Source: Lepidodermella squamata (lineage: Eukaryota; Animalia; Gastrotricha). Taken from it: 64,000 nucleotides of DNA. The stretch lies in NCBI GenBank assembly GCA_047495785.1, contig JBLDXI010000013.1, positions 3,472,001 to 3,536,000 on the forward strand. Direction: 5' to 3'. Positions 1-64,000 of this stretch are shown here, piece after piece. Below the pieces are notes generated by a model. The model was not told where the DNA came from. It worked only from the letters and a program-made list of their open reading frames with translations, and ran no database searches. The translations under genes were made by a program, and so were the position numbers. Numbering within the stretch: the stretch's first letter is position 1; the number at the start of each line of letters is the position of its first letter.

Positions 1-149
1 TCTCTTCTGCATAATTATAACAATTTCGAAATCCAAATTATCATTAGGTTCGGGGCTAAGAAAAGCATTTTGGTGAAGCATTTTACGGGACAAAAAAACA
101 TACTTAAACAATTATTTTCGACAATTGTTGCCAGCATTGGGCCAGATCA

Positions 150-2532
150 TTATTTTGCCCGAAGCGGTTTTCTCGGAGATACTCCAAATACCCTGGGGGT
201 TTCGACTTGTTTAACTCGCGAATTAGGTTTAACCAGCAGGGTGCCGAACAGAGCCACAGAAGTCGTTGCAGAATAAAGCATTGTGGCATATGACATGGCT
301 ATGTAACGATTTGTAGTCGATCCGATAATGCCAACTATCATGAGTGACGCAGCAAATATTGCTGCTGCGTTGATTAATGCAACACTCAGCCACTTAAATT
401 CAGTGTTATTTTTCAGCACCGGATATGTCCGCCTTAGCGCGTATGTCAGGAAAATCGAAGGGATCAGGGGCAAATACAAGAAAGCAGCAATAGCAAAAAA
501 CCATGTCGGAGAGCTTCTAGAGAAGCAAACGTTAACTAAAGTTGTGTAGTAAGCATCATCGTCGCGATCGTAAACCGCATGTGGAGTTACGTTAACTAAA
601 AGATGTTCCATCGGATCCAAGCAGAATCTAATTATCAACGTGCTCACGACAGGAGCAACAGGTAGGCTACATCGACCGAACTGGACTAGGTTGAACTTCG
701 CTGCACGTGTGAAGGATTTGTCGGAATTTGGCTTCAAAGCCCGGATAATAAAAACTTGATTCGATAACGCCGAGTTGGCAAAAGAAAGACCGATAGCCGT
801 GAAAACATGGGAAATGTAACAAGCTGCCGTGGAAAGCGGGCTAGACTCAATCGCGAAGAAAATTGCTGAGACATTAAGAATGATGCACCCCAATAGCGCA
901 AAATACTTCATAGGAGTCCAAATCGAACTCTTCTTTGATGCAATCGGAGGTATAGCCATTAAAAGCTCGACAACCGTCAACGAAATAGCGATCGTGATGA
1001 CAGCTATGAAGTTTTCTCTTGGGACGTCATCGATCAGAGCAATTCTTGGAACCGTATCGTTAGGAGGCTTCCCATCAGCAGTTCGCCAGAGAGAGATCTC
1101 CTTCAATTTGTCAACGACGTAGTCTTTTCCATTCTCGACATCGCCTCCGACTCGACAGTGGATGTCGTAGATCAGCTGGAGGGAAGAGGTCTCCTGAGAC
1201 CAGACTGAAACATATTGCGGCTCATTGTCTAGTTCCAACCGGGATGAATATTTGGTATAACCAACTCTCAGACCGGTATATTCAACCTTCCCAGCTGTTG
1301 CATTCGCGATCTTCATAACCTGATCAGGCTTCTTACCGTAGTCTTTCAGGGTCATATTATGTTTGGCCAGATTGCTCTCAGTATCATGCAAGGTCACCAC
1401 GGCTTGAAGCATGGCGTCGTAGCACTGGTGTCGTCGGTGGAAGTCCGCATAAACTCGGTTTTCGGTGTAATTAGCAATCATTTGGTCCAACGAACCTACT
1501 GTATGGCCTAGGGTCGAGCTAACGCTGCTTTCGATTGCGAACGACAGACCGCCAAGCCACAATGTGTACTTGAACTGCTCAAGAAGTACCGATTTCGGAC
1601 ATCCGGGTATTACGGGGTCTGGCAGTTTCGTCGGATCATTGAAGGAAGATACCATGGCTAAGAATAAATACCTTGAACCTGTCATTCCAAGAACATAGGT
1701 GGAACATAAAAATTGAACGATGTTGTCAGCTGCGTTTACAAAAACGGCAATTATACGAGCGTCACTCTTACTAAGAGGCTCGAGGGTTTCATAGGTAAAC
1801 TTCTGCACTACGTCTTGATAAACAGATGTTATGCCAACGTGACGAAGTTGGTATTGAAAGTAGGTTACCATCGAGAGGTCAAGTTGAGCAACAGTCGAGA
1901 CAATTCCGATTCGCCGCCATTTACCAACTTCTCGAATGAAGTTCAAATAAGAAAAGCCGATTAATTCCCCCGGCAAGCGTGTCCTGTACAGATTATTGTA
2001 GAGCCTTCTGTTGTTTGTAAAGAAATCGGAGGAACATCCATAGCTGACACCAATCATATTTGCTTTAGCTAAATTCGCAGCAATGCCCTTGCAGCCTAAC
2101 GGGTTATGTGTAAAAGAAAACTGTATTAAGCCTCTTGTTTAAGTGCAGCCGATTACCTGGACTACCCCGTGGACCAACTGTAACAACCGACTGATACATC
2201 TGCCTTGAAATATTGGTGAAAACCGTGCCACTCTCAAACTTTTGGGAGAATGCAAATAGTCGTCGAACTGCCATAACACCTTCATTGCGGTCTTCATCTT
2301 GGAAATCGATGGCGATTTCGTAGTTAGGCAGGATGTCTCTTCTTGAATTGACCGTGTCTGCTACGATTTGCATCGCCGTTCGGCAAATCATTGCATCACC
2401 AGGTTTGGATTCCATGAATGGAATCTGAACTAAGACTAGCAGCGCGTCGTTCTTACTTGCGACACTTAGCTGTGCTAGCATGGTGAAAATTGCAAATCTC
2501 AGCCGGAAAGTTGAACCTACCACTATGGACAT
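150..2532 (-). CDS. GABA-B-like class C GPCR, paralog 1 (signal peptide, Venus flytrap domain, 7TM, no Cys-rich domain); 2 exons
   Basis: ORFs 2104-2532 and 150-2057 join in frame through a 61-bp GT-AG intron (2096-2156), giving ...VGPRGSPG|CKGIAANLAKANMIGVSYGCSS. Motifs VNSRRDILPNYEI, SYGCSS, YRTR, CYDA, W-x-TADGKPPND, then 7 hydrophobic segments with CL-DP after TM4. Confidence 0.88.
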
Positions 2533-2585
2533 ATCAGCTTGTAATATACATGATGAACGAACATTACACAGTTAGACACAACTTC

Positions 2586-2673
2586 ATCTCAATTTATGTA
2601 CGAAAAATTGAGTGGGCTTAGTCGACAGCTAATTAAAGTCCCATGGCTCGTAACCAAATCAACAACGCGTGTT
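2586..2673 (-). promoter_or_regulatory. Conserved upstream block shared by the four GPCR paralogs (also ~5884-5970, ~10639-10714, ~30460-30552)
   Basis: On + strand: CTCAATTTAT (TATA-like ATAAATT on -), GAGTGGGCT, a TAATT/CAATT core, CATGGCTCGTAACCAAATC and ACGCGTGTT-like words. These recur at similar spacing just upstream of each start codon (most degenerate in paralog 2) while adjacent DNA diverges. Confidence 0.6.
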
Positions 2674-3633
2674 ACGGAGGCATCCCAGAACTCCTTAATT
2701 ATATAGAAAACCTCAGCAAGACGTGATCTTAATCCAAAGGCTTACTTTCATCACTGTTGCCTGTGTAGACCATTCGATGATGCCTAATTACGCGAAAACG
2801 AAGTGCGTGCGAGCTTGATCTTGAAATAGTGGACATCCGTTTGATATTAAATTCGAGCCAAAATTCGGCTTTCACGTTTTGCAGATGTAGAGGTTGCTTC
2901 TACCCCACTGTACCTGCCACATTTCTGACCACTGATAATCCTGGCACTTCACAATGTCAGCTTTCGCCACTATATTTTGTCCCTTTCATTCTCAGGACTT
3001 CTTTCGTCTCTAAACGGCCCGTGTCCGGTTGTTGAAACCGGAATCGATGAAGAAACCATGAGAACAAACGAATGGAATTAGCCGGGACATTTTTAATTTT
3101 CTAATGTTTTCAGGATTAGACCTGAAATCAGAGCTTTTGCGATGCTTTTATTTTCGCGAAAAGTATCTCACTAGGTAGCGTTCCGGCATAACTTATAACT
3201 CTCCAGTTGACGGTGTTTGTCGTTAAGCCTTAGACCACAGACCGCGATATATAAAACATCGATTAATTCTGTATTCATTGCCATGAATATTTTTCCTGAT
3301 CACTTTCCAGCAACTTTTTACTCTTTTCTGCGTAATTATAACAAATGCGAAATCCATCGTATTATCAATAGGTCTGGAGTTTGAAGTAACATCGGAGATC
3401 GCGATCCTGCTGCGAGAGAGGCAGCTCGAAAAGACTGTTCTAATCACAATATTATGAGGGGACGACAAATAATTGAATATTTCGACAATTGCTGCCAGCA
3501 ATGGGCCTTATCTTTTTGTCTGAAACCGCTTTTCCGGCACTCCGAAATCCTGAGCGTTTGAACTTGTTCGGGACAACAAATAAACATGTTTAGACAATTA
3601 TTTTTCCACAATTGTTGCCAGCATTGGGCGAGA

Positions 3634-5826
3634 TCATATTCCTTGAAGCGGTTTTCTCGGAACTGGAGATAGTCCAAATATCCTGGGCGTTTGAGCCTGT
3701 TCAACCCGCGGGTTAGGTATAACCAGGTTGCCGAACAGAGCCACAAAAGTCGTAGCAGAATAAAGCAATGTGATATATGAGATGGCTATGTAACGATTCG
3801 TAGTCGAACCGATAATGCCAATTATCATGAGTGACGCAGCAAATATTGCTCCTGCGTTGATTAATGCAACACTCAGCCACTTAAACTCAGTGTTATTTTT
3901 CAGCACCGGAAAGGTCCGCCTTAGCGCGTATGTCAGCAAAATCGAAGGGATCAGGGGCAAATACAGGAAAGCAGCGGCAACGAAGAACCATGTCGAAGAA
4001 CTCCGGGAGAAGCAAACGTTATCCAGAGTTGTGTAGTACGCATCGTCGTCACGATCGTAAACCGCGTGTGGAGTCACATTGACTAAACGATGTTCCATTG
4101 GATCCAAACAGAACCAAACTACCAATGTGATCACCACAGGAATAACAGGTAAGCAACATCGACCGAATTGACCTAGATTGAATTTCACTGCACGAACGAA
4201 GGAGTAATCGCAGCTTGGCTTCAAAGCGCGAATAATGAGAAGTTGATTCGAAAACGCCGAGTTGACAAAAGAAAGGCCGATAGCCGTGAAAACATGGGAA
4301 ATGTAACAAGCTGCCGTGGAAAGCGGGCTAGACTCAATCGCGAAGAAAATTGCTGAGACATTAAGGAGGATGCATCCCAATAGCGCGAAATACTTCATGG
4401 GAGTCCAAACAGAAATATGCTTTGATACAATCGGAGGTATAGCCATTAAAAGTTCGACAATCGTCAGCAAAGCAGCGATCGTGATGACGGCTATGAAATT
4501 TTCCCTTGGAACGTCATCGATCAGAGCAATTCTTGGAACCGTATCGTTAGGAGGCTTCCCATCAGCAGTTCGCCAGAGAGAGATCTCCTTCAATTTGTCA
4601 ACGACGTAGTCTTTTCCATTCTCGACATCGCCTCCGACTCGACAGTGGATGTCGTAGATCAGCTGGAGGGATGATGTCTCTAGAGACCAGACTGAAACAT
4701 ATTGCGGCTCATTGTCTAGCTCCAGCCTGGACGAATATTTCGTATAACCAACTCTCAGGCCTGTGTACTCTATCTTCCCAGCTGTTGCATTCGCCATCTT
4801 CATAACCTGCTCAGGCATCCTGCCGAAGTCTTTCAGAGTCATGTTATTAAGCTTAGAGAGATTGTTCTCAGTATCATGCAGGGTTATGACAGCTTGGAGC
4901 ATAGCGTCGTAGCACTGATGTCGTCGATGAAAGTCCGCATAGACCCTGTTTTCGGTATAATTGGCGATCATTTGGTCCAACGATTCTACTGTATGTCCTA
5001 TAGTAGAGGTTACTTTGCTCTCAAGAGCAAAGGACAGACCGCCAAGCCACAATGTGTACTTGAACTGCTCAAGAAGTACCGATTTTGGACATCCGGGTAT
5101 TTTAGAGTCATGTCGTAGTACACAGCTGTGATGCTGAATTGACGAAGTTGGTTCTGAAAGTACGTTACCATCGAAAGGTCAAGTTGGGCAACGGTTGAGA
5201 TAATCCCGATTCTTCGCCATTTTCCGACTTCTCGAATGAAGTTCAAATAGGAGAAGCCGACCAGCTCACCAGGCAAACGGGTTCGATATAGGTTACCGTA
5301 CAGCCTTCTGTTGCCTGTGAAGAAATCGGAGGAACATCCGTAGCTGATTTCGACCATATTCGCTCTTGCCACAGTTGCAGCATTGCCTTTGCAGCCTAAC
5401 AGATCATTGGGGAAACGACAACGTATTACGTTTAGTATTTATGAGCAACAAACCTGGACTACCCCGTGGACCAACTGACACAACTGACTGATACACTTGC
5501 CGCGAAATATTTGACGATGGGAAAATAGCTTCATTCTCGAACTTCTGTGAGTATTCAAAAAGTCGGCGAACGGCCATGTAACCTTCATTGCGGTCTTCAT
5601 CTTGGAAATCGATGGCGATTTCGTAGTTAGGCAGGATGTCTCTTCTTGAATTGACCGTGTCTGCTACGATTTGCATCGCCGTTCGGCAAATCATTGCATC
5701 ACCGGGTTTTGACTCCATGAATGGAATCTGGACTAAGACTAACAACTTTTCATTTTTCAATGCTACTAGTTGCTGAGTCAATAAGATAAGGGTCAGAAGT
5801 CTTGCCAATGGCATTCTTTTAAGCAT
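3634..5826 (-). pseudogene. GABA-B-like class C GPCR, paralog 2, frameshifted by an internal deletion
   Basis: Same exon structure (intron 5396-5453). At ~5100-5108 the sequence jumps from YYDM to PGCPKS: paralog 4 has 197 nt here and this copy has 7 nt. The net 190-nt loss is not a multiple of 3 and splits the ORF (5010-5372 / 3634-5052). Confidence 0.85.
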
Positions 5827-6399
5827 TTTCGGATAGACTTTCAAAGGTCAATATGCGAATAATGGAAAACATGGAAATCTTTGCAATTTATATTGGAGTT
5901 ATGAGTAGGATCATTATTTTACAGGTAATTAAATTCAATATGGCTTAGAACCAACTAAATGCCGTGTTTCGGGGGCGGTCGCAAGCTTCACCCCGAATCC
6001 TTAAAACGCACGTATTCATTAGTAGAAGAAACTTTTCTAACCTAATTTTCTGCGATACATAATATACATAACATTTTTTTGAAGTTCGGATCACCACGAC
6101 TGCTTTGGAAATAATTGTTCGTTGGACATTGGACACATTGGAGAATCACTTGGTTTTGAATTTCCACTGCTTAGCGTGTGAAGGAAGGTTAGTCCGCATG
6201 TTGGCTTGATATGAAACATGTTTTGTCGTTGGCAGTTGGTGTCATGGTGTATGACAAGCAATATATGCAAATTTTGTTCTCTTCGTCTCGATGGCGTTGA
6301 TTATGGTATATCAATATATGCATCCGCTTACCTCCTAAATTCAAAGATTTATTGTTCATTGATATCATATGAATAGGGGAGACGAAATAATTGAAATAT

Positions 6400-6930
6400 A
6401 TCAATGACGCGGGGTCGCAAGGTTATATGCGCTTGCCGGCGGCAGTGCGCTGTTGACACCACTGGGCGGGGTGATGGATTATTTATCGAAGGCAGACAGA
6501 CATTTAAGCACAGCGAGGGAGAAGGGGAGGAAGAAGAAGGGTATAGAGGAGAAGAGAGGCGGCAAGATCAGACATCGAAAGTGGGCAAAGGACCCCGAGG
6601 AAGCCTGCTGGCGATCAAGGCCAGCGGGGAACGGGGCACCGGGTTCGCAGAGAGGCGGAGTCGCTCAATTTCTTCTCTAAGAGGGAGGACGAACCAGACT
6701 GCATTCGCAGCACAACGGCGCTGGGTCTGCTCGAAGAAGGCAGGCAGGCTCTTCACGCCACAGCGGCGTTCCAGCTCCGAGACACGGACCCGGTCATCGC
6801 GGCGGATGTTTAGCAGGCTGCCCAGACAGTCGTTCTGCAACACATCAAGCCGCTTCAGCTGCCTCTTGGGCGCGGTACATAACACGACGTTGCCAATGAC
6901 TTCCATGACCTTCAATGACCTCCAATGACT
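6400..6930 (-). mobile_element. 5'-truncated non-LTR retrotransposon 3' fragment (post-RT region plus 3' UTR)
   Basis: GC-rich island. ORF 6568-6975 reads GNVVLCTAPKRQLKRLDVLQNDCLGSLLNIRRDDRVRVSELERRCGVKSL, resembling the YG..VW..A....L..L...QN..LR pattern after LINE RT domains. Confidence 0.6.
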
Positions 6931-7689
6931 TGAAGATTTAGATCGGACAACTTTCCCGTCGGACACCGTACACACTCAAAGTCCAAGTCCGAGTCCGAGT
7001 TATTCAACGAAGCTTTCGGTTATCACTATTGTTCTGGCTGGATTGCTTAGGTGCTGAATAAGAACTGCTTATTAGTGCTGGATTTTTCTCAACATAGAAA
7101 ATTTGTCGAGCACCTGGTCATCCGCATCAGTGTTGATCAAACAAGCATGACACCTTAGATATGGTTTTAAATGGCAGCTTTTGGGGCACTAGCGCTCTAA
7201 AAACTGCCAGCGGGATAAAACACGATCTAAGGCGTTCTCCTGATCAGCAAGACAGTTTTTTAATACAGCGATTTTTTCGGACGTGTCCGAAAAACAGCTC
7301 TTTCAAAATGATACCTGGCCTGCGTTTTATATCAAACAATCGAACTTTGCCCTCTGCTTTATAAACTAGCCTGCCCTTCACATTATGTAGGTCTGCCATC
7401 TGTATAATAGGTCTGCAATCAAGTAATAAGGCGATTTAATATTTAAGGAAATAATTTGAAGTATTGTCTAAGTCGAAACTGCAGCAGAAGACACTACGGC
7501 TTTTCAAAAGGCTCGACAGTTTCGAAGCACAAGAATCACGTGCTTTGCCGATGTCCGACAAAACTTACTGCAAGAAACGAGTCAAGTATATTTTTCCTGT
7601 ACTCGATTGTTGGATCAGTAGAATGCCTATTGTTTTCATGCATGTTAAGTACAAAATTTCGGTGACACATTATATTTCACGATTATTAT

Positions 7690-8076
7690 CAGGGTTGCAC
7701 TTGTATAAACAGACTGTTTAAACACACGTGTTTAAACACATGTTTAAACAGTATAAAGTCCAAGGAGTTTATACATATGTATAAAGTCACTACCAATTAA
7801 TGCTATGATTTCCATAAAATCAGGCTTTCGGTGCCTTAGCTTCGAAGAATTTCTGGCTTTTCACGCAAAAACAATTTTTTTTCGCCTCATTTCGGTCAAG
7901 TTTGACCAAGTCTGATGTTTTTATACTGCGAAATGATGCTTTTTGATAGAAATGACATGATTTATGGCTTGATTCCTTAGTATTCTTGACTAAAATCGAT
8001 GTTTTCGCCCAGAGCTGTATAAAGTCATGTTTAAACATGTAGAAAGTAGAGGCGATCTGTATTTAGTGCAACCCTG
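7690..8076. mobile_element. hAT-type MITE
   Basis: TIR CAGGGTTGCACT / AGTGCAACCCTG; perfect 8-bp TSD ATTATTAT (7682-7689, 8077-8084). Confidence 0.9.
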
Positions 8077-8201
8077 ATTATTATGAATCGGACAATATGT
8101 ATGGCGTATTTTCCTGTACTGAAAAGACCACACCAAGTATAAAATATTTGGGAAATTATTCCGAATTCTTCACAACTTGTTGCCATCAGCATTTGGTCAG
8201 G

Positions 8202-10581
8202 TTAATTTACCTCCAGCGGTTTTTTCGACGCTGGAGATACTACTACTACATTGGGAATTTGAACTTGTTCACCACGCAAATTAGCCTTAGCCAAGGCCCC
8301 GAATAAAACCGCACAGGTTGTTACCGAATAGAGCATGGTGACATAGGAGGCGGCTATGTAACGATTTGTTGTCGAATCGATAATGCCAATTATCATGATT
8401 GATGCAGCAAATATTGCTGCTGCGTTGATTAACGCAACATTCAGCCACTTGAATTCGTCGTTAATTTTCAGCACCGGATAGCTTCTTCTCAGAGCGTGTG
8501 CTAAAAATACCGAAAGTATCTGGGGCAACAAGAGAAAGGCGGCGATAACGATAAACCAAGTCGATGAATTACTTGAGTAGCAAACGTTAACCATGGTTGT
8601 GTAGTAAGCATCGCCGGCGCGATCGTATACCGCGAATGAAGTCACATTGATCAAAACGTGCTTCATCGGATCAAGGCAGAACCAAGTTATCAATGTAACA
8701 GCAACGGGCGCTACAGTTAGGCAACATCTAACGATACTGAGAGGATCAAATTTCGCTGCACGATCTAAGGATTTGTTGCTGTTAGGCTTCAAAGCTCGGA
8801 TAATAAGAAGTTGATTCAAAAACGCCGAGTTGACAAACGCAAGGCCGATAGCAGTGGAAACGTGCGAAACGTAACAAGCCACCGTCGAGAACGGGCTAGA
8901 TTCAATGGCGAAGAAAATCGCTGCGACGTTAAGGAGGATACATCCAAATAGCGTAAAATATTTCATAGGTTTCCAAGCCGAGCCCTTTTTGGCAATAATC
9001 GGAGGAATAGCCATCACAATTTCGAAAACCGTCAATGAAATAGCGATCGTGGTGACAGCTATGAAGTTTTCTCTTGGAACGTCATCGATCAATGTCATTC
9101 GCGGTACCGTATCGTTGGGAGGCTTTCCATCTGCAGTTCGCCATAGAGAGATTTCCTTCAACTTAACAACGATGTAATCTGTCCCATTCTCAACATCACC
9201 CCCGACCCGACAGTTTATATCGTAGATCAGCTGGAGGGATGATGTCTCTGGAGACCAGACTGAAACATATTGCGGCTCATTGTCTAGCTCCAGCCTGGAC
9301 GAATATTTGGTATAACCAACTCTCAGACCGGTATATTCAACCTTCCCAGCTGTTGCATTCGCGATCTTCATTACCTGATCAGGCTTTTTACCGAAGTCTT
9401 TAAGAGTCATATTATGTTTGGCCAGATTGCTCTCAGTATCATGCAGGGTTATGACAGCTTGGAGCATAGCGTCGTAGCACTGATGTCGTCGATGAAAGTC
9501 CGCATAGACCCTGTTTTCGGTATAATTGGCGATCATCTGGTCCAACGAATCTACAGTATGTCCTATAGTAGAGGTTACTTTGCTCTCAAGAGCAAAGGAC
9601 AGACCACCTAGCCACAATGTGTACTTCAACTGCTCCAGAAGTACCGATTTCGGACATCCGGGTATTACGGGGTCTGGCAGTTTCGTCGGATCATTGAAGG
9701 AAGATACCATTGCTAAGAATAAATACTTCGAACCAGTCATTCCAAGAACATAGGTGGAACATAAAAATTGAACGATGTTATCAGCTGCGTTCACAAAAAC
9801 AGCGATTATACGAGCGTCGCTGTTACTAAGAGGTTCAAGGGCTTCATAGGTAAACTTCTGCACTACGTCTTGATAAACAGACGTTATGCCGAATCGGCGA
9901 AGTTGGTTTAGAAAATAGGTTACCATCGACAGGTCGAGTTGAGCAACGGTTGAGACCATTCCGATTCGGCGCCATTTACCAACTTCGCGGATGAAAGTCA
10001 AGTATGAAAATCCGACCAGTTCCCCGGGTAAGCGAGTTCGGTATAGATTATTGTAGAGCCTTCGGTTATTCGTGAAGAAATCGGAGGAACATCCATAGCT
10101 GACACCAATCATATTTGCACTAGCCAAATTTGCAGCGTTGCCTTTGCAACCTAATCGATTATTTGGATCATCAACAATGTATTAAACTTTTCGTTTAAGA
10201 GCACATACCTGTACTACCTCGCGGACCAACTGTAACAACTGACTGATACATCTGCCTTGAAATATTTGGGGCAAAAGTAGTTCCATTCTCGAACTTTTGG
10301 GAGTAAGCAAATAGCCGACGAACTGCCATAACACCTTCATTTCGATCTTCATCCTGAAAGTCGATAACAATCTCGTAGCTTGGCAGTATATCTCTTCTAG
10401 AATTGACAGTGTCTGCTACGATTTGCATCGCCGTTCGGCAAATCATCGCATCACCAGGTTTGGATTCCAGGAATGGAATCTGAACCAAGACTAGCAACGT
10501 GTCATTTTTACTTGCGCCACTTTGTTGAGCCGCTGACAAGAGGAAAATCGCACAACCCAGCCATGTATTCAAGCTCATCAT
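8202..10581 (-). CDS. GABA-B-like class C GPCR, paralog 3; 2 exons
   Basis: ORFs 10195-10581 and 8202-10127 joined by GT-AG intron 10151-10208; collinear with paralog 1. Confidence 0.88.
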
Positions 10582-11774
10582 TTCGGATAAGAGCTTGTAA
10601 GACAGGATAAATGAACGTTACAAAGGTGGAAACAATTCCATCTCAATTTATTAACGAAGAGGAGTGGGCTTGCTTCGTCAGGTAATTGAAGATCTCATGG
10701 CTCGTAACCAAATCCTGCGACATGCTTTCATCATAATTGCTGTTGAGGATCCTCAGATGACGTCTTTACGCATATCGAAGTGAGATATTTTTAGTCGGCA
10801 ATCAGCGAGATTGATTCTTGGGTATCCAGGATAAAATAACATAGTAACAACCACCTTAATGCATGACTGGTATCGTTTTTACAGTTCCCAACTCACGCTG
10901 GTCAAAAATCTGTAAAGCGCATCTTAAAATTCGCCAGGGATCAGAAGTACTATCACCAACTGCGGTTTTTTCAAGGTCATTTATGTTTCCACATAGAAAA
11001 GTGTTATCTCCATGGTACGAGTTCGAACTGGGCATCAAAAGTGATATGTTCATCTTAAGATTTATTCAATCACGACAACATATTAGGCGTTGCCTCAAAC
11101 GAATAACAATTAGAAAATAAGAAATCGCGAGGAGGTAAGCCACGGCAGTTAGCTGGGGATATGGATACTGGATACTATCCGATACCAATGCTCATGCTAA
11201 AAAGGAAAATAGCGGAAAAATAAATGAATGCGCCAGGACTGGGATCACAACCTCCAAAAACCAAAAACAAGAAATAAAAAAATTGAAAAAGCCGCTAAAT
11301 AGTGAAATACAACAAATGTCCCTATAGCGCGATATTGATGCGTCATAGGTCGAATAGCCTATATTTTATTGAACATTTTGAAAATAAGGCTGTTTTTTCG
11401 ATTTATCTCAAAAATTAGATAGCACCCTAACATTTAAATTGAATTAAATATTGATTGGGACATTTTGTCCCACTTCATTTTTAGGACCTTTTGGTCTCCA
11501 AACGGCCGCGGTCCTTTCATCGAAACCGGAAATGTCGAAGAACCGATCTTAAAGCGAGCAGACGAAAGGAATTGTCCAAGAATTTCTATTTGTTCTAGTT
11601 TTTAGATTGATCTGATTTAGACCCCAAGTTTGATGTTTTTAACGATATTTTTTATTTTCGCGAAAAGATGATAGAGAACAGACGATCAGAACGGTTAATA
11701 TGATGTTTCAATCGGAAAAAAATAGTTTTTCATTTGCGAAATTGTTTGAGGACCTCGAATGTGTTTCAACCACT

Positions 11775-14026
11775 TCAATCTCCGCTCCGCAGCGCTGGAA
11801 ATATTTGAAAAAAATATTAGCTCGCAAAAAGAATAAAATTGAACAGGTGCTCACATTGACAGTACCTGCCGGAGTAAAGATTTCGGCAGTCGCACGCGGC
11901 AGTTGCGGCGTTGTAAGTACCGCCATTTTCACACATCTGTTGAACAGAAATAATACAACTTTAAATATGCCGTTCATCTCGTTTGTTGCGTTCATCACCT
12001 CTCTGATGCAGGTCAAATGGTTCGAACTGAACACTTGATTAGCGGCATAGAGTTTCACCTATGATGATGATGATGATGAGAGAAGAAATAGCTTACTATT
12101 ATTTGAAATGCGCTTACCTGGATGATGTTATTAGGGCATGGCTGTCCACGGCAATACTTGGTGTAGCTTGGATCTCGGCACTGGACAGCGATCTGAAATC
12201 ATCAATTAAACGTCAGAATGGAGTTAGCATCTAAGTGAGAGAAACTTACGCCTCGTTTACAGTTTTCAATATTGCTATAGGTTCCTGGCGAAAAGCTTTG
12301 AACTTCACCTGGCAAGCAGGCTGGGCGGCAGTCGGTAAAGTAGAGTGATGTGTTGCTAAAGCATCGGACATGGGGCGTATCACTTTCCGGGACTTGAACT
12401 ATGCAACAAGTAATTAAATATTTAATTTATTCCCAACCGATCTATAGCGACCCAACCCAAGAGCCGGATCATCTAGTTGATCATAATTCTAAAAAATCCT
12501 AATCCCAAAGTCCTCCGATTTTTTTTCGTGACTCGAAAGTGTCTGCCACTGGAAAGAAATTGCGAAAAAGTGTACGCGAATTTTGAATCTTTTTATTTTT
12601 TCGAAGGTACAGTCCATTGGTTTGAAGTTCGCAGAATTCGCGAAACTAATTAATACGCGATTAAAAAATCACTGATGCAATTTCCTAAAATTTTAAGCTT
12701 GAAGGCTTCGATATAGTTCCTTGGGGTAGCTAAAAACCACAGGAAAACAACAAATTAACGATTTTTCGGTGATTCGCCTCTGAAAATGCGAAAAATGAGC
12801 TGTTTTTTAAATAGGAAGAAATCTTAAGTCTCCTTCTAACTTCCTTCCGGATAGATTCCAGATCATTGAAAATTGGCTCTAACGAGATTAGAAAATAAAA
12901 GGAAAAGGGAGATTTGCGAGCGAAACTAGCAAAATTTTCGATTTAAAAGCACGAAATTGCGAATTTTTAACTAAAAAATCCCTAAAACTGACCGGCTTCA
13001 CAGGTTCTTAAAAGTGTACGCCGATAAACTATAACCCCGCCCTTTTTCTCCAAGGTTTTAATAAGGAATATTTTCTTGTGTCTGCCACTGAGCGTCCAGT
13101 GAGGTCCAGTGGCGAAAAATCGGAAGCCTGCACATCCACCTAAACAGAACTTAAAAGACCAGAATTCCGAACCAATCTTTTGATTTTTTTTTAACGCTTC
13201 AATATTATGTCGAGCATTTTAGGAGAGAAGTAGAGAAAAAGAAATATTTAGTATTTGAACAACTCACTTGCTCCGTTGACGCAAGATGCCAAATTCGAAA
13301 AGTTTCCTTGGGTCGCCTGTTATTTAAAAAAGGCGATGAAAAATTCGACAAAGAAAATTAATGGCAATATGAATAACCAATGTAGATGGGCAATTTGTAT
13401 CCGCTGGAACACAGGTTTTGATCGTGGCGCCTTCGTTGCATCGCTTGAAAGGTAGATTCTTAGGTAAAGGTAGATGAAAATTAATTGCTGAGATACTAAA
13501 AAAGCAATTTTACCTGAAAATTATCTTTAAGTTGTTCGCACTTTTGCAGGTTTTCTTTAAGAAGCGCTGGCCCAGTGAACCAATAGAGCTGTTAATATCG
13601 GCAGAATAACATAAGCAAGTTGGGACATAAAATGCGAAAACTGACGTTGATTTCATCAGTTTCGCACGCCACAATACCAGGATTGCATTTCGGTGTTAGA
13701 GCTTCGTATTTGTAACACATTCGAGCGTTCTTTAATTAACATTTCGTGTTAATTATAAAGGTACACAATTAGGTCATACCCCTCGGACGCATTCTTCATA
13801 CGTCAAGTCTCCTCCCAACTGAAATTGGAAATAAGTTGCGATTTGTCAGGAAAAATACTTAAAACACGACCTGGTATTCCTTGAAGATATCACACGGCTT
13901 CTTGTTACAGCCAGTGAATTTGTTATTGAATACTGATAAGCACCTTCTCCAAGTTTCACTGCCGTTCGATAAACAGAGCTGATTCGCGAGAATCAATAAG
14001 AAAATCAACGAAAGCCGTCTAACCAT
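11775..14026 (-). CDS. Secreted cysteine-rich protein with a C-terminal EGF-like motif, about 12 small exons (central exons uncertain)
   Basis: Hand-spliced: MVRRLSLIFLLILANQLCLS (signal peptide) ...CLSVFNNKFTGCNKKPCDIF..|LGGDLTYEECVRG|NARMCYKYEALTPKCNPGIVAC..|NLPFKRCNEGATIKTCVPADTNC..|..RCFSNTSLYFTDCRPAC..NCKRG|IAVQCRDPSYTKYCRGQPC..|MCENGGTYNAATAACDCRNLYSGRYCQ. Absent from the ORF track because the exons are short. Confidence 0.6.
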
Positions 14027-14885
14027 CTGCATAATCTTATTTGATAAAGTATGAAAAAATTACGAGCTATCAAACACAAGTTTGAAAAGTGAACTCATAT
14101 TCCTCTAAAGAAAGGAATGAAAAATTGCTTTAATATGGACAAATTGAGCCTAAACGGACAAGTATACCTGTATTCGGACATGTGTCGGCGCGGCTCCGCA
14201 TCACCCCATGATTAGTTCACGCGTGTCAAAAATTAAAAACAAAGCATTCAAACGAGGCTGAAAGAAGTTGAGAGGTGGGAACCGTTTTTTAAGAAATTGT
14301 CCAATGTCCAGGAGCATTCATTATTTTATTGAGATAAATCGAATAAAAAGTTTCATTTTTCAAATTTTCAGTAAAATATATCACCGAGGCAAAATTAGAG
14401 GGTGGATAAGGGTGGATCAAATGACAATGACCATTTTTGGACCCATCGGCTAACAGGACAAAGGACAAACGTTGCTGATGGACCTTTTCGCGTCTATTTT
14501 TTGTTCATTTTATTTTGCTGGGTTCGCTCTTGCTGATCAGTGATTAGTTGCTGGATATAAGTTCTGCAATTTTCCAACTTGAAGGGACTTTTTATCTGCG
14601 TCGGAGGTGGAAATAGGTCGGGTCGACCGGTCGCCGGTTGGCTATAGATCGGTAACGTGCGCTGGCCGGTTTACCGGTAAACTGAAATTTTCGGCCGAAA
14701 AAGAAAACAAGAGGTATAGCAGACATGAACGCGGCAGGGAAATTCCTTCAAAAAGGTTTTTGCAGGAATAGTAGGTTTTTTTAACCAATCTGTGACCCGA
14801 ACCAATCGTCGCAGTTCTTCATTCGTGGAGTTTTTGCGATTCATAAAAAGATTCATAGGTAGTGGTCGACAGAAATTTTGAATTA

Positions 14886-15240
14886 CCGTATTTTACGAAT
14901 TGCCCATTTTTAAAAGAAGCCCAAGTCCTGTCCTGTGTATTTATGGTTTGCCCTTTAGTTTTAGCCGGTTTTAGCCGGCTGAGACACCGGCGACGTTTAT
15001 GATGATGGCAGCGATGAAGTTAACTTTCTTTTAACCATACTAGGACAATTTGACTGAAAATATCTTCGGTTTCGTTAGAAATTGACACAATACACGCGCC
15101 TGAGGTTGGTCGCGCGTGTTATAAGGCGCTGCCTATTCCTACGGTTCTGCCCGATATTAGTTCAAATGACCTTTGCCCTCTGCCTTTTATTCCGGTTCTG
15201 CCCTATAATTGGGTCATGCCTAGTAATTCGTAAAATACGG
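14886..15240. mobile_element. Tc1/mariner(pogo)-type MITE
   Basis: TIR CCGTATTTTACGAATT / AATTCGTAAAATACGG flanked by TA on both sides. Confidence 0.8.
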
Positions 15241-15712
15241 TATAAAGATAGCCATTGCGTGAGTTATGCTATTTTCGTGCTATTTACTAAATATTTCGCA
15301 TAAAATTGAATTTTGCCAATTTCGGCTCGAATTTGAAATGTTTGCCTTTTTGACTTTCACCAACGATGGCTCCATAACGGTCAGGAATTGGCTCGTGAGA
15401 TATTGTGAGCTTACTGGAATGGGTTCTGACTGTTTATGGTCAAAATATGAGCCCGGAGAACTTCATGGTTATGGAATGACAAGCGTTTGAAAAAAGTGGA
15501 AATTTTTTTATGCAGATTTAGGTAACCTTAGCCTAATTCATAAATATATTGGCATAATTCAATGTAATGCGAAGCTAAACATCCGGAGGGTAGTACCTTT
15601 CTTTAGTCCACGATATGAACGATACGGCAACTCTGAAGATAAAGTTTCACTTATAGCGCCAAATACAAGCATGCTAATCAATTTGTATTTGCTTTTATTC
15701 GTTTTATTCAAA

Positions 15713-17675
15713 TCAATTTTTATTTGCGTAGCCTTCACTTGTCACTCTTGGCCATTCGGGCGCAACATAAGGCAACTGTCCCGGGTATTTATAGCCAATC
15801 GGTTTCAACCTAGCCCATTCTGGCTGTACAAAATCTCCGAGCGAAAATAAATTAGAACCGTCCTTCAAACACGGCCTGAAGTGAAATTGAGCTCGAAACC
15901 GGAAAAGCATGCGGGCAATCCATTTTTCGCCTCGCAAAATCGGACAGCCACCGTGGCTGGAGTCAATGTGTAGCATTTCATCGCGTTGCATGTTGTACCA
16001 GAACAGGCCAGAGCCTTTCTCCGGTGATACTCTGATTTTCAGCTTGTTGAAAAACGTTTCTCCGCCCGATTCGACGTCATTAAGGTAGATGAGCAGGGTT
16101 GCGAGCCGATCACCGTGCTCCAAATCGGCAGCTGGTTGAATCTTGTCGTAGTGCGGCATGAAATGGCCTAACGCGGTATAGGAATTGACCTAAACAAACA
16201 ATAAGCAAAATCGGTTTCAGTGGATAGATTATGATACACACGGGTAGAAAAATCGCCCCATTTGCAGAACATAACTTCGAGAGGAACAACTTCCATAAGT
16301 TCCATGAGTGATTTTAGCGATTAAATTTTGGAGGTTTCATAAATTGGTAGATTAACATTTTGTTTTGTTTAAATTTTTCAATGATTTCAATGTTCAGCAA
16401 ATTGATATTTAGGGAACCTACCATTTTTAAAATGATTTAAAATTAATTTTGAACCATTTTTCAAAATTGGGGAATTTAAAAATTCCTAATCCAGCAAAAG
16501 TAGCACCACTTATTAACCCTCAATTAATTGCAAATTTCCTAACCTCCTGTCGACATGAAGTAAAAATTTCTGATTTTGTTTGATCTTTAAAATTGCTCAG
16601 ACCGTTTGGCTCCGTAATAATGGGTCCTAAATTTGGACAAAAATCAGGTTTTTAATTTTTTTTAATGTTTGGTTTGAATTTATGTTACACTGTTATCCGC
16701 AACGCTGATCGCAAAGATCGAGGCGGCTGAGCTTTCGTGAACAAATTAGGGACATTCATCAATTTTACTATGCTATTTTTAATTAAATTAAATTAAATCA
16801 AGTTCGAATTTCATAATACCTGATACTTTTCGGCCCCCGTGAAAGCATCCAATCCGAATATTGCTTCGATACGCCGCGTCACACTTGGCAGTCGAGCCGT
16901 CTCAAACTGAGCAAATCGACTAAACCGGACCTTTGCGTCGACAACGTATTCCCTATGCGATTCCGTGAAATCGTTAAAACCAACATAGGACATATTATTC
17001 GCAGCAAGTCCCACGAAACTTTGGATATCCTGCTCTCGGACCAAATCGTGAACGATGACAACCAGCGGGTCGAGATTCAGAATTTCTTCCTTGATAGGCG
17101 CAAAAACAAGCAGCGGGTGATTCGCTCGGTTATCGTAACGGCAAAATAATTTGGGATTTTCGTAGATTTTCAGAAGAAGCCCCTCATCTCGGCACGGCTC
17201 GTACTCTAGCATTTGAATAACCTTCATCGCTAGACGGGTTTTCTCATGTGGCGGCAATTGCTCCAACTCGATAACCGGGGTCTGAAAAAAATTCAATTTT
17301 TTTTTAAATTTTCAATGAAATCGCAAACTTGGAAAATATGCGCGAAAATATTGTCGACCAAACTGATTCGCATTCTTTTGTAATGATCGCAATTGTTTGA
17401 TAATTTGCGGCTGAGAATTTCGTCGATGTAGCCAACAGCTTCTTCGCGGCGGTCTATTTTGACGGTTGTTTCAACGAGAACGTCGAGAAAATCTATTGAA
17501 TCATCGACCGCGGACGTCTTGTCATGATTAGCCCACGCATTTATCGCCAATTCGTAAGCAAATGAATAGCTGCCCAGCTCAAGGTTAGATTTAGCGGCAA
17601 TGAGGGTTGATCTGGCCGTTGAGTTCTCTGCAGTTGTTCCATAAACCGATATAAGGGGAAGGGTTATATTTAGAG
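15713..17675 (-). CDS. Prolyl 4-hydroxylase alpha subunit-like; 3' three exons (15713-16189, 16820-17281, 17329-17675), 5' exons unresolved
   Basis: KLFCRY..N..HPLL..AP.KEE.L..DP.VVI.HD, AEKYQ|VNSY, PHYD (HxD), GDRLATLLIYLNDVESGGETFF, HGGCPILRGEKW (distal His, 2OG-binding Lys). The upstream exon resembles the TPR substrate-binding region. Confidence 0.85.
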
Positions 17676-18059
17676 CTTATAATAAAAACGAAGATTTATC
17701 GGAATTAAAATTCATTTTTAAGAGCCACAGCTAGATACGTATGTGAGATTTATTTTGCTGAATAAATTCTCCTCCGAATCAGGCACGCGCCAGTTAAGGC
17801 GCCAGTGTAAATAGAAAATAATTTAAGAAATAATATAATAAAATTTAAAAAATCACTCACCCAAGGCATGCGTTTTCTTATTCACCCCGGAATTTCGGGA
17901 AGCTCAGGTGTAGGCACCGGATGACAGATTTTTCGATGTTAGCAGCAGAGGTTTTCTAGCTCTTCTACAGTCTTCTAAGTCGTCTACATAGCTCCAAATT
18001 TTCATTTCAAGATGAGCTTCAGAAGTGGTCGACCCGAAAATTCGGGGTGAATAAAAAAA

Positions 18060-21000
18060 GGATCTGGCTATTCGGACAGAGAATTGTGTGTCACGCAATT
18101 GCTATTCGGACACAGTGTGTTTGCGTGACTGGCTACTCGAACACAAGTGGTGTTATGTGGTGTGTGCGCGCTTTTGGCTATTTGAACACACGCTTTAAAA
18201 CCGATTAAGACACCATGTAACAAAGCGGAAACGGTTTATTAACCCATTTCTCTAGCCATTACTCAAAATACAAAAAAGAAACAAAAAACAGTAAGTTATT
18301 TTTTACGGTTGAAGGGCATTTGCGGCTTCCCTTTCATGCGACCAGAGTCCTTCCCTTGTTTAAAACTAAGGCCTTCACCTGGTAAGTAGTCAGTCGTTGT
18401 CGGGCGGAGAGGAACTAGTTCGACTTTGATTGCTGCACTTTTTCCTTTCTTCGGCTTGGACGGAAACCGGCTGAGCTGGCGATCGTTGAAACACTGCAAG
18501 AGGTGGTGACGCATGGCGGCCGGGTCGAAGACCACTCGAGTCGGGTCGTTACCCGTCAGAATTTCGACACAATACGCAATGGCGTAAACGCCGCAATCAA
18601 AGCCATTCGACTGCTGAGGCACCGGCAAGACGTGGACGCTGATGGCGCCGTCAACAGCATGCGCGGCGTATCGTTGGGTGATTTGAGCTTTCAGCGATTC
18701 GGATAACGGCCCGATCAGGCTGTTCATCAGTTTGACACCAGCCGGTAGCTTGCCGACGGTTATCGTCGTAGTGGCGACCCAGTGGTCCGACCCGCAATGA
18801 TGTAGTTGAACGGTTTCTGCAGTGGTAGGCGGAAACTGCAGTTGTGACAACAGCGGCGTAGCAGCATCAACGCCCTCGGCCCGCATCATGCTGAACAACT
18901 TGTTCGCCGCGTGCATGTGCTCGTCGCCCAGGTAGGTGTCGGTGCGCAGCACGAGGTAATCCTGCTCGCGCAAGCCGAGCTCGTCGGTGATTGGTCCCGG
19001 AAGTGACGAATGAGCGTCAGCGGGCGCACACGGCGCATCAAAGGCGGCGGGTTCCACCGGTGACTGTGTCGGCGTGTTGTTGATGTTGTTGTCACCCGGT
19101 GCCTGCTGCTGCTCGCCCGGCTGCTGCTGCGCGCCCGGCTGCTGCTGCTGATCCTGACGAGGCGTCGCTTCTTCATCACCCACCGGAAGGTCCTAAGAAA
19201 CCGGAAGGTTTAGTACACTCGCAAACAAAGCAATAAAACAAGATGTAATTACCTTCACAACGATTTCGAAATTTTTCTGGGCTCGAATCAAGTCAGCCAA
19301 CTTTTCCAATTGCGAATAGTATCTGTCGAAGACACGATTTGGGTGTTGCGAGGCGAGGTCAGCAATAACCAGGGTCAGCTGTGACATTTTTCGATAACGA
19401 CCGGCGTTATCAGCCGGTCTGCGCCCTGCTCTCGGCTTGAAAGTTGTTTCGGTGAATCTGTAGGCCGCGAATTCTGCGTCGAAATCGGCCTCAACCGGTC
19501 GAAAGTTGGCAGCGACTGGCTCGCCCCCGGTGACCGGGCGAATAAAATCATTGAAATACTTGCTGTGGAACAGCATCTTGTCAAACAACGGCTCTTCGTG
19601 CTTCGATCGTAAGAACAAGATGTGATGACACGGCATGGCCATGCTCATGTAAAACGTGCAGGAGCACTTGCTCGGCGTGGTATTATAGTCTGCCTGATCG
19701 CCATTTTCGAACTTTTCGCGAACACCAACGCCGTGAACCAAAGCCATTGAACGAGTAACGGATCGCTTCAACGAGCCGTGAAATTCCGCCAGGGCATAGC
19801 TAAAAAACAGCAATTTTACAAATTTGTCCACAAATTCTGAAAATAACTTACGATGAAATTTCGTAAGACGCTTTATCGAGCAATTGTTCAAACTGGTCAC
19901 CTCGGCGAACAGCGCGCTTCACAACGGTTTTCTCGGCCCGGCGGCGCTCGATAAACGAAATCAGAAACGGAATGAAAACTGGCATCGGTGGCTTGGTTGA
20001 GAAGCCGGCGCACATTTCTTCCTTCAAGGAGCCGAAAAATCGTTCAACGCGTCCAGTCGTGTTAGTGAGCATGATCGGGTAACTGCGGCGGGCGAAAAGG
20101 GCCCACATTTCGACGCAATTCAGCCAGTTGCGCTCGAAATAATCGGCCAACGGCTGCTCAGCCGTGCGCGCGATTTTCACGGTGACGTGCGGTTGAACCA
20201 GCGCACGCCAACTGCCGACGGCCGTTTCGAAAAACTCCTCGCGCTTAGAACCGACCATCGCCTTGAAACCGTCGAACACTTCGCACTTGAATTGCTGCAG
20301 GTCGTTGACTTCATTGTTTCGAATCGTAGCGATGACGTTTCTCATATACTTCAAGGCGTGGAAAATGCACAGCAAAATGATACAGTCCGGAAATATTTCG
20401 CGGAGTATGTCAATTTGATCAAAGTCTTTGTCAACGATAAAAAACCACGGCCCAGCGCCATACAAATTCTTGAACTCTTGCAGCATGGACTTGACATTTT
20501 GCGAGCGTTCGTCAGCTAGGAGAGACACGCCTGCGACTCGAGTGCCGCCAGTGAGAGGACAGACGTAAACAAACGTACACAGCTTTTATTTTTCAACATT
20601 TGTCTTGAAAGTCGTATCAAGTAAGATGGTGTTCGGCTTGAGCTTGTTCATGTCGTTAATCATCGACGGTGTCGCAATGAAGAGCACGTCGACGTTACCG
20701 TTCGCGTCACGGGTGGTGCGCACGATGCCGTCGCCCTCCTGCACAGCTGCCAGTGTCTCGTCCAGAACACGTCGGCTTTCGTCAGGGCTGATGCGGTGTT
20801 TCTGTAACAATAACGGCGTAATTAGCTAAATTCGGACAGGCATTAGGCTTATTTACCTGGGCTAAATTGTGAATTTGCTTGGCGGTGATGAGCTTGTTGG
20901 TTTCATTGCTCTCATGATGGGCGATCGTCGACGCTTTCGCATTGTTCTTCAAATGGGACAGGATCTCAGCCTTCTTCGCCTCGTCGAGTTTTCGGTTGAA

Positions 21001-21642
21001 ACAGTAGGTGGCGTACCGCTCCTCCGAGATGTCGTGGCTATGGCAGCGCACGACTTGGTTGATTTTCATCTGCCCGTCCTTCGTCGCAGTGCCGGTGATT
21101 TTTGCCGGACAAGCCAGGTAAGCCAAATTTTGATTCGGACGCTCGCCATTGGTGATTTGCGCCTTACGTTTATAGCCATGAGTACAAATGAGACGCAGAG
21201 CAGACTTGTCAGTGCCACGGCTGATAAACGGCTCCAAAGTTTGGTCCCGAAACCGGGGTAGCCAATTGTCCACGATGTAATCTCGAGACGGAAAAACGTC
21301 TCCTGGTTTTATACTAAGCTCACCTGATTCAGTAGACATTTCAGTAAACATTGTTTGAAAAGTTAAAAACCGGACTACCCAAGGCGCCCCCTTTTTATTC
21401 TGCGTTGTTACTCATCACTTCCGCTTTAATTACCGCTCAATAATCACCCAATCATTGCCTTATTAGCGGAATTACAGCGCGGCGCGGTGTGTGTTCAAAT
21501 AGCCGTTTCCGCGCACACACCGCTGTGTTCAAGTAGCCAATCACGCATACACAGTGTGTTCAAGTAGCCAAAAGCGCGCACACATTGTGTTCGAATAGCC
21601 ATTGCGTGACACACATTTCGGTGTGTCCGAATAGCCTCGTCC
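18060..21642 (-). mobile_element. Mutator/MULE DNA transposon, 3583 bp
   Basis: 9-bp TSD ATAAAAAAA (18051-18059, 21643-21651). Inverted ends GGATCTGGCTATTCGGACA / TGTCCGAATAGCCTCGTCC, with 4-5 subterminal GGCTAYTYGRACAC repeats per end. Confidence 0.93.
18296..21351 (-). pseudogene. MULE transposase fused to a Ulp1/C48 protease domain; in-frame nonsense codon at 20586-20588
   Basis: FAR1/WRKY-like C..C..HxH (ICTHG..ACPAKI..CHSH); DDE core LDTTFKTN, VDKD, CIFH, RVERFF; SWIM CSC..PCHH; Gln-rich linker; DHWVA..MNSL..QQSNGFDCGVYAIAY. Introns at ~20803-20856, 19800-19851 and 19193-19252 join the parts. TNVEK*KLCTF carries a TAA. Confidence 0.85.
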
Positions 21643-22224
21643 ATAAAAAAAACACACCTAAGTTATTCGAGTTGAAACAGTTTTTTGGGTACTTTACTTA
21701 CCTGACACAGTTTGGCCGCGAGTGTCCCCGAAAACGAAAACGGGTCAATTTTAGGAGCGACCGCTCACGTAGCCCGCATAATGGTCCACATTTCGATACT
21801 TGGAGCGAGCTTGGACGATTTTTTGCTGATTTTATAGAAATGTTCAAAATATCGCAAAGAAGAATCCGCATCTGCAATCCTGGAAAATCCGAAAAAAATC
21901 GAAGAAATCATAATCAGAGCGCGCGGAACCACCCGAAATCAAACGGAATATTTCGTTTTGTTTAATTTACCACTCCTAGCGCTGATGAGTCAGCTGACCA
22001 TCTAGCACCCAAGGCTCCGTTCCAAGAGTTATCTCGTACCGCCGATTTTTTTACTAGTACGAAAATGACGAAACAAGAGAAAAACACCTGATTAGTTTAC
22101 TTCGACAACCACTGGACGCTGACTCAGCCCCTCTAGACTTTACAGGCTTATATAGTCCGAATTAGGGCTTCATCTTGAACGTAACTCAGTAAATTAATAA
22201 TACTAAAATATCACAGCACCATGG

Positions 22225-25200
22225 TCACCATGCAAGTTCTTTGTAGAAGAATGAAGTTGACCCGCTGCGCCACACCGCTAATTTTCTGATTTGATCGGCA
22301 GCCAGCAGTAGAATTGCAAATGGTATTGCCGGAACCCACCAGAAGCCTCTGATTGGCGCCATTCCGAAAGCATCATTCACCCCGGGGCAATAGCTTAGAA
22401 AGACTGCGACTCCCGTTTCAATCAGAATACCTACAATGAGTTTCCAATTCTTCCCTAAAAATGACAAGTTGAGATTTTCGAAAATGAGCTTAACAACAAT
22501 CTCACAGTCATGTTTCAAAACCGAAACTCGACGAGATTTACAGCATATCACGCAGAACCATTGCATTGTTATGATTGATAAGAAGTAGACTGAATTGAGG
22601 ACCTTCTCCAATTCTTTACGCTGCTGGTAAGTCCATTCTTGTCCATATGAATCTGTGAGATCGTTAACAGCTAAAACACAGCTTAAAGTTTCAAAAAGCT
22701 ATAATTTCAGCTGTTCAAGTACCTGATTGATCCCATTGGGATGTAAGTCGTGAGCTAAATACGTCCGAAGGCAGAAAGCCATTGTCAGCAAGGCAAACTA
22801 GGTAGGCTAAAAAGGCTCCTGCTACTTCAATGACTCCATTCTGACCATAAGCCACCGAAACAACCTTCCCGGTTACCAATCGATCTTTCTGAAAAAGAGC
22901 AGGTGGTTCAGAAGGGGCTATGACTTGCAGGAAGGCTATACCTTCAAACTTCGAGGTTTCCTTTTCATTATGTCGCTTTCAGCTCGTTCTGCGTGCAACA
23001 TCACAGCTGGGGCCATATCGGTAACCAAGCATACGACCAACATAGCCAGGGTACCCATCGGCTGTGGAACCCCGAGGACTACGAAAGCAATGGCGGCCGC
23101 AATTTCAGGAGGATTAGCCACCAGAATGTAACACAAAGTCTTAACCAAGTTATCGAACAAAAGTCGACCCTCTTCAATGGCATAGGCGATGGTTGCGAAG
23201 TTGTCGTCTAGTAGAATCATATCGGCGGCTTGTTTAGCGACATCAGCCCCGGATCGGCCCATCGCCACGCCGATGTCAGCTGTTTTCAGGGCCGGCGCGT
23301 CATTTACCCCATCTCCGGTGACAGCGACGATATTTCCCGCTCGTTGGAAAGCTTCGACTATCCTGAGTTTTTGCTGGGGTGATGTCCTCGCGAAGACGAT
23401 TTCCCAGTATCTTGACAACGAGTAATCCAACTCAACTGGAGACATTTCCCGGAGCTGATCGCCTGATATCACAAGAGCGTTGGGTTTTTCATTTGATCCA
23501 GCAAGTACATCGTCGGCAGTCTTCGAACTTTCAGTGAAAATGCCTACTTTCTTGGCTATCGCTTTTGCAGTGAAAGGATGGTCTCCAGTGACCATTGCTA
23601 TCCGTATTCGAGCCTCTCTGCATTTTCTCACGGCCTCAGGAACACCCGGTCTTGGTGGATCAATTAAAGAGATAAGGCCGAGAAACTTTAGCCCAGTTGT
23701 AGGGAAGTTACAAATGCCCTGAGTATGAAAGGCGTAAGTTACGGGGTATTGATCTGCTGGGAGAGCAAGCTCAGCGAAACCGAGAACCCTCTCGCCAAGC
23801 CCCCCGAGATGGCTGTAAGCTTCATTGACCCTCGCCTTGATCTCTCGAGTAATAGCCCAGTCTTTATCGTGCAATGAAATGGTTTCACACATCTCCATGA
23901 CCTTCTCCGGAGCCCCCTTAACAACAAGCAAGAAACCATTACCATCAGGGTTTTCATGAATTGATAACTGGAACCGATTAGTCGAATTGAACGGTATTTC
24001 AGCTCGCTTTGGCCATTTAGCTCGATAGCGTTCAACTGAACCAGTAACAAGTTCGCAGAATTTCAGCAAGGCTGATTCGGAACCATCTCCAAGGCATTCT
24101 CGCTCCATAACTGGTTTCGCTTCTTCGCCATATTTGAAAACAGCCCTCGAGCATAAAGTAGCAACTCGAATCAAGGCATCCCAGCTATCTTCTGATTTGT
24201 ACCTCAGAGCCATGTCAGCTTGAACAACTCTGTTACTCAGCCAAATGTTTGACACTGTCATTTTGTTTTGCGTCAAAGTGCCGGTTTTATCTGTGCAAAT
24301 CACTGAGGTTGAACCAAGAGCTTCAATCGCCTCAAGATGCTTAACCATAGCGTTTTGCTTAGCTAGTCGTTTAACAGCTATGGTTAAGCATAGGGTGAAT
24401 TCGATAATGACACCTTCTGGCACATTTCCGATCAAAATTCCGATAGCGAAAACGAAAGCTGCGATCCAGTTGCTTGTATCTCGGATGAGAATCACTGCCA
24501 GAAAGATTATTCCCATTGTAGCAGCGAAGCCGAAAATTACATAGACAAATCGTTGGATCTCCCGGGACAACGGCGAAGGTTTAGCCTCCATGCCTGTTGT
24601 TAGCCGGGCTAGCTTACCCATAAAAGTTTGACTGCCAGTGGCAGTGACAACCGCAGTAGCAGTGCCTTGAGAATGAAAATACTTCTGTCCGAAAACGAGT
24701 CGCAAGCAAAAGAATGGCATACCATCGATGATGAAAGTAGAGAAGAACACCATATTTTTGCTCTCAACGGGATTGTCGTGGGTACATTCGTGTGACAACG
24801 GTTTGGGCTCACTTTCGCCAGTTAAACAAGAATTGTCGACTCGCAGATTTGAACTCGCAAGAATGCGGCAATCGGCGGGTACTTTGTTACCGCCTGAGCT
24901 TTTTCAACAGTGAAAGGTGCATCTCAACGATTAAATGTTTGCTGCTTACTTTTCAGTTGGATCAAATCTCCTACGACCAGTTCCTCGACAGGTATAACTT
25001 TCCTTTGTCCCCCTCTAACCACGGTTGCGAATGTTGGAAGAAATCGATTGAAGGACTCGATTATTCGATTCGATTTAGCCTCTTTCAATTATAAAAAAGA
25101 GAGAGTTAAGGATGCTTGAATGGTAATGGATGAGGAAAGATTAACGAATAGGCTGATTGGGTAAAGACGTATGTTTCCTATTTTGCTCGCTAATTGACTC

Positions 25201-26504
25201 TCAGGTGTTGTTAAATTTCCACTCTCCCCTCTTGCACCAGTTTATTTGCCTCGGATCTCTGTTTTGATCATGCCACACGGTTCAACAGGCTAACACAAAT
25301 TACGGAACCTCTAAAATTATCTTGCACCTAGGAAAACTCGACGTCTGCTGACGGCTACTTTCCCAGGGAGCTTTTCCTGCGCAATCATATGATGCATTTC
25401 TATTTTGAGGTAATAATAATGTTGAGTAGGCAAAGTGAACTTAGACCTAATTATCCAGACGTTGAAGAGAGGGTCAAATCATATTGAACTCTTAATAATC
25501 CCTTATACTGGACTTGCTATCAAAACCCAGAAACAATGAGGGACATTAATTATTGTAGGCTAGTTTAGAGGTTAAACAGTACGTCCTACTTGGTCAAGCA
25601 ACGATTGATATCGACCTTGCTGTCGACTTTTTTGGAATTTTGCTACGTAACCATGATCACGATGCTTAGGAATAGAGTAAATCAGAACTCAGAGCCATTG
25701 GGAAAACCATCATTGAACTACGTAAGTCAGTCTCCAACGTCACAGGAATCTATCTTTGCTCAACGTGGAAAAGTTTGAAAGGTCATCAATGCGCCCTAAA
25801 ATTGCGTAAACATTCACTGCGGTAAGGATATTATGAGATAAAAGGCTACAAACTTATAAGTTACCTTGAGCATAGGAAAATGCAGATGTTATGAGAACTA
25901 CGCCAGCCAGGACGCATCCAAGATAGAGATTGTCGTTAGGAACAACGTTGCTCTGAGAATTTTGCAAGCCATACGCCGCAAAGCACAGGATTGAACCAAC
26001 CCAAAGCATCAAACAGAATCCACTGAACAGATGCCGCGAGTACTTCAACCATTCAGGTGCGGAAGGTGGCGGTCGGATGCGGTTCAAGCCGTTCGCATAG
26101 AGTCGCTCCTGAACTTCCGCTTCAATGAGCCCTCTGCTAACATTCGTCCCAAGTCTAGCGATCAAACTCGGTACTGATATCTTATGAATATCGCCCATTG
26201 TCTCTTGTTTCAGAGCTTCCACCTCAGCCGTTTTGCGGTTGCGCGTTAGCAAAGAACCAAAGAAGCCTTCGAGGAACCGTCGCCATAAGTGGCGTTTAAC
26301 ATGCCGCGGCGTGATCACGGAGTTTTGCCTACTCAGGATTTTAGCTCGTGCTTTATTAGCCTTGGGCCTCAAGCCTGCGAACGGATAGATTGTCTGGTGC
26401 ATCGATTCTCCCGGCGGGTGGATAACGATACCATGATCCTCGCTGTTCCGCGCCTGAAGCGCATTCGTCGATACTCGAATGTCGGGAACAGCGTTGTTGA
26501 TCAT
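22225..26504 (-). CDS. P-type IIC (Na+/K+-ATPase alpha-like) ATPase, divergent, 7 exons
   Basis: NDNLYLG, DNSCLTGESEP, NVPEG, ICTDKTGTLTQNKMTV, KGAPE, DPPRPGVPEAV, MVTGDHP, FARTSPQQKL, TGDGVNDAPALK, DSYGQEWTY, FLSYCPG. GT-AG introns can be placed at each gap; two short ones are in frame and read through in the ORF track. Confidence 0.95.
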
Positions 26505-28001
26505 TTTTCTATATTTTGAAGAATTTCCAACTACGTATGTGAGTTCAAAAAATGCGCAATGTTTATATAGCCCAGCCTACTTTCTGCGCAATTGTGGGGA
26601 TGCGTACATTTCGAGATTGCTTTCAAGGTGTTGAATTTGAAACCACTCGTCGTCGATTTTGACCCGCATCGCCACGTGCGCATGATGTTTTGCTTAACTT
26701 TTGCTGAAAATACACTGTATTTTCATCTTTTCCACACGATGCCTTCTTCCGAGTTGACGAGTGCAAAATGATGCCGATGCCTCTTTTCACGCCAGCAACG
26801 TGAATATATTTATGAAACTTGAGCAATGATTTTCGTTAAATCCATTTTTTGGTGCCTTTTCTAGCTGTTTCAGACACTATAACCTGGGCAATAGCTAAAG
26901 GCCAAAGAAATGGCCTGTTTGATTTTCCAAAAGCTAATCAAACTATAACATCGGAATCTTGAAATAATCCAAGCTCGAAACTCGCAAATCGAAATCGAAA
27001 TCCGTCACACGTTTAAATTCTAATACAAAATGTCACTTTCATTTTTGCGGGTTCGGGGTGCATTAGCAATAGCCGCCGTTGGAGCAGGAAAAACAAAACA
27101 GAACGGTTCCGATGACCATTATACGAATGTAACAGCATATGTATAGCAATAGTATGACATCGCCCAGGGTGTCCTAACAGAGAATCCAAATCGGACCGGT
27201 TTTGATTCGTGTGACTGTTGGGGGCCCTTATAGCCCTTATGGGATGATTGCGCCAGGTGAAACCGTTAGACACCCCGGGGTCCCAGAAATACGATAAAAT
27301 ATGCCAAGGGTAATATTTAATATTTTGAGCCGAATTTGGGACGACACAGCGCCCCAGCAGAAAAACCAAAACCAAATCGGACCAAGTTTGATTCGTGTGA
27401 CAGCTCTGTGAGGGGGTCAGCAGGTAAAAACGATGTTTTGAGCGTCTTGGTGGCGCTTAGACGTCGTACGAGTTGGGCGGTGAATCCAGCTATCCACCAA
27501 GAATAATGAAACCGAGAACCATTAAGCGGTTACCTTAGCGCGCGCGCTGATTAGTCGATCGGTCATAACCATAGATAAACCTATAAACCTTTATCTATGG
27601 TCATAACTATGGCTGCGGCATGAGACATTTTGGCCGTACAGTCCACTAATAAATTAATTAATGAAAATGATCTTGCCGCTCCAGTGGCATGGTTTCAAAT
27701 GACTACGGCAGTAAACCCCAGTATAGTCGCTCTTGGTCAACTACTCTCGTCAACTTGGCAAAAAGTGGTTCCATGAATCTCTCGCGGTACATCTCAGTTT
27801 CGCTGCTTCATTAAAAGCGCCCAAACCACAAACGGCACCTGCTGAGGTCTTTTTGAAAAGATTAAGGAAGAACGTTAGGCAATATTTTTTATTCTTGTGC
27901 TCAAAACGAATGTGGGACACTATCAGGGTTGTGTTACACAATGTTTTCGAAACTCAACTTTTAGGTTTGTCAAATTGTCAATACTTATTCGCGGCGTTTT
28001 T

Positions 28002-30397
28002 TCAAGCCGGTGATGCTCTGAACGGTGAGGCTCTGAACTTCGAGGTAGTATCGATTCGCTCCAATTTGAAGTTGGAGATGGAATCGACTCGCCCCATTCC
28101 TAAGTTAGCCTTCGCCACGGCACCAAACATGAACACGCTAGTCGTCCCTGAGGAAATTAATGAGAAAGCGGAGGCGGCTATGTAACGATTCGTAGTCGAA
28201 CTGATAATGCCAATTATCATGAGTGACGCAACAAATATTGCCGTGGCATTAATTATCGCAAAATTGAGCCACTTAAACTCTGCGTCATTTTTCAGTAATG
28301 GATACCTCCTCCTTAGAACGTACATTAGAAAAACTGATGGTACCAGCGGCAAAATCAGGAAAGCAGCTAGAATGAGAAGCCACGTGGAAGAATTACTTGA
28401 GTAGCAAACGTTAACCAGGGTTGTGTAATAAGCATCTTCCTCGCGATCGTATACCGCAGATGAAGTCATATTGACCAACAAATGCTTCATCGGATCCAAG
28501 CAGAACCAAATTAGCAACGTAATAGCCACGGGGACAACAGGTAGGGAACATCGACCGAATGTGGCTAGACCAAATTTTGCGGCATGGTCGAAAGATTTGT
28601 CACTATTAGGCTTTAAGGCGCGGATATAGAGTAGTTGGTTCAATAATGAAGAATTAACGAAAGCAAGACCGATAGCAGTCAAAACGTGGGAAATGTAACA
28701 CGCCGCCGTTGAAAATGGGCTAGTTTCAATTGCGAAGAAAATCGCAGCGACATTAAGAAGGATGCACCCTAATAGCGTGAAATACTTCATGGGAGTCCAA
28801 ACTGAACTTTTCTTGAAAATGATCGCCGGAATACCCATCACGATTTCGACAACCGTCAACAAAATAGCAATCGTGATGACAGCTATGAAGTTTTCTCTTG
28901 GAACGTCATCGATCAAAACAATTCTTGGAACCGTATCGTTGGGAGGCTTCCCATCTGCAGTTCGCCATAGAGAGATCTCCTTCAATTTGTCAACGACATA
29001 GTCTTTCCCATTCTCAACATCACCTCCGACTCGACAGTGGATGTCGTAGATCAGTTGGAGGGATGACGTCTCCTGAGACCAGACTGATACATATTGCGGC
29101 TCATTGTCTAGTTCCAACCGGGATGAATATTTGGTATAACCAACTCTCAGACCAATATATTCAACCTTCCCAGCTGTTGCATTGGCGATCTTCATAACCT
29201 GCTCAGGCTTCTTTCCGAAGTCTCTCAGAGTCATGTTGTATTTGGCCAGATTGTTCTCAGTATCATGCAAGGTTACCACAGTTTGTAGCATGGCGTCGTA
29301 GCACTGATGTCGTCGGTGGAAGTCCGCATAGACTCTGTTTTCGGTGTAATTCGCGATCATTTGGTCCAACGAATCGACTGTGTGACCTAGTGTCGAGGTG
29401 ACGTTGCTTTCGATGGCGAACGACAGACCACCAAGCCAAAATGTGTACTTCAACTGCTCAAGAAGTACGGATTTCGGACATCCGGGTATTACCGGGTCTG
29501 GCAGTTTCGTCGGATCATTGAATGAAGATACCATGGCTAAAAACGCGTATCTTGGCCCTGTCATCCCAAGACCATAAGAGTAACACAGGAACTGAATGAT
29601 GTTGTCAGCTCCGTTGACGAAAACAGCTACAACTCTTGCATCGCTGTTACTCAGTGGCTCTAGAGCTTCGTTGGAGAACTTTTGAATCATGTCGTAGTAC
29701 ACAGCCGTGATGCCGAATTGACGAAGTTGGCTTTGAAAGTAGTTGACCATCGAATAATCCAGGAGACTGACAGTTGAGACAATCCCTATTCTCCGCCATT
29801 TACCAACATCTCGAATGAAGTTCAAATACGAAAAGCCGACCAGTTCACCCGGCAACCGGGTTCGGTATAAGTTACTGTACAGCCTTCTGTTGCCTGTGAA
29901 GAAATCAGAGGAGCATCCGTAACTTATCCCGACCATGTTTGTCTCATCGATAGCCGAAGCATAACCCTTACAACCTATAAAAGAGAATTATTATCGACTC
30001 TGTTAGTTAGGATCCGAAAGCTGTTACCTGTGCTCGTCCTTGGAGCAACCGTAACAACACTCTGATACACCGGCTTTGTAGCATTCGGCTGAAATAATGC
30101 GCCACTTTCGAACTTTTGCGAGTATGCAAAAAGTCGTCGAACAGCCATAACGCCATCATTTCGATCTTCATCCTGAAAATCGAGGGCAATTCTGTAGTTG
30201 GGCAGGATGTCTCTTCTTGAATTGACCGTATCTGCTACGATTTGCACCGCCGTTCGACAAATCATCGCATCACCGGGTTTCGACTCCATGAATGGAATCT
30301 GAACCAAGACTAGCAACGTGTCATCTTTACTTGCAGCACTTTGCTGTGCTAGCAAGGTGAACATCGAAAATACCAGCTTGATCGTCGAACTCATCAT
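28002..30397 (-). CDS. GABA-B-like class C GPCR, paralog 4; 2 exons
   Basis: ORFs 29975-30412 and 28002-29936 joined by GT-AG intron 29975-30027; collinear with paralogs 1 and 3, with a different C-tail ending FRASPFRASPA. Confidence 0.88.
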
Positions 30398-31286
30398 TTT
30401 TGGTTTTATCAATTAGGAAAAGGGATAATGAGATGAATGGCAGAGATTGCGGCAATTTCCCCTCAATTTATATGTCGGTTGAAAGTGAGTGGGCTTCTAC
30501 CTTACAGCCAATTAAAAATCACATGGCTCGTAGTCAAATCAACGGCGTGTTCTTGGAGGCGTCCTGAAACTCTCAAATTTCTAGTAAATTCCCAAAAGCG
30601 TGAGCTCATTAGCCTAAAAATCATAATTCTATCATAATTGACACGCGATAAATGTCTCCGTGATATCATTCGATGACGTCTGATATCGTCAACCATCGAA
30701 CACGTGATGTTTGGTATCTAAAATTAAAGCTATAAACATCAAATTTGTCATCAACAATCAGCTTAAGTGGATGCTTTAACCCTGTATTAAATTTGAGAGA
30801 ATCCATGCCTGATGTGTGCAGAATTACGGACTTCTCTTCAAAAATGTGAGTTTGTTCGTTAGGGTGAACTCATAATTTTATAAGCTTCATAGCAATTTCG
30901 TTGCTTCATTTCATCCAATAAGTGTGTCCTGTTTGTCAAGGACGTTGAGTTATGCAGTTTTTAAGACAATAATCTTATACCTGAGCTGATTAGCTATGCT
31001 GTTCCGAAACAGATGGACCGTCTTTCATCTGGGCAACTCAGATTTGGCGAGAAATAGCCATAAGTCACGACATGGTGACAGTTATATAGTCAATTTCATA
31101 GCTCATAAACGCGTGACTGTAGGAGGTGCAGCATTCGACAAAAATCCCAGGGATTTTTTTAATGAATTTTATTTCGTTTTTCTGGAGGTTCGCAACAATC
31201 ATTTTGAATCAAAATTGCAATCAGACTCCATCAATCTTTGAAATTAAAAAAACAGTCAATTTTTTTCCGTTTCATGCACCATCATA

Positions 31287-31995
31287 TCAATATCCGCCTT
31301 CGGGACAGAAAATGCAGCACAGCAAGGTTCCAACGGCCATAGTTAGCACTCGAGCGCCGTAGTAGACAGCCGTGATGATGGCCATAATGTTGGCACAGCC
31401 GTAGTTATTCACACAGCCAGCGCCTGGGAGTCGAATCGAGTCTTTCGCTGACAGCAGGGCGATTATAAGCATGGCGAACCCGACTACCGATCCAACAATC
31501 GAAGTCACCGTTGCAACAAACTTCGCTGTGGAAAAAAAACAAAATTCAAGAGTAATGCTCAAAAAAATAATTAAAAATATTTTGAAAATTGAAAATTTTA
31601 AAGGGTGGAAAATTAAATTTTCAATTTTTTAAATTTAAATTTAATTTAAATTTATTATTTTCTATTAACTGAATTAAAATTGCAAATTGAAAAAATCAAA
31701 AATTAAGTTTATCAATTTTCGAAGATGTTTTCGAACCTGTCGCTGTGGAGAAAAGACCGCGATCTGAACGGCAGCACACGCAAAACATGACAGCCATGGC
31801 GATTTCGATGAGAGACAGCCCAATGACGATTCCGAAAGCGTGTAAAAACGCAACTCGATCACCGCGATACTTGTCATACTCGACTATGAGCAGTAGACCG
31901 GCCGTTGCGAAGGCTAACGGCGCCAGCGTGGCACTCAAGTCTGAAACTTGTCGCACGACTGACCGCTTACCGGCTCGACCAGTTTGAAAGTCCAT
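31287..31995 (-). CDS. Small four-TM membrane protein, paralog A; 2 exons
   Basis: Phase-1 intron 31526-31736 joins ORFs 31696-31995 and 31287-31562; KYRGD after TM1, GCVNNYGCAN before TM4. Confidence 0.8.
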
Positions 31996-32242
31996 GGTTA
32001 ATAGTTATTTTGAGGTGAGAAATCAAGGAAGAAAATCGCTTATAAGAATGAATGGTTAATGCTGTTTGAAAAATCTGATTGCTTTTGAAATCAAGGAAAC
32101 TGAATCATAAATATCAGTTTTACGTAACACACAGTGCACGTCAATCAAAACTACGTAACAATGGTGTAACAAAACCTCATGTTTATTGAGTCATCGAATG
32201 TTTGAAAAAAAATAATAGAGATTTTTAGCGGTGGTTTTCATC

Positions 32243-32961
32243 CTAACTTCCTCGCCAGCACATGATAAAGCACCACCAGACGCTGGCTAAGCGGCCACAT
32301 GAATAAACAGCGATGACGATGCCAAGCAAATTGGCACAGCCGAAATTATCGACACAGCCTGGTTCGACTGGTTTTGTTACGGATTCTGCGCTAGTGATGA
32401 TAGATTCATCGCTGATAAAATCTATAGGTAGGCTGTTGTAGTAAAAGGTCAGGCCGAGAAGTAGTAGGGCCGAAATTGAGCTCATTGTAGTTGTGATCAC
32501 AGTTGCCATTTTAACTAAAAAATAATAGTTTTTAATTTTGAGATTTTCCAAAAACATATTTTAAGAAATAATTCAAAAATGTATTTCTAGAATATTTAAA
32601 AAAATCCAGATTTAATTTTTGAAAAAATGATTTTTCCAAATTTATTTGAAAATCTGAGATACTTACCTCTGATCATCGGTTTTCGGCCGATATGTTGCTC
32701 GCTGTTATTTGTGAAAAAGCAGTTGATGCATATCACAAAGGGTAGAATAATGTCGAGTACAGTGATCAGGGCCGAAATAGTGCCGAAAGCAGTGAGCCAT
32801 GACGCCTCACTGTGGCCTCGATATTTCCCCGCCAGGGTAAATCCGAGGCCGACGATGGAGAATAGGAAAGTTGTGCCAGCACTGAGTAAATGAACACCGA
32901 GAAAATGAAACGCCGTTAGGGTATACCGATTGTCAAGTCCATCAAAATCTATCTGCTCCAT
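32243..32961 (-). CDS. Small four-TM membrane protein, paralog B; 2 exons
   Basis: Phase-1 intron 32515-32666; KYRGH and GCVDNFGCAN motifs. Confidence 0.8.
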
Positions 32962-33523
32962 TTAATATAGGTCAATTGAACTAAAAAAAACATTTCAAAT
33001 GGAAATAGGACTGATTTTTCGAAAATTCTGCTTTCTATGCCTATAAAAGTATTTTACTAGAGCTAAATTAGTTGACCGATGAAGCGGCCGTATATGGATT
33101 TTTTGATGTGCGTAACTTGTAAGTGCTAATATTAGCCGCTATATTGTAATCAATAAAACGAAAAACTGACCGTAGTGCAATATATTGAATAGTTTTTTCG
33201 CGCATTTTTAAACGCACGCTATCCACACCGCCGTCACTCGTCACCCTGCTCGCGATCCCTTTACTAAAGTTGCATTCATATTTCCCCACAGGTGTATTTT
33301 CACGTGTATTTGCTGGCATCGGTTCATATCATCAAGAGATTCGTAATATAGGATCGAGAATAGCGTTTTTATTTTTTTTCATCGTAGCTTGTTTACCTGA
33401 AAATTTGCACGCATAAAGTGCATAATAATTTTTCCTCGTAATTTCACGCTTTTATATATATATATAATTAAAATTATTGTTCAGTATTTTTTAGGCAGTG
33501 ATGGATCGCAATTTTCAACGACA

Positions 33524-35066
33524 TTATCTTTGGCCGAAGTACATGAGGCAGAAAACTGACGACATTCCAGCCACCATAATCGACCGAATCGAGTAGAGGG
33601 CCATGGTGCCTAGAGTTGCGATGTTGGCGCAGCCGAAGCCGTGGAAACACCCTGCCGCATCGGAATATTCCATTTCACTACTACTGCGAAGGGCTATGAT
33701 CAGCAGGACGAAGCCGATTATTGAACCGAGGGCGTAGACAACAGTTGCCAGCATCAACACTAGAAATAAAGATTTACAAGAAAGAATAATTAAGATTCGA
33801 AAATGCATAAAAAAGGTACTCAAATTACCTCGAAACAGGAAAACTACGGAAAATATGGAGTCCCATTTTTGTTTTTTCCAAGTTTAAGAGCAAACCAGTA
33901 GGCTTTGGCAAGGATTGGAAGATGAATCATCAGATAATGCCTAGTCAATTTTGGTAGAATTTATAGCATTTTTGAGGGGCATTTCATACCGTCATCGTTT
34001 CGATACCGTAACGAAGGGTTACTTTTGACAAAAATATTTCAGTATAGAAAATCGCACATTTTCCGGCCCGCCGGCGTTTCCTCCGCGCGCGCGCTCCCAT
34101 TGGTTGGCTCGTTTTCCGCGTAAATACGCCTCGCTCGCATTTATTGCGCAACAAATAATTGCGCGCGCAGGAAAATGGAAAATGGAAAATCAGAAAATTT
34201 GGGTCGAAATTTGATCAGTTCTATATGGCCCGAGTAGCTCAAATCAAGAAAAACATTCTAATATGCTTTTTCGAAATTTAATGATTTTTCTCTGATTCTC
34301 TGGGAATTTTCCGAATTTCTTATGGGAGTCAAAAACTCAGACTCGGTAGAGGAATTCCTCAGAATCTTTTGTTGCACATGGGACGCAACCTAGCTTAGTC
34401 GGAAAAACGCATGATCAGGGTCTGAGTCGAAAATTAATGTGAAAAAGAGCCTTAATAAGGGGCTGTGAAATTCTCAAAAAATCACGGAAAATTCGTCCAA
34501 TTGTTTTACAAAAGGAATGTTTATCTTGGTTTCATTTGTCACCTATTTAGAACCGTCATTTTTTCTTTGAAACATCTAAAAATGATGGAAATCATACCTA
34601 GAGTAGCTTTTTGCACATCTTTTTGCGAGAAGCTACTGGCATTAATCGTCGGTTTAATGCAAAAGTGAAACACCAGGTATAGCGAGATTTCAGTGATCGA
34701 TATCGTAATAACAGCAGTAAGCGCCGTTGCAAAGGCCGTGTAGTCACCCCGATAGAGGCCCTCTCTCAACAAGACAATCGCGATCAGCGAGAAAAAGAGA
34801 GCCAACGAAGCTGAAGCAATGTCGCGCATGTTGAATTTGCCGCTCGAGCCGTGTTGGCCAGGGCCGCCCATCATCATCATGCCGCCCGGGTTTGGCATCA
34901 TGCCAGGCGGCGGCATCATCATTCCGCCGTTCATTGGACCGTGACCGTGGCCGTGGCACGGCTGCCCGCCGTGGCTGTGGCCGTGCTGCATATTTCCACC
35001 GAATTTAGCCGCTTGTTCCTGTAACACTCGCAGCGACTCAGGATCCATTGCCGCCATGTTATACAT
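33524..35066 (-). CDS. Small four-TM membrane protein, paralog C, with His/Met/Gly/Pro-rich N-terminus; 2 exons
   Basis: Phase-1 intron 33760-34597; LYRGD and GCFHGFGCAN motifs; N-terminal HGHSHGGQPCHGHGH and MMMPPPGMMPNPGGMMMM. Confidence 0.8.
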
Positions 35067-35883
35067 GGTGATTATATTATTTCAGACCAGCTCTTGAATC
35101 GTGGGTTTTGCGCTAGTCAACTGAGTGATAGACGAGAAAGATGTATAAAAAATATTTCCAATACAGCGAATTTATTTACCTCATACATCGCTATAATGTG
35201 CAAAAGGTGGACTTCTGGGATATTGTTTTTCCGATCGATAAATTGGCCGCATTTTTATTGTTCTACGGTGGCGGGCGGATAGCACCTTTCGTTACTACAC
35301 GGCTCTCGAAAACATTATAAATTATTTAAATTAAAATCAACACAGTTTTTCTTTGTTTACTTGTGTAACGAGAAGACTGAAGAAGCATCATAAATCCCGA
35401 AATAAGCTTCCGAATTAACTTTAAAAAACTTTAAATTGATGACTGGAAACTGGTCTTTGAAGAAATAAAATGTCCTCTGAAGGTATTAAAGGTAACAGAA
35501 AAATCTGATAGTTTGATTGGCTTGAAAAGATTAGAGTTTAAAACCTAGCTAAAATTTTAATAATTCTAAATAGGAATTTCCCTCTTACTTTCACATACTT
35601 TAAAATTATTTATCGTCATAAATCATAAATCAACAGATTTCCTGTGAAATTTGTAACTTCGGTGGATTGTCGGCCTAATTGTACCTAATCGTGCTTCATT
35701 TGACTTTATTATAACGTCTTCAAAAGCGAGTTTTTTCACAACAACTCAGTCGTGACTAGACTTTTTGCCACGTTATGGAATCAACCCATTTAAATTAGCG
35801 TCGTGAAACGTTAATAAGAAGAAAAATAGATAATTCAAGTTCATATTCCATTTCTTTACTATTATTTGGAAAATCCATTAAAA

Positions 35884-36837
35884 ATGCCTAAAATTGCGAA
35901 CGCGAAGCTTACGTACTTTCAAGGCCGAGGCAGGGCTGAAATCATTCGAATGGTTCTTTCCTATCTCAATGTAAGCAATCTATCGAGAAGTGCTAAATAA
36001 TTTTCCCGATATGTCGCAATTTTTGCTGCGATAGATACCGTTTGAAGATAAACGCCTGGCAAATTCAGAATGGCCCGAAGTGAAGCCAAGTTTGCTTGAT
36101 AAATTGGTTAAAATAATGTTTACTTTTTTCGCAAAACAGCCGCACCTGTAGGCCTGTTGCCGATATTCGAATTTAACGATGAGTTCGGTAATCACCACGT
36201 CATGGTGCAATCGGGTTCAATTATCCGATCGATAGCTCGATGGTACAATTTAAACGGTAAATCTGAAAAAGAAACTGCTATGGCCGATCAAGTTTATGAA
36301 TGGTATCGCAGACTAATTTTGTGTTTCATTACTCGGAAAATCGATTTATTTCAGTCTGGTGGACATAATTATCAGCAACAGCCGAACTGTGTGGGAGAAT
36401 GACCCAGTGAAAAAGCAAAAAATGATCGACGAAATGAGGAACAGTCAACTTCCAACTACTTTCAATTTTCTGGAGAAAATATACCAGAATGGAGGTAAAA
36501 AATGCATTGCAGGCGGCGATTCGGTATCGATTTCACTTTTTTAAATATTTTTTCGATAAATTTTGAATTTAGTTCACCTACGCTGATTTCGGAATCGCCG
36601 TTGTTCTCTACGCTATAAGCCATGACTACGTCATTGTTCCCGGGGGTATATGAAAAGAATTCTAGTTCAACAGTGATCATAAATTTTCTATTTTTCTCAG
36701 CCGCGAGCCGCCCGGCTCTGATTGAATGGGCGGATTTTGAAATGAAGTACCCTGGCCTTGCCGAACTCCGAAAATCCGTGGAAACCCATCCGAATGTTGT
36801 TGCATGGTTGAAAAATCGTCCAGTCACCACGTTTTAA
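35884..36837 (+). CDS. Glutathione S-transferase, sigma-like; 6 exons
   Basis: Spliced: MPKIANAKLTYFQGRGRAEIIRMVLSYLN|IPFEDKRL..EWPEVKP|TAPVGLLP..VQSGSIIRSIARWYNLNGK..|FTYADF..|KYPGLAELRKSVETHPNVVAWLKNRPVTTF*. Five short GT-AG introns. Confidence 0.93.
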
Positions 36838-37027
36838 CTCTTGTTACAGAAATTTTAAATTTTTTCCAAGTGTTAATAGCAAAATAAACATAAATTCAAA
36901 ATCAGCACGATCTTGCATTTTCTACTTCCTTTTACTTCCACGAGATTTTTCACAAATCACAACATATTAGATTCAACAGCATATCGTTTTCTTCAAATTC
37001 AAAAAATGAGATATTTTGATAGATTTT

Positions 37028-38061
37028 TTACGCGCTGACCAATTCACGACCCAGCTTGAGAGCCTTGGCGGTTTTAGCGAAGATTTCGCCGTGAGCAGCA
37101 GCGATTTTCAGCTCAGTCTCGCTCGGTTGGCGCGAACCGTCCGGGCCCGCAAGGGTGCCAGCGCCGTAAGCTGAGCCACCGCGAGCCTCAGCGTTGCTGC
37201 TCAATTCCGGAACAAAGCCTAAAAATGTGGAAAACAATTGAATTAAATCATCAATTTTAAAATTTAAATTTAAATTTTAAAGTTATTAGCCCTCATTTGT
37301 TATCAAATTTTAAGGATATCACATTTATTTCTATTTGACCCAACAATTTGACCTAATTTGAAACTTGACCTAACAATGACGAGCGCGTGTTAGAATTTGT
37401 GCTTTAAATCACGCGAGGTCATTATTCAACAGAATTTTCGTTTAATTGCAGAAAGACTGAAGGAAAAACTCAAATCCTACCTAGTCATCTCATGAAAATC
37501 ATTAACTAAACTGAGTAAATTTGTGTTCCCGGCAATGTCCTCGAAAAATAATAAAAGAAATAAATTGATATCTAGAATTTTGATTTTTTTTAGTTATGAA
37601 ATTGAGCAAAATAATAACACACCCATAGGCACGTAGACCATTCCGTGATGCGCGAACTGGGTGACAAAGGTCAAGGCAGTCGTTTCTTGACCGCCGCCCT
37701 GAGTCGCCGTGCTGAAGAACATGCTGGCCGGTTTGCCCTTCAATCCGCCCGACATCCACAGCTGCCCGGTCGAGTCCATGAACGCCTTCATCTGAGCCGC
37801 TTGCGAGCCGAAGCGGGTAGGGGAGCCGAACAAAATGCCGTCAGCGTTCACCAAATCAGCCGCGTTGATGATTTTGTCGTCGGATTTCGGCACGGCGTGC
37901 ATTTTCTGCAGGACTTCCTCGGGCAGGGTTTCGGCAACCTGGTACAGCTCGCACTCGACATCGGCGACCTTCTCGACGCCCTTCTTCACCTCCTGGGCCA
38001 AACGACGAATGTGGCCGTGGAGCGAGTAGTAAACGATGAAAATTTTGGTTTTCGTGGGCAT
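37028..38061 (-). CDS. Flavodoxin-like NAD(P)H:quinone oxidoreductase (WrbA/FQR1/Pst2 family); 2 exons
   Basis: [72 protein letters not shown]|..[25 protein letters not shown]; intron 37219-37622. Confidence 0.95.
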
Positions 38062-39718
38062 GATTCTTAAATTTGTTTCGGAAATAACTCGCTAGATAAC
38101 ACTTTCAATTTGAAAAGAGATTGTGAGAAAAATTTGAAGCGATTTTCTCCGTTTTAAACTGCCCGGCCACAATGACAAGCAGGAATAATCGCGTGCTCAC
38201 TTTTTGCCGTCTAATAACAATATTGCTGCTATTTTGATCGCCGGACTTTGGCTCACTTCTGAGCAGAGTGCGAAGAAATAAGGTCAAATATTGCGATGAA
38301 AAAATGCTTGTCTTTTTTGGCGTGAGGTTTTTGCGTACAAAAATTACGCCAATCGAACTTAAACGAGAATTCGATTGAATAGACAATTTAGATTCCTGAT
38401 TTTTCCATGAAGCCAATCGCCGTCCGCGCGTAGCGAAAATTAATTGCTGACGGACTGGTAATCTGCTCATCGCGCTCTACAATAATTTGAAAGCCCGTTT
38501 TCAAAATTCCTCTGGGATCAAAATAGCTATGTCCTGTGGGGTCGTTGTTTTTCAAGGTCACTTTTCGGCAGGCCAAGTCCACAGCATGAAGCTATCAAGT
38601 TCACACACATTAATGAATGCATCGTAAAACTTATCGGAGACAATTTTATTGCAATAACTCAATATTAATATTCACAAAAATGAATATTCATAGCTAATAC
38701 ACGCCCATACGCGTGGATTGTCCCATTCGTAACGGCCTTGGCAGTTTGCGATTGAGCTCAAACTTTGCGAATGGATTCATCAGGCTCTAAAACAATAAAA
38801 TAAAAAATAAAATTTGAAAATCCGAGAATTGGAAATATGGCGGCGGCGAAGAAACGAACTGGAGCCGTCCGCAATCAACGTTTTCTCGCAAAAACTGCAA
38901 TGTGCCATGTCCATTTTACTTGTAGCGCTAAAACTAAAAATCCTACAATGGAGCGGATTGTGCCATTTGAAAGCGGGGTTGCTCCGTGCTTGTCGATTAG
39001 CGGGGTCGACCCTTCTGTTACAACGGTGACGCTTTTCCATGTGGAACAGCTATCAAAGTTGGAAAAATACGTTGTTTTCGATTCATCTCAGAAATTCGTT
39101 CTGGGGACATGACATCTTTTCCGCGCGAGCGACGAGCTTTTGCTAACAACATATTTTGATTGAAATAATCAACTCTTCAACAACTGTCAATTATTTTAAT
39201 ATAATATTTATATTTATTTTCCGTTTTATTATGGCAGAGTTGAGACTAAATTGACCTGCGATATTCGTGACCGATATTATGAAACACACCAACGGCGAGC
39301 TTTCGAATGACATCACCGAATTTCGAATGAAATTTTCATAAATTCGATTTCATGAAATTAGGACCCAAAAGTCACAATATTAACAGAAAATGAAGGCAAA
39401 TGGATAACAAATTTAAAAATGTGTACAGCAATTGTCCAGCCAAATGTTTTTTCTTGAGAATTTTACCCACGGGTGTCTAGACAATTTGAAGCTCTGTTGT
39501 GTCCGAAACTAGAGCACACTGCAATTGTTTTAGCCAGAACCACTCTGTGCCTTTGTAACCCTGTTGAGACGCAGGTCCTGTCGAATGAGACACGCGAATG
39601 AAAGCAACAAATAAGACATTGTTACGTATCAAAAAATATCTACAATTGTCAATCGTAAACAAAGCGATGTAAGTTTCGCTAAATTCATGAAAAATGAATA
39701 ATAAACAACTTGCCGGCA

Positions 39719-40857
39719 ATGTCATCTATCGTGATTCTGACGTTTTTCTCGATCGTTAGCGTTTCATTCTATCTCTATCGAAAGCTCTATCGGCACAGAT
39801 TTTTCAAACGGCTGTCGATACCCGGCCCGGAGCCGAACTGGTTGTTCGGAAATTTGCTAGAACTCGAGGCCGATGCAAGCAAGCGCCAGGAAGATAATCT
39901 CGAAATTTTGAACCTGGTCGAGGGAGCTTTGGACATTTTTCTGAAACGATCGCCACTCCTCAATTTCATCGCAACATTTCCTGAATTAGTCGGGCCGGTA
40001 GATTGGCTAATAAAACGGCTGGCTCGCTACGAAATTGGCCCTATGGCGCCGTGGTACCGGCTATTCAAGTTTTGCCAAACTGTGGTCAAGCACCGGATGG
40101 AAAATCCCGCCCTTCGTCGCAGTGATATTCTTCAGTCTTTGATCGATACTACCGAGGTTTTAACGTGTCAAGAAATTACGGTTCAAACGATGGTACTTTT
40201 CGCGGCTGGGACCGAAACTACGGCAACCGCTTTGTCCTTTTCCGCCTATTTGCTCGCAATTCATCCGGAGATTCAGCAGCAACTATATGAAGAAATAATA
40301 TCGGAAAAAGTTGGCGATGAAAATTCAGCCGATTTTTACGATAAAATCATGGCGCTACCCTATTTGGATATGTTTATCAAGGAGACGTTGCGCTTATATC
40401 CGGTTGCGGCTTACACGGTGAGTCGTTACATCATGGATGATTCGGAAATTTGCGGCTTCTCGGTACCGAAAAGTTGCGGTGGTGTTGTGATTGATGCGTA
40501 TTCGGTTCATTTTGATGCGGAACTTTGGGGTCCAGTTGATCCTAAACAGTTTTATCCCGAAAGATTTTCACCCGGCTATTCAGCAAATCGACCTTCAAGT
40601 GCTTTCGTGCCGTTCGGATTCGGCCCGAGAATCTGCGTTGGTTAGTAAAAAATTTTGAAACAATTGGCAGGTTAATTTTGGAATTTTCAGGGATGCGTTT
40701 GGCGATGTTGGAAATGAAGCTGACGCTGTTCTACGTTTTGCGAAAATTTCGAATCGAACCGCCGCCGGGCGGCTACCAGGGCGACTTACCTGTCAGAACG
40801 GACTTTTTAATGCAACCAGCTGGCGAAGTTCTTGTCACTTTATCAAATCGAAAATAA
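39719..40857 (+). CDS. Cytochrome P450 (clan 3-like) lacking about 140 internal residues; possible pseudogene; 2 exons
   Basis: TM anchor, IPGP.P..LFGNL, AAGTETT, ETLRLYP, PERF, PFGFGPRICVG|MRLA (intron 40641-40690). Only ~365 aa with no C-helix WxxxR region. Confidence 0.85.
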
Positions 40858-40912
40858 ACACAATGAAAAAACAATTTGTTATCTGTAAATAATAAATAAA
40901 ATGGAAGTTAAT

Positions 40913-42000
40913 AGCCGCTTTTACACTACAAGCAAATATGTATTTCTGACTGTTCATAGTAATTAAGTCCACACAGTAGTATTACATGTTGCGCAATCGC
41001 CGCAAGCGATGAAAATGCCAAATTAAATTTTAATTTTTTGGAAATCCGAGTTTCAATTTGAAGGTTATTGTAGTTTTTGAGGTAATTATTGAGGTGCTGA
41101 AGGAATATAGCGGTAGTATTGACGGTAATAAATATTAAGATAATGGCGGTGAGAGATTTCTGTCATTTTTGTCACTCAAATAATTAAGTTGGCCGCATCG
41201 CTAAATTTGGACCCCAAAAATTATAAAAAATTCCTCAATCAAATATCAGCTGTAGTGATTATGGCTCCTCTTATCGCTTCATGATATTAGACTCAGCATT
41301 TGAAATGAATTTCTTGCATTAATTGGCAGCTAAACCAAATAAAAGATCCATTTCCTGCTCGAGAAAAATTATTTTGATTGAAATATTTTTCTTATTTGAT
41401 AACAATTCTTGCTTCGACGAATGCCCAGCTGAATTTATTATTTTTGGGTCTGAGGTTCCAAGCTGAACAAATTAAGGTGGATAACCCGCGGAGAAAATCG
41501 ATTATTTCCGGCCGAACAAGCCCTTTATTAAGCTTCTAATTATTGTTTTAAAATTTGAGAGCCGCAGCAATATTCTCGTGCCTACCTCACAGCCTAGTTT
41601 GAAAATTGTCTTTGTTATTTTTCTCATTTTGGATGCATCAAGATGTATGCCCTGTTTATGGAAAATTGGATTACAGGCCTCGAAAACAGTAATTTTTGTC
41701 AATTTTTTGTATCAACGGTGGGTGTTTTCATTTTTCTTTCAAAATAACTGCAATTATTAGCAAGTTATTTTCCCGAGGGATGGAAAAGCAATCAAAAGGT
41801 GTAGTGACCAATTTTCCCGAATTTTTTGCATCATTCTAAATAATTATAAAAAATATTTGATACCTTCAAAATCCGTAAAACCTTGAAAGTTAAAAAGCGA
41901 GAAAACTCGAGTTTCAGTATTGCGCAATCAATTCTTTGTCTTAATTAATGACGTACATATTAATTACACTTCATACTTACGCTCTCGTGTAAAAGCGGCT
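40913..42000. mobile_element. Non-autonomous TIR element with 3-bp AAT TSD (PIF/Harbinger-ISL2EU-like group)
   Basis: TIR AGCCGCTTTTACAC / GTGTAAAAGCGGCT; AAT at 40910-40912 and 42001-42003. Confidence 0.75.
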
Positions 42001-42320
42001 AATAAAATGTGGGAAAATTAAGAACCTTCTTTTGAGGGCATTCGTGGATATTGTCCTTGAGCCTTGATTTGACCTTGATTTGACCTTGAAAAGCCACTTC
42101 CAAATTCCAAATGCTGATTTTTGGATTGTCACGATGAGTCGTTTAGACTCACTCACAAACCCGATAAAAAATTAGGCAAAGGTTAGACTTTAAGATCGAT
42201 CTCGTCGATGTCATATTGCGAGAACCCTTTATTCAATCGATAGAGATTTGCCTGAACTTTATTTTGGCATAAAAACCGCCAAATTATTTGAAAGTTTGAC
42301 ATCATCGAGTGCGGTCTTAA

Positions 42321-42701
42321 CCCTTAGCCGCCGAAGATGTGTACACGCGTTGATTCCGGAGAAAATTCACCGTGGTCGGAGGATTTGGGCTATCGAACCC
42401 ATTGTTGCGTCATAAATTATGATAAATCAATAGCAAGAAACAAGCACTCCCCGAAAACCCAAATTTTCAAAGCCATTCTGACCAGGTCGAAAATAGTGAG
42501 AAAAATGTTAAATGACTTGTTAACACGTCATAGCAACGGCAACCCAGGTAAATTTCTTCTGAAAAAGAGGTTCGGCTTTCAATCTAAGGCTAAATGTAAG
42601 ACTTTCTGCCGACTCAGAATTTGATTTTAACCTCTTCTTGATTTTCTGGGATTTTCTGAAAGGTGCTCGAGTTAACTTGTCATTGCGCCGGCGGCTAAGG
42701 G
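42321..42701. mobile_element. piggyBac-type MITE
   Basis: TIR CCCTTAGCCGCCG / CGGCGGCTAAGGG with TTAA on both sides. Confidence 0.9.
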
Positions 42702-42841
42702 TTAAGGTCGCCTTCACTTTTCAAAAGACAATCGAGCGTAGTTTTCTTTTGCTATAACAGGTATAGTACGGTTTACTAAGGGTTATCTTATTTTCGAATG
42801 GATTTTTCCTGATTCTATGCTCATGTCCCTCGGCCCACCTA

Positions 42842-43012
42842 CAGGGTGGCCAACAAATTCCGCAGAAGGCGAATTCGATGCGTATCATTTTAATGAAGAG
42901 TTTCAAGGGTTCCATTGGCAAAAGAATGCTTGAAGTTCTTCAACTTCTCAAAACTCCTCATTAAATTGATGCTCATCGAATTCGCCTTCTGCAGAATTTT
43001 TTGGCCACCCTG
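42842..43012. mobile_element. Tc1/mariner-type hairpin MITE
   Basis: About 60-bp imperfect TIRs starting CAGGGTGGCCAA and ending TTGGCCACCCTG; TA on the left, CA on the right. Confidence 0.85.
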
Positions 43013-43275
43013 CATTGAGTAAAAGGTAATTCGAAAGTTTCGGATCAGGAGGGATCCCAAGTCGGATTTTGCCTATTCATTTGCTCGAGAGAATCATTAT
43101 ATGCGGCTGCAAAGGGGTTCAATGTTCAAGTTATTATCTGACCTATTTAAGGTCATTAAAAGATAAAAGCAGCTATATAAAACGATGAGGTTATCAGATA
43201 AGATAATTTGTCTAATAATAGGGGAGCATTTAATGGTTTCAGTTCATTCTTTGCCACGCCTCATATTTCGGAAAA

Positions 43276-44272
43276 ATGTTTCGTGTATTCTGTTTCCTAA
43301 GTGTATTAGTCAGCCTTAGTTCAGCCACCATAGTGTTAGACTGCTATGACCATAAGGCAGAGCTGTTCGAATCGTGGAGCGCCCAAGCCCTTGGCCCCGA
43401 AACTTGCCAATCAAACTTCTTCGGCATCGCCTACTGTGTCGATTCCAGCGAAACATGCACTCTGAACGGAGGAACGCCGACCAAACGAGGCAGCTACGTT
43501 CCCGGCCAGAATCAAAGTTTCTCCACATGCTCGACGCCAGTTAATCCCCAGTGCTGTTTCAACGGCTTCGGAAGTTGCATGGGCCTATCTCTGAATTCAA
43601 CCGAAATCTACGGCAACTGCATGCAGCCGAGTTACTGCCCCCAAGCGACAGTCAACCCCAGCGGGGATTCCCCGTGCCAAGCGGGTTTGACATGTTGCGT
43701 CGACGATTCATCGAACCGTGATTACGTACCCTGCATTGACGAGTACGAAACCATGTTCGACAAATTGATCGTCCACGGCGATGCGTTCAATATAACCGCT
43801 AATCGGTTGAAAAACTTCCTGCCCTACTTTGGCCAGGTGTATTACCGCGAAAAATACCTGAACAATTTCGACAACGAATGCGAGCCGGCGAATTTCATGG
43901 CGATTTCAATGCAGTTATTGCGACTTTTTGCGATGGATCAAGCGTTGACATATGACACGATCATCGCAACCCTGAAGGCGCAACCCTTCTCGCAGTATTT
44001 GATTGAGGATTTGATGGAGATTACGCGGCGAGGTATCATTACACCGCCGGTTTTCGGCCGTTTCATGGGTAGGATGTGGCTGTCGACGGCTGGGACCATG
44101 GGTGGATCTTGCGAGAATTACCAATCAGCGGCTGTTAGTATTATTGGACAACCTTTCCCGTGTGACGACACGTGGCGGTCTTTGCAGGCGGATTTCGGCT
44201 GTAAACTTTCATTTACTTTCCTATTAACATATTTCCTGAGTTATTTATATTACAGGCCCAATTCCCAACTAG
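43276..44272 (+). CDS. Secreted protein: signal peptide, two Cys-rich (C..C..C..C..CC) repeats, helical C-terminal domain (possibly degenerate GH19)
   Basis: Long exon 43276-44200, intron 44201-44255, short last exon giving ...ADFGCPIPN*. The paralog at 56 kb ends identically. TATATAAA about 100 bp upstream. Confidence 0.8.
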
Positions 44273-45168
44273 AACTGGTCGAGCTAACTTTCCGATTGAT
44301 TCGAAAAGCCGTCGGAAAGATACGCCACAACATTTCCAAAATATAGGAATCATTGAGATAAGAAGAAGAATTGTACACACTGCTTCTTGGAAACTTCAAT
44401 AAAATAAAGCTCGTAATCTTTTCAATTCCCTTATTTCACTTTCAACGCCCATTCAAGATTAAAGTTATTTTTTTCATGAGAACATGTTCTAGGATGACAG
44501 GTGTCAGGTAAAACCTCTAAAACTTATTACGATATGCATTTTTTGGCGATAAACATGTGGGCCACTTTCTAATCAATATTGGGACACGAGTCTGTTGAGA
44601 CGAGGCGAGCCGAATACAAAATTATCTTGATATTTTGGAAAAAATAAATCCTTGTAGAAACCTGGAATCTTGGTCACTCAATATTGATTTCTATTGATTT
44701 TTTATTCCTAAAGCCTTCAATCTCATTTAATTAAAACCACACTTGATCTTACAAATAAGAAGAAAATTTGTTAACTGAAAATTCAGTACACTAAATTTGA
44801 AGCTAGACCAATGTTTTTGGGGTTGAACATCGCCGAAATAGTCAAACATCTATCAGCCGTTGAATTCCGTTTGAATGAAAAAGTTATCGACTGACGGTGC
44901 ACCAGATAAAGACAGAAGGCATGCTAAAAATAATAGTATTTTCCACGCATCTCATCGATCTTGCTTGCCATTTCGAAAACTTCGAATTGTTGGCGCAAAT
45001 GAGACACATTGTGTAAAATAATGAATATATAACGGCTGCGCATAGGTGATCGCACCAATAATCGCCATAATAAACCAGCCTCGCACCCCTAGCTCATCAG
45101 CTGACGTGGGTAGCCGCAGGAGGAGTTAAGGTAAAACAAACAGCGATCATTTCTTGTCCAGCAAAAGA

Positions 45169-48100
45169 ATGATTTTCAGATTAAGCAGCCTAGTAGTTAG
45201 GTTGAGCTTCTTGATCGGGCATGTCGACCTCATGCTGGGCTATGATGGCTTCTTTTCGCCGAAAAATTGCGGCAAAGACTATCGGCTGATAGCTGCTGAT
45301 TCTTTCAGGCAAATCAGCAACACTGACATTCGATCATGTGCCGACGCGTGTCATCAAACCGCTTACCAAATGTGCCGATCGTTTTCTTACTACCCGGCTG
45401 GGTCGACGTGCTGGCTGAACTACGGCCATACAAACGAACTGTGGGATGGCTTGGAGTACCAGAAGGGGTGGTTCTACTATCATAAAGCAAGTTAAGGTTT
45501 TTAAGCTCATTTGCAGGTCACCTCCCTAACGTTAGTTCCACTTTTTCATAAAAAAGAAAAACGAGCTAAAACGTTGCATCGTGGGGTCGCTTATAGAGAT
45601 CGCGTGCTCTACAAAAACAACTTTTTAAAAGCGCCGAATGTGACCAGTCTCGTGGCTTATTGGTTAAGCTCGTGACTGGTTGCACAGAGATCCTGGGTTC
45701 GATTCCCAGCCCTGCAACGTGAATTTTCTCAATAGAGAAATGTTACGGCCCCAACCCCAGGTTCACCTGGACAGCACGCGGATCATCACGCAGGCTAAAA
45801 ATAGGGGGGATAATATCGCTGGACCCCCTAACATACCGTGGATGGTTACAGGGGTGCCTGATAAGTCACATTTTTAGTCATTGGTTCCTGCCCCTCCCTG
45901 CGGTCGTAGAAGGAGAAATTGAACCTTAAATATTACAGACAAGAATATATTATGCTTTCTATCAGCTTTTGCAATAATGGATGAAGTGAAAAAGACCGGC
46001 ATCAAGCCTTCTGCATCAGTCGTCGCTATAGCAGATTATCCCAACCTTGGATAATCCTGAGAAAAATGCAAACTTCTCTCTCTGATTCATTCAACTTTCC
46101 CAATGCAACTTTCCCAATGCAAGTTTACTAATGTGTAAAACACGCACCAGGTGTGCACTTGAGGCGCGTGCGTGGAGAATCGCGTGAACATGCGCACGCT
46201 TACACTAGCAAATCATGTGACTACCATCTACACATCGCGCGCCAAATTAATCAAGATCAGGGGGCAGTTAATCTTTCATTCACCTCTACCGATTCTCTCA
46301 AATCCATAACAACTACCAAAACATTTCTATGGTTACGCCCCTGAATGGTGCATCTCTTTTCAAGGCGCATATTTTGGCGTAAATAGTGTACAAAAATTGG
46401 TTCACCTTGAAAAACGAAGCCCGAAAAACTCGTTTTTAACTACCGCACTGCCCGAAAAGTTAGTCAGCCTCGTAAAAAAGTCGGCCGCAAAGACCTACAC
46501 CGCAAACTCAGTTAAATTTACTCCAATTTTTCTGAACCCTCTATTTCAGGTACCGTATTTACTTGAATAAAGGCCGCATTCCGAATAAAGGCCGCACGCG
46601 AATAATCGCCGCAAAATTGTGTTATTTAAAAAAAACAATCGAAATAAAGGCCGCACGCGATTAATCAGCGCAGCTCTAACACGCGCGGCACAGCATCATC
46701 GCGAGAGGTGAAAATGTTTAAATTTTTTTTTCAATTTTCAAATATTTTTTTCGAATGACGCCGAAAATGCGAAAAATGACGCCGAAACCGATCCAAACGA
46801 AGAAAATGAAATCGAAATTGAGTGACAATAATGAAATAGACAAGTTACATTTGAAAAAAAATCGTTTTTTGGCTAAGAGAGGAAAATAAAGGCCGCACGC
46901 GAATAAAGACAGCGCTCGATTAATCGCCGCGTTCTTTTACCTTTTCTGAAAAATTAGGAAAATAATCGCCGCGGCCTTTATTCAAGTAAATACGGTAAAT
47001 CGATTCTGTAGAAAACGCTGGTGATGATAGAAATAAGTCTTCTTTAATGAAAAAGTGGGTAAAAGTGAGGTTCAATACTTTACCGTTATTAACATGCTGA
47101 TAGATAAATTTAAAGCTTAAAGCGATCCTTATTTAAAGTGAGTCTATTTATATCATCATTCTAAATTGCTGAATAAAAACTTTGAAACCGTTTGGGTCAA
47201 TTCCGTTTCACGGATGGTTTTCGGATGAAATAACCGGATAAAAAACATTGATCGGATGAAAAAGTGTTCTCCGTTTTTTTGTGTGCAGGAACCCCATATT
47301 CAATCGAAAGAGAACTGTTTAAAAGTTGTTCTGATATAAAAACCACAAAATTTGCCGAAAGTAGCGATTTGCGACATTTTGCGAACACATGTCGCACATG
47401 TTCCCTTTTTAGTTCGACCTTCAAAGCATTCTTGACAGTTTATTCACATTATTTTGCTGTTCCCCAGGAAGTTTACCAGGAGCCAACGCCATGCAAAGCA
47501 AATACGTATCACGGTTAGCCTGAATATCTCTGTTCATCCCCATTGCTTTGATTTTGATTTAAAAGACTGCAGCACTGTGGTCAGATTAGGTAAAGGACCT
47601 GGAAACTACTCGTTTCAAACTGAAATCGGCAGCAAGGTGTTCAACACTGAATGCACCTATCGAGCATCGGATCCGAATTATTTCTCAAGAGCAGGGTAAA
47701 ATTGACAAAAACATTGTTAAACTGAACCTCTATTATATTGGAAATTTTCTAGAAACCTCATAGGAATCAGTGACCGTGAGCAAAAAAATGATCAATAAAA
47801 TGAAATGAGTGAATTTTTCATTACAGTTGCTATGGTTTTCTTTCGGCGTTCAGGTTGGTTCTCTTGCTGATTTTTTCATGATCTTTTTATGAGCTATCTT
47901 GGTATTTTGTGACAGCTTTTAGGGTGTGTTGTTTTATTCACCCCGAATTTTCGGGTCGCCCACTTCTGAAGCTCACCTTGAAATGAAAATGTGGAGCTGT
48001 GTAGAGAACTTCATTACCCGTAAACCTCTGGTATTTACATCAAAAAATCTGTCATCCTGTGCCTACACCTGAGCTTCCCGAAATTCTGGGGGAATAAAAA

Positions 48101-50042
48101 AACACATCCTTATCGTTTGATAATATCTTTTTTATGGAAAAACCCAGCGGTTCAGGACTACGATTTCAGCACTAAATTATACTACGAATACAAATGGGGT
48201 ATTGATTGAAGACAATTCTATCACCTACTTTTATGAAACATCAATCGATAGGTTTCGCATCTAAGACCAACGCAACCAAATGGATTGGTCTTGAAATCGG
48301 CAGTCAACTTACAACTGGAGGTTTTCACGATTTCGCCTAGCATTCATTAATTCCTAAAAAAAATTTGAAACACAGATTTTGCATTGGTCGTTACAACTGC
48401 GCAAGCGTGGTGTGTGCAGCTGTCATCCAGTGGCGCCCAGGCTCAACTTGTCCTAAAAAGGGAAACATCCGTTGCCAACTGTGCTGTTTTCACCCACCGC
48501 CAGGGTCGTCTGATGCTGGCGACTCGATCGATCTGCGTATGCAAAGATCCAAACAGCAATAATCTCATTCTTTGCGGTTGCAATACGCCAGCAATGGGCA
48601 AGGTTTGAAAGGATTCCACTTATTCCTTGATGGTTTCACGTTTCTTTTTTTAGTATCGGTATGAGAAAAGGGGTGTCATAATGGAGATTTACGACCCTCC
48701 AATAAGCATGGAGCCATTGCGATATTGGACCTACAGCGGGACTTTAACGGCTAACATGCCTGTTCAAGCTCTACCAGCGGCAACACTGTCAGTGACAGGG
48801 TGGTCGAAGATGTTTCGTGAGTCTATTCAAAACGGTTATTGAAGTGCGGTTGCTTCAGCAATTTTCTATTTCCAGAACGTTGGAAAATAGTTTACCAAAT
48901 TTTTGTCGGCTATTATGACAAATACTGTTCGCTGACTTTCAACGGTCCGATGACTTCTGAGGACGAGGGATACAAAATATGCGAGCAGACCTATGGATCG
49001 GTATTAGAAATTCATTCCTTAATCCAGCGGTTCGCAAAGTGACAGAATTTCGAAAGTTCGATTTCGCACGCATGCGCATTGGCGCACGCGAGCTAAATCA
49101 CTCCGATCAGCCACTTTGATAGACGTTACATGGGTCAAGAGACACCAGTTTTTCTGTCATTTTTAGGCTATTTTCAGCCATTTTAAGAGAGCAAATTGCA
49201 AACATTTTTGCTCGCTTCGCTCGCATGGGGTCTCTCCGTTGACTTTACGAAATTAATTCTGTCTGTTGGATTGTCTAGCTTTTGGCTTACATTAGAGTAT
49301 TGTTGAGCATTTTTAGCGTCCCTGAATCTATATTAAAATCTCACAAGGTGCAGAAAATTTCAATCATAAAGTCACAATGTTTTACATTCAAAACCTCGAA
49401 CTCGCTGCCATGTGATTGATTGATTGATTCAATTCATTCACAATTCATTCAGTTATTTTGAGATTGAGCAATTTTTGTTTTGAAACGACTCAATCCACCG
49501 ATATTGACCTATTACATATGAAGATCCACGACAAACTTGGTACCATTCGCGGAAAACCAAGCAATTCTTGAAAAACACTCTGAAAATTAGTTCGTTTTAA
49601 TTGGCTAATTGAGGAGAATACAAGACGCAGGAGTGGCGTACCCAGGAGGTCCTGCGTGCGCCACTCTTGTGCAGCTGGGGAAAGGTATTTTCGAACCACT
49701 GCCTTAATCGTTTAATAATTATCGTCCGTGAAATACCTAGCTGTCGTCCTGGCCGAATACATGCGCTACTGTAAATCCTGGTGATATTTACTTCGATCAT
49801 TACGGCTACGGCACGCGATTCAATATAAGGAATGATCTAGGCGGTGGATGGTGGATCGGAACTAATTTCTTTGACACGTGGCAGTGTTGCTACACATGCT
49901 CGTGAGTGTTTTGCGCATTATTCTTATTCCAATGTTTCAAATCCTCTATGTTTTTTCTAGGCCCAATTATTATTATTACAACACTGAATCTTACGGGAAA
50001 TCTACTCGTGATTCGATGGTTATGCTCTACGCAGCTCCTTAA
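45169..50042 (+). CDS. PAN/Apple + fibrinogen-related domain protein with internal beta-trefoil-like insert, copy 1; 12 exons, GC-AG first intron
   Basis: Exon 1 PAN (CADAC..CRSFSY....TCWLN..W.YY). FReD motifs DCS..G..PGNY, MVFFRR, DFS....EYKWGF, WIGLE..QLT, SEDEGYKI...YG, GGGWW. All exons splice in frame and are conserved in copy 2. Confidence 0.82.
45645..45927 (+). mobile_element. tRNA-derived SINE in intron 1 of copy 1
   Basis: A box TGGCTTATTGG (45653-45663) and B box GGTTCGATTCC (45696-45706), followed by ~220 bp of non-tRNA body; absent from copy 2. Confidence 0.7.
46553..46995. mobile_element. Tc1/mariner(pogo)-type MITE
   Basis: TIR CCGTATTTACTTGAATAAAGGCCGC and its exact inverse; TA TSD; internal AATAAAGGCCGCA repeats. 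Confidence 0.92.
47922..48109. mobile_element. Tourist/Harbinger-like MITE
   Basis: TTA TSD; ends GGGTGTGTT..TTTATTC / GAATAAAAAAACACATCC; absent from the matching intron of copy 2. Confidence 0.85.
49025..49701. mobile_element. hAT-type non-autonomous element
   Basis: TIR CAGCGGTTCG / CGAACCACTG; perfect 8-bp TSD CCTTAATC (49017-49024, 49702-49709). Confidence 0.88.
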
Positions 50043-50967
50043 ATTACGTTCAACAGCGCGCCATCAATGCTTCGAAGTACCCACACACTTCGGATATAAA
50101 TAAAACTTTTATGAAAGTCCGATGTTTTCATGATACATTCGTCCCATAGGGAGAAACTGTTTTGTATTAGGCCCAGGCCTAATTTTAAAATTTTTATTTA
50201 CTTGATTAATTTGATCCCTTCGAATTTCGGCCCCAAAATGAACACGTGAGATTGTACGGCATGTACCAAATCAGTGGCGTCTCGACCCTTTGTAATCGCT
50301 AAACGTCGCGAGGCAAATTGCAAAAATAAATCAGTGTGAATGTTTTTTCTTGCAACGATCTGATAGATGTTACTTACAGAGAGACCTATCGGTTAGACGT
50401 AAAACGTAAAGCTGAGCATGCAAGTGCTGGGGCCTCAAATTTAGGGCGAGCGCACGGTTTGTCGGCCTCGTTTTAGAGGAATGACGACCTCGCGACTTGA
50501 CTATTCCAGGCGCGCGACAGGCAGAGGACGTCACGAGTTACTCTTGAAATCAAGCCGCGCCAGGTGCCATTTACTGTATTTTGAAACAGATACTTGGATC
50601 ACGAGTAAAGGCAGCGAACAAAGGCTCCACGTGGAATTATTTTTTGAACCGCTCATTAAACGTCATTTCTCAAGGTGTGGGGTAGATTAATATAACACTC
50701 ACGAATTCGATGCGCAAATTTTTTCCGAAGAATATTACCCTTAGAAGTTACCGTCGATAGGCTTTTTATTAGTCAGGTCGCGCTACACTATTGTTGTGTG
50801 TGCGCGCGACTGTGACTGTCACGGGACTCTTGCTCCGCGGATTTGTTAAATTGCCACGCGACGAATAAAACGTCGCGCGCGAGTTTGTCGCAGCTGTCGC
50901 ATATTTGTTAATCCAGCTTTAGTAAAGATCATAGACATAATTCAACATCAAATATTGGAAAAAACAA

Positions 50968-51894
50968 GGGAAGGATGAGGCGAAACTGGATTAATAAACA
51001 ATGGTTTTTAATCCGTGTCCAAGCACACAGAAGCGAGAAAAAGACATCGAAAAGTGTGTTTTACGAAAGTGCAAAAAATTGAAATTGAAAAAATCGCTCT
51101 GCATCTTTGCATGCAAAAGTATCGTAGAAGTATGCAAAAGACTCATCACCTGGGCCTCCGATTTTCGATCTGAAAATATATTCTTACTCGTCTCAATGAG
51201 TAGACCACGATAGGCTATTTAGTTTTGAAAATCACTCCAAAACTTTAATTTAAAAAATTGTCAAAGTTTCCGTTATTTTTGAAATATTTTGGCTATGGAA
51301 AACATTCGTTTTTCGTTTGATTTTTTGGCTAAATATGCGAAAAATATCACATGTTCGACCTCTCGCGACAGAGCTCGTGTTGATTTCGAGATATTTGAAT
51401 GAAAAAATTGCCCCGTCGAAATAAAAACTTCATGTTATGTAAATATAATTAATTTTTGACGAATTTTGATTTTGGTGTCTATTGTTTCAATCAATGTAAA
51501 GAGCGTTTTAATTTATTGGTGCCTGAGGTTCCCCATAACGAGAAATAAGCTGCGAAATAAGTAACGCCAAGTGAAACGTGTTTGCAAATACAGTGAATCA
51601 TGCAAAAAAGCTCAAAATTTCTGTTTTATAGGCAAAAATACCATAAAATTTCAAATTTCGCGCCAAATAAACATGTGTCAAGGTCGAATTTTCAAAAAAA
51701 TAGCCTATCGTTATGAAAAAAACGTGTTTAGGCGAACTGGAAATTATGAAGTTGTGGAAATCCGTGTTTCAATAGTTTCCCCTAAAAATCGATAAAAAAA
51801 ATCGATGAAATTTCGGAACACACTTTCGACGTCTTTTTCAAAAAATTTCTAAACACCAGATGGTGCAAAAATAATCCAGTTTCGCCTCCTTCCC
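50968..51894. mobile_element. Non-autonomous TIR element (Harbinger-like ends)
   Basis: GGGAAGGATGAGGCGAAACTGGATTA versus TAATCCAGTTTCGCCTCCTTCCC; TSD not clean. Confidence 0.75.
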
Positions 51895-53120
51895 TTAGTC
51901 GCGTTTTTCAATGTTCATTTCGCTTAATTACTAGTTCTTAAACGAGGGCCATGAAGCTCTGTTGCGTAAGGAGAGTTACACAATCGCTTCGAAATTAACA
52001 ATTTTACGCTACCGATGCGGTGGAAGCGAATTTTGATCAACATTATTTATTTTTTTTCGCAGTAATTCGTAGTTGTGCGTAGCATCGACACCGTTTACTG
52101 CCCATTAAAGGCATGAGCTATTTCGACCATTTTTTATCTAAATTTGACTCTTAAAAAAGGCGCAAGTATTATTATGTGTTATGTAATGTACCGAGGTCAC
52201 GCCGAAAGTGCTGAATTCGCATCCAATTGAAGGGCAAAGGTTGAGGCCTAACGTATGGATGAACGTGTGGTTCCAAACAAGTTTGGTATCGTAATCTTAT
52301 TTTTCGACGTATTCGCCGCTATTTTTTACGGAAATGCGCTGGCGAAATTTAAAGAGAGCGGGAAATTATTTTTGATACCGAATCTTTAATGCTAAGGTTT
52401 CGAACTGCCCACAAATTAATTAGGCCATGAATATCTTATTTTTATATATTTAATTAATCCATTGATAAATAAAAATTAAGAGTCGGCCAAAAGTTAGTCA
52501 GTATTTTCCAAAATTTGCATAGTATGTGAGTCCTTGAATCACCACCATCTCTCGCCCATCGAAATGATTATGCTAAATAAGTAATTTTGAAATTAATTTT
52601 AAGGTAAAAAAATTGGAAAAATTGTGCGGTTCATAACATTTTTGCCCGACCGAAAAATCAACGAGCCCTAGCTTGAATCACCATCGAATGAGACCATCGG
52701 AATTTTTTATGAGCTCAGGATAAAATATAATTTTGAAATGTATTTTAAGGTGGAAATTCTGATTGAATTAACCGGACGCCTCGCGCGTGGTGATTAGGTG
52801 GAAAATGGGAACAATTTAACGGTTAATACCAATATTTAACTCGCCGAAAAATCAAACAGCCATGAAGCGATCTTAACATTTTATTTACCAATTTACCATG
52901 GTTTTATTCAACTGTTATTGCGTAATTATTCAAATGGCGCGAGTCTCTTTTCGGGCTTGAGAAAGGGACGAGACGTCACATGGCACCATTGTTCGAGCCA
53001 CGGAGTTCGCTTCGAGACCCTAATCAAATTTAGGCACCTCGAGAGCCGCCTAAATTGGGTGATTGTGCTCGGACATGATTTCTGTGATCAACGGGAATAT
53101 TTAATCCTTAAACTGTGATT

Positions 53121-55060
53121 AGTGGCTTTTACACTGGCTTTTTTGCCAAACAACTTCAACGCGTTGACGGTTTAAACCTAATTAATAACTCGGCTTGTTG
53201 CGTAATAGCCGTTGCAAACTGCCGTCGTTTACACGCAAGGTTATATCGGTTGCTTAAAACTACGTTTAATAGAACTATAAAATGATTGAAAATGTGTACC
53301 TACATCAGGTATTTTTGATTGCTGCAAAAGTAATACCTAATTTTGATAACCCATAGGTTAAGAAAAATTTACATTATTTTCAAAAAAATTTCGGAGTAGT
53401 TTTGGGAAGCTACCAGAATTTTGAATTTTTGCTAGCACAGAAAAACTTGGCTAAGAAGTACTTTGCACTCCGTGGTGGCCAGTTGGACTGTAAATTTGTC
53501 ACAGCGATTTCCAATTCATATTCCGATAAAATTTCCATCATAAAAATTAGCTAAACCTTTGCAAAGCATAATTTATCCAGAAAATTGCACGGTTATAGTA
53601 CTGCGAGGATTTTGGTGTCATAAAATGCAGAAAATTCAGCAGAGTTAATATCCTATTTTTAGAAGAATTTTCCGCGTCCAGGTAAATTTTATCGCGGCAT
53701 CAAAAGAATGGTGACTCGAGCGGGAATGGTAAATTTCAACACGTTGACGTTAAATCGTGGTAGGACATAAGGGCGCAGACATAAGCGCGCAGACAAAAGG
53801 GCGCCGGACAAAAGGGCGCGAGGGCATAAGGGCGCTAAATCAAGACAAAAGGGCGCCGAGACAAAAGGGCGCCTGGACAAAAGGGCGCAGGACATAAGGG
53901 CGCCAGATAAAATTACCAATTACTTTTAGTAGTAGTTTATTTAAAAATCAATGTTCCGTCCAATACTAAGTATCAGATTGCCTAAAGACACGGGTATTTA
54001 CATTTAACAATTATTTGTGGTACAGGTGGTTATTAATTATTTTGCATGAGTCCTTAATTACTGAGATGACAATGTCAGGTAGGATTGACTGGGGCAGGTT
54101 GAACTTTTTGATGAATTCAGTTCACTTATTTGTCATTTTTTGTTATACTCATTATAGATTTGTTCATGAAAATTGAAAATACCTAGTAACACAGTTATAA
54201 AACTTGATAATAATGCTGCAATCGGAAATTGATGCGATTGTGAGTTTTATAAGATTTTATAAGATTTCCGAAGGCAAAATAAGCAAAATAAGTTATGATA
54301 AAACCCTAAAATCTACGTGATCGAGATTTATTATCATGCAAGAGAAGCAAACCATATTTTCAATCAATGACTGAATAAATTAAATCATTTAGCACAAAGT
54401 CATTCGAATCGAAAATTAATTATCTAGCACATGCCAAATGGCGTCTAAATAAGGGAATGGGTTTTCAAAGTCAAACAGATTATCCTTTAATGGGACTAGG
54501 GCTCTCAGGCGCTCGTCGATCAGCGGTAAATCGACCTGGGGATGAACCTGATTCGCGAAGGGGTTATATTTGCCAACACTCCGCATTTTAAAACAATTAG
54601 TTTCCTCTAAAAGCGTCGCAAAGCCATCGTTTTAAAAAATAATAACTAATAGGCCTTCGTTATACATAAAAATCAGGCGCCCTTTTGTCCCGGCGCCCTT
54701 TTGTCTCAGCGCCCTTTTGTCCCGGCGCCCTTTTGTCTGCGCTCTTCGGTCTTTCGCCCTTTTGTCCGGCGCTCTTTTGCCTTTCGCCCTTATGTCCGGC
54801 GCCCTTATGTCTCTCGCGCTTTTATCCGCGCCCTTATGTCATGGTACCCGTTAAATAGTGTTCACACTGCTATGCAACCTGTTTCAAACTGGTTGACGTT
54901 ATAAACGTGATTTTTAACACGTTAAGCAACCCCATCCGGGTGCCGTTAAAAAAACTTAACTGACCCATGTTTTTTAGGTGTTCACACCATCGGTTGAAAA
55001 CCGGTTGACGTTAATTACCCTGTTTTAAACTGAGTCAAAAAAGCCAGTGTAAAAGCCACT
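53121..55060. mobile_element. Non-autonomous TIR element with ATT TSD, hosting a nested foldback element
   Basis: TIR AGTGGCTTTTACACTGGCTTTTTTG / CAAAAAAGCCAGTGTAAAAGCCACT; ATT on both sides; ends resemble 40913-42000. Confidence 0.85.
53756..54848. mobile_element. Foldback-type element with inverted arrays of ~14-bp repeats
   Basis: About 10 copies of GACA(T/A)AAGGGCGC at 53764-53903 and inverted at 54676-54840; flanking direct repeat CGTTAAAT (53748-53755, 54849-54856). Confidence 0.85.
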
Positions 55061-55309
55061 ATTAAGTCAATTTTTTTGAAAAACGCAACTCTTGGTTTAC
55101 TTGGCCTCCAAGTCTCTGATGAATCAGCTGACCATCTGGCGCCCACGGCGTACACCCTTTTTCACGGGAGTGGGCGATCTCTACTGAATTATATCTATGG
55201 TAAAGATGTATGTTACAGCATCTTTATCAACCCTAATTACTTTCCTTGCACATGGTTCTTATCGTATCCACAAAAAGTTCAGTATATCTACTATCTACCG
55301 ACATGCCCG

Positions 55310-55690
55310 AAGTAAAACATGTTTCGAGGGTTGGGAACGTGCGAACGTCACTCGAAACTTCGAGGCTTCACTCAAGCAGAGGCGTGAGGAAAAGCTACGG
55401 ACTTTTCGCCCTCGGTCTGTGTGAGGTCAGATGGAATGGTAAAGAGTTTGCAAAGGGCTCTGTATTTCTCTATCTATCTTGGGGAGATAGGAATCAGCAT
55501 AATGCTGGCTGCTCTAGCGCTGATCAAATGGGAACCAGTCAACCAGCGCCTGTTAGTGGCAAGATTCCAGGGGCTTCACTGCAAAATCGCAAACCATCCA
55601 GTGCTACAAACCATCATCCAGTGCTCCTAAAAACGAGCATCGGAAGAGGCAAAAGACATCGTCTACGATATGATCCAAGCGCGAGGTAAT
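55310..55690 (+). mobile_element. Degraded RTE-like LINE AP-endonuclease fragment
   Basis: Across frames: GNVRT.LET, YGL.ALGLCEVRWNG, LIKWEPVNQRLLVARF, TIIQC - typical APE-domain motifs, with frameshifts. Confidence 0.75.
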
Positions 55691-55725
55691 CTCATGCCGC
55701 TCCCCGATCACCTAATGGGAAAACA

Positions 55726-55834
55726 ATTAATGGGAAAAAGTTTTACGCGCACACCAATTGTCGGATACGAAGTGCGCGCGCTCTCAACTCGCGCTCAAAA
55801 TGAAATGCGCGCGTAAAACTTTTTCCCATTAATT
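55726..55834. repeat. Short inverted-repeat element (MITE-like)
   Basis: AATTAATGGGAAAAAGTTTTACGCGC ... GCGCGTAAAACTTTTTCCCATTAATT. Confidence 0.7.
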
Positions 55835-55995
55835 TTTCGACGCGAGAACACCATATTCAATCGATAGAGAATTGTCTGACCTATATTTGTATGATATAGA
55901 ACGAGTAAAGAGTCTATATATCTGAACGGAGCCGGCCGAGATTTACGAATCGGAACGAGTCGAAGACGAGTGGAGATGAGTAAATCGAGTACGGC

Positions 55996-56460
55996 GGGTT
56001 GAAAAACTTCCTGCCCTACTTTGGCCAGGTGAAATACCGCGAAAAATACCTGAACAATTTCGACAACGAATGCGAGCCGGCTAATTTTATGGCAATTTCA
56101 ATGCAGTTATTGCGACTTTTCGCGATGGATCAAGCGTTGACTTACGGCACAATCCTCGCAACCTTGATTGCGCAACCCTTCTCGCAGTATTTGATTGAGG
56201 ATTTGATGGAGATAACGCGGCGAGGCATCATTACACCGCCGGTTTTCGGCCGTTTCATGGGTAGGATGTGGCTATCGACGGCTGGGACCATGGGTGGATC
56301 TTGCGAGAATTACCAATCTGCGGCTGTTAGTATTATTGGACAACCTTTCCCGTGTGACGACACGTGGCGGTCTATGCAAGCGGATTTCGGCTGTAAATTT
56401 CCATTTTTCAAATACAAATTTCCTAATTTTGTTTTCATTACAGGTCCAATTCCTAACTAG
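55996..56460 (+). pseudogene. 5'-truncated duplicate of the 43276-44272 gene
   Basis: High identity to 43805-44272 starts abruptly at LKNFLPYF; no signal peptide or Cys-repeat sequence upstream, where TE debris lies instead. Confidence 0.8.
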
Positions 56461-57223
56461 AACTGTTCAACCTAGCTTCCCGATGGATTCGAAAAGCTAC
56501 CAGGAAAATAAAAGGGGCAACATTTCCAAAAAATTAACAATAATTGAGATCAGAAAAAGAATAATAGGAACTTCTTGGAAAATTCAGCAAACAATAAAAC
56601 TCTTAATGTTTTGAATTTCCTTATTTCACTTTCAGCGCCCAGTCAAGATTAAAGTTAATTTTTTTCATGAGATCATGATGTGCTCTGAAGATGACAGGTG
56701 TCTATATAGTTAAAAATCTACAGTTTATTAAGCTCTATTTTGCAATATCTTATTTGGTGGACCTTATTTCTAATCACGTTTGATCTTACAAAAATGAGGG
56801 AAAAATGTGCAGACTTAAACTGCGCAGATAGTACACCAAATTTGTAGCTAGCTTTCTGCAACCAATGTTTTTTGGGTTTTTAAAATCTCCGAAATTGTCA
56901 AACAGCTACCAGCAGTTGAATTCCGTTTGAATAAAAAATTTATCGACTGCAGGTGCCCTAGATGTAGGATAACGGCATGCTAAAAATGCATGCTAAAAAT
57001 AACATTGTTCACACATCTCTTCGATCTTGCTTGCCGTTTCGAAAACATTCAATTCTTTGGTGGAAATGAGACATTGTGTCAAATTAACGATGCGCCTAGG
57101 TGATCGCACGAATAATAATATGAATAAATCAGTCTCGCACCCCGAGCTCATCAGCTGACATGGGTAGCCGCAGGAATAGTTAGTATAAAACCAACTGCGA
57201 TCAGTTCTCGTTCAACAAAAGGA

Positions 57224-60200
57224 ATGATTTTCAGATTGACCAGCCTAATAGTTAGGTTGAGCTTCTTGATCGGGCATGTCGACCTCATGCTGGGCTATGA
57301 TGGCTTCTTTTCGCCGAAAAATTGCGGCAAAGACTATCGGCTGATAGCTGCTGATTCTTTCAGGCAAATCAGCAACACTGACATTCGATCATGTGCCGAT
57401 GCGTGTCATCAGACCGCATACCAAATGTGCCGATCGTTTTCGTACTACCCGGCCGGGTCGACGTGCTGGCTGAACTACGGCCATACAAACGAACTGTGGG
57501 ATGGCTTGGAATACCAGAAAGGGTGGTTCTACTACCATAAAGTAAGTTCAGGTTTATAAGCTCCTTTGCAGGTCACGTCCCCAGAGTTAACTATTCTCCA
57601 AAGCCGTTTTAAAGTTGCATAAGATAAGTGAAAGTCGTGCGCGTTAGGTCCACTCATAGAGAAAAGAGTTACCTATTCTCTATGGGTTCACCTCTTCTTT
57701 AAGAAATTTGATGATGAAATGGGGCATGTTTCAATATCTGGTTGTTTTTATACCAACACAATACCATGCTTTTATTCTCTATTGATTGAATGTAACGAAA
57801 AACCAGTGTTAAGCTCGCGTTATGCACACGCAATAACGTCGTAGTCTAATAAACAATTTAGTTGGATTGGGAATCCAACTACATACATGTAGTTTAATAA
57901 GCAAACTTTTAAAAAACTAGTTTATAAGGCAATCGAACACAATTATTGCGCAAAACATTGCCTAAGAAGACAGGCTCAAGTTTTGTCCAATCAACTAGAT
58001 TGATAGTGTAAAACACTGTTGGAAATGCATGTTTGACTATTAATGAGCCGTATTTTAATAAATACGATATAAAAGAGACAGAACGGTCAAGAAAACCACT
58101 ACAGACCTTCTTCACGGTTGGAATCTCAACATTTTCCATTACTCGAGCCTCGAGCAATACTTAGCCATTTCATCCTAATTGGTGTATTGGATCAATTGTT
58201 GCCGAATATTAAACTAGGTTTATGAGCAAATTGGCAAAAAACTAGTGGGATTCCCAATCCAACTAAATTGCTTATTAGACTACGACATATATAATAATAT
58301 GGGTGCTTTTCACTATATTGATGTGCGCGAAATACCACAAGCCTGGTATTTTTGGGTGTGACTTTGTCCGACAACCAAGTAACTTTTTAGTCATTTTGGT
58401 CATTTTTTGGGTTTCGAGGATGAAATAACCGGATATAAAAGACATTAGTCGAAAGAAAACGTTCCCCCGTATTTTTGTGTGGAAGAACGTCATATTCAAT
58501 CGATAGAGAACTGTATAAATTGTGTTCTGATATGATATCGTTAGCGACGTTGAATAACTCGGATTTAGGCGTGTTTATATCCGGTTGAAGGGCCCGGGTG
58601 ACAAGGAAAACGCGGCTTTTCAACATGAATGAAGAGGCAAAAACAAAGACTTTTTACTTGTCACCTATCACCTCGAAATGGAAGTAAACAAGCCTAAATC
58701 CGAGTTATTCAACGTCGCTAGCGATATGACACCCGCCACATTTGCCGACCTTGGGGATTCGACATTTTGCGAACTCAAGTAGCAATTTTATGTTCCTTTT
58801 CTTGGTTCGACCTTCAAAGCTTTTTAACACTAAATTTACATTAACTTCTGTTCCTCAGGAAGTTTATCAAGAGCCAACGCTATGCAAAGCAAATACGTAT
58901 CACGGTCAGCCGGAATTTCTCGATATATTACTATTAGTCATACTTTTTCGATTCCAAGTAGATTGCAGCACCGTGGTCAGATTAGGGAAAGGAGCTGGTA
59001 ACTACTCGTTTCAAACTGAAATCGGTGGCAAGGTGTTCAACACTGAATGCACCATTCGAGCCCCGGATATCTACCCGAGAGCAGGGTATAATTTACAAAA
59101 CTATTGTTAAATTGAACCCCTATTGAACTGAAACTTTCTAGAACCCACATAGGAGTCAGTGAACGTAAGCAAAAAATGATAGAAAAAAAATGAATGAGTG
59201 CATTTTTCATGACAGTTGCTATGGTTTTCTTCCGGCGTTTAGGTTGGTTTCCTTGCCATTTTTCGAGATTTTTCATAGCCTCATGTAAATGATAAAAACA
59301 TAGCGGTTCAGGACTACGACTTCAGCACGAAGTCATACTATGAATACAAATGGGGTAATGAGTGAGAAAAAATCCAATTACCTAGTTGCATGAAACTTAT
59401 ACATCGAAAGGCTTCGCATCTAAGACTAACGCAACCAAATGGATCGGTCTTGAAATCGGCAGTCAACTTACAACTGGAGGTTTCCACGATATTGCTTAAT
59501 ATTGTTAATTCCAAAGAAATATTTAAACACAGATTTTGCATTGGTTCTCACTACGTCGCAAACGTGGTGTGTACAGCTGTCATCCAGCGGCGCCCAGGCT
59601 CAACTTGTCCTGATATCGGAAACATCCGTTACCAACTGTGCTGTTTTCACCCACCGCCAGGGTCGTCTGATGCTGGCGACTCGATCACTCTGCGTATGTA
59701 AAGATCCAAACAGCAATAATCTCATTCTTTGCGGCTGCAATACACCAGCGATGGGAAAGGTTCGAAGAATAAATGCTGCATATTCACTGATGGTTTCATG
59801 TGTTTTTGGTCCATAGTATCGATATGAGAAAAGGGGTGTCATAATGGAAATTTACGACCCTCTGATAAGCATGGAGCCACTGCGATATTGGACCTTCAGC
59901 GGGACTTTAACGGCTAACATGCCTGTTCAAGCTCTACCGGCGGCAACTTTGTCGGTTACAGGGTGGTCGAAGATGTATCGTAAGTCTATTCTAATTCTTT
60001 TGGTTCATTCGTCGACTTTCTATTTTCAGCGCGTTGGAAAATAGTTTACCAAGTTTATGTGGCATATTATGGGAAATACGGTATGCTGACATTCAACTCT
60101 CCGATGAATTCAGAAGACGAGGGATACAAAATATGCTCGCAGACCTACGGATCGGTATTAGAGGGTGATTCCCGATCGCCCAACATGTTACATCTAACCG

Positions 60201-61827
60201 CGCACTCGCTCAATTTATTCGCCCAACCAACTCGCCCAGCCTACATATTTAATAAATTTGGAATTGTTTGTGCGCGCACGCGTTATGTCTATTGCAAAGT
60301 GCGCGCAAGCGAAAAGCTGTTTATTGCCGTTGCCGTTGCTGGCGTTTTCACATTTATCACAAAGTTGAAACATTATTATTTTTGATTTCATAACTTCCAT
60401 CTACTTGTTGTTTCTAGCCGGGCCTGTAAAGATTGCAAGAACAAATTTGGCATCCATTATTTTTATTGCCCACCTTGCGCCAAAAAAAAAGACTGAGGCC
60501 ATTGAAAGAGCGGTTCAATTTTACTGTAACTCACCTTAATACTTTCGCGCGTTTAATTGCTCTTCATTATAAAAGTCCCGCCGCCTCATTAACAGAATTC
60601 TGGTAGGAAGTGATAGAAAAAGTCGAGAAGCGTAAACGCGGTAGGCCGCCGAAGAATAAACAGGCAAGCTTAGCCTGCGCCTGGGACGCCTAGAATATGC
60701 GCGGCCGCCCGACCAAGGCTAAGCTTGCTACAATGCCCTCATCCGCGGCGTCAAGTGGCCCTATCAGCGCACCACCAGTTGCCTCGCCGGAACCTCGCTT
60801 TCTAGTTTACCTGGATTTGAGCCACAATAACCTGTATCGGAAATCGGAAATTACAATATCGCAACCGTCCTCTAAGGCTAAGAAGATTAAGGTGGGGAGT
60901 TCCAGGGCCGCATCCGCTCAAGCTAGCCCCGCGCGACTCGTAGTTTTCACGGAAAGGAGTGCCGGCCGTTATAGTGCTCTCTCCGATTGCCGCCGGCGGC
61001 GAATCTTCTCTGACGCCGAATATGATCAGCCCAAATACCTTTCTCGACTGTAGTTTTGATGGATTTTAATACCAGGAAGAAAAGGGAGAAAACGGGTTTG
61101 TTTACCACCGCTGTTATTGTAATCGAAAGTCGTCGATCGAAGTAGTCGATCGAAAGGGTGTATAGTAAAGGCTATCGACGTATATGCCTGAGTTCAGAGT
61201 TTATTATTGCCCAGTACTAGAGCTCAAATAAACAAACACTGTGAAACATTGCGAAACATTATTATTGCATTTTCAGACGGAATCGGCAGTAGTTTTTGCG
61301 AAGTATTCTAGATAAATTATTGGCCCCTATTTGTGATTCCGAGTCTTAATAAGCGCGGTGTCTTGTATGCGTGTATTCTTGCGTGAAATTTAAATCGTAT
61401 TAATTGGGCGAATTGGTTGGGCGAATGAGCGAGCGCGCGGTTGGGTGAAATAAGTTGGGCGATCGGTATTAGAAATTCAATTCTGGTTCATTATATTTAT
61501 TTTGATTATACTTATTGATATAGCTGTCCTCATGGCCGAATACATGCGCTACTGTGAATCCGGGTGATATTTACTTCGACCATTACGGCTACGGCGTGCG
61601 ATTCAATATGAGGAATGATCTAGGTGGTGGATGGTGGGTTGGGAGTAATTTCTTTGACACGTGGCAGGGTTGCTACACATGCTCGTGAGTGTATTGCGCA
61701 CTTTTCTTATTCCAATGCTTCAAATCCTCCATGCGTTTATTCAAGGCCTAATTATTATTATTACAACACTGAATGGTACGGCAGAGCTACTGGTGATTCG
61801 ATGGTTTTGCTCTACGCAGCACCTTAA
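57224..61827 (+). CDS. PAN/Apple + fibrinogen-related domain protein with insert, copy 2; 12 exons
   Basis: All 12 exons match copy 1, splice GT-AG in frame and end ...MVLLYAAP*. Confidence 0.82.
58542..58720. mobile_element. Small MITE with TAG-starting TIRs (exact ends and TSD ambiguous)
   Basis: TAGCGACGTTGAATAACTCGGATTTAGGC and its perfect inverse; absent at the matching site in copy 1 (~47335). Confidence 0.8.
60163..61466. mobile_element. Mutator-like non-autonomous element with ~70-bp imperfect TIRs and AT-hook coding remnants
   Basis: CCGATCGCCCAAC..AACCGCGC..CTCGCTCA..TTCGCCCAACCAA.TCGCCCA is mirrored at 61404-61466; internal KRKRGRPPK and RGRPTK; flanked by repeated GATCGGTATTAGA. 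Confidence 0.75.
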
Positions 61828-62519
61828 ATTACGGTCAGCAGTGTGCCATCGATTCTTCGAAGATGAATATAAATCAAACTGTTATGAAAGTCCGATATAT
61901 TCATGATACATTCGTCCTATCGGGCCTAATAATATTTTGATTAATTCGATTCATTTGATCCCTTCGCATTTCAGCCCCAGAATAAACATATGGGATTGTA
62001 TGTTTTAGCTACATTGTGTATTGGATCATCAGCAAGGTGCTGCGTAACGACAGTTTCAATCTTGGCGCCTAAGACTTATGATATCGGAAATTCATCTATG
62101 GTTTCAAAATCGATATGATTTGAAATCTGAAGGCTTAATTATATCACTTAAACTGACAGCCGATAGCGCAAGATGTTCTTAATAGAGAGACCTATCGGTT
62201 AGACGTAAAGCTGAGTGTGCAAGTGCTGGGGCCTCAAATTTAGGGCGTGACCTCGGCACACCGCCTGTTGTTTGTCTTCGTTCTATCTCTTTTTCACCAC
62301 TGTTTGCCCCACTGAATCTGAATATTTATGTCACCACTTAAAAAACTATCGATTATAATTAGTAATTAGCATTATTCTTTCGAGATGTGTTACAACTAAT
62401 GAGTATTTAGGTTTTTTTTCTCCGAAACAGTCAAACAGCTACCAGCAGTTGAATTCGGTGTAAATAAAACGAATGTCTTCGACTGAGAGGAACCAACAAT
62501 GGTATTCTAAACAACAATT

Positions 62520-63547
62520 GTGTACTTAAACAACTCGGTATCTAGCAAATTTGATATTCCATCTGGAGTGCCACAGGGCTCCGTCCTTGGACCCTTGCTG
62601 TTCGTTGTGTACTTGCTATTCACTGATGACTGTATAAGGACTTCTTTAACTAAGTACTTCGCCGACGACACTAAGATCTATAATAAGATATCTTGTGTGG
62701 AAGATTGTCACAGTCTTCAAGCTGATTTGAACAATATCATCGAATGGTTTGCCGACAATGGGCTTAACATTAATAGCCAAAAATGTTTTGTTCTCCGCCT
62801 CAACGGCAAGAAATCTGCTGAAGTTGCTAATTTCAAGTACTCAATAAATGGTCACGAGATCGAGTTTGTTAAATCGATCCGAGACCTCGGAATTGAGGTA
62901 GACGAGAATCTAAATTTTAAATCGCACTGCTCTAAAATTATTGCCAAGTGCAACAGGATTTCGGGATTCATTTTGCGAACTTTCAAATCGAATAGTCTAC
63001 GACTTAAGGCTTTTAATGTCTATGTAATGCCACACCTCGACTATGCTTCCACTGTGTATTCTCCATATCTGCTAACAGTAATCAGTCGGCTCGAATCAGT
63101 TCTGCATAATTTCCTGAAAAGGATGACAGGTTACAGGGTGACTGACTACAAAGTCCTACTCCAAATGTTTAGCATGAAAACTCTCGAAAATAGACGTTGT
63201 CAACGTGACTTGATACTAATGTTTAAATTATATCGTGGTTTTGTTGATGTTGATTTTGGTTTATTTTTTAACAAATCCAGCAACAAATATGCTGACACGC
63301 ACAGGCTCTCATTGCCTATGTGCCACAGAGACTGCTTTAAGTTCTCTTTTCTTAGAAGGTATGTAATATTATGGAACAAGCTGCCTTTAGACATTGTTAA
63401 TGGCTCTTTAGCTAATTTTAAATTGTTTGTTGATAATTTGGATAATACGAAGTTTTTGATATCTACAGTGAGGCGCCTTTGATTGCTAATAATCCTTGAG
63501 ATTGATTGCAAGCCGGTATAAAATAAATAAAAATAAAATAAAATAAA
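62520..63547 (+). mobile_element. 5'-truncated LINE (CR1/L2-like) reverse transcriptase with (AAATA)n tail
   Basis: Uninterrupted 320-aa ORF: SGVPQGSVLGPLLF, FADDTKIY, RDLGI, PHLDYASTVYSPY; short 3' UTR, then AAATA repeats to ~63547. Confidence 0.92.
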
Positions 63548-64000
63548 CATTGCCGTTAACAAGTGAAAAGAAGAGCTTGGCTAAATTTTTGACATCGTGA
63601 GATTTTGATACCCCTTTCAAGGTCAATGAACGAGGAGTCTGAATGAAAAACGAAAAAGGTTGATAGTCATCAGGGTTGCTGGGAAAACGGGCTTCAAATT
63701 TTACGCGTGAAAATGACTAATTTCGAAAAATGCGCGCCTAAAAAATTAGTCATTTATTGCATCAGTTAATAATTCGTCGGTCAATTAATTCTGATTTCAT
63801 TTTTTTATTCACTGTCGAGTTTTTTGGGGTAATCTGAGGTGAGGAATCTTGCTAGATATTAAAAAAATTTGGCGGAATCAAGCTATGGTTTCCACGTAAA
63901 CCTAAATCGATAGGCCTTTTTGGCGACACTTTTGTCGGATAGAAGTCTTTGTGTGAAATTATCGATTAAATAACGTATGCACCAATGTGATCACACCAGC

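What the first reader, a model, noticed from the sequence alone, without database searches (positions are those of the whole stretch)
22225..24430. Na+/K+-ATPase-like pump with intact catalytic core but rewritten ion-binding sites
Seen: TGES, DKTGT, TGDGVND, PEG and the beta-subunit SYGQ motif are intact. By-eye alignment to mammalian alpha1 (pig numbering): M5 YTLTSNIPE becomes YILVANPPE (T772I, T774V, S775A); M6 CIDLGTD becomes VVCLVTD (D804C, codon 23029-23031); M7 GMIQ becomes GVIE (Q854E); M8 QWAD becomes QWFC (D926C); the C-terminal KETYY becomes KELAW; M4 gains a Glu (PEGVIIE). Known: S775 and D804 coordinate the shared Na/K sites, D926 and the terminal tyrosines support Na site III, and H+/K+-ATPases differ here in another way (Lys at 775, Glu at 804). 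Inference: altered substrate or stoichiometry; two Asp-to-Cys swaps could point to a different cation, or to a non-pumping role.
Basis: partly seen in the sequence, partly recalled or inferred. Interest (0 to 1): 0.75.

Follow-up and report, generated by a model that had tools for sequence, protein, structure and literature searches.

The report
Sodium-pump paralogue with cysteine-lined ion pocket
A small freshwater invertebrate (probably the gastrotrich Lepidodermella squamata) transcribes and conserves a sodium-potassium-pump relative whose ATP machinery is intact but whose ion pocket is rebuilt, partly in the way seen in fungal ion-uptake pumps, so it probably moves fewer or different ions.

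Summary
A clean 7-exon, 1075-aa P2C (Na,K/H,K-type) ATPase alpha gene lies on the minus strand at 22225-26504. TGES, DKTGT, TGDGVND, PEG and SYGQ are intact. S775A, D804C, Q854E, D926C, T772I, T774V, a new M4 Glu and KELAW for KETYY are all real.

The gene is not decaying. cDNA-like contigs skip the predicted introns, and 26 of the 29 listed coding haplotype or strain differences are synonymous.

The same pocket is kept in four other old paralogues of this genome (58-83% identical, synonymous sites saturated). The scan had already noted those paralogues on other DNA (s1-387828, s1-398233, s1-422782); I re-derived this independently.

No protein with both cysteines appeared in two word searches or in an exhaustive profile search.

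New here:
- A large fungal family, inferred to be the type IIE/ACU high-affinity K+/Na+ uptake ATPases, shares Ala775, Cys804, Glu854 and a non-acidic 926. On present evidence this is convergent.
- Across P2C-like pumps, Glu854 goes with loss of Asp926.

Best reading: an active pump with altered stoichiometry or selectivity, and no canonical Na+ site III. A two-cysteine soft-metal site and a non-pumping role are less likely. Function is untested.

The parts
22225..26504 (-). Whole coding region of the P2C-type ATPase alpha-subunit paralogue (7 exons, 1075 aa, stop included)
   Evidence: Gene model. Pfam domains Cation_ATPase_N, E1-E2_ATPase, Cation_ATPase, Hydrolase and Cation_ATPase_C, exon by exon. 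TIGR01106 is the best NCBIfam family for the three exons scanned.
25865..26504 (-). Exon 1: ATG, about 90-aa N-terminal extension, Cation_ATPase_N, M1-M2
   Evidence: X1 contigs lie on it. A joint 25081->25865 skips the 783-bp intron with CT..AC ends, which is GT..AG on the minus strand.
24950..25081 (-). Exon 2 (start of the A domain)
   Evidence: splice joint seen in X1.
24723..24893 (-). Exon 3, with TGES at 24811-24822
22942..24665 (-). Exon 4: M3-M4, P and N domains, M5-M6. Holds PEG and the new Glu403 (24400-24402), DKTGT (24277-24291), TGDGVND (23299-23319), Ala831 = S775A (23116-23118) and Cys860 = D804C (23029-23031).
   Evidence: PDB best match is Na,K-ATPase alpha1 at 641 bits, ahead of ATP12A (622), ATP4A (605) and Ca-ATPases (328 or less).
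22723..22888 (-). Exon 5: M7 with Glu910 = Q854E (22826-22828)
   Evidence: The X1 loose end at 22890 continues into the end of exon 4.
22506..22670 (-). Exon 6: L7/8 SYGQ (22639-22650) and M8 QWFC with Cys984 = D926C (22552-22554)
   Evidence: The X1 loose end at 22672 continues into the end of exon 5.
22225..22454 (-). Exon 7: M9-M10, C-terminus KELAW (22228-22242) and TGA stop (22225-22227)

Best explanation
This is the alpha-subunit gene of an active P2C-type cation pump. It is one of five old paralogues with the same pocket, in a genome that is probably Lepidodermella squamata.

Shown:
- The phosphorylation, actuator and nucleotide motifs and the beta-subunit SYGQ motif are intact.
- The gene is transcribed, spliced and under strong purifying selection.
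- The pocket substitutions are fixed across the clade.

Inferred:
- The protein still runs the E1-E2 ATPase cycle but cannot do 3Na+/2K+.
- The canonical Na+-only site III is dismantled or rebuilt: D926C, Q854E, terminal Tyr-Tyr lost.
- The shared sites lose Asp804 and Ser775 but keep Glu327, Asn776, Glu779, Asp808, Gln923, Tyr771 and Glu954.
- It therefore most likely carries fewer alkali cations and/or protons per cycle, probably with little or no net charge.
- My favoured sub-guess rests on the parallel with fungal type IIE/ACU pumps and the freshwater habit: ATP-driven K+ and/or Na+ uptake, perhaps against H+.
For: - Open 7-exon model with all catalytic motifs.
- P2C membership: TIGR01106 is the best family for the scanned exons; PDB best hits are Na,K-ATPase alpha1, then H,K-ATPases.
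- Expression and splicing: X1 contigs have zero depth in the 783-bp intron, a joint that skips exactly it, and loose ends matching two more introns.
- Selection within the species: 26 synonymous against 3 non-synonymous among the listed coding differences.
- The same pocket in paralogues on C20, C1, C13 and C66, at 58-83% identity. Among them pS is 0.68-0.81 and pN 0.09-0.26; dN/dS is 0.054 for the closest pair.
- The five form a clade with 100% SH-aLRT support.
- Literature: the six acidic pocket residues and their sites (PMC5233988). Gln923 and Asp926 coordinate site III. Neutralising the Asp cuts Na+ affinity more than 100-fold without changing K+ affinity. Losing site III makes transport electroneutral. 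The Gln854-equivalent is a site-III residue. The C-terminal tyrosines cap the network leading to site III (all PMC9463140). S775 substitutions selectively disrupt K+ activation (title cited in PMC10812997).
- Parallel: 111 of 120 members of the fungal family around P0370 have Cys at 804, 113 Ala at 775, 111 Glu at 854 and 118 Asn at 926. By its spread in Ascomycota and Basidiomycota this should be type IIE/ACU, described as high-affinity K+/Na+ uptake ATPases (PMC1479386, PMC6651076).
- Glu854 goes with non-Asp926 in 41 of 43 representatives, against 28 of 61 for Gln854.
Against: - There are no functional data of any kind.
- Asp804 is treated as essential for Na+ and K+ coordination in canonical pumps (Pedersen 1997, title cited in PMC10812997), so the pocket might bind nothing.
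- Calling the fungal family ACU is inferred from taxonomic distribution. No named ACU sequence was available, and the founding paper (PMC387655) is not held.
- The parallel with that family is partial. Here Asn776 and Glu954 are kept, 774 is Val rather than Pro, 926 is Cys rather than Asn, and SYGQ is present.
- The transport mechanism and counter-ion of ACU pumps are themselves unknown.
- The organism's identity, and so its freshwater habit, is probable but not proven.
- The Glu854/Asp926 association is not corrected for relatedness.
Confidence: 0.55

Rival explanations
1. Non-pumping role. The protein keeps the fold and perhaps the phosphorylation cycle, but acts as a scaffold, receptor or regulator rather than a transporter, as proposed for C. 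elegans CATP-1.
For: Two of the six pocket acids and Ser775 are gone. [quoted passage not shown] The same genome holds other pump-derived non-pumps according to earlier scan notes, which I did not test.
Against: Every catalytic motif (TGES, DKTGT, KGAPE, MVTGD, TGDGVND) is kept in five paralogues whose synonymous sites are saturated. Twelve of the 19 pocket residues listed in PMC5233988, including four acids, are invariant or nearly so across the clade. That is unexpected if ion binding no longer mattered.
Confidence: 0.15
2. A pump for another substrate. The two cysteines create a soft-metal (Zn2+, Cd2+, Cu+) or otherwise new binding site.
For: Two Asp-to-Cys swaps plus an extra Cys in M8 (CVICCK), conserved in the clade. 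Thiolates favour soft metals (general chemistry).
Against: Asp804 belongs to site II and Asp926 to site III (PMC5233988), so the two Cys are not ligands of one site. I did not measure the geometry. The fungal Cys804 family has Asn at 926 in 118 of 120 members, so Cys804 does not need a second Cys. The other ligands are hard oxygen donors. The overall kinship is P2C, not P1B.
Confidence: 0.05
3. The Cys-pocket genes are not derived sodium pumps. They are true relatives of the fungal/holozoan Cys804 (type IIE-like) family, inherited or transferred, so the shared pocket is homologous rather than convergent.
For: Shared Ala775, Cys804, bulky 806, Glu854 and non-acidic 926. The AU test does not reject a tree that holds the five genes together with the Racocetra and Chromosphaera proteins (p = 0.13). 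A rotifer assembly (Brachionus) contains type IIE-like proteins.
Against: That constrained tree is 61 log-likelihood units worse than the free tree, and about 84 units worse than the best tree found, which unites all 11 paralogues of this genome. The five genes sit in an 8-gene clade of this genome with 100% support, alongside paralogues that have Asp or Pro at 804. Identity is about 50% to animal pumps and about 39% to P0370. SYGQ is kept here and absent in the fungal family. Intron positions are shared with the other paralogues.
Confidence: 0.05
4. Relaxed selection or an early pseudogene: the pocket changes are decay.
For: The window's copy is the most divergent of the five, with an end branch of 0.45-0.51.
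Against: Open frame, six GT-AG introns, transcription with correct splicing, a 26:3 synonymous to non-synonymous ratio, and a pocket identical in old paralogues.
Confidence: 0.02

Closest known systems
Animal Na+,K+-ATPase alpha subunit (P2C; pig alpha1, PDB 3WGU/7E1Z; canonical copies in this genome on C13 at about 1.33 Mb)
   Same: Same domain order and all catalytic motifs, SYGQ, Trp924, Cys930, Pro778, and 12 of the 19 pocket residues. About 50% identity. Best PDB and NCBIfam matches.
   Different: Asp804 and Asp926 are Cys, Ser775 is Ala, Gln854 is Glu, Gly806 is Val, there is an extra Glu in M4, and the terminal Tyr-Tyr is lost. It cannot form the canonical three Na+ sites.
Fungal type IIE / ACU ATPases (high-affinity K+/Na+ uptake). 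The family around Racocetra P0370 is assigned to this type by its taxonomic spread, not by a named reference sequence.
   Same: Ala at 775, Cys at 804, a bulky hydrophobic residue at 806, Glu at 854, a non-acidic residue at 926, no terminal Tyr-Tyr; M6 reads I-I-C-x-x-T-D in both.
   Different: Only about 39% identical. The fungal family has Pro774, Gly776, Ser954 and Asn926 and lacks SYGQ. The trees favour separate origins, although the AU test is not decisive.
Gastric and non-gastric H+,K+-ATPases (ATP4A, ATP12A)
   Same: P2C pumps that have lost a working Na+ site III and carry fewer ions per cycle; ngHKA is 1H+:1K+ and electroneutral (PMC9463140). Second-best PDB matches.
   Different: H,K pumps keep Asp926 but neutralise it with Arg949. 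They put Lys at the 775 position and Ile at 924 (PMC9463140). This protein has Ala775, Cys930 and Trp924, and removes the Asp itself.
Other divergent invertebrate alpha paralogues: C. elegans CATP-1 to -4, Artemia alpha2KK (PDB 8K1L), and unstudied copies in spiders, springtails, bdelloid rotifers and the sponge Ephydatia
   Same: Lineage-specific Na,K-ATPase-like paralogues with altered pocket residues. The Ephydatia paralogue P0264 also has Cys804 and Glu854.
   Different: None of those retrieved combines Cys804 with Cys926.

Membership tests
P-type ATPase superfamily, type II | DKTGT phosphorylation motif, TGES actuator motif, MVTGD and TGDGVND hinge motifs | tested here: met
   All are present in the translated exons and invariant in the five paralogues.
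P-type ATPase superfamily, type II | Domain order Cation_ATPase_N / E1-E2_ATPase / Cation_ATPase + HAD hydrolase / Cation_ATPase_C | tested here: met
   Pfam scan exon by exon.
P2C (Na,K / H,K type; TIGR01106 ATPase-IIC_X-K) | Best family and structure match is P2C rather than P2A, P2B or P2D | tested here: met
   TIGR01106 scores 735.9, 118.2 and 58.5 bits for exons 4, 1 and 7; the next family scores 345. The whole-protein cut-off of 946 could not be applied because the joined protein was not scanned. In the PDB, Na,K alpha1 scores 641 bits against 328 or less for Ca-ATPases.
P2C (Na,K / H,K type) | Falls inside the animal P2C clade in a tree | tested here: met
   It lies within the 32-row animal group (97% SH-aLRT). 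The best tree found unites it with this genome's canonical copies.
P2C (Na,K / H,K type) | Beta-subunit dependence (SYGQ in L7/8; beta genes present) | tested here: inconclusive
   SYGQ is intact and the genome has 8 or more beta-like loci. Binding itself was not tested.
Canonical 3Na+/2K+ sodium pump | Six acidic pocket residues E327, E779, D804, D808, D926, E954 | tested here: not met
   D804 and D926 are Cys; the other four are kept (residue list from PMC5233988).
Canonical 3Na+/2K+ sodium pump | Ser775, Gln854 and the C-terminal Tyr-Tyr | tested here: not met
   Ala831, Glu910 and a C-terminus ending in Ala-Trp.
H+,K+-ATPase | Lys at the 775 position, Arg at the 930 position, Ile at the 924 position | tested here: not met
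   Ala831, Cys988 and Trp982 (features taken from PMC9463140).
Type IIE / ACU ATPase | Pocket signature Y-L-x-P-A-G-x-x-E, I-C-x-x-T-D, Glu854, Asn926, Ser954 | tested here: inconclusive
   It shares Ala775, Cys804 and Glu854, but has Val774, Asn776, Cys926 and Glu954.
Type IIE / ACU ATPase | Groups with the fungal family in a tree | tested here: not met
   The free trees separate them. The constrained tree is 61 lnL units worse, but AU p = 0.13, so it is not formally rejected.
Nematode CATP paralogues | Orthology to catp-1 to catp-4 | not tested
   No CATP sequence was among the named hits. The papers read give only identities among the CATPs (PMC11631496).

The most novel reading that the evidence does not exclude
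The five Cys-pocket genes are an animal counterpart of fungal ACU pumps. They would be P-type ATPases that use ATP directly to take up K+ and/or Na+ from very dilute fresh water, perhaps in exchange for H+. They would have arisen from the sodium pump by convergent rebuilding of the same pocket positions (Ala775, Cys804, Glu854, no Asp926). The Cys804/Glu854 paralogue of the freshwater sponge Ephydatia would be a second animal case.
Probability: 0.2. Interest if true: 0.8.

Novelty: new variant of a known kind. Interest (0 to 1): 0.6.

Why it matters
Which residues set the ion selectivity and stoichiometry of P2C pumps is an active question, studied so far with engineered mutants such as the four changes that turn ngHKA into a Na,K pump. 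Here evolution offers a long-conserved, five-fold replicated alternative pocket on a sodium-pump scaffold. The same genome also holds canonical copies and intermediate forms: C19 has only T332Q, T772I and Q854E, and C55a/b have Pro804 and Cys779.

The partial match to the pocket of fungal uptake ATPases gives a concrete, cheap test: yeast K+-uptake complementation and oocyte flux. If the guess holds, it would reveal a way for freshwater animals to acquire ions that I know of no description of. Even if the uptake guess is wrong, the natural D804C/D926C/Q854E combination shows which pocket configurations are viable.

Tried and rejected
1. The top word-search hit, Notodromas P0001 (860 bits), looked like an orthologue. 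It is a canonical pump with an internal assembly duplication.

2. The search for orthologues with the Cys pocket found none.
- Whole large ORF.
- M5-M6 region alone.
- Exhaustive profile search of 1.84 billion representatives.
- These libraries appear to hold no gastrotrich proteins (the window's own protein is absent), so this says little about other gastrotrichs.

3. dN/dS between paralogues is unusable except for the closest pair, because synonymous sites are saturated. I used haplotype and strain differences instead. Only 40 of 121 differences were listed, which is a caveat.

4. The mixture-model (PMSF) tree did not finish in two 300-s runs, so I used LG+G4. The quick free search missed a better tree, so deep placements are provisional.

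5. The AU test of Cys clade plus fungal Cys804 rows gave p = 0.13, which is not decisive.

6. Confirming the ACU identity by name failed. No hit carries that name and the founding paper PMC387655 is not held.

7. The binding sites were not modelled. The joined spliced protein may not be sent to the fold, complex or database tools, and the fold tool returns no coordinates. That step was left out. The joined model was used only inside my own scripts (translation, local tblastn on fetched loci, alignments, trees). All database, family, PDB and profile searches were done exon by exon or ORF by ORF, by reference.

8. Complex prediction with a beta subunit was not run, because binding is not a claim I rest on.

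9. The neighbouring genes show no functional link: a class C GPCR upstream and a MULE-type transposon-like element downstream.
Full report
**What is in the sequence.** The minus strand between 26504 and 22225 holds a seven-exon gene: 26504-25865, 25081-24950, 24893-24723, 24665-22942, 22888-22723, 22670-22506 and 22454-22225. All six introns are GT-AG. Five are 51-57 bp and one is 783 bp. The joined frame is open for 1075 codons.

Exon by exon, Pfam finds the full P-type ATPase domain order. NCBIfam ranks TIGR01106, the Na,H/K type IIC alpha subunit, first for each of the three exons scanned: 735.9, 118.2 and 58.5 bits, with the next family at 345. The closest solved structures are Na,K-ATPase alpha1 (641 bits), then ATP12A (622), ATP4A (605) and Artemia alpha2KK (602). 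Calcium pumps score 328 or less.

A note on procedure: the joined protein was built and used only inside my own scripts. Every database, family, structure-bank and profile search used single exons or ORFs by reference. No fold or complex job was run on the joined model.

**Check of the observation.**
- Intact: TGES, DKTGT, MVTGD, TGDGVND, PEG and SYGQ.
- M5 is YILVANPPE (T772I, T774V, S775A).
- M6 is VVCLVTD (D804C at 23029-23031, and G806V).
- M7 has Q854E and M8 reads QWFC (D926C).
- The protein ends KELAW.
- M4 reads PEGVIIE, with a Glu at the T332 position, preceded by V322I and A323G.

Of the 19 pocket residues listed for pig alpha1 in the Na+-bound state (PMC5233988), 12 are kept and 7 are changed. 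Of the six acidic ones, E327, E779, D808 and E954 are kept.

**The gene is alive.** Run X1 (2015, labelled "RNA?") gives short contigs that lie on exons only.
- Depth is zero across the 783-bp intron.
- One contig joins 25081 to 25865 with CT..AC ends, which is exactly the predicted intron.
- Loose ends at 22672 and 22890 continue into the preceding exons, confirming two of the short introns.

Run X2 (2024) carries the assembled haplotype and a second one. Of the 40 differences listed for the two runs, 29 are in the coding sequence. Of these, 26 are synonymous and 3 are not (K708T, A703V, M571I, all in the cytoplasmic domains). The second-haplotype contig over 22970-23463 has 11 differences, all synonymous, so M5 and M6 are unchanged in it. 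Only 40 of 121 differences were printed, so the ratio is a sample.

**The organism.** The genome has 121.2 Mb in 151 contigs. The published Lepidodermella squamata assembly has 122 Mb in 157 contigs (PMC11660948). Earlier scan notes guessed a gastrotrich. The canonical pump copies group with flatworm, nemertean and brachiopod sequences. I take it as probably L. squamata, which I know as a freshwater species; this identification is not proven.

**A gene family, not a single oddity.** A six-frame search of the genome finds about eleven P2C alpha genes. I fetched them and read their pockets.
- Two tandem copies on C13 near 1.33 Mb are fully canonical and end in YY.
- The copy on C19 differs only by T332Q, T772I and Q854E.
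- Two copies on C55 have A323G, T332E, N776S, E779C and D804P; one of them has Gly at 926 and the other is unaligned there.
- The copy on C54 is more remote (D926N).
- The window's gene and four others (C20, C1, C13 at 1.55 Mb, C66) share I/V322, G323, E332, I/V772, V774, A775, C804, V806 and C926. All but the C66 copy also have E854.

These five are 58-83% identical. Their synonymous sites are saturated (pS 0.68-0.81) while pN is 0.09-0.26; the closest pair gives dN/dS 0.054. All are interrupted only by short GT-AG introns, several at shared positions. None of the eight non-canonical copies ends in Tyr-Tyr.

The scan's earlier agents had reported these paralogues from other windows with the same conclusion (s1-387828, s1-398233, s1-422782, and s1-407651 for what are probably the C55 genes). 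My result was reached before I read those notes and agrees with them.

**Phylogeny.** FastTree on 128 rows and IQ-TREE (LG+G4) on 43 rows both give the five Cys genes as a clade, and the eight non-canonical genes as a clade, each with 100% support. Both lie inside the animal P2C group but outside the canonical animal clade.

Constraining all eleven genes of this genome to one clade gives a tree 22.5 log-likelihood units better than the free quick search found (p-AU 0.71). So the best tree in hand has the whole family arising inside this lineage from an ordinary sodium pump, followed by fast change. The mixture-model run did not finish, so deep placements remain provisional.

**Relatives elsewhere.**
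- Word search with the large ORF gave only canonical-type pumps at 50-54% identity.
- The best-scoring hit, from Notodromas, is an assembly duplication.
- A search scored on M5-M6 alone gave no protein with Cys at 804 among the hits.
- An exhaustive profile search with the five paralogues against 1.84 billion representatives gave, among the best 150, Asp at 804 in 128, Cys in 8, and none with Cys at both 804 and 926.
- The Cys804 representatives are a paralogue of the freshwater sponge Ephydatia muelleri (also E779K, Q854E, D926N), proteins of the ichthyosporean Chromosphaera and the fungus Racocetra, one from an unnamed EukProt transcriptome, one from a Logan run assembly, and three from metagenomes.
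- Other divergent animal paralogues turned up in a spider, a pseudoscorpion, a springtail, beetles and a bdelloid rotifer.

These libraries appear to contain no gastrotrich proteins, so absence elsewhere is weak evidence about other gastrotrichs.

**The fungal parallel.** Searching with the Racocetra protein recovers a large family across Glomeromycota, Mucoromycota, Zoopagomycota, Blastocladiomycota, Ascomycota and Basidiomycota. In 120 members the pocket is nearly fixed:

| Position (pig alpha1) | Residue in the fungal family | Count of 120 |
|---|---|---|
| E327 | Glu | 109 |
| T772 | Leu | 118 |
| T774 | Pro | 118 |
| S775 | Ala | 113 |
| N776 | Gly | 120 |
| E779 | Glu | 119 |
| D804 | Cys | 111 |
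| G806 | Phe or Leu | 116 |
| D808 | Asp | 120 |
| Q854 | Glu | 111 |
| Q923 | Gln | 120 |
| D926 | Asn | 118 |
| E954 | Ser | 110 |

The five fungal members whose ends I printed finish in Ala-Trp, and the family has no SYGQ.

[quoted passage not shown] PMC6651076 describes ACU ATPases in the same way and counts them in many ascomycetes. I therefore infer that the ascomycete and basidiomycete members found here are type IIE/ACU. No named ACU sequence was available to confirm this.

The gastrotrich clade shares Ala775, Cys804, a bulky 806, Glu854 and a non-acidic 926 with this family. It keeps Asn776, Glu954 and SYGQ, and is only about 39% identical overall.

A tree forcing the two groups together is 61 units worse than the free tree and about 84 worse than the best tree, yet the AU test gives p = 0.13. 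Convergence is the better-supported reading but is not formally proven.

**A wider pattern.** Among 125 representatives aligned at both positions, Glu at 854 goes with a non-Asp at 926 in 41 of 43. Gln at 854 goes with a non-Asp in 28 of 61 (Fisher p = 4e-8, not corrected for relatedness). PMC9463140 names the residue equivalent to Gln854 (ngHKA Gln873) as a site-III coordinating residue. The pair D926C plus Q854E may therefore move the carboxylate within the site-III region rather than simply delete it. This is inference.

**How it most likely works.** Published mutagenesis and structures supply these facts:
- Gln923 and Asp926 coordinate the Na+-only site III.
- Neutralising that Asp lowers Na+ affinity more than 100-fold without touching K+ affinity.
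- Eliminating site III makes the pump electroneutral.
- The C-terminal tyrosines cap the hydrogen-bond network that reaches site III (all PMC9463140).
- Ser775 substitutions selectively disrupt high-affinity K+ activation, and Asp804 and Asp808 are Na+ and K+ coordinating residues (titles cited in PMC10812997).
- A pump with sites I and III disrupted still binds Na+ at site II and is phosphorylated (PMC10812997, title).

Against this background, a protein with intact catalysis, no Asp926, no Tyr-Tyr, no Ser775 and no Asp804, but with Glu327, Asn776, Glu779, Asp808, Gln923, Tyr771, Trp924 and Glu954 conserved, is best read as a working pump with fewer or re-specified sites. It cannot be a 3Na+/2K+ exchanger.

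The parallel with uptake pumps of fungi, and the need of a freshwater animal to gather ions from dilute water, make K+ and/or Na+ uptake (perhaps against H+) my favoured guess. I put that at about 0.2. I put the general statement (active pump, altered stoichiometry or selectivity) at about 0.55.

**Rivals.**
- A non-pumping role has a precedent in CATP-1 (title cited in PMC11631496). It fits poorly with conservation of all catalytic motifs and most pocket residues over saturated synonymous distances.
- A soft-metal site made by the two cysteines is unlikely. Residues 804 and 926 belong to different sites, and the fungal Cys804 family has Asn at 926.
- Decay is refuted by expression and selection.

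**Surroundings.** Upstream on the same strand lies a class C GPCR ORF (28002-29936). Downstream lie ORFs with FAR1, MULE/ZSWIM and Ulp1-protease matches (18296-21351) in a GC-richer stretch, which looks like a Mutator-like element. Neither suggests a functional link.

The genome also has at least eight beta-subunit-like loci, three of them in tandem on C14.

**Verdict.** This is a new variant of a known kind of pump, replicated five times in one genome and partly convergent with fungal type IIE pumps. It is worth a bench test, and its function is still unknown.

Noticed in passing
window 18296-21351 (-): A run of ORFs with weak FAR1 DNA-binding, MULE/ZSWIM RNaseH-like and Ulp1 (C48) protease matches, in a GC-richer stretch (0.49-0.51 against about 0.42). 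It is probably a Mutator-like transposon or a gene derived from one, directly downstream of the pump gene.
   Followed up: partly
window 28002-29936 (-): A 644-aa ORF with 7tm_3 and ANF-receptor domains: a class C GPCR gene upstream of the pump gene.
   Followed up: partly
L018 and L007 (G000:C55 about 557-571 kb): Two tandem alpha paralogues, 82% identical, with a different rebuilt pocket: A323G, T332E, N776S, E779C and D804P. One has Gly at 926 and the other is unaligned there. They end in FL and YL.
   Followed up: partly
L019 (G000:C19 about 2.18 Mb): An alpha paralogue that looks like an intermediate. Its pocket is canonical except T332Q, T772I and Q854E, and it ends in YF. It groups with the rebuilt copies.
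   Followed up: partly
L020 / L010 (G000:C54 about 4.256 Mb): The most remote alpha paralogue. It reads DKSGT instead of DKTGT in the tblastn alignment, and has D926N and E954R. Its gene model was not refined.
   Followed up: no
G000:C14 505-512 kb, plus C144, C13 at 4.03-4.07 Mb, C24 and C12 (L021-L030): At least eight Na,K-ATPase beta-subunit-like loci (PF00287), three in tandem on C14. The beta family seems expanded along with the alpha family.
   Followed up: no
P0264 (Ephydatia muelleri Em0006g213a): A freshwater-sponge alpha paralogue (697-aa fragment) with D804C, E779K, Q854E and D926N. This is a second animal case of Cys at 804.
   Followed up: partly
P0452 and P0460 (Brachionus calyciflorus): Two proteins in a freshwater rotifer assembly belong to the fungal type IIE-like family. 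They are 49-50% identical to Racocetra P0370, have pocket YLxPGG..E and Ser at 804, and end in AW. Contamination, gene transfer or a true animal member are all possible.
   Followed up: no
P0001 (Notodromas monacha): The top word-search hit owes its score to an internal duplication of about 200 residues in the deposited protein. This is probably an assembly or annotation artefact.
   Followed up: yes
window 24511-24832, run X2: There are two haplotype contigs of similar depth (63.9 and 56.6). One is identical to the window and the other has 25 differences and 4 indels in 322 bases. Much of this stretch is intron, which points to high heterozygosity in the sequenced sample.
   Followed up: no

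Follow-up and report, generated by a model that had tools for sequence, protein, structure and literature searches.

Proteins with fibrinogen-related domains (FReDs) are a major family of immune lectins in invertebrates, and what has been described of their variety stems from modules located upstream of this domain (IgSF, EGF, coiled coil, collagen, PAN). Ricin-type beta-trefoil domains, in turn, usually occur alone or in series with other domains. A PAN/apple domain N-terminal to a FReD has been reported for putative immune lectins of molluscs, i. e. for one FREP of Biomphalaria glabrata and for some proteins of Lottia gigantea; their FReD is uninterrupted and no nested domain is described, and the Biomphalaria protein has an additional IgSF domain (PMC7588048). 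The window studied here, a stretch of 64,000 nucleotides at positions 3472001-3536000 of contig C13 in a eukaryotic assembly of 121 Mb, contains two genes that share with these mollusc proteins the PAN/apple domain upstream of the fibrinogen domain (PMC7588048). Their domain order is signal peptide, PAN/apple domain and a highly diverged FReD with an insert of about 131 amino acids. Taken together, our data make it probable that both copies are intact genes for secreted proteins in which the FReD is interrupted by a nested domain, likely a trefoil, and that the insertion took place before the FReD was remodelled.

Like the canonical secreted FReD lectins (ficolins, tachylectin-5 and the single-domain proteins of invertebrates; PF00147), the products are predicted to be secreted and have the DC...C pair in the A subdomain. 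They also share with canonical FReDs the Y.EYKWGF...WIGLE...LT core, the GGWW motif and the hydrophobic C-terminal strand, and the genes are expanded in a tandem array as are the FReD genes of other invertebrates. In contrast to canonical FReDs, the domain harbours a nested stretch of about 131 amino acids behind the LT helix, another sequence stands in place of the GGGW motif, the calcium loop has been deleted together with its cysteine, the C-terminal pocket region is shorter by about 10-20 amino acids, and Pfam is blind to the exon pieces.

Gene models and the gene family

Copy 1 (positions 45169-50042 of the forward strand) and copy 2 (57224-61827, same strand) each consist of 12 exons with open frames of 473 and 471 amino acids, respectively; all introns are of the GT-AG type, and there is no internal stop codon in either copy. 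Across the exon-bearing blocks, DNA identity between the two copies is 81-87%. Both belong to a tandem array of five intact paralogs, three of which are located just outside the window, and all five have 12 exons, GT-AG introns throughout and open frames of 470-475 amino acids. The start at 45169, the stop at 61827 and the number of 12 exons per copy that a first-pass annotation had proposed for this region agree with our models, and all peptides quoted there could be located (RFNMRNDLGGGWW in copy 2, RFNIRNDLGGGWW in copy 1). The splice junctions are predicted, based on sequence logic and conservation, and the coordinates of copy 2 are those of the gene model.

Exon 1 (45169..45490 in copy 1; 57224..57545 in copy 2, 96% identity) carries the start codon, the signal peptide and the PAN/apple domain and ends with a GT donor in phase 1. 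The PAN domain, which had already been claimed, is recognized by Pfam PAN_1 (PF00024) with 30.4 bits in copy 1 (cut-off 21.4, E 3.5e-7), and the same model scores above the cut-off in subfamily B (25.2 bits) and in the outlier gene on contig C1 described below (28.7 bits). Exons 1 and 2 of copy 1 might also be joined from a GC donor at 45486 to an acceptor at 47468, which leaves the frame equally open. Exon 2 (47472..47513; 58863..58904) is a short linker with one cysteine that is bordered by AG and GT and whose frame is kept in the paralogs. Exon 3 (47566..47695; 58962..59085, 6 nt shorter in copy 2) encodes the FReD A subdomain and aligns with the start of canonical FReDs; its donor is kept in the five copies. 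Exon 4 is a mini-exon of 23 nt (47753..47775; 59142..59164); the whole array of five copies shares a conserved block AG...GT[AG]A at this place. The reading frame of all five requires this mini-exon, and this fixes the exon number at 12. An 11-exon model of copy 1 with an acceptor at 47810 was dropped, since this acceptor is present in copies 1 and 2 only whereas the model with the mini-exon fits all five. Exon 5 (47827..47853; 59216..59242) encodes the strand AMVFFRR, the equivalent of WTVIQRR, with an ACAG acceptor in the five copies and the pattern VxMVFxRR in all subfamilies.

The genome contains at least 21 genes of this family, i. e. at least 20 insert-bearing paralogs in three subfamilies and the outlier gene on contig C1. 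Automatic exon chaining yielded usable models for three of the seven further subfamily-A paralogs, two of them beginning only at exon 3, and the remaining ones entered the alignments as exon pieces. The dN/dS ratios are 0.03-0.13 for the PAN domain, 0.08-0.16 for the insert, 0.10-0.31 for the N-terminal part of the FReD and 0.13-0.44 for its C-terminal part. Thus, the insert is the most constrained region after the PAN domain and the C-terminal part of the FReD evolves fastest, a behaviour that fits either relaxed constraint or diversification. These ratios, well below 1 in every region, also bear on the idea that the models are hand-stitched from unrelated exons, or that the genes are dead or unexpressed, decaying duplicates. 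We regard this idea as very improbable: splice sites and open frames are kept in the five tandem copies and in further paralogs at dS values of 0.2-2, and the outlier gene has conserved exon order and phases. What can be said in its favour is that half of the insert is missing from one relative (L012), and that database relatives were found neither for the subfamily C exon in a full scan nor for the C1 exon in a word search. The scan with the 180-aa exon of subfamily C covered 1.84 billion representatives and returned three matches, which we treated as spurious because they are short alignments to stretches of repetitive proteins. The word search with the 171-aa open frame of the C1 gene found no relatives among proteins of 94-299 amino acids, and says little since only proteins of these lengths were eligible. 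With these two exon-sized pieces as database queries, the nested arrangement of PAN domain, FReD and insert was not found outside this genome. The gene family is probably lineage-restricted. Matches to canonical FReDs number more than 150 in this genome; for rotifers, only 1-6 FReDs have been reported (PMC8878817).

The interrupted FReD and the outlier gene

The FReD of the window copies is spread across ten exons, and Pfam Fibrinogen_C (PF00147) leaves the exon pieces unmatched, both those of the window copies and those of subfamilies B and C. Matches were obtained with profiles from the same genome. From 18 canonical, Pfam-positive FReDs we constructed a local HMM, which matches residues 176-229 of the 11-exon model of copy 1 with an E value of 6e-6; a second, collinear piece of the HMM was found past the insert in the same model. 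Both cysteines of the DC...C pair in exon 3 align with cysteines of canonical FReDs. Exon 6 (48148..48198; 59304..59354) encodes part of the B subdomain (D..F....Y.EYKW) and matches canonical FReDs in hhalign and in the HMM search. Exon 7 (48252..48320; 59411..59479; GFAS...WIGLEIGSQLTTG) gives the strongest match to the canonical profile, contains the LT helix and ends in phase 1. The core motif W..Y..GFG....FWLG....LT is present in a derived form (YEYKWGFASKTNATKWIGLEIGSQLT), and the Y.L.V strand follows about 131 residues later; the corresponding distance from the LT helix to the next strand is 2-6 residues in the 18 canonical FReDs, as had been stated for normal FReDs. The motifs of the insert lie on exons 8 and 9, at the position assigned to them before, between the LT helix and this strand. 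Exon 10 (48876..49000; 60030..60154; RWKIVYQI ... SEDEGYKIC), with which the FReD resumes, aligns with canonical FReDs directly past the excision point. Exon 11 (49741..49901; 61524..61684) encodes the remodelled P region with RFNIRNDLGGGWW and CCYTC in copy 1 and the RFNMRNDLGGGWW region in copy 2; it aligns to the GGWW region with the calcium loop deleted. Exon 12 (49961..50042; 61746..61827) encodes the shortened C-terminus, which ends with VMLYAAP and the stop codon in the gene model of copy 1. The claim that a single FReD is split by the insert was borne out by the comparison of profiles: if the insert is left in, hhalign finds two flanking local matches, and upon its removal the family profile matches the 18 canonical FReDs over 121 columns spanning the excision point (Prob 97.4%, E 9.8e-12).

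The outlier gene (L054, on contig C1) shows the same arrangement. It resembles the window copies in its domain order, its insertion point, two intron positions and a homologous insert, and it differs from them in being single-copy, in having fewer introns and in its near-canonical FReD. Here, Fibrinogen_C matches with 29 bits before the insert (cut-off 22) and with 18.8 bits after it, and the FReD HMM covers positions 2-86 and 92-172, split by 132 amino acids; without the insert, a single FReD domain is recognized with 60.6 bits (E 8.6e-21). Genome searches with profiles and with proteins connect the window family and the C1 gene in both directions (E 2.8e-7 and E 5.6e-5), and the family insert profile matches the C1 insert with an hhalign Prob of 96.7% (E 3.2e-10). 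The C1 gene and the window subfamily have two introns in common, namely a phase-1 intron at the 5' border of the insert and a phase-0 intron midway through it.

The C1 gene is also informative with respect to the calcium loop (F.T.D.D.D ... C before GGWW), which had been described as missing from the window copies. Indeed, all five genes of the tandem array have a deletion that comprises both the loop and its cysteine, and the P-domain disulfide of canonical FReDs is lacking as well; the loop is degenerate, with one Asp and no Cys, in the paralog m3086 and in subfamilies B and C. However, its loss is no peculiarity of the family, as three canonical FReDs of the same genome also lack it. In the C1 gene the loop is intact (FSTYDRDND) except for the cysteine, and since this gene carries the insert as well, the insertion preceded the loss of the loop. 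This loss is derived within the family.

The nature of the insert

Exon 8 (48376..48602; 59533..59759) encodes 75 amino acids of the insert with six conserved cysteines; it is kept in 20 paralogs, is homologous to the C1 insert and has dN/dS ratios of 0.08-0.16. Exon 9 (48654..48816; 59817..59979) encodes 54 amino acids, is conserved in the paralogs and ends in phase 1, and the two exons together form a symmetric phase 1-1 module. As both flanking introns are of phase 1, skipping of exons 8 and 9 would keep the frame and join LTTG to RWKIV. It is conceivable, but rather improbable, that the two are cassette exons that give rise to isoforms with and without the nested domain, a scenario compatible with our main explanation. 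The phases in the gene models allow such in-frame skipping, and the sequence without the insert aligns continuously with canonical FReDs, but in subfamilies B and C and in the C1 gene the insert is continuous with coding sequence of the FReD on at least one side, and it must thus be constitutive there. In subfamilies B and C, introns at the borders of the insert are absent altogether, so that it is read continuously with the FReD sequence. Moreover, the constraint on the insert is stronger than that on the FReD.

Judging from the sequence, a beta-trefoil of the ricin type, rich in cysteines, is the most likely identity of the insert, and we propose that exon 8 corresponds to the trefoil subdomains alpha and beta. 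The evidence comes mainly from the C1 gene. First, the top Pfam match of the third subdomain of its insert is Ricin_B_lectin with 17.9 bits (E 0.0036), below the cut-off of 29 and obtained with a piece that holds one of the three subdomains. Second, in an Atlas language-model search the first insert exon of this gene scored 0.95, and the named matches are nearly all beta-trefoil families. Third, the best, non-significant PDB sequence matches of the gene are B chains of rRNA N-glycosidase entries, which we take to be the ricin-like lectin chains of type-2 ribosome-inactivating proteins. Finally, the C1 insert and four local ricin domains are aligned in register by hhalign along 102 columns with a score of 20.1 (P 0.0096), as compared to a maximum of 15.1 among 40 shuffled controls and to 9-10 for reversed and FReD controls. 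Each of these signals is below the threshold when taken alone, and the trefoil reading of the window insert is thus likely but indirect. For the window copies themselves, three aromatic QxW-like motifs can be recognized by eye (AVF / YRY / TGW, as compared to PWW / YQF / FIW in C1), and Atlas gave 0.79-0.83 for the window insert exon with several beta-trefoil families among the weak leads. The insert resembles ricin-type domains (R-type, CBM13-like; PF00652, PF14200) in its size and in a repeated C-hydrophobic strand-C pattern with an aromatic triplet and G.I behind it. It differs from them in being nested in another lectin domain, in its unusual C.C...C.C cysteine cluster and, in the window copies, in a divergence too large for Pfam.

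The alternative that the insert is a genuine nested module with another fold and role, a family-specific, cysteine-rich and beta-rich elaboration of the FReD, appears unlikely to us, and it draws on a series of negative results. None of the 20 core family members has a Pfam ricin match, the exon pieces, whether from the window copies or from subfamilies B and C, are matched by no ricin family, and the 31 matches of a genome-wide Ricin_B scan include none at the family loci. The comparison of the window-family insert with local ricin domains by hhalign was not significant (E 0.17), and neither was any internal repeat in a self-comparison of the insert profile. Atlas gave no leads for the second half of the window insert, and PDB sequence searches with the subfamily C exon and with the insert profile returned nothing useful. 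Two AlphaFold models, for frames that read through one in-frame intron and with an input alignment of fragments from paralog exons, were unusable: they had pLDDT values of 34 and 37.5 and contained strands only, and Foldseek found no usable match for the better one. Preservation of the third trefoil subdomain is good in C1; in the window copies, this subdomain has lost both of the cysteines found in C1. On the other hand, the homologous C1 insert shows four concordant beta-trefoil signals, the size of 131-132 amino acids and the all-beta prediction suit a trefoil, and several beta-trefoil families are found even among the weak leads of the window exon. The original suggestion of a ricin-B-like insert is supported indirectly, through the C1 homolog, and could not be confirmed by significant matches or repeats in the window copies.

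Origin and possible function

The loop that accommodates the insert is exposed on the surface of the FReD; it belongs to the B subdomain and connects the LT helix with the next strand. In a trefoil, the N- and the C-terminus are close neighbours, and this makes the fold suited to nesting inside another domain. The insert probably arrived by exon shuffling into a phase-1 intron, as a symmetric 1-1 module that is encoded by two exons and flanked by phase-1 introns, like the one in the window subfamily, is the signature expected of such an event. The insertion came first, and the FReD of the window subfamily was remodelled later by replacement of GGGW, deletion of the calcium loop with its cysteine and shortening of the C-terminal pocket region.

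With respect to function, a lectin activity of these proteins is putative. The products may be soluble, multivalent glycan-binding or pattern-recognition proteins that bind mainly via the conserved trefoil and/or the PAN module, and the eroded, fast-evolving FReD might serve as a scaffold or as a diversified secondary surface. That the FReD exchanged its ligand site for the inserted lectin domain, as had been suggested, is likewise hypothetical. More tentatively, the family might even represent a so far undescribed class of animal pattern-recognition lectins in which a shuffled trefoil took over glycan recognition and the host FReD, after the loss of its calcium site, was left as a fast-evolving scaffold or secondary surface, with a repertoire of more than 20 genes and, in the window subfamily, a possible exon-skipping switch.

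It would be a novelty for FReD proteins that a lectin-type domain is nested in the FReD and is maintained there by purifying selection in more than 20 genes. Such genes are missed by lectin surveys that rely on Pfam, since their domains are split over many exons and strongly diverged. The family would also illustrate clearly how a domain can be inserted by exon shuffling, since one genome contains both a likely intermediate, the canonical FReD with insert, and the derived forms, in which the insert resides in an eroded FReD.

Tandem copies and their gene models

Self-comparison of the window revealed a gene duplicated in tandem, the exons of both copies lying in five conserved blocks that are 81-87% identical at the DNA level. 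Gene models were derived from open frames, splice signals and paralog conservation in the eukaryotic 121-Mb assembly of 151 contigs. In the final models, both copies have 12 exons, exclusively GT-AG introns and no internal stops; copy 1 (45169-50042) would encode 473 aa and copy 2 (57224-61827) 471 aa, and copies 3 to 5 are intact and lie directly beyond the window. The splice junctions of copies 1 and 2 are predicted from sequence and conservation; the only public run covering this region consists of genomic DNA and contains no splice joints. An 11-exon model was dropped, as its fourth acceptor is present in only two of the five tandem copies. Each of the five regains its frame if a conserved mini-exon of 23 nt is included and the next exon begins at an ACAG acceptor, which is likewise conserved. 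The first-pass annotation had arrived at the same limits (start at 45169, end at 61827) and the same number of exons, the peptides that it quoted are found in the spliced models, and its observation as a whole is confirmed.

Two further features accompany the copies. A single-exon ORF of 356 aa (43276-44346, plus strand) has a signal-peptide-like start and is rich in cysteines, with no Pfam match. Its C-terminal half recurs upstream of copy 2 (55999-56460, plus strand); the tandem duplication therefore took in part of this ORF. Intron 1 of copy 1 contains a stretch of about 450 nt (46540-47000) that has an inverted counterpart downstream of copy 4 (locus L010, 5111-5563) and weaker matches in the loci L013 and L014. 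The stretch resembles a dispersed repeat or a transposon fragment, and helps to explain the length of this intron of about 2 kb.

A domain nested inside the fibrinogen-related domain

Exon 1 encodes a signal-peptide-like N-terminus and matches Pfam PAN_1 above the cut-off. Canonical fibrinogen-related domains (FReDs) are abundant in the genome, with more than 150 mostly intronless Pfam PF00147 matches, none of which is at the window locus. Since Pfam searches with the single exon pieces of the window copies gave no match to Fibrinogen_C (nor to ricin), a canonical profile was made from 18 FReDs of this genome that Pfam does recognize. This profile matches residues 176-229 of copy 1 (numbering of the 11-exon model) with an E-value of 6e-6, and there is a weaker collinear piece past the insert, which is located in exons 8 and 9. 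If the FReD is indeed split, as the first-pass annotation had claimed, removal of the insert should yield a FReD match, and this was observed: a profile of 14 family members lacking the insert columns aligned to the canonical profile over 121 columns (Prob 97.4%, E 9.8e-12), and the alignment crosses the excision point unbroken. With the insert retained, the match splits into two local alignments that flank it. In a multiple alignment with canonical FReDs, the window copies retain the cysteine pair of the A subdomain and a derived form of the GFG...WLG...LT core, they have a longer segment in place of the GGGW motif, and their C-terminal region is shorter; the LT helix is followed by about 131 residues up to the next strand, as compared to 2-6 in canonical FReDs. 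The proposed order, PAN and then a FReD interrupted by a nested domain, is well supported.

PAN/apple modules upstream of FReDs have been described in molluscs (PMC7588048), and the FReD partners covered by reviews are IgSF, EGF, galectin, C-type lectin and coiled-coil domains (PMC8878817). All these partners are arranged in series, whereas in the window family the additional domain sits inside the FReD, an arrangement for which we found no report in the literature. Searches with exon-sized queries, in which eukaryotic proteomes are thinly covered, returned no sequence relatives outside this genome. The family may function as lectins or in pattern recognition, and the insert may have replaced the binding site of the FReD.

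Identity of the insert

The first-pass annotation had noted a ricin-B-like pattern in the insert. Tests on the window family itself were negative or gave no clear signal: a genome-wide Pfam scan for Ricin_B gave no match at the family loci, hhalign against four local ricin domains resulted in an E-value of 0.17, and self-comparison identified no significant internal repeat. The Atlas language-model scores of the window insert reached only 0.79-0.83, with several beta-trefoil families among the leads, and its second half gave no leads at all. Two AlphaFold models consist of strands only and have low confidence (pLDDT 34 and 37.5), and Foldseek gave no meaningful result.

The support for the ricin-like assignment comes from a single-copy gene on another contig. 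A profile search identified this additional locus (L054, G000:C1:629000-638999, gene at about 4108-5906) with an E-value of 2.8e-7. The C1 gene encodes a signal peptide, a PAN domain (28.7 bits) and a near-canonical FReD with a nested insert of 132 aa, at an insertion point identical to that of the window family. One exon is above the Pfam cut-off for Fibrinogen_C (29 bits, profile positions 55-89), and past the insert the FReD continues and contains an intact FSTYDRDND loop (18.8 bits, profile positions 145-176). The local FReD HMM recognizes two domains (positions 2-86 and 92-172), which become a single one of 60.6 bits (E 8.6e-21) if the insert is removed.

Several observations point to a beta-trefoil in the C1 insert. 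The top Pfam match of its third subdomain is Ricin_B_lectin (17.9 bits, E 0.0036, below the cut-off), and the best, non-significant matches of the gene among PDB sequences are the B chains of rRNA N-glycosidase entries; in type-2 ribosome-inactivating proteins, these are the lectin chains of the ricin kind. Its Atlas neighbours score 0.95, and the named ones are nearly all beta-trefoil families (Ricin_B, RicinB_lectin_2, CDtoxinA, AbfB and HA-17). Moreover, hhalign produced an in-register match to the local ricin domains (P 0.0096, score 20.1); the best of 40 shuffled sequences scored 15.1, and reversed and FReD controls 9-10. The insert profile of the window family in turn matches the C1 insert (Prob 96.7%, E 3.2e-10), and a reciprocal protein search from the C1 gene found the exons of the window. 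Because the two inserts are homologous and the C1 insert carries these trefoil signals, we regard the window insert as quite probably a diverged ricin-type trefoil.

The gene family, the calcium loop and selection

Searching the genome with protein and profile queries identified 20 loci with the insert; subfamily A accounts for 13 of them (contig C13, window included), subfamily B for five and subfamily C for two. The insert aligns cleanly between the three subfamilies, and six of its cysteines are conserved. In subfamilies B and C, the borders of the insert are intronless and it is continuous with the FReD reading, thus ruling out that the architecture is a stitching artefact; here, the insert has a single intron at an internal position unlike that in subfamily A. 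The subfamily B loci (L033-L036 and L014, on C13, C29 and C40) have, 5' of the PAN exon, two or three additional EGF-like exons as well as a module of about 280 aa that Pfam does not match; they are therefore larger mosaics with the same PAN and split FReD end. In locus L012 (G000:C46:257000-265500, minus strand), the first half of the insert is missing compared with its 98% identical twin L013 on C29; L012 either carries a deletion or is a pseudogene or an assembly haplotig.

Subfamily A and the C1 gene have two introns in common, one in phase 1 at the 5' border, which interrupts a G^D codon, and one in phase 0 in the middle of the insert. As the 3' border intron of subfamily A is also in phase 1, its two insert exons form a symmetric 1-1 module, which would be a classic signature of exon shuffling. 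Skipping both exons keeps the frame, and such in-frame skipping may occur in subfamily A.

The absence of the calcium loop noted in the first-pass annotation holds for the window copies, in which the multiple alignment shows a deletion of the loop together with its cysteine. A degenerate loop remains in one member of subfamily A and in subfamilies B and C, and the C1 gene has both insert and loop; the loss therefore happened late, in the tandem array. Three canonical, intronless FReDs of the genome, L028, L029 and L032 (G000:C24), have the same deletion as the window copies: they match Pfam with 127-143 bits, yet have no D-x-D...C loop before GGWW, indicating that this genome has lost the loop repeatedly. 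Its loss is neither linked to the acquisition of the insert nor unique to the insert family.

Among the five tandem copies, dN/dS values are 0.03-0.13 for PAN, 0.08-0.16 for the insert, 0.10-0.31 for the N-terminal and 0.13-0.44 for the C-terminal part of the FReD. The insert is thus second only to PAN in constraint, and the region of the former ligand pocket evolves fastest.
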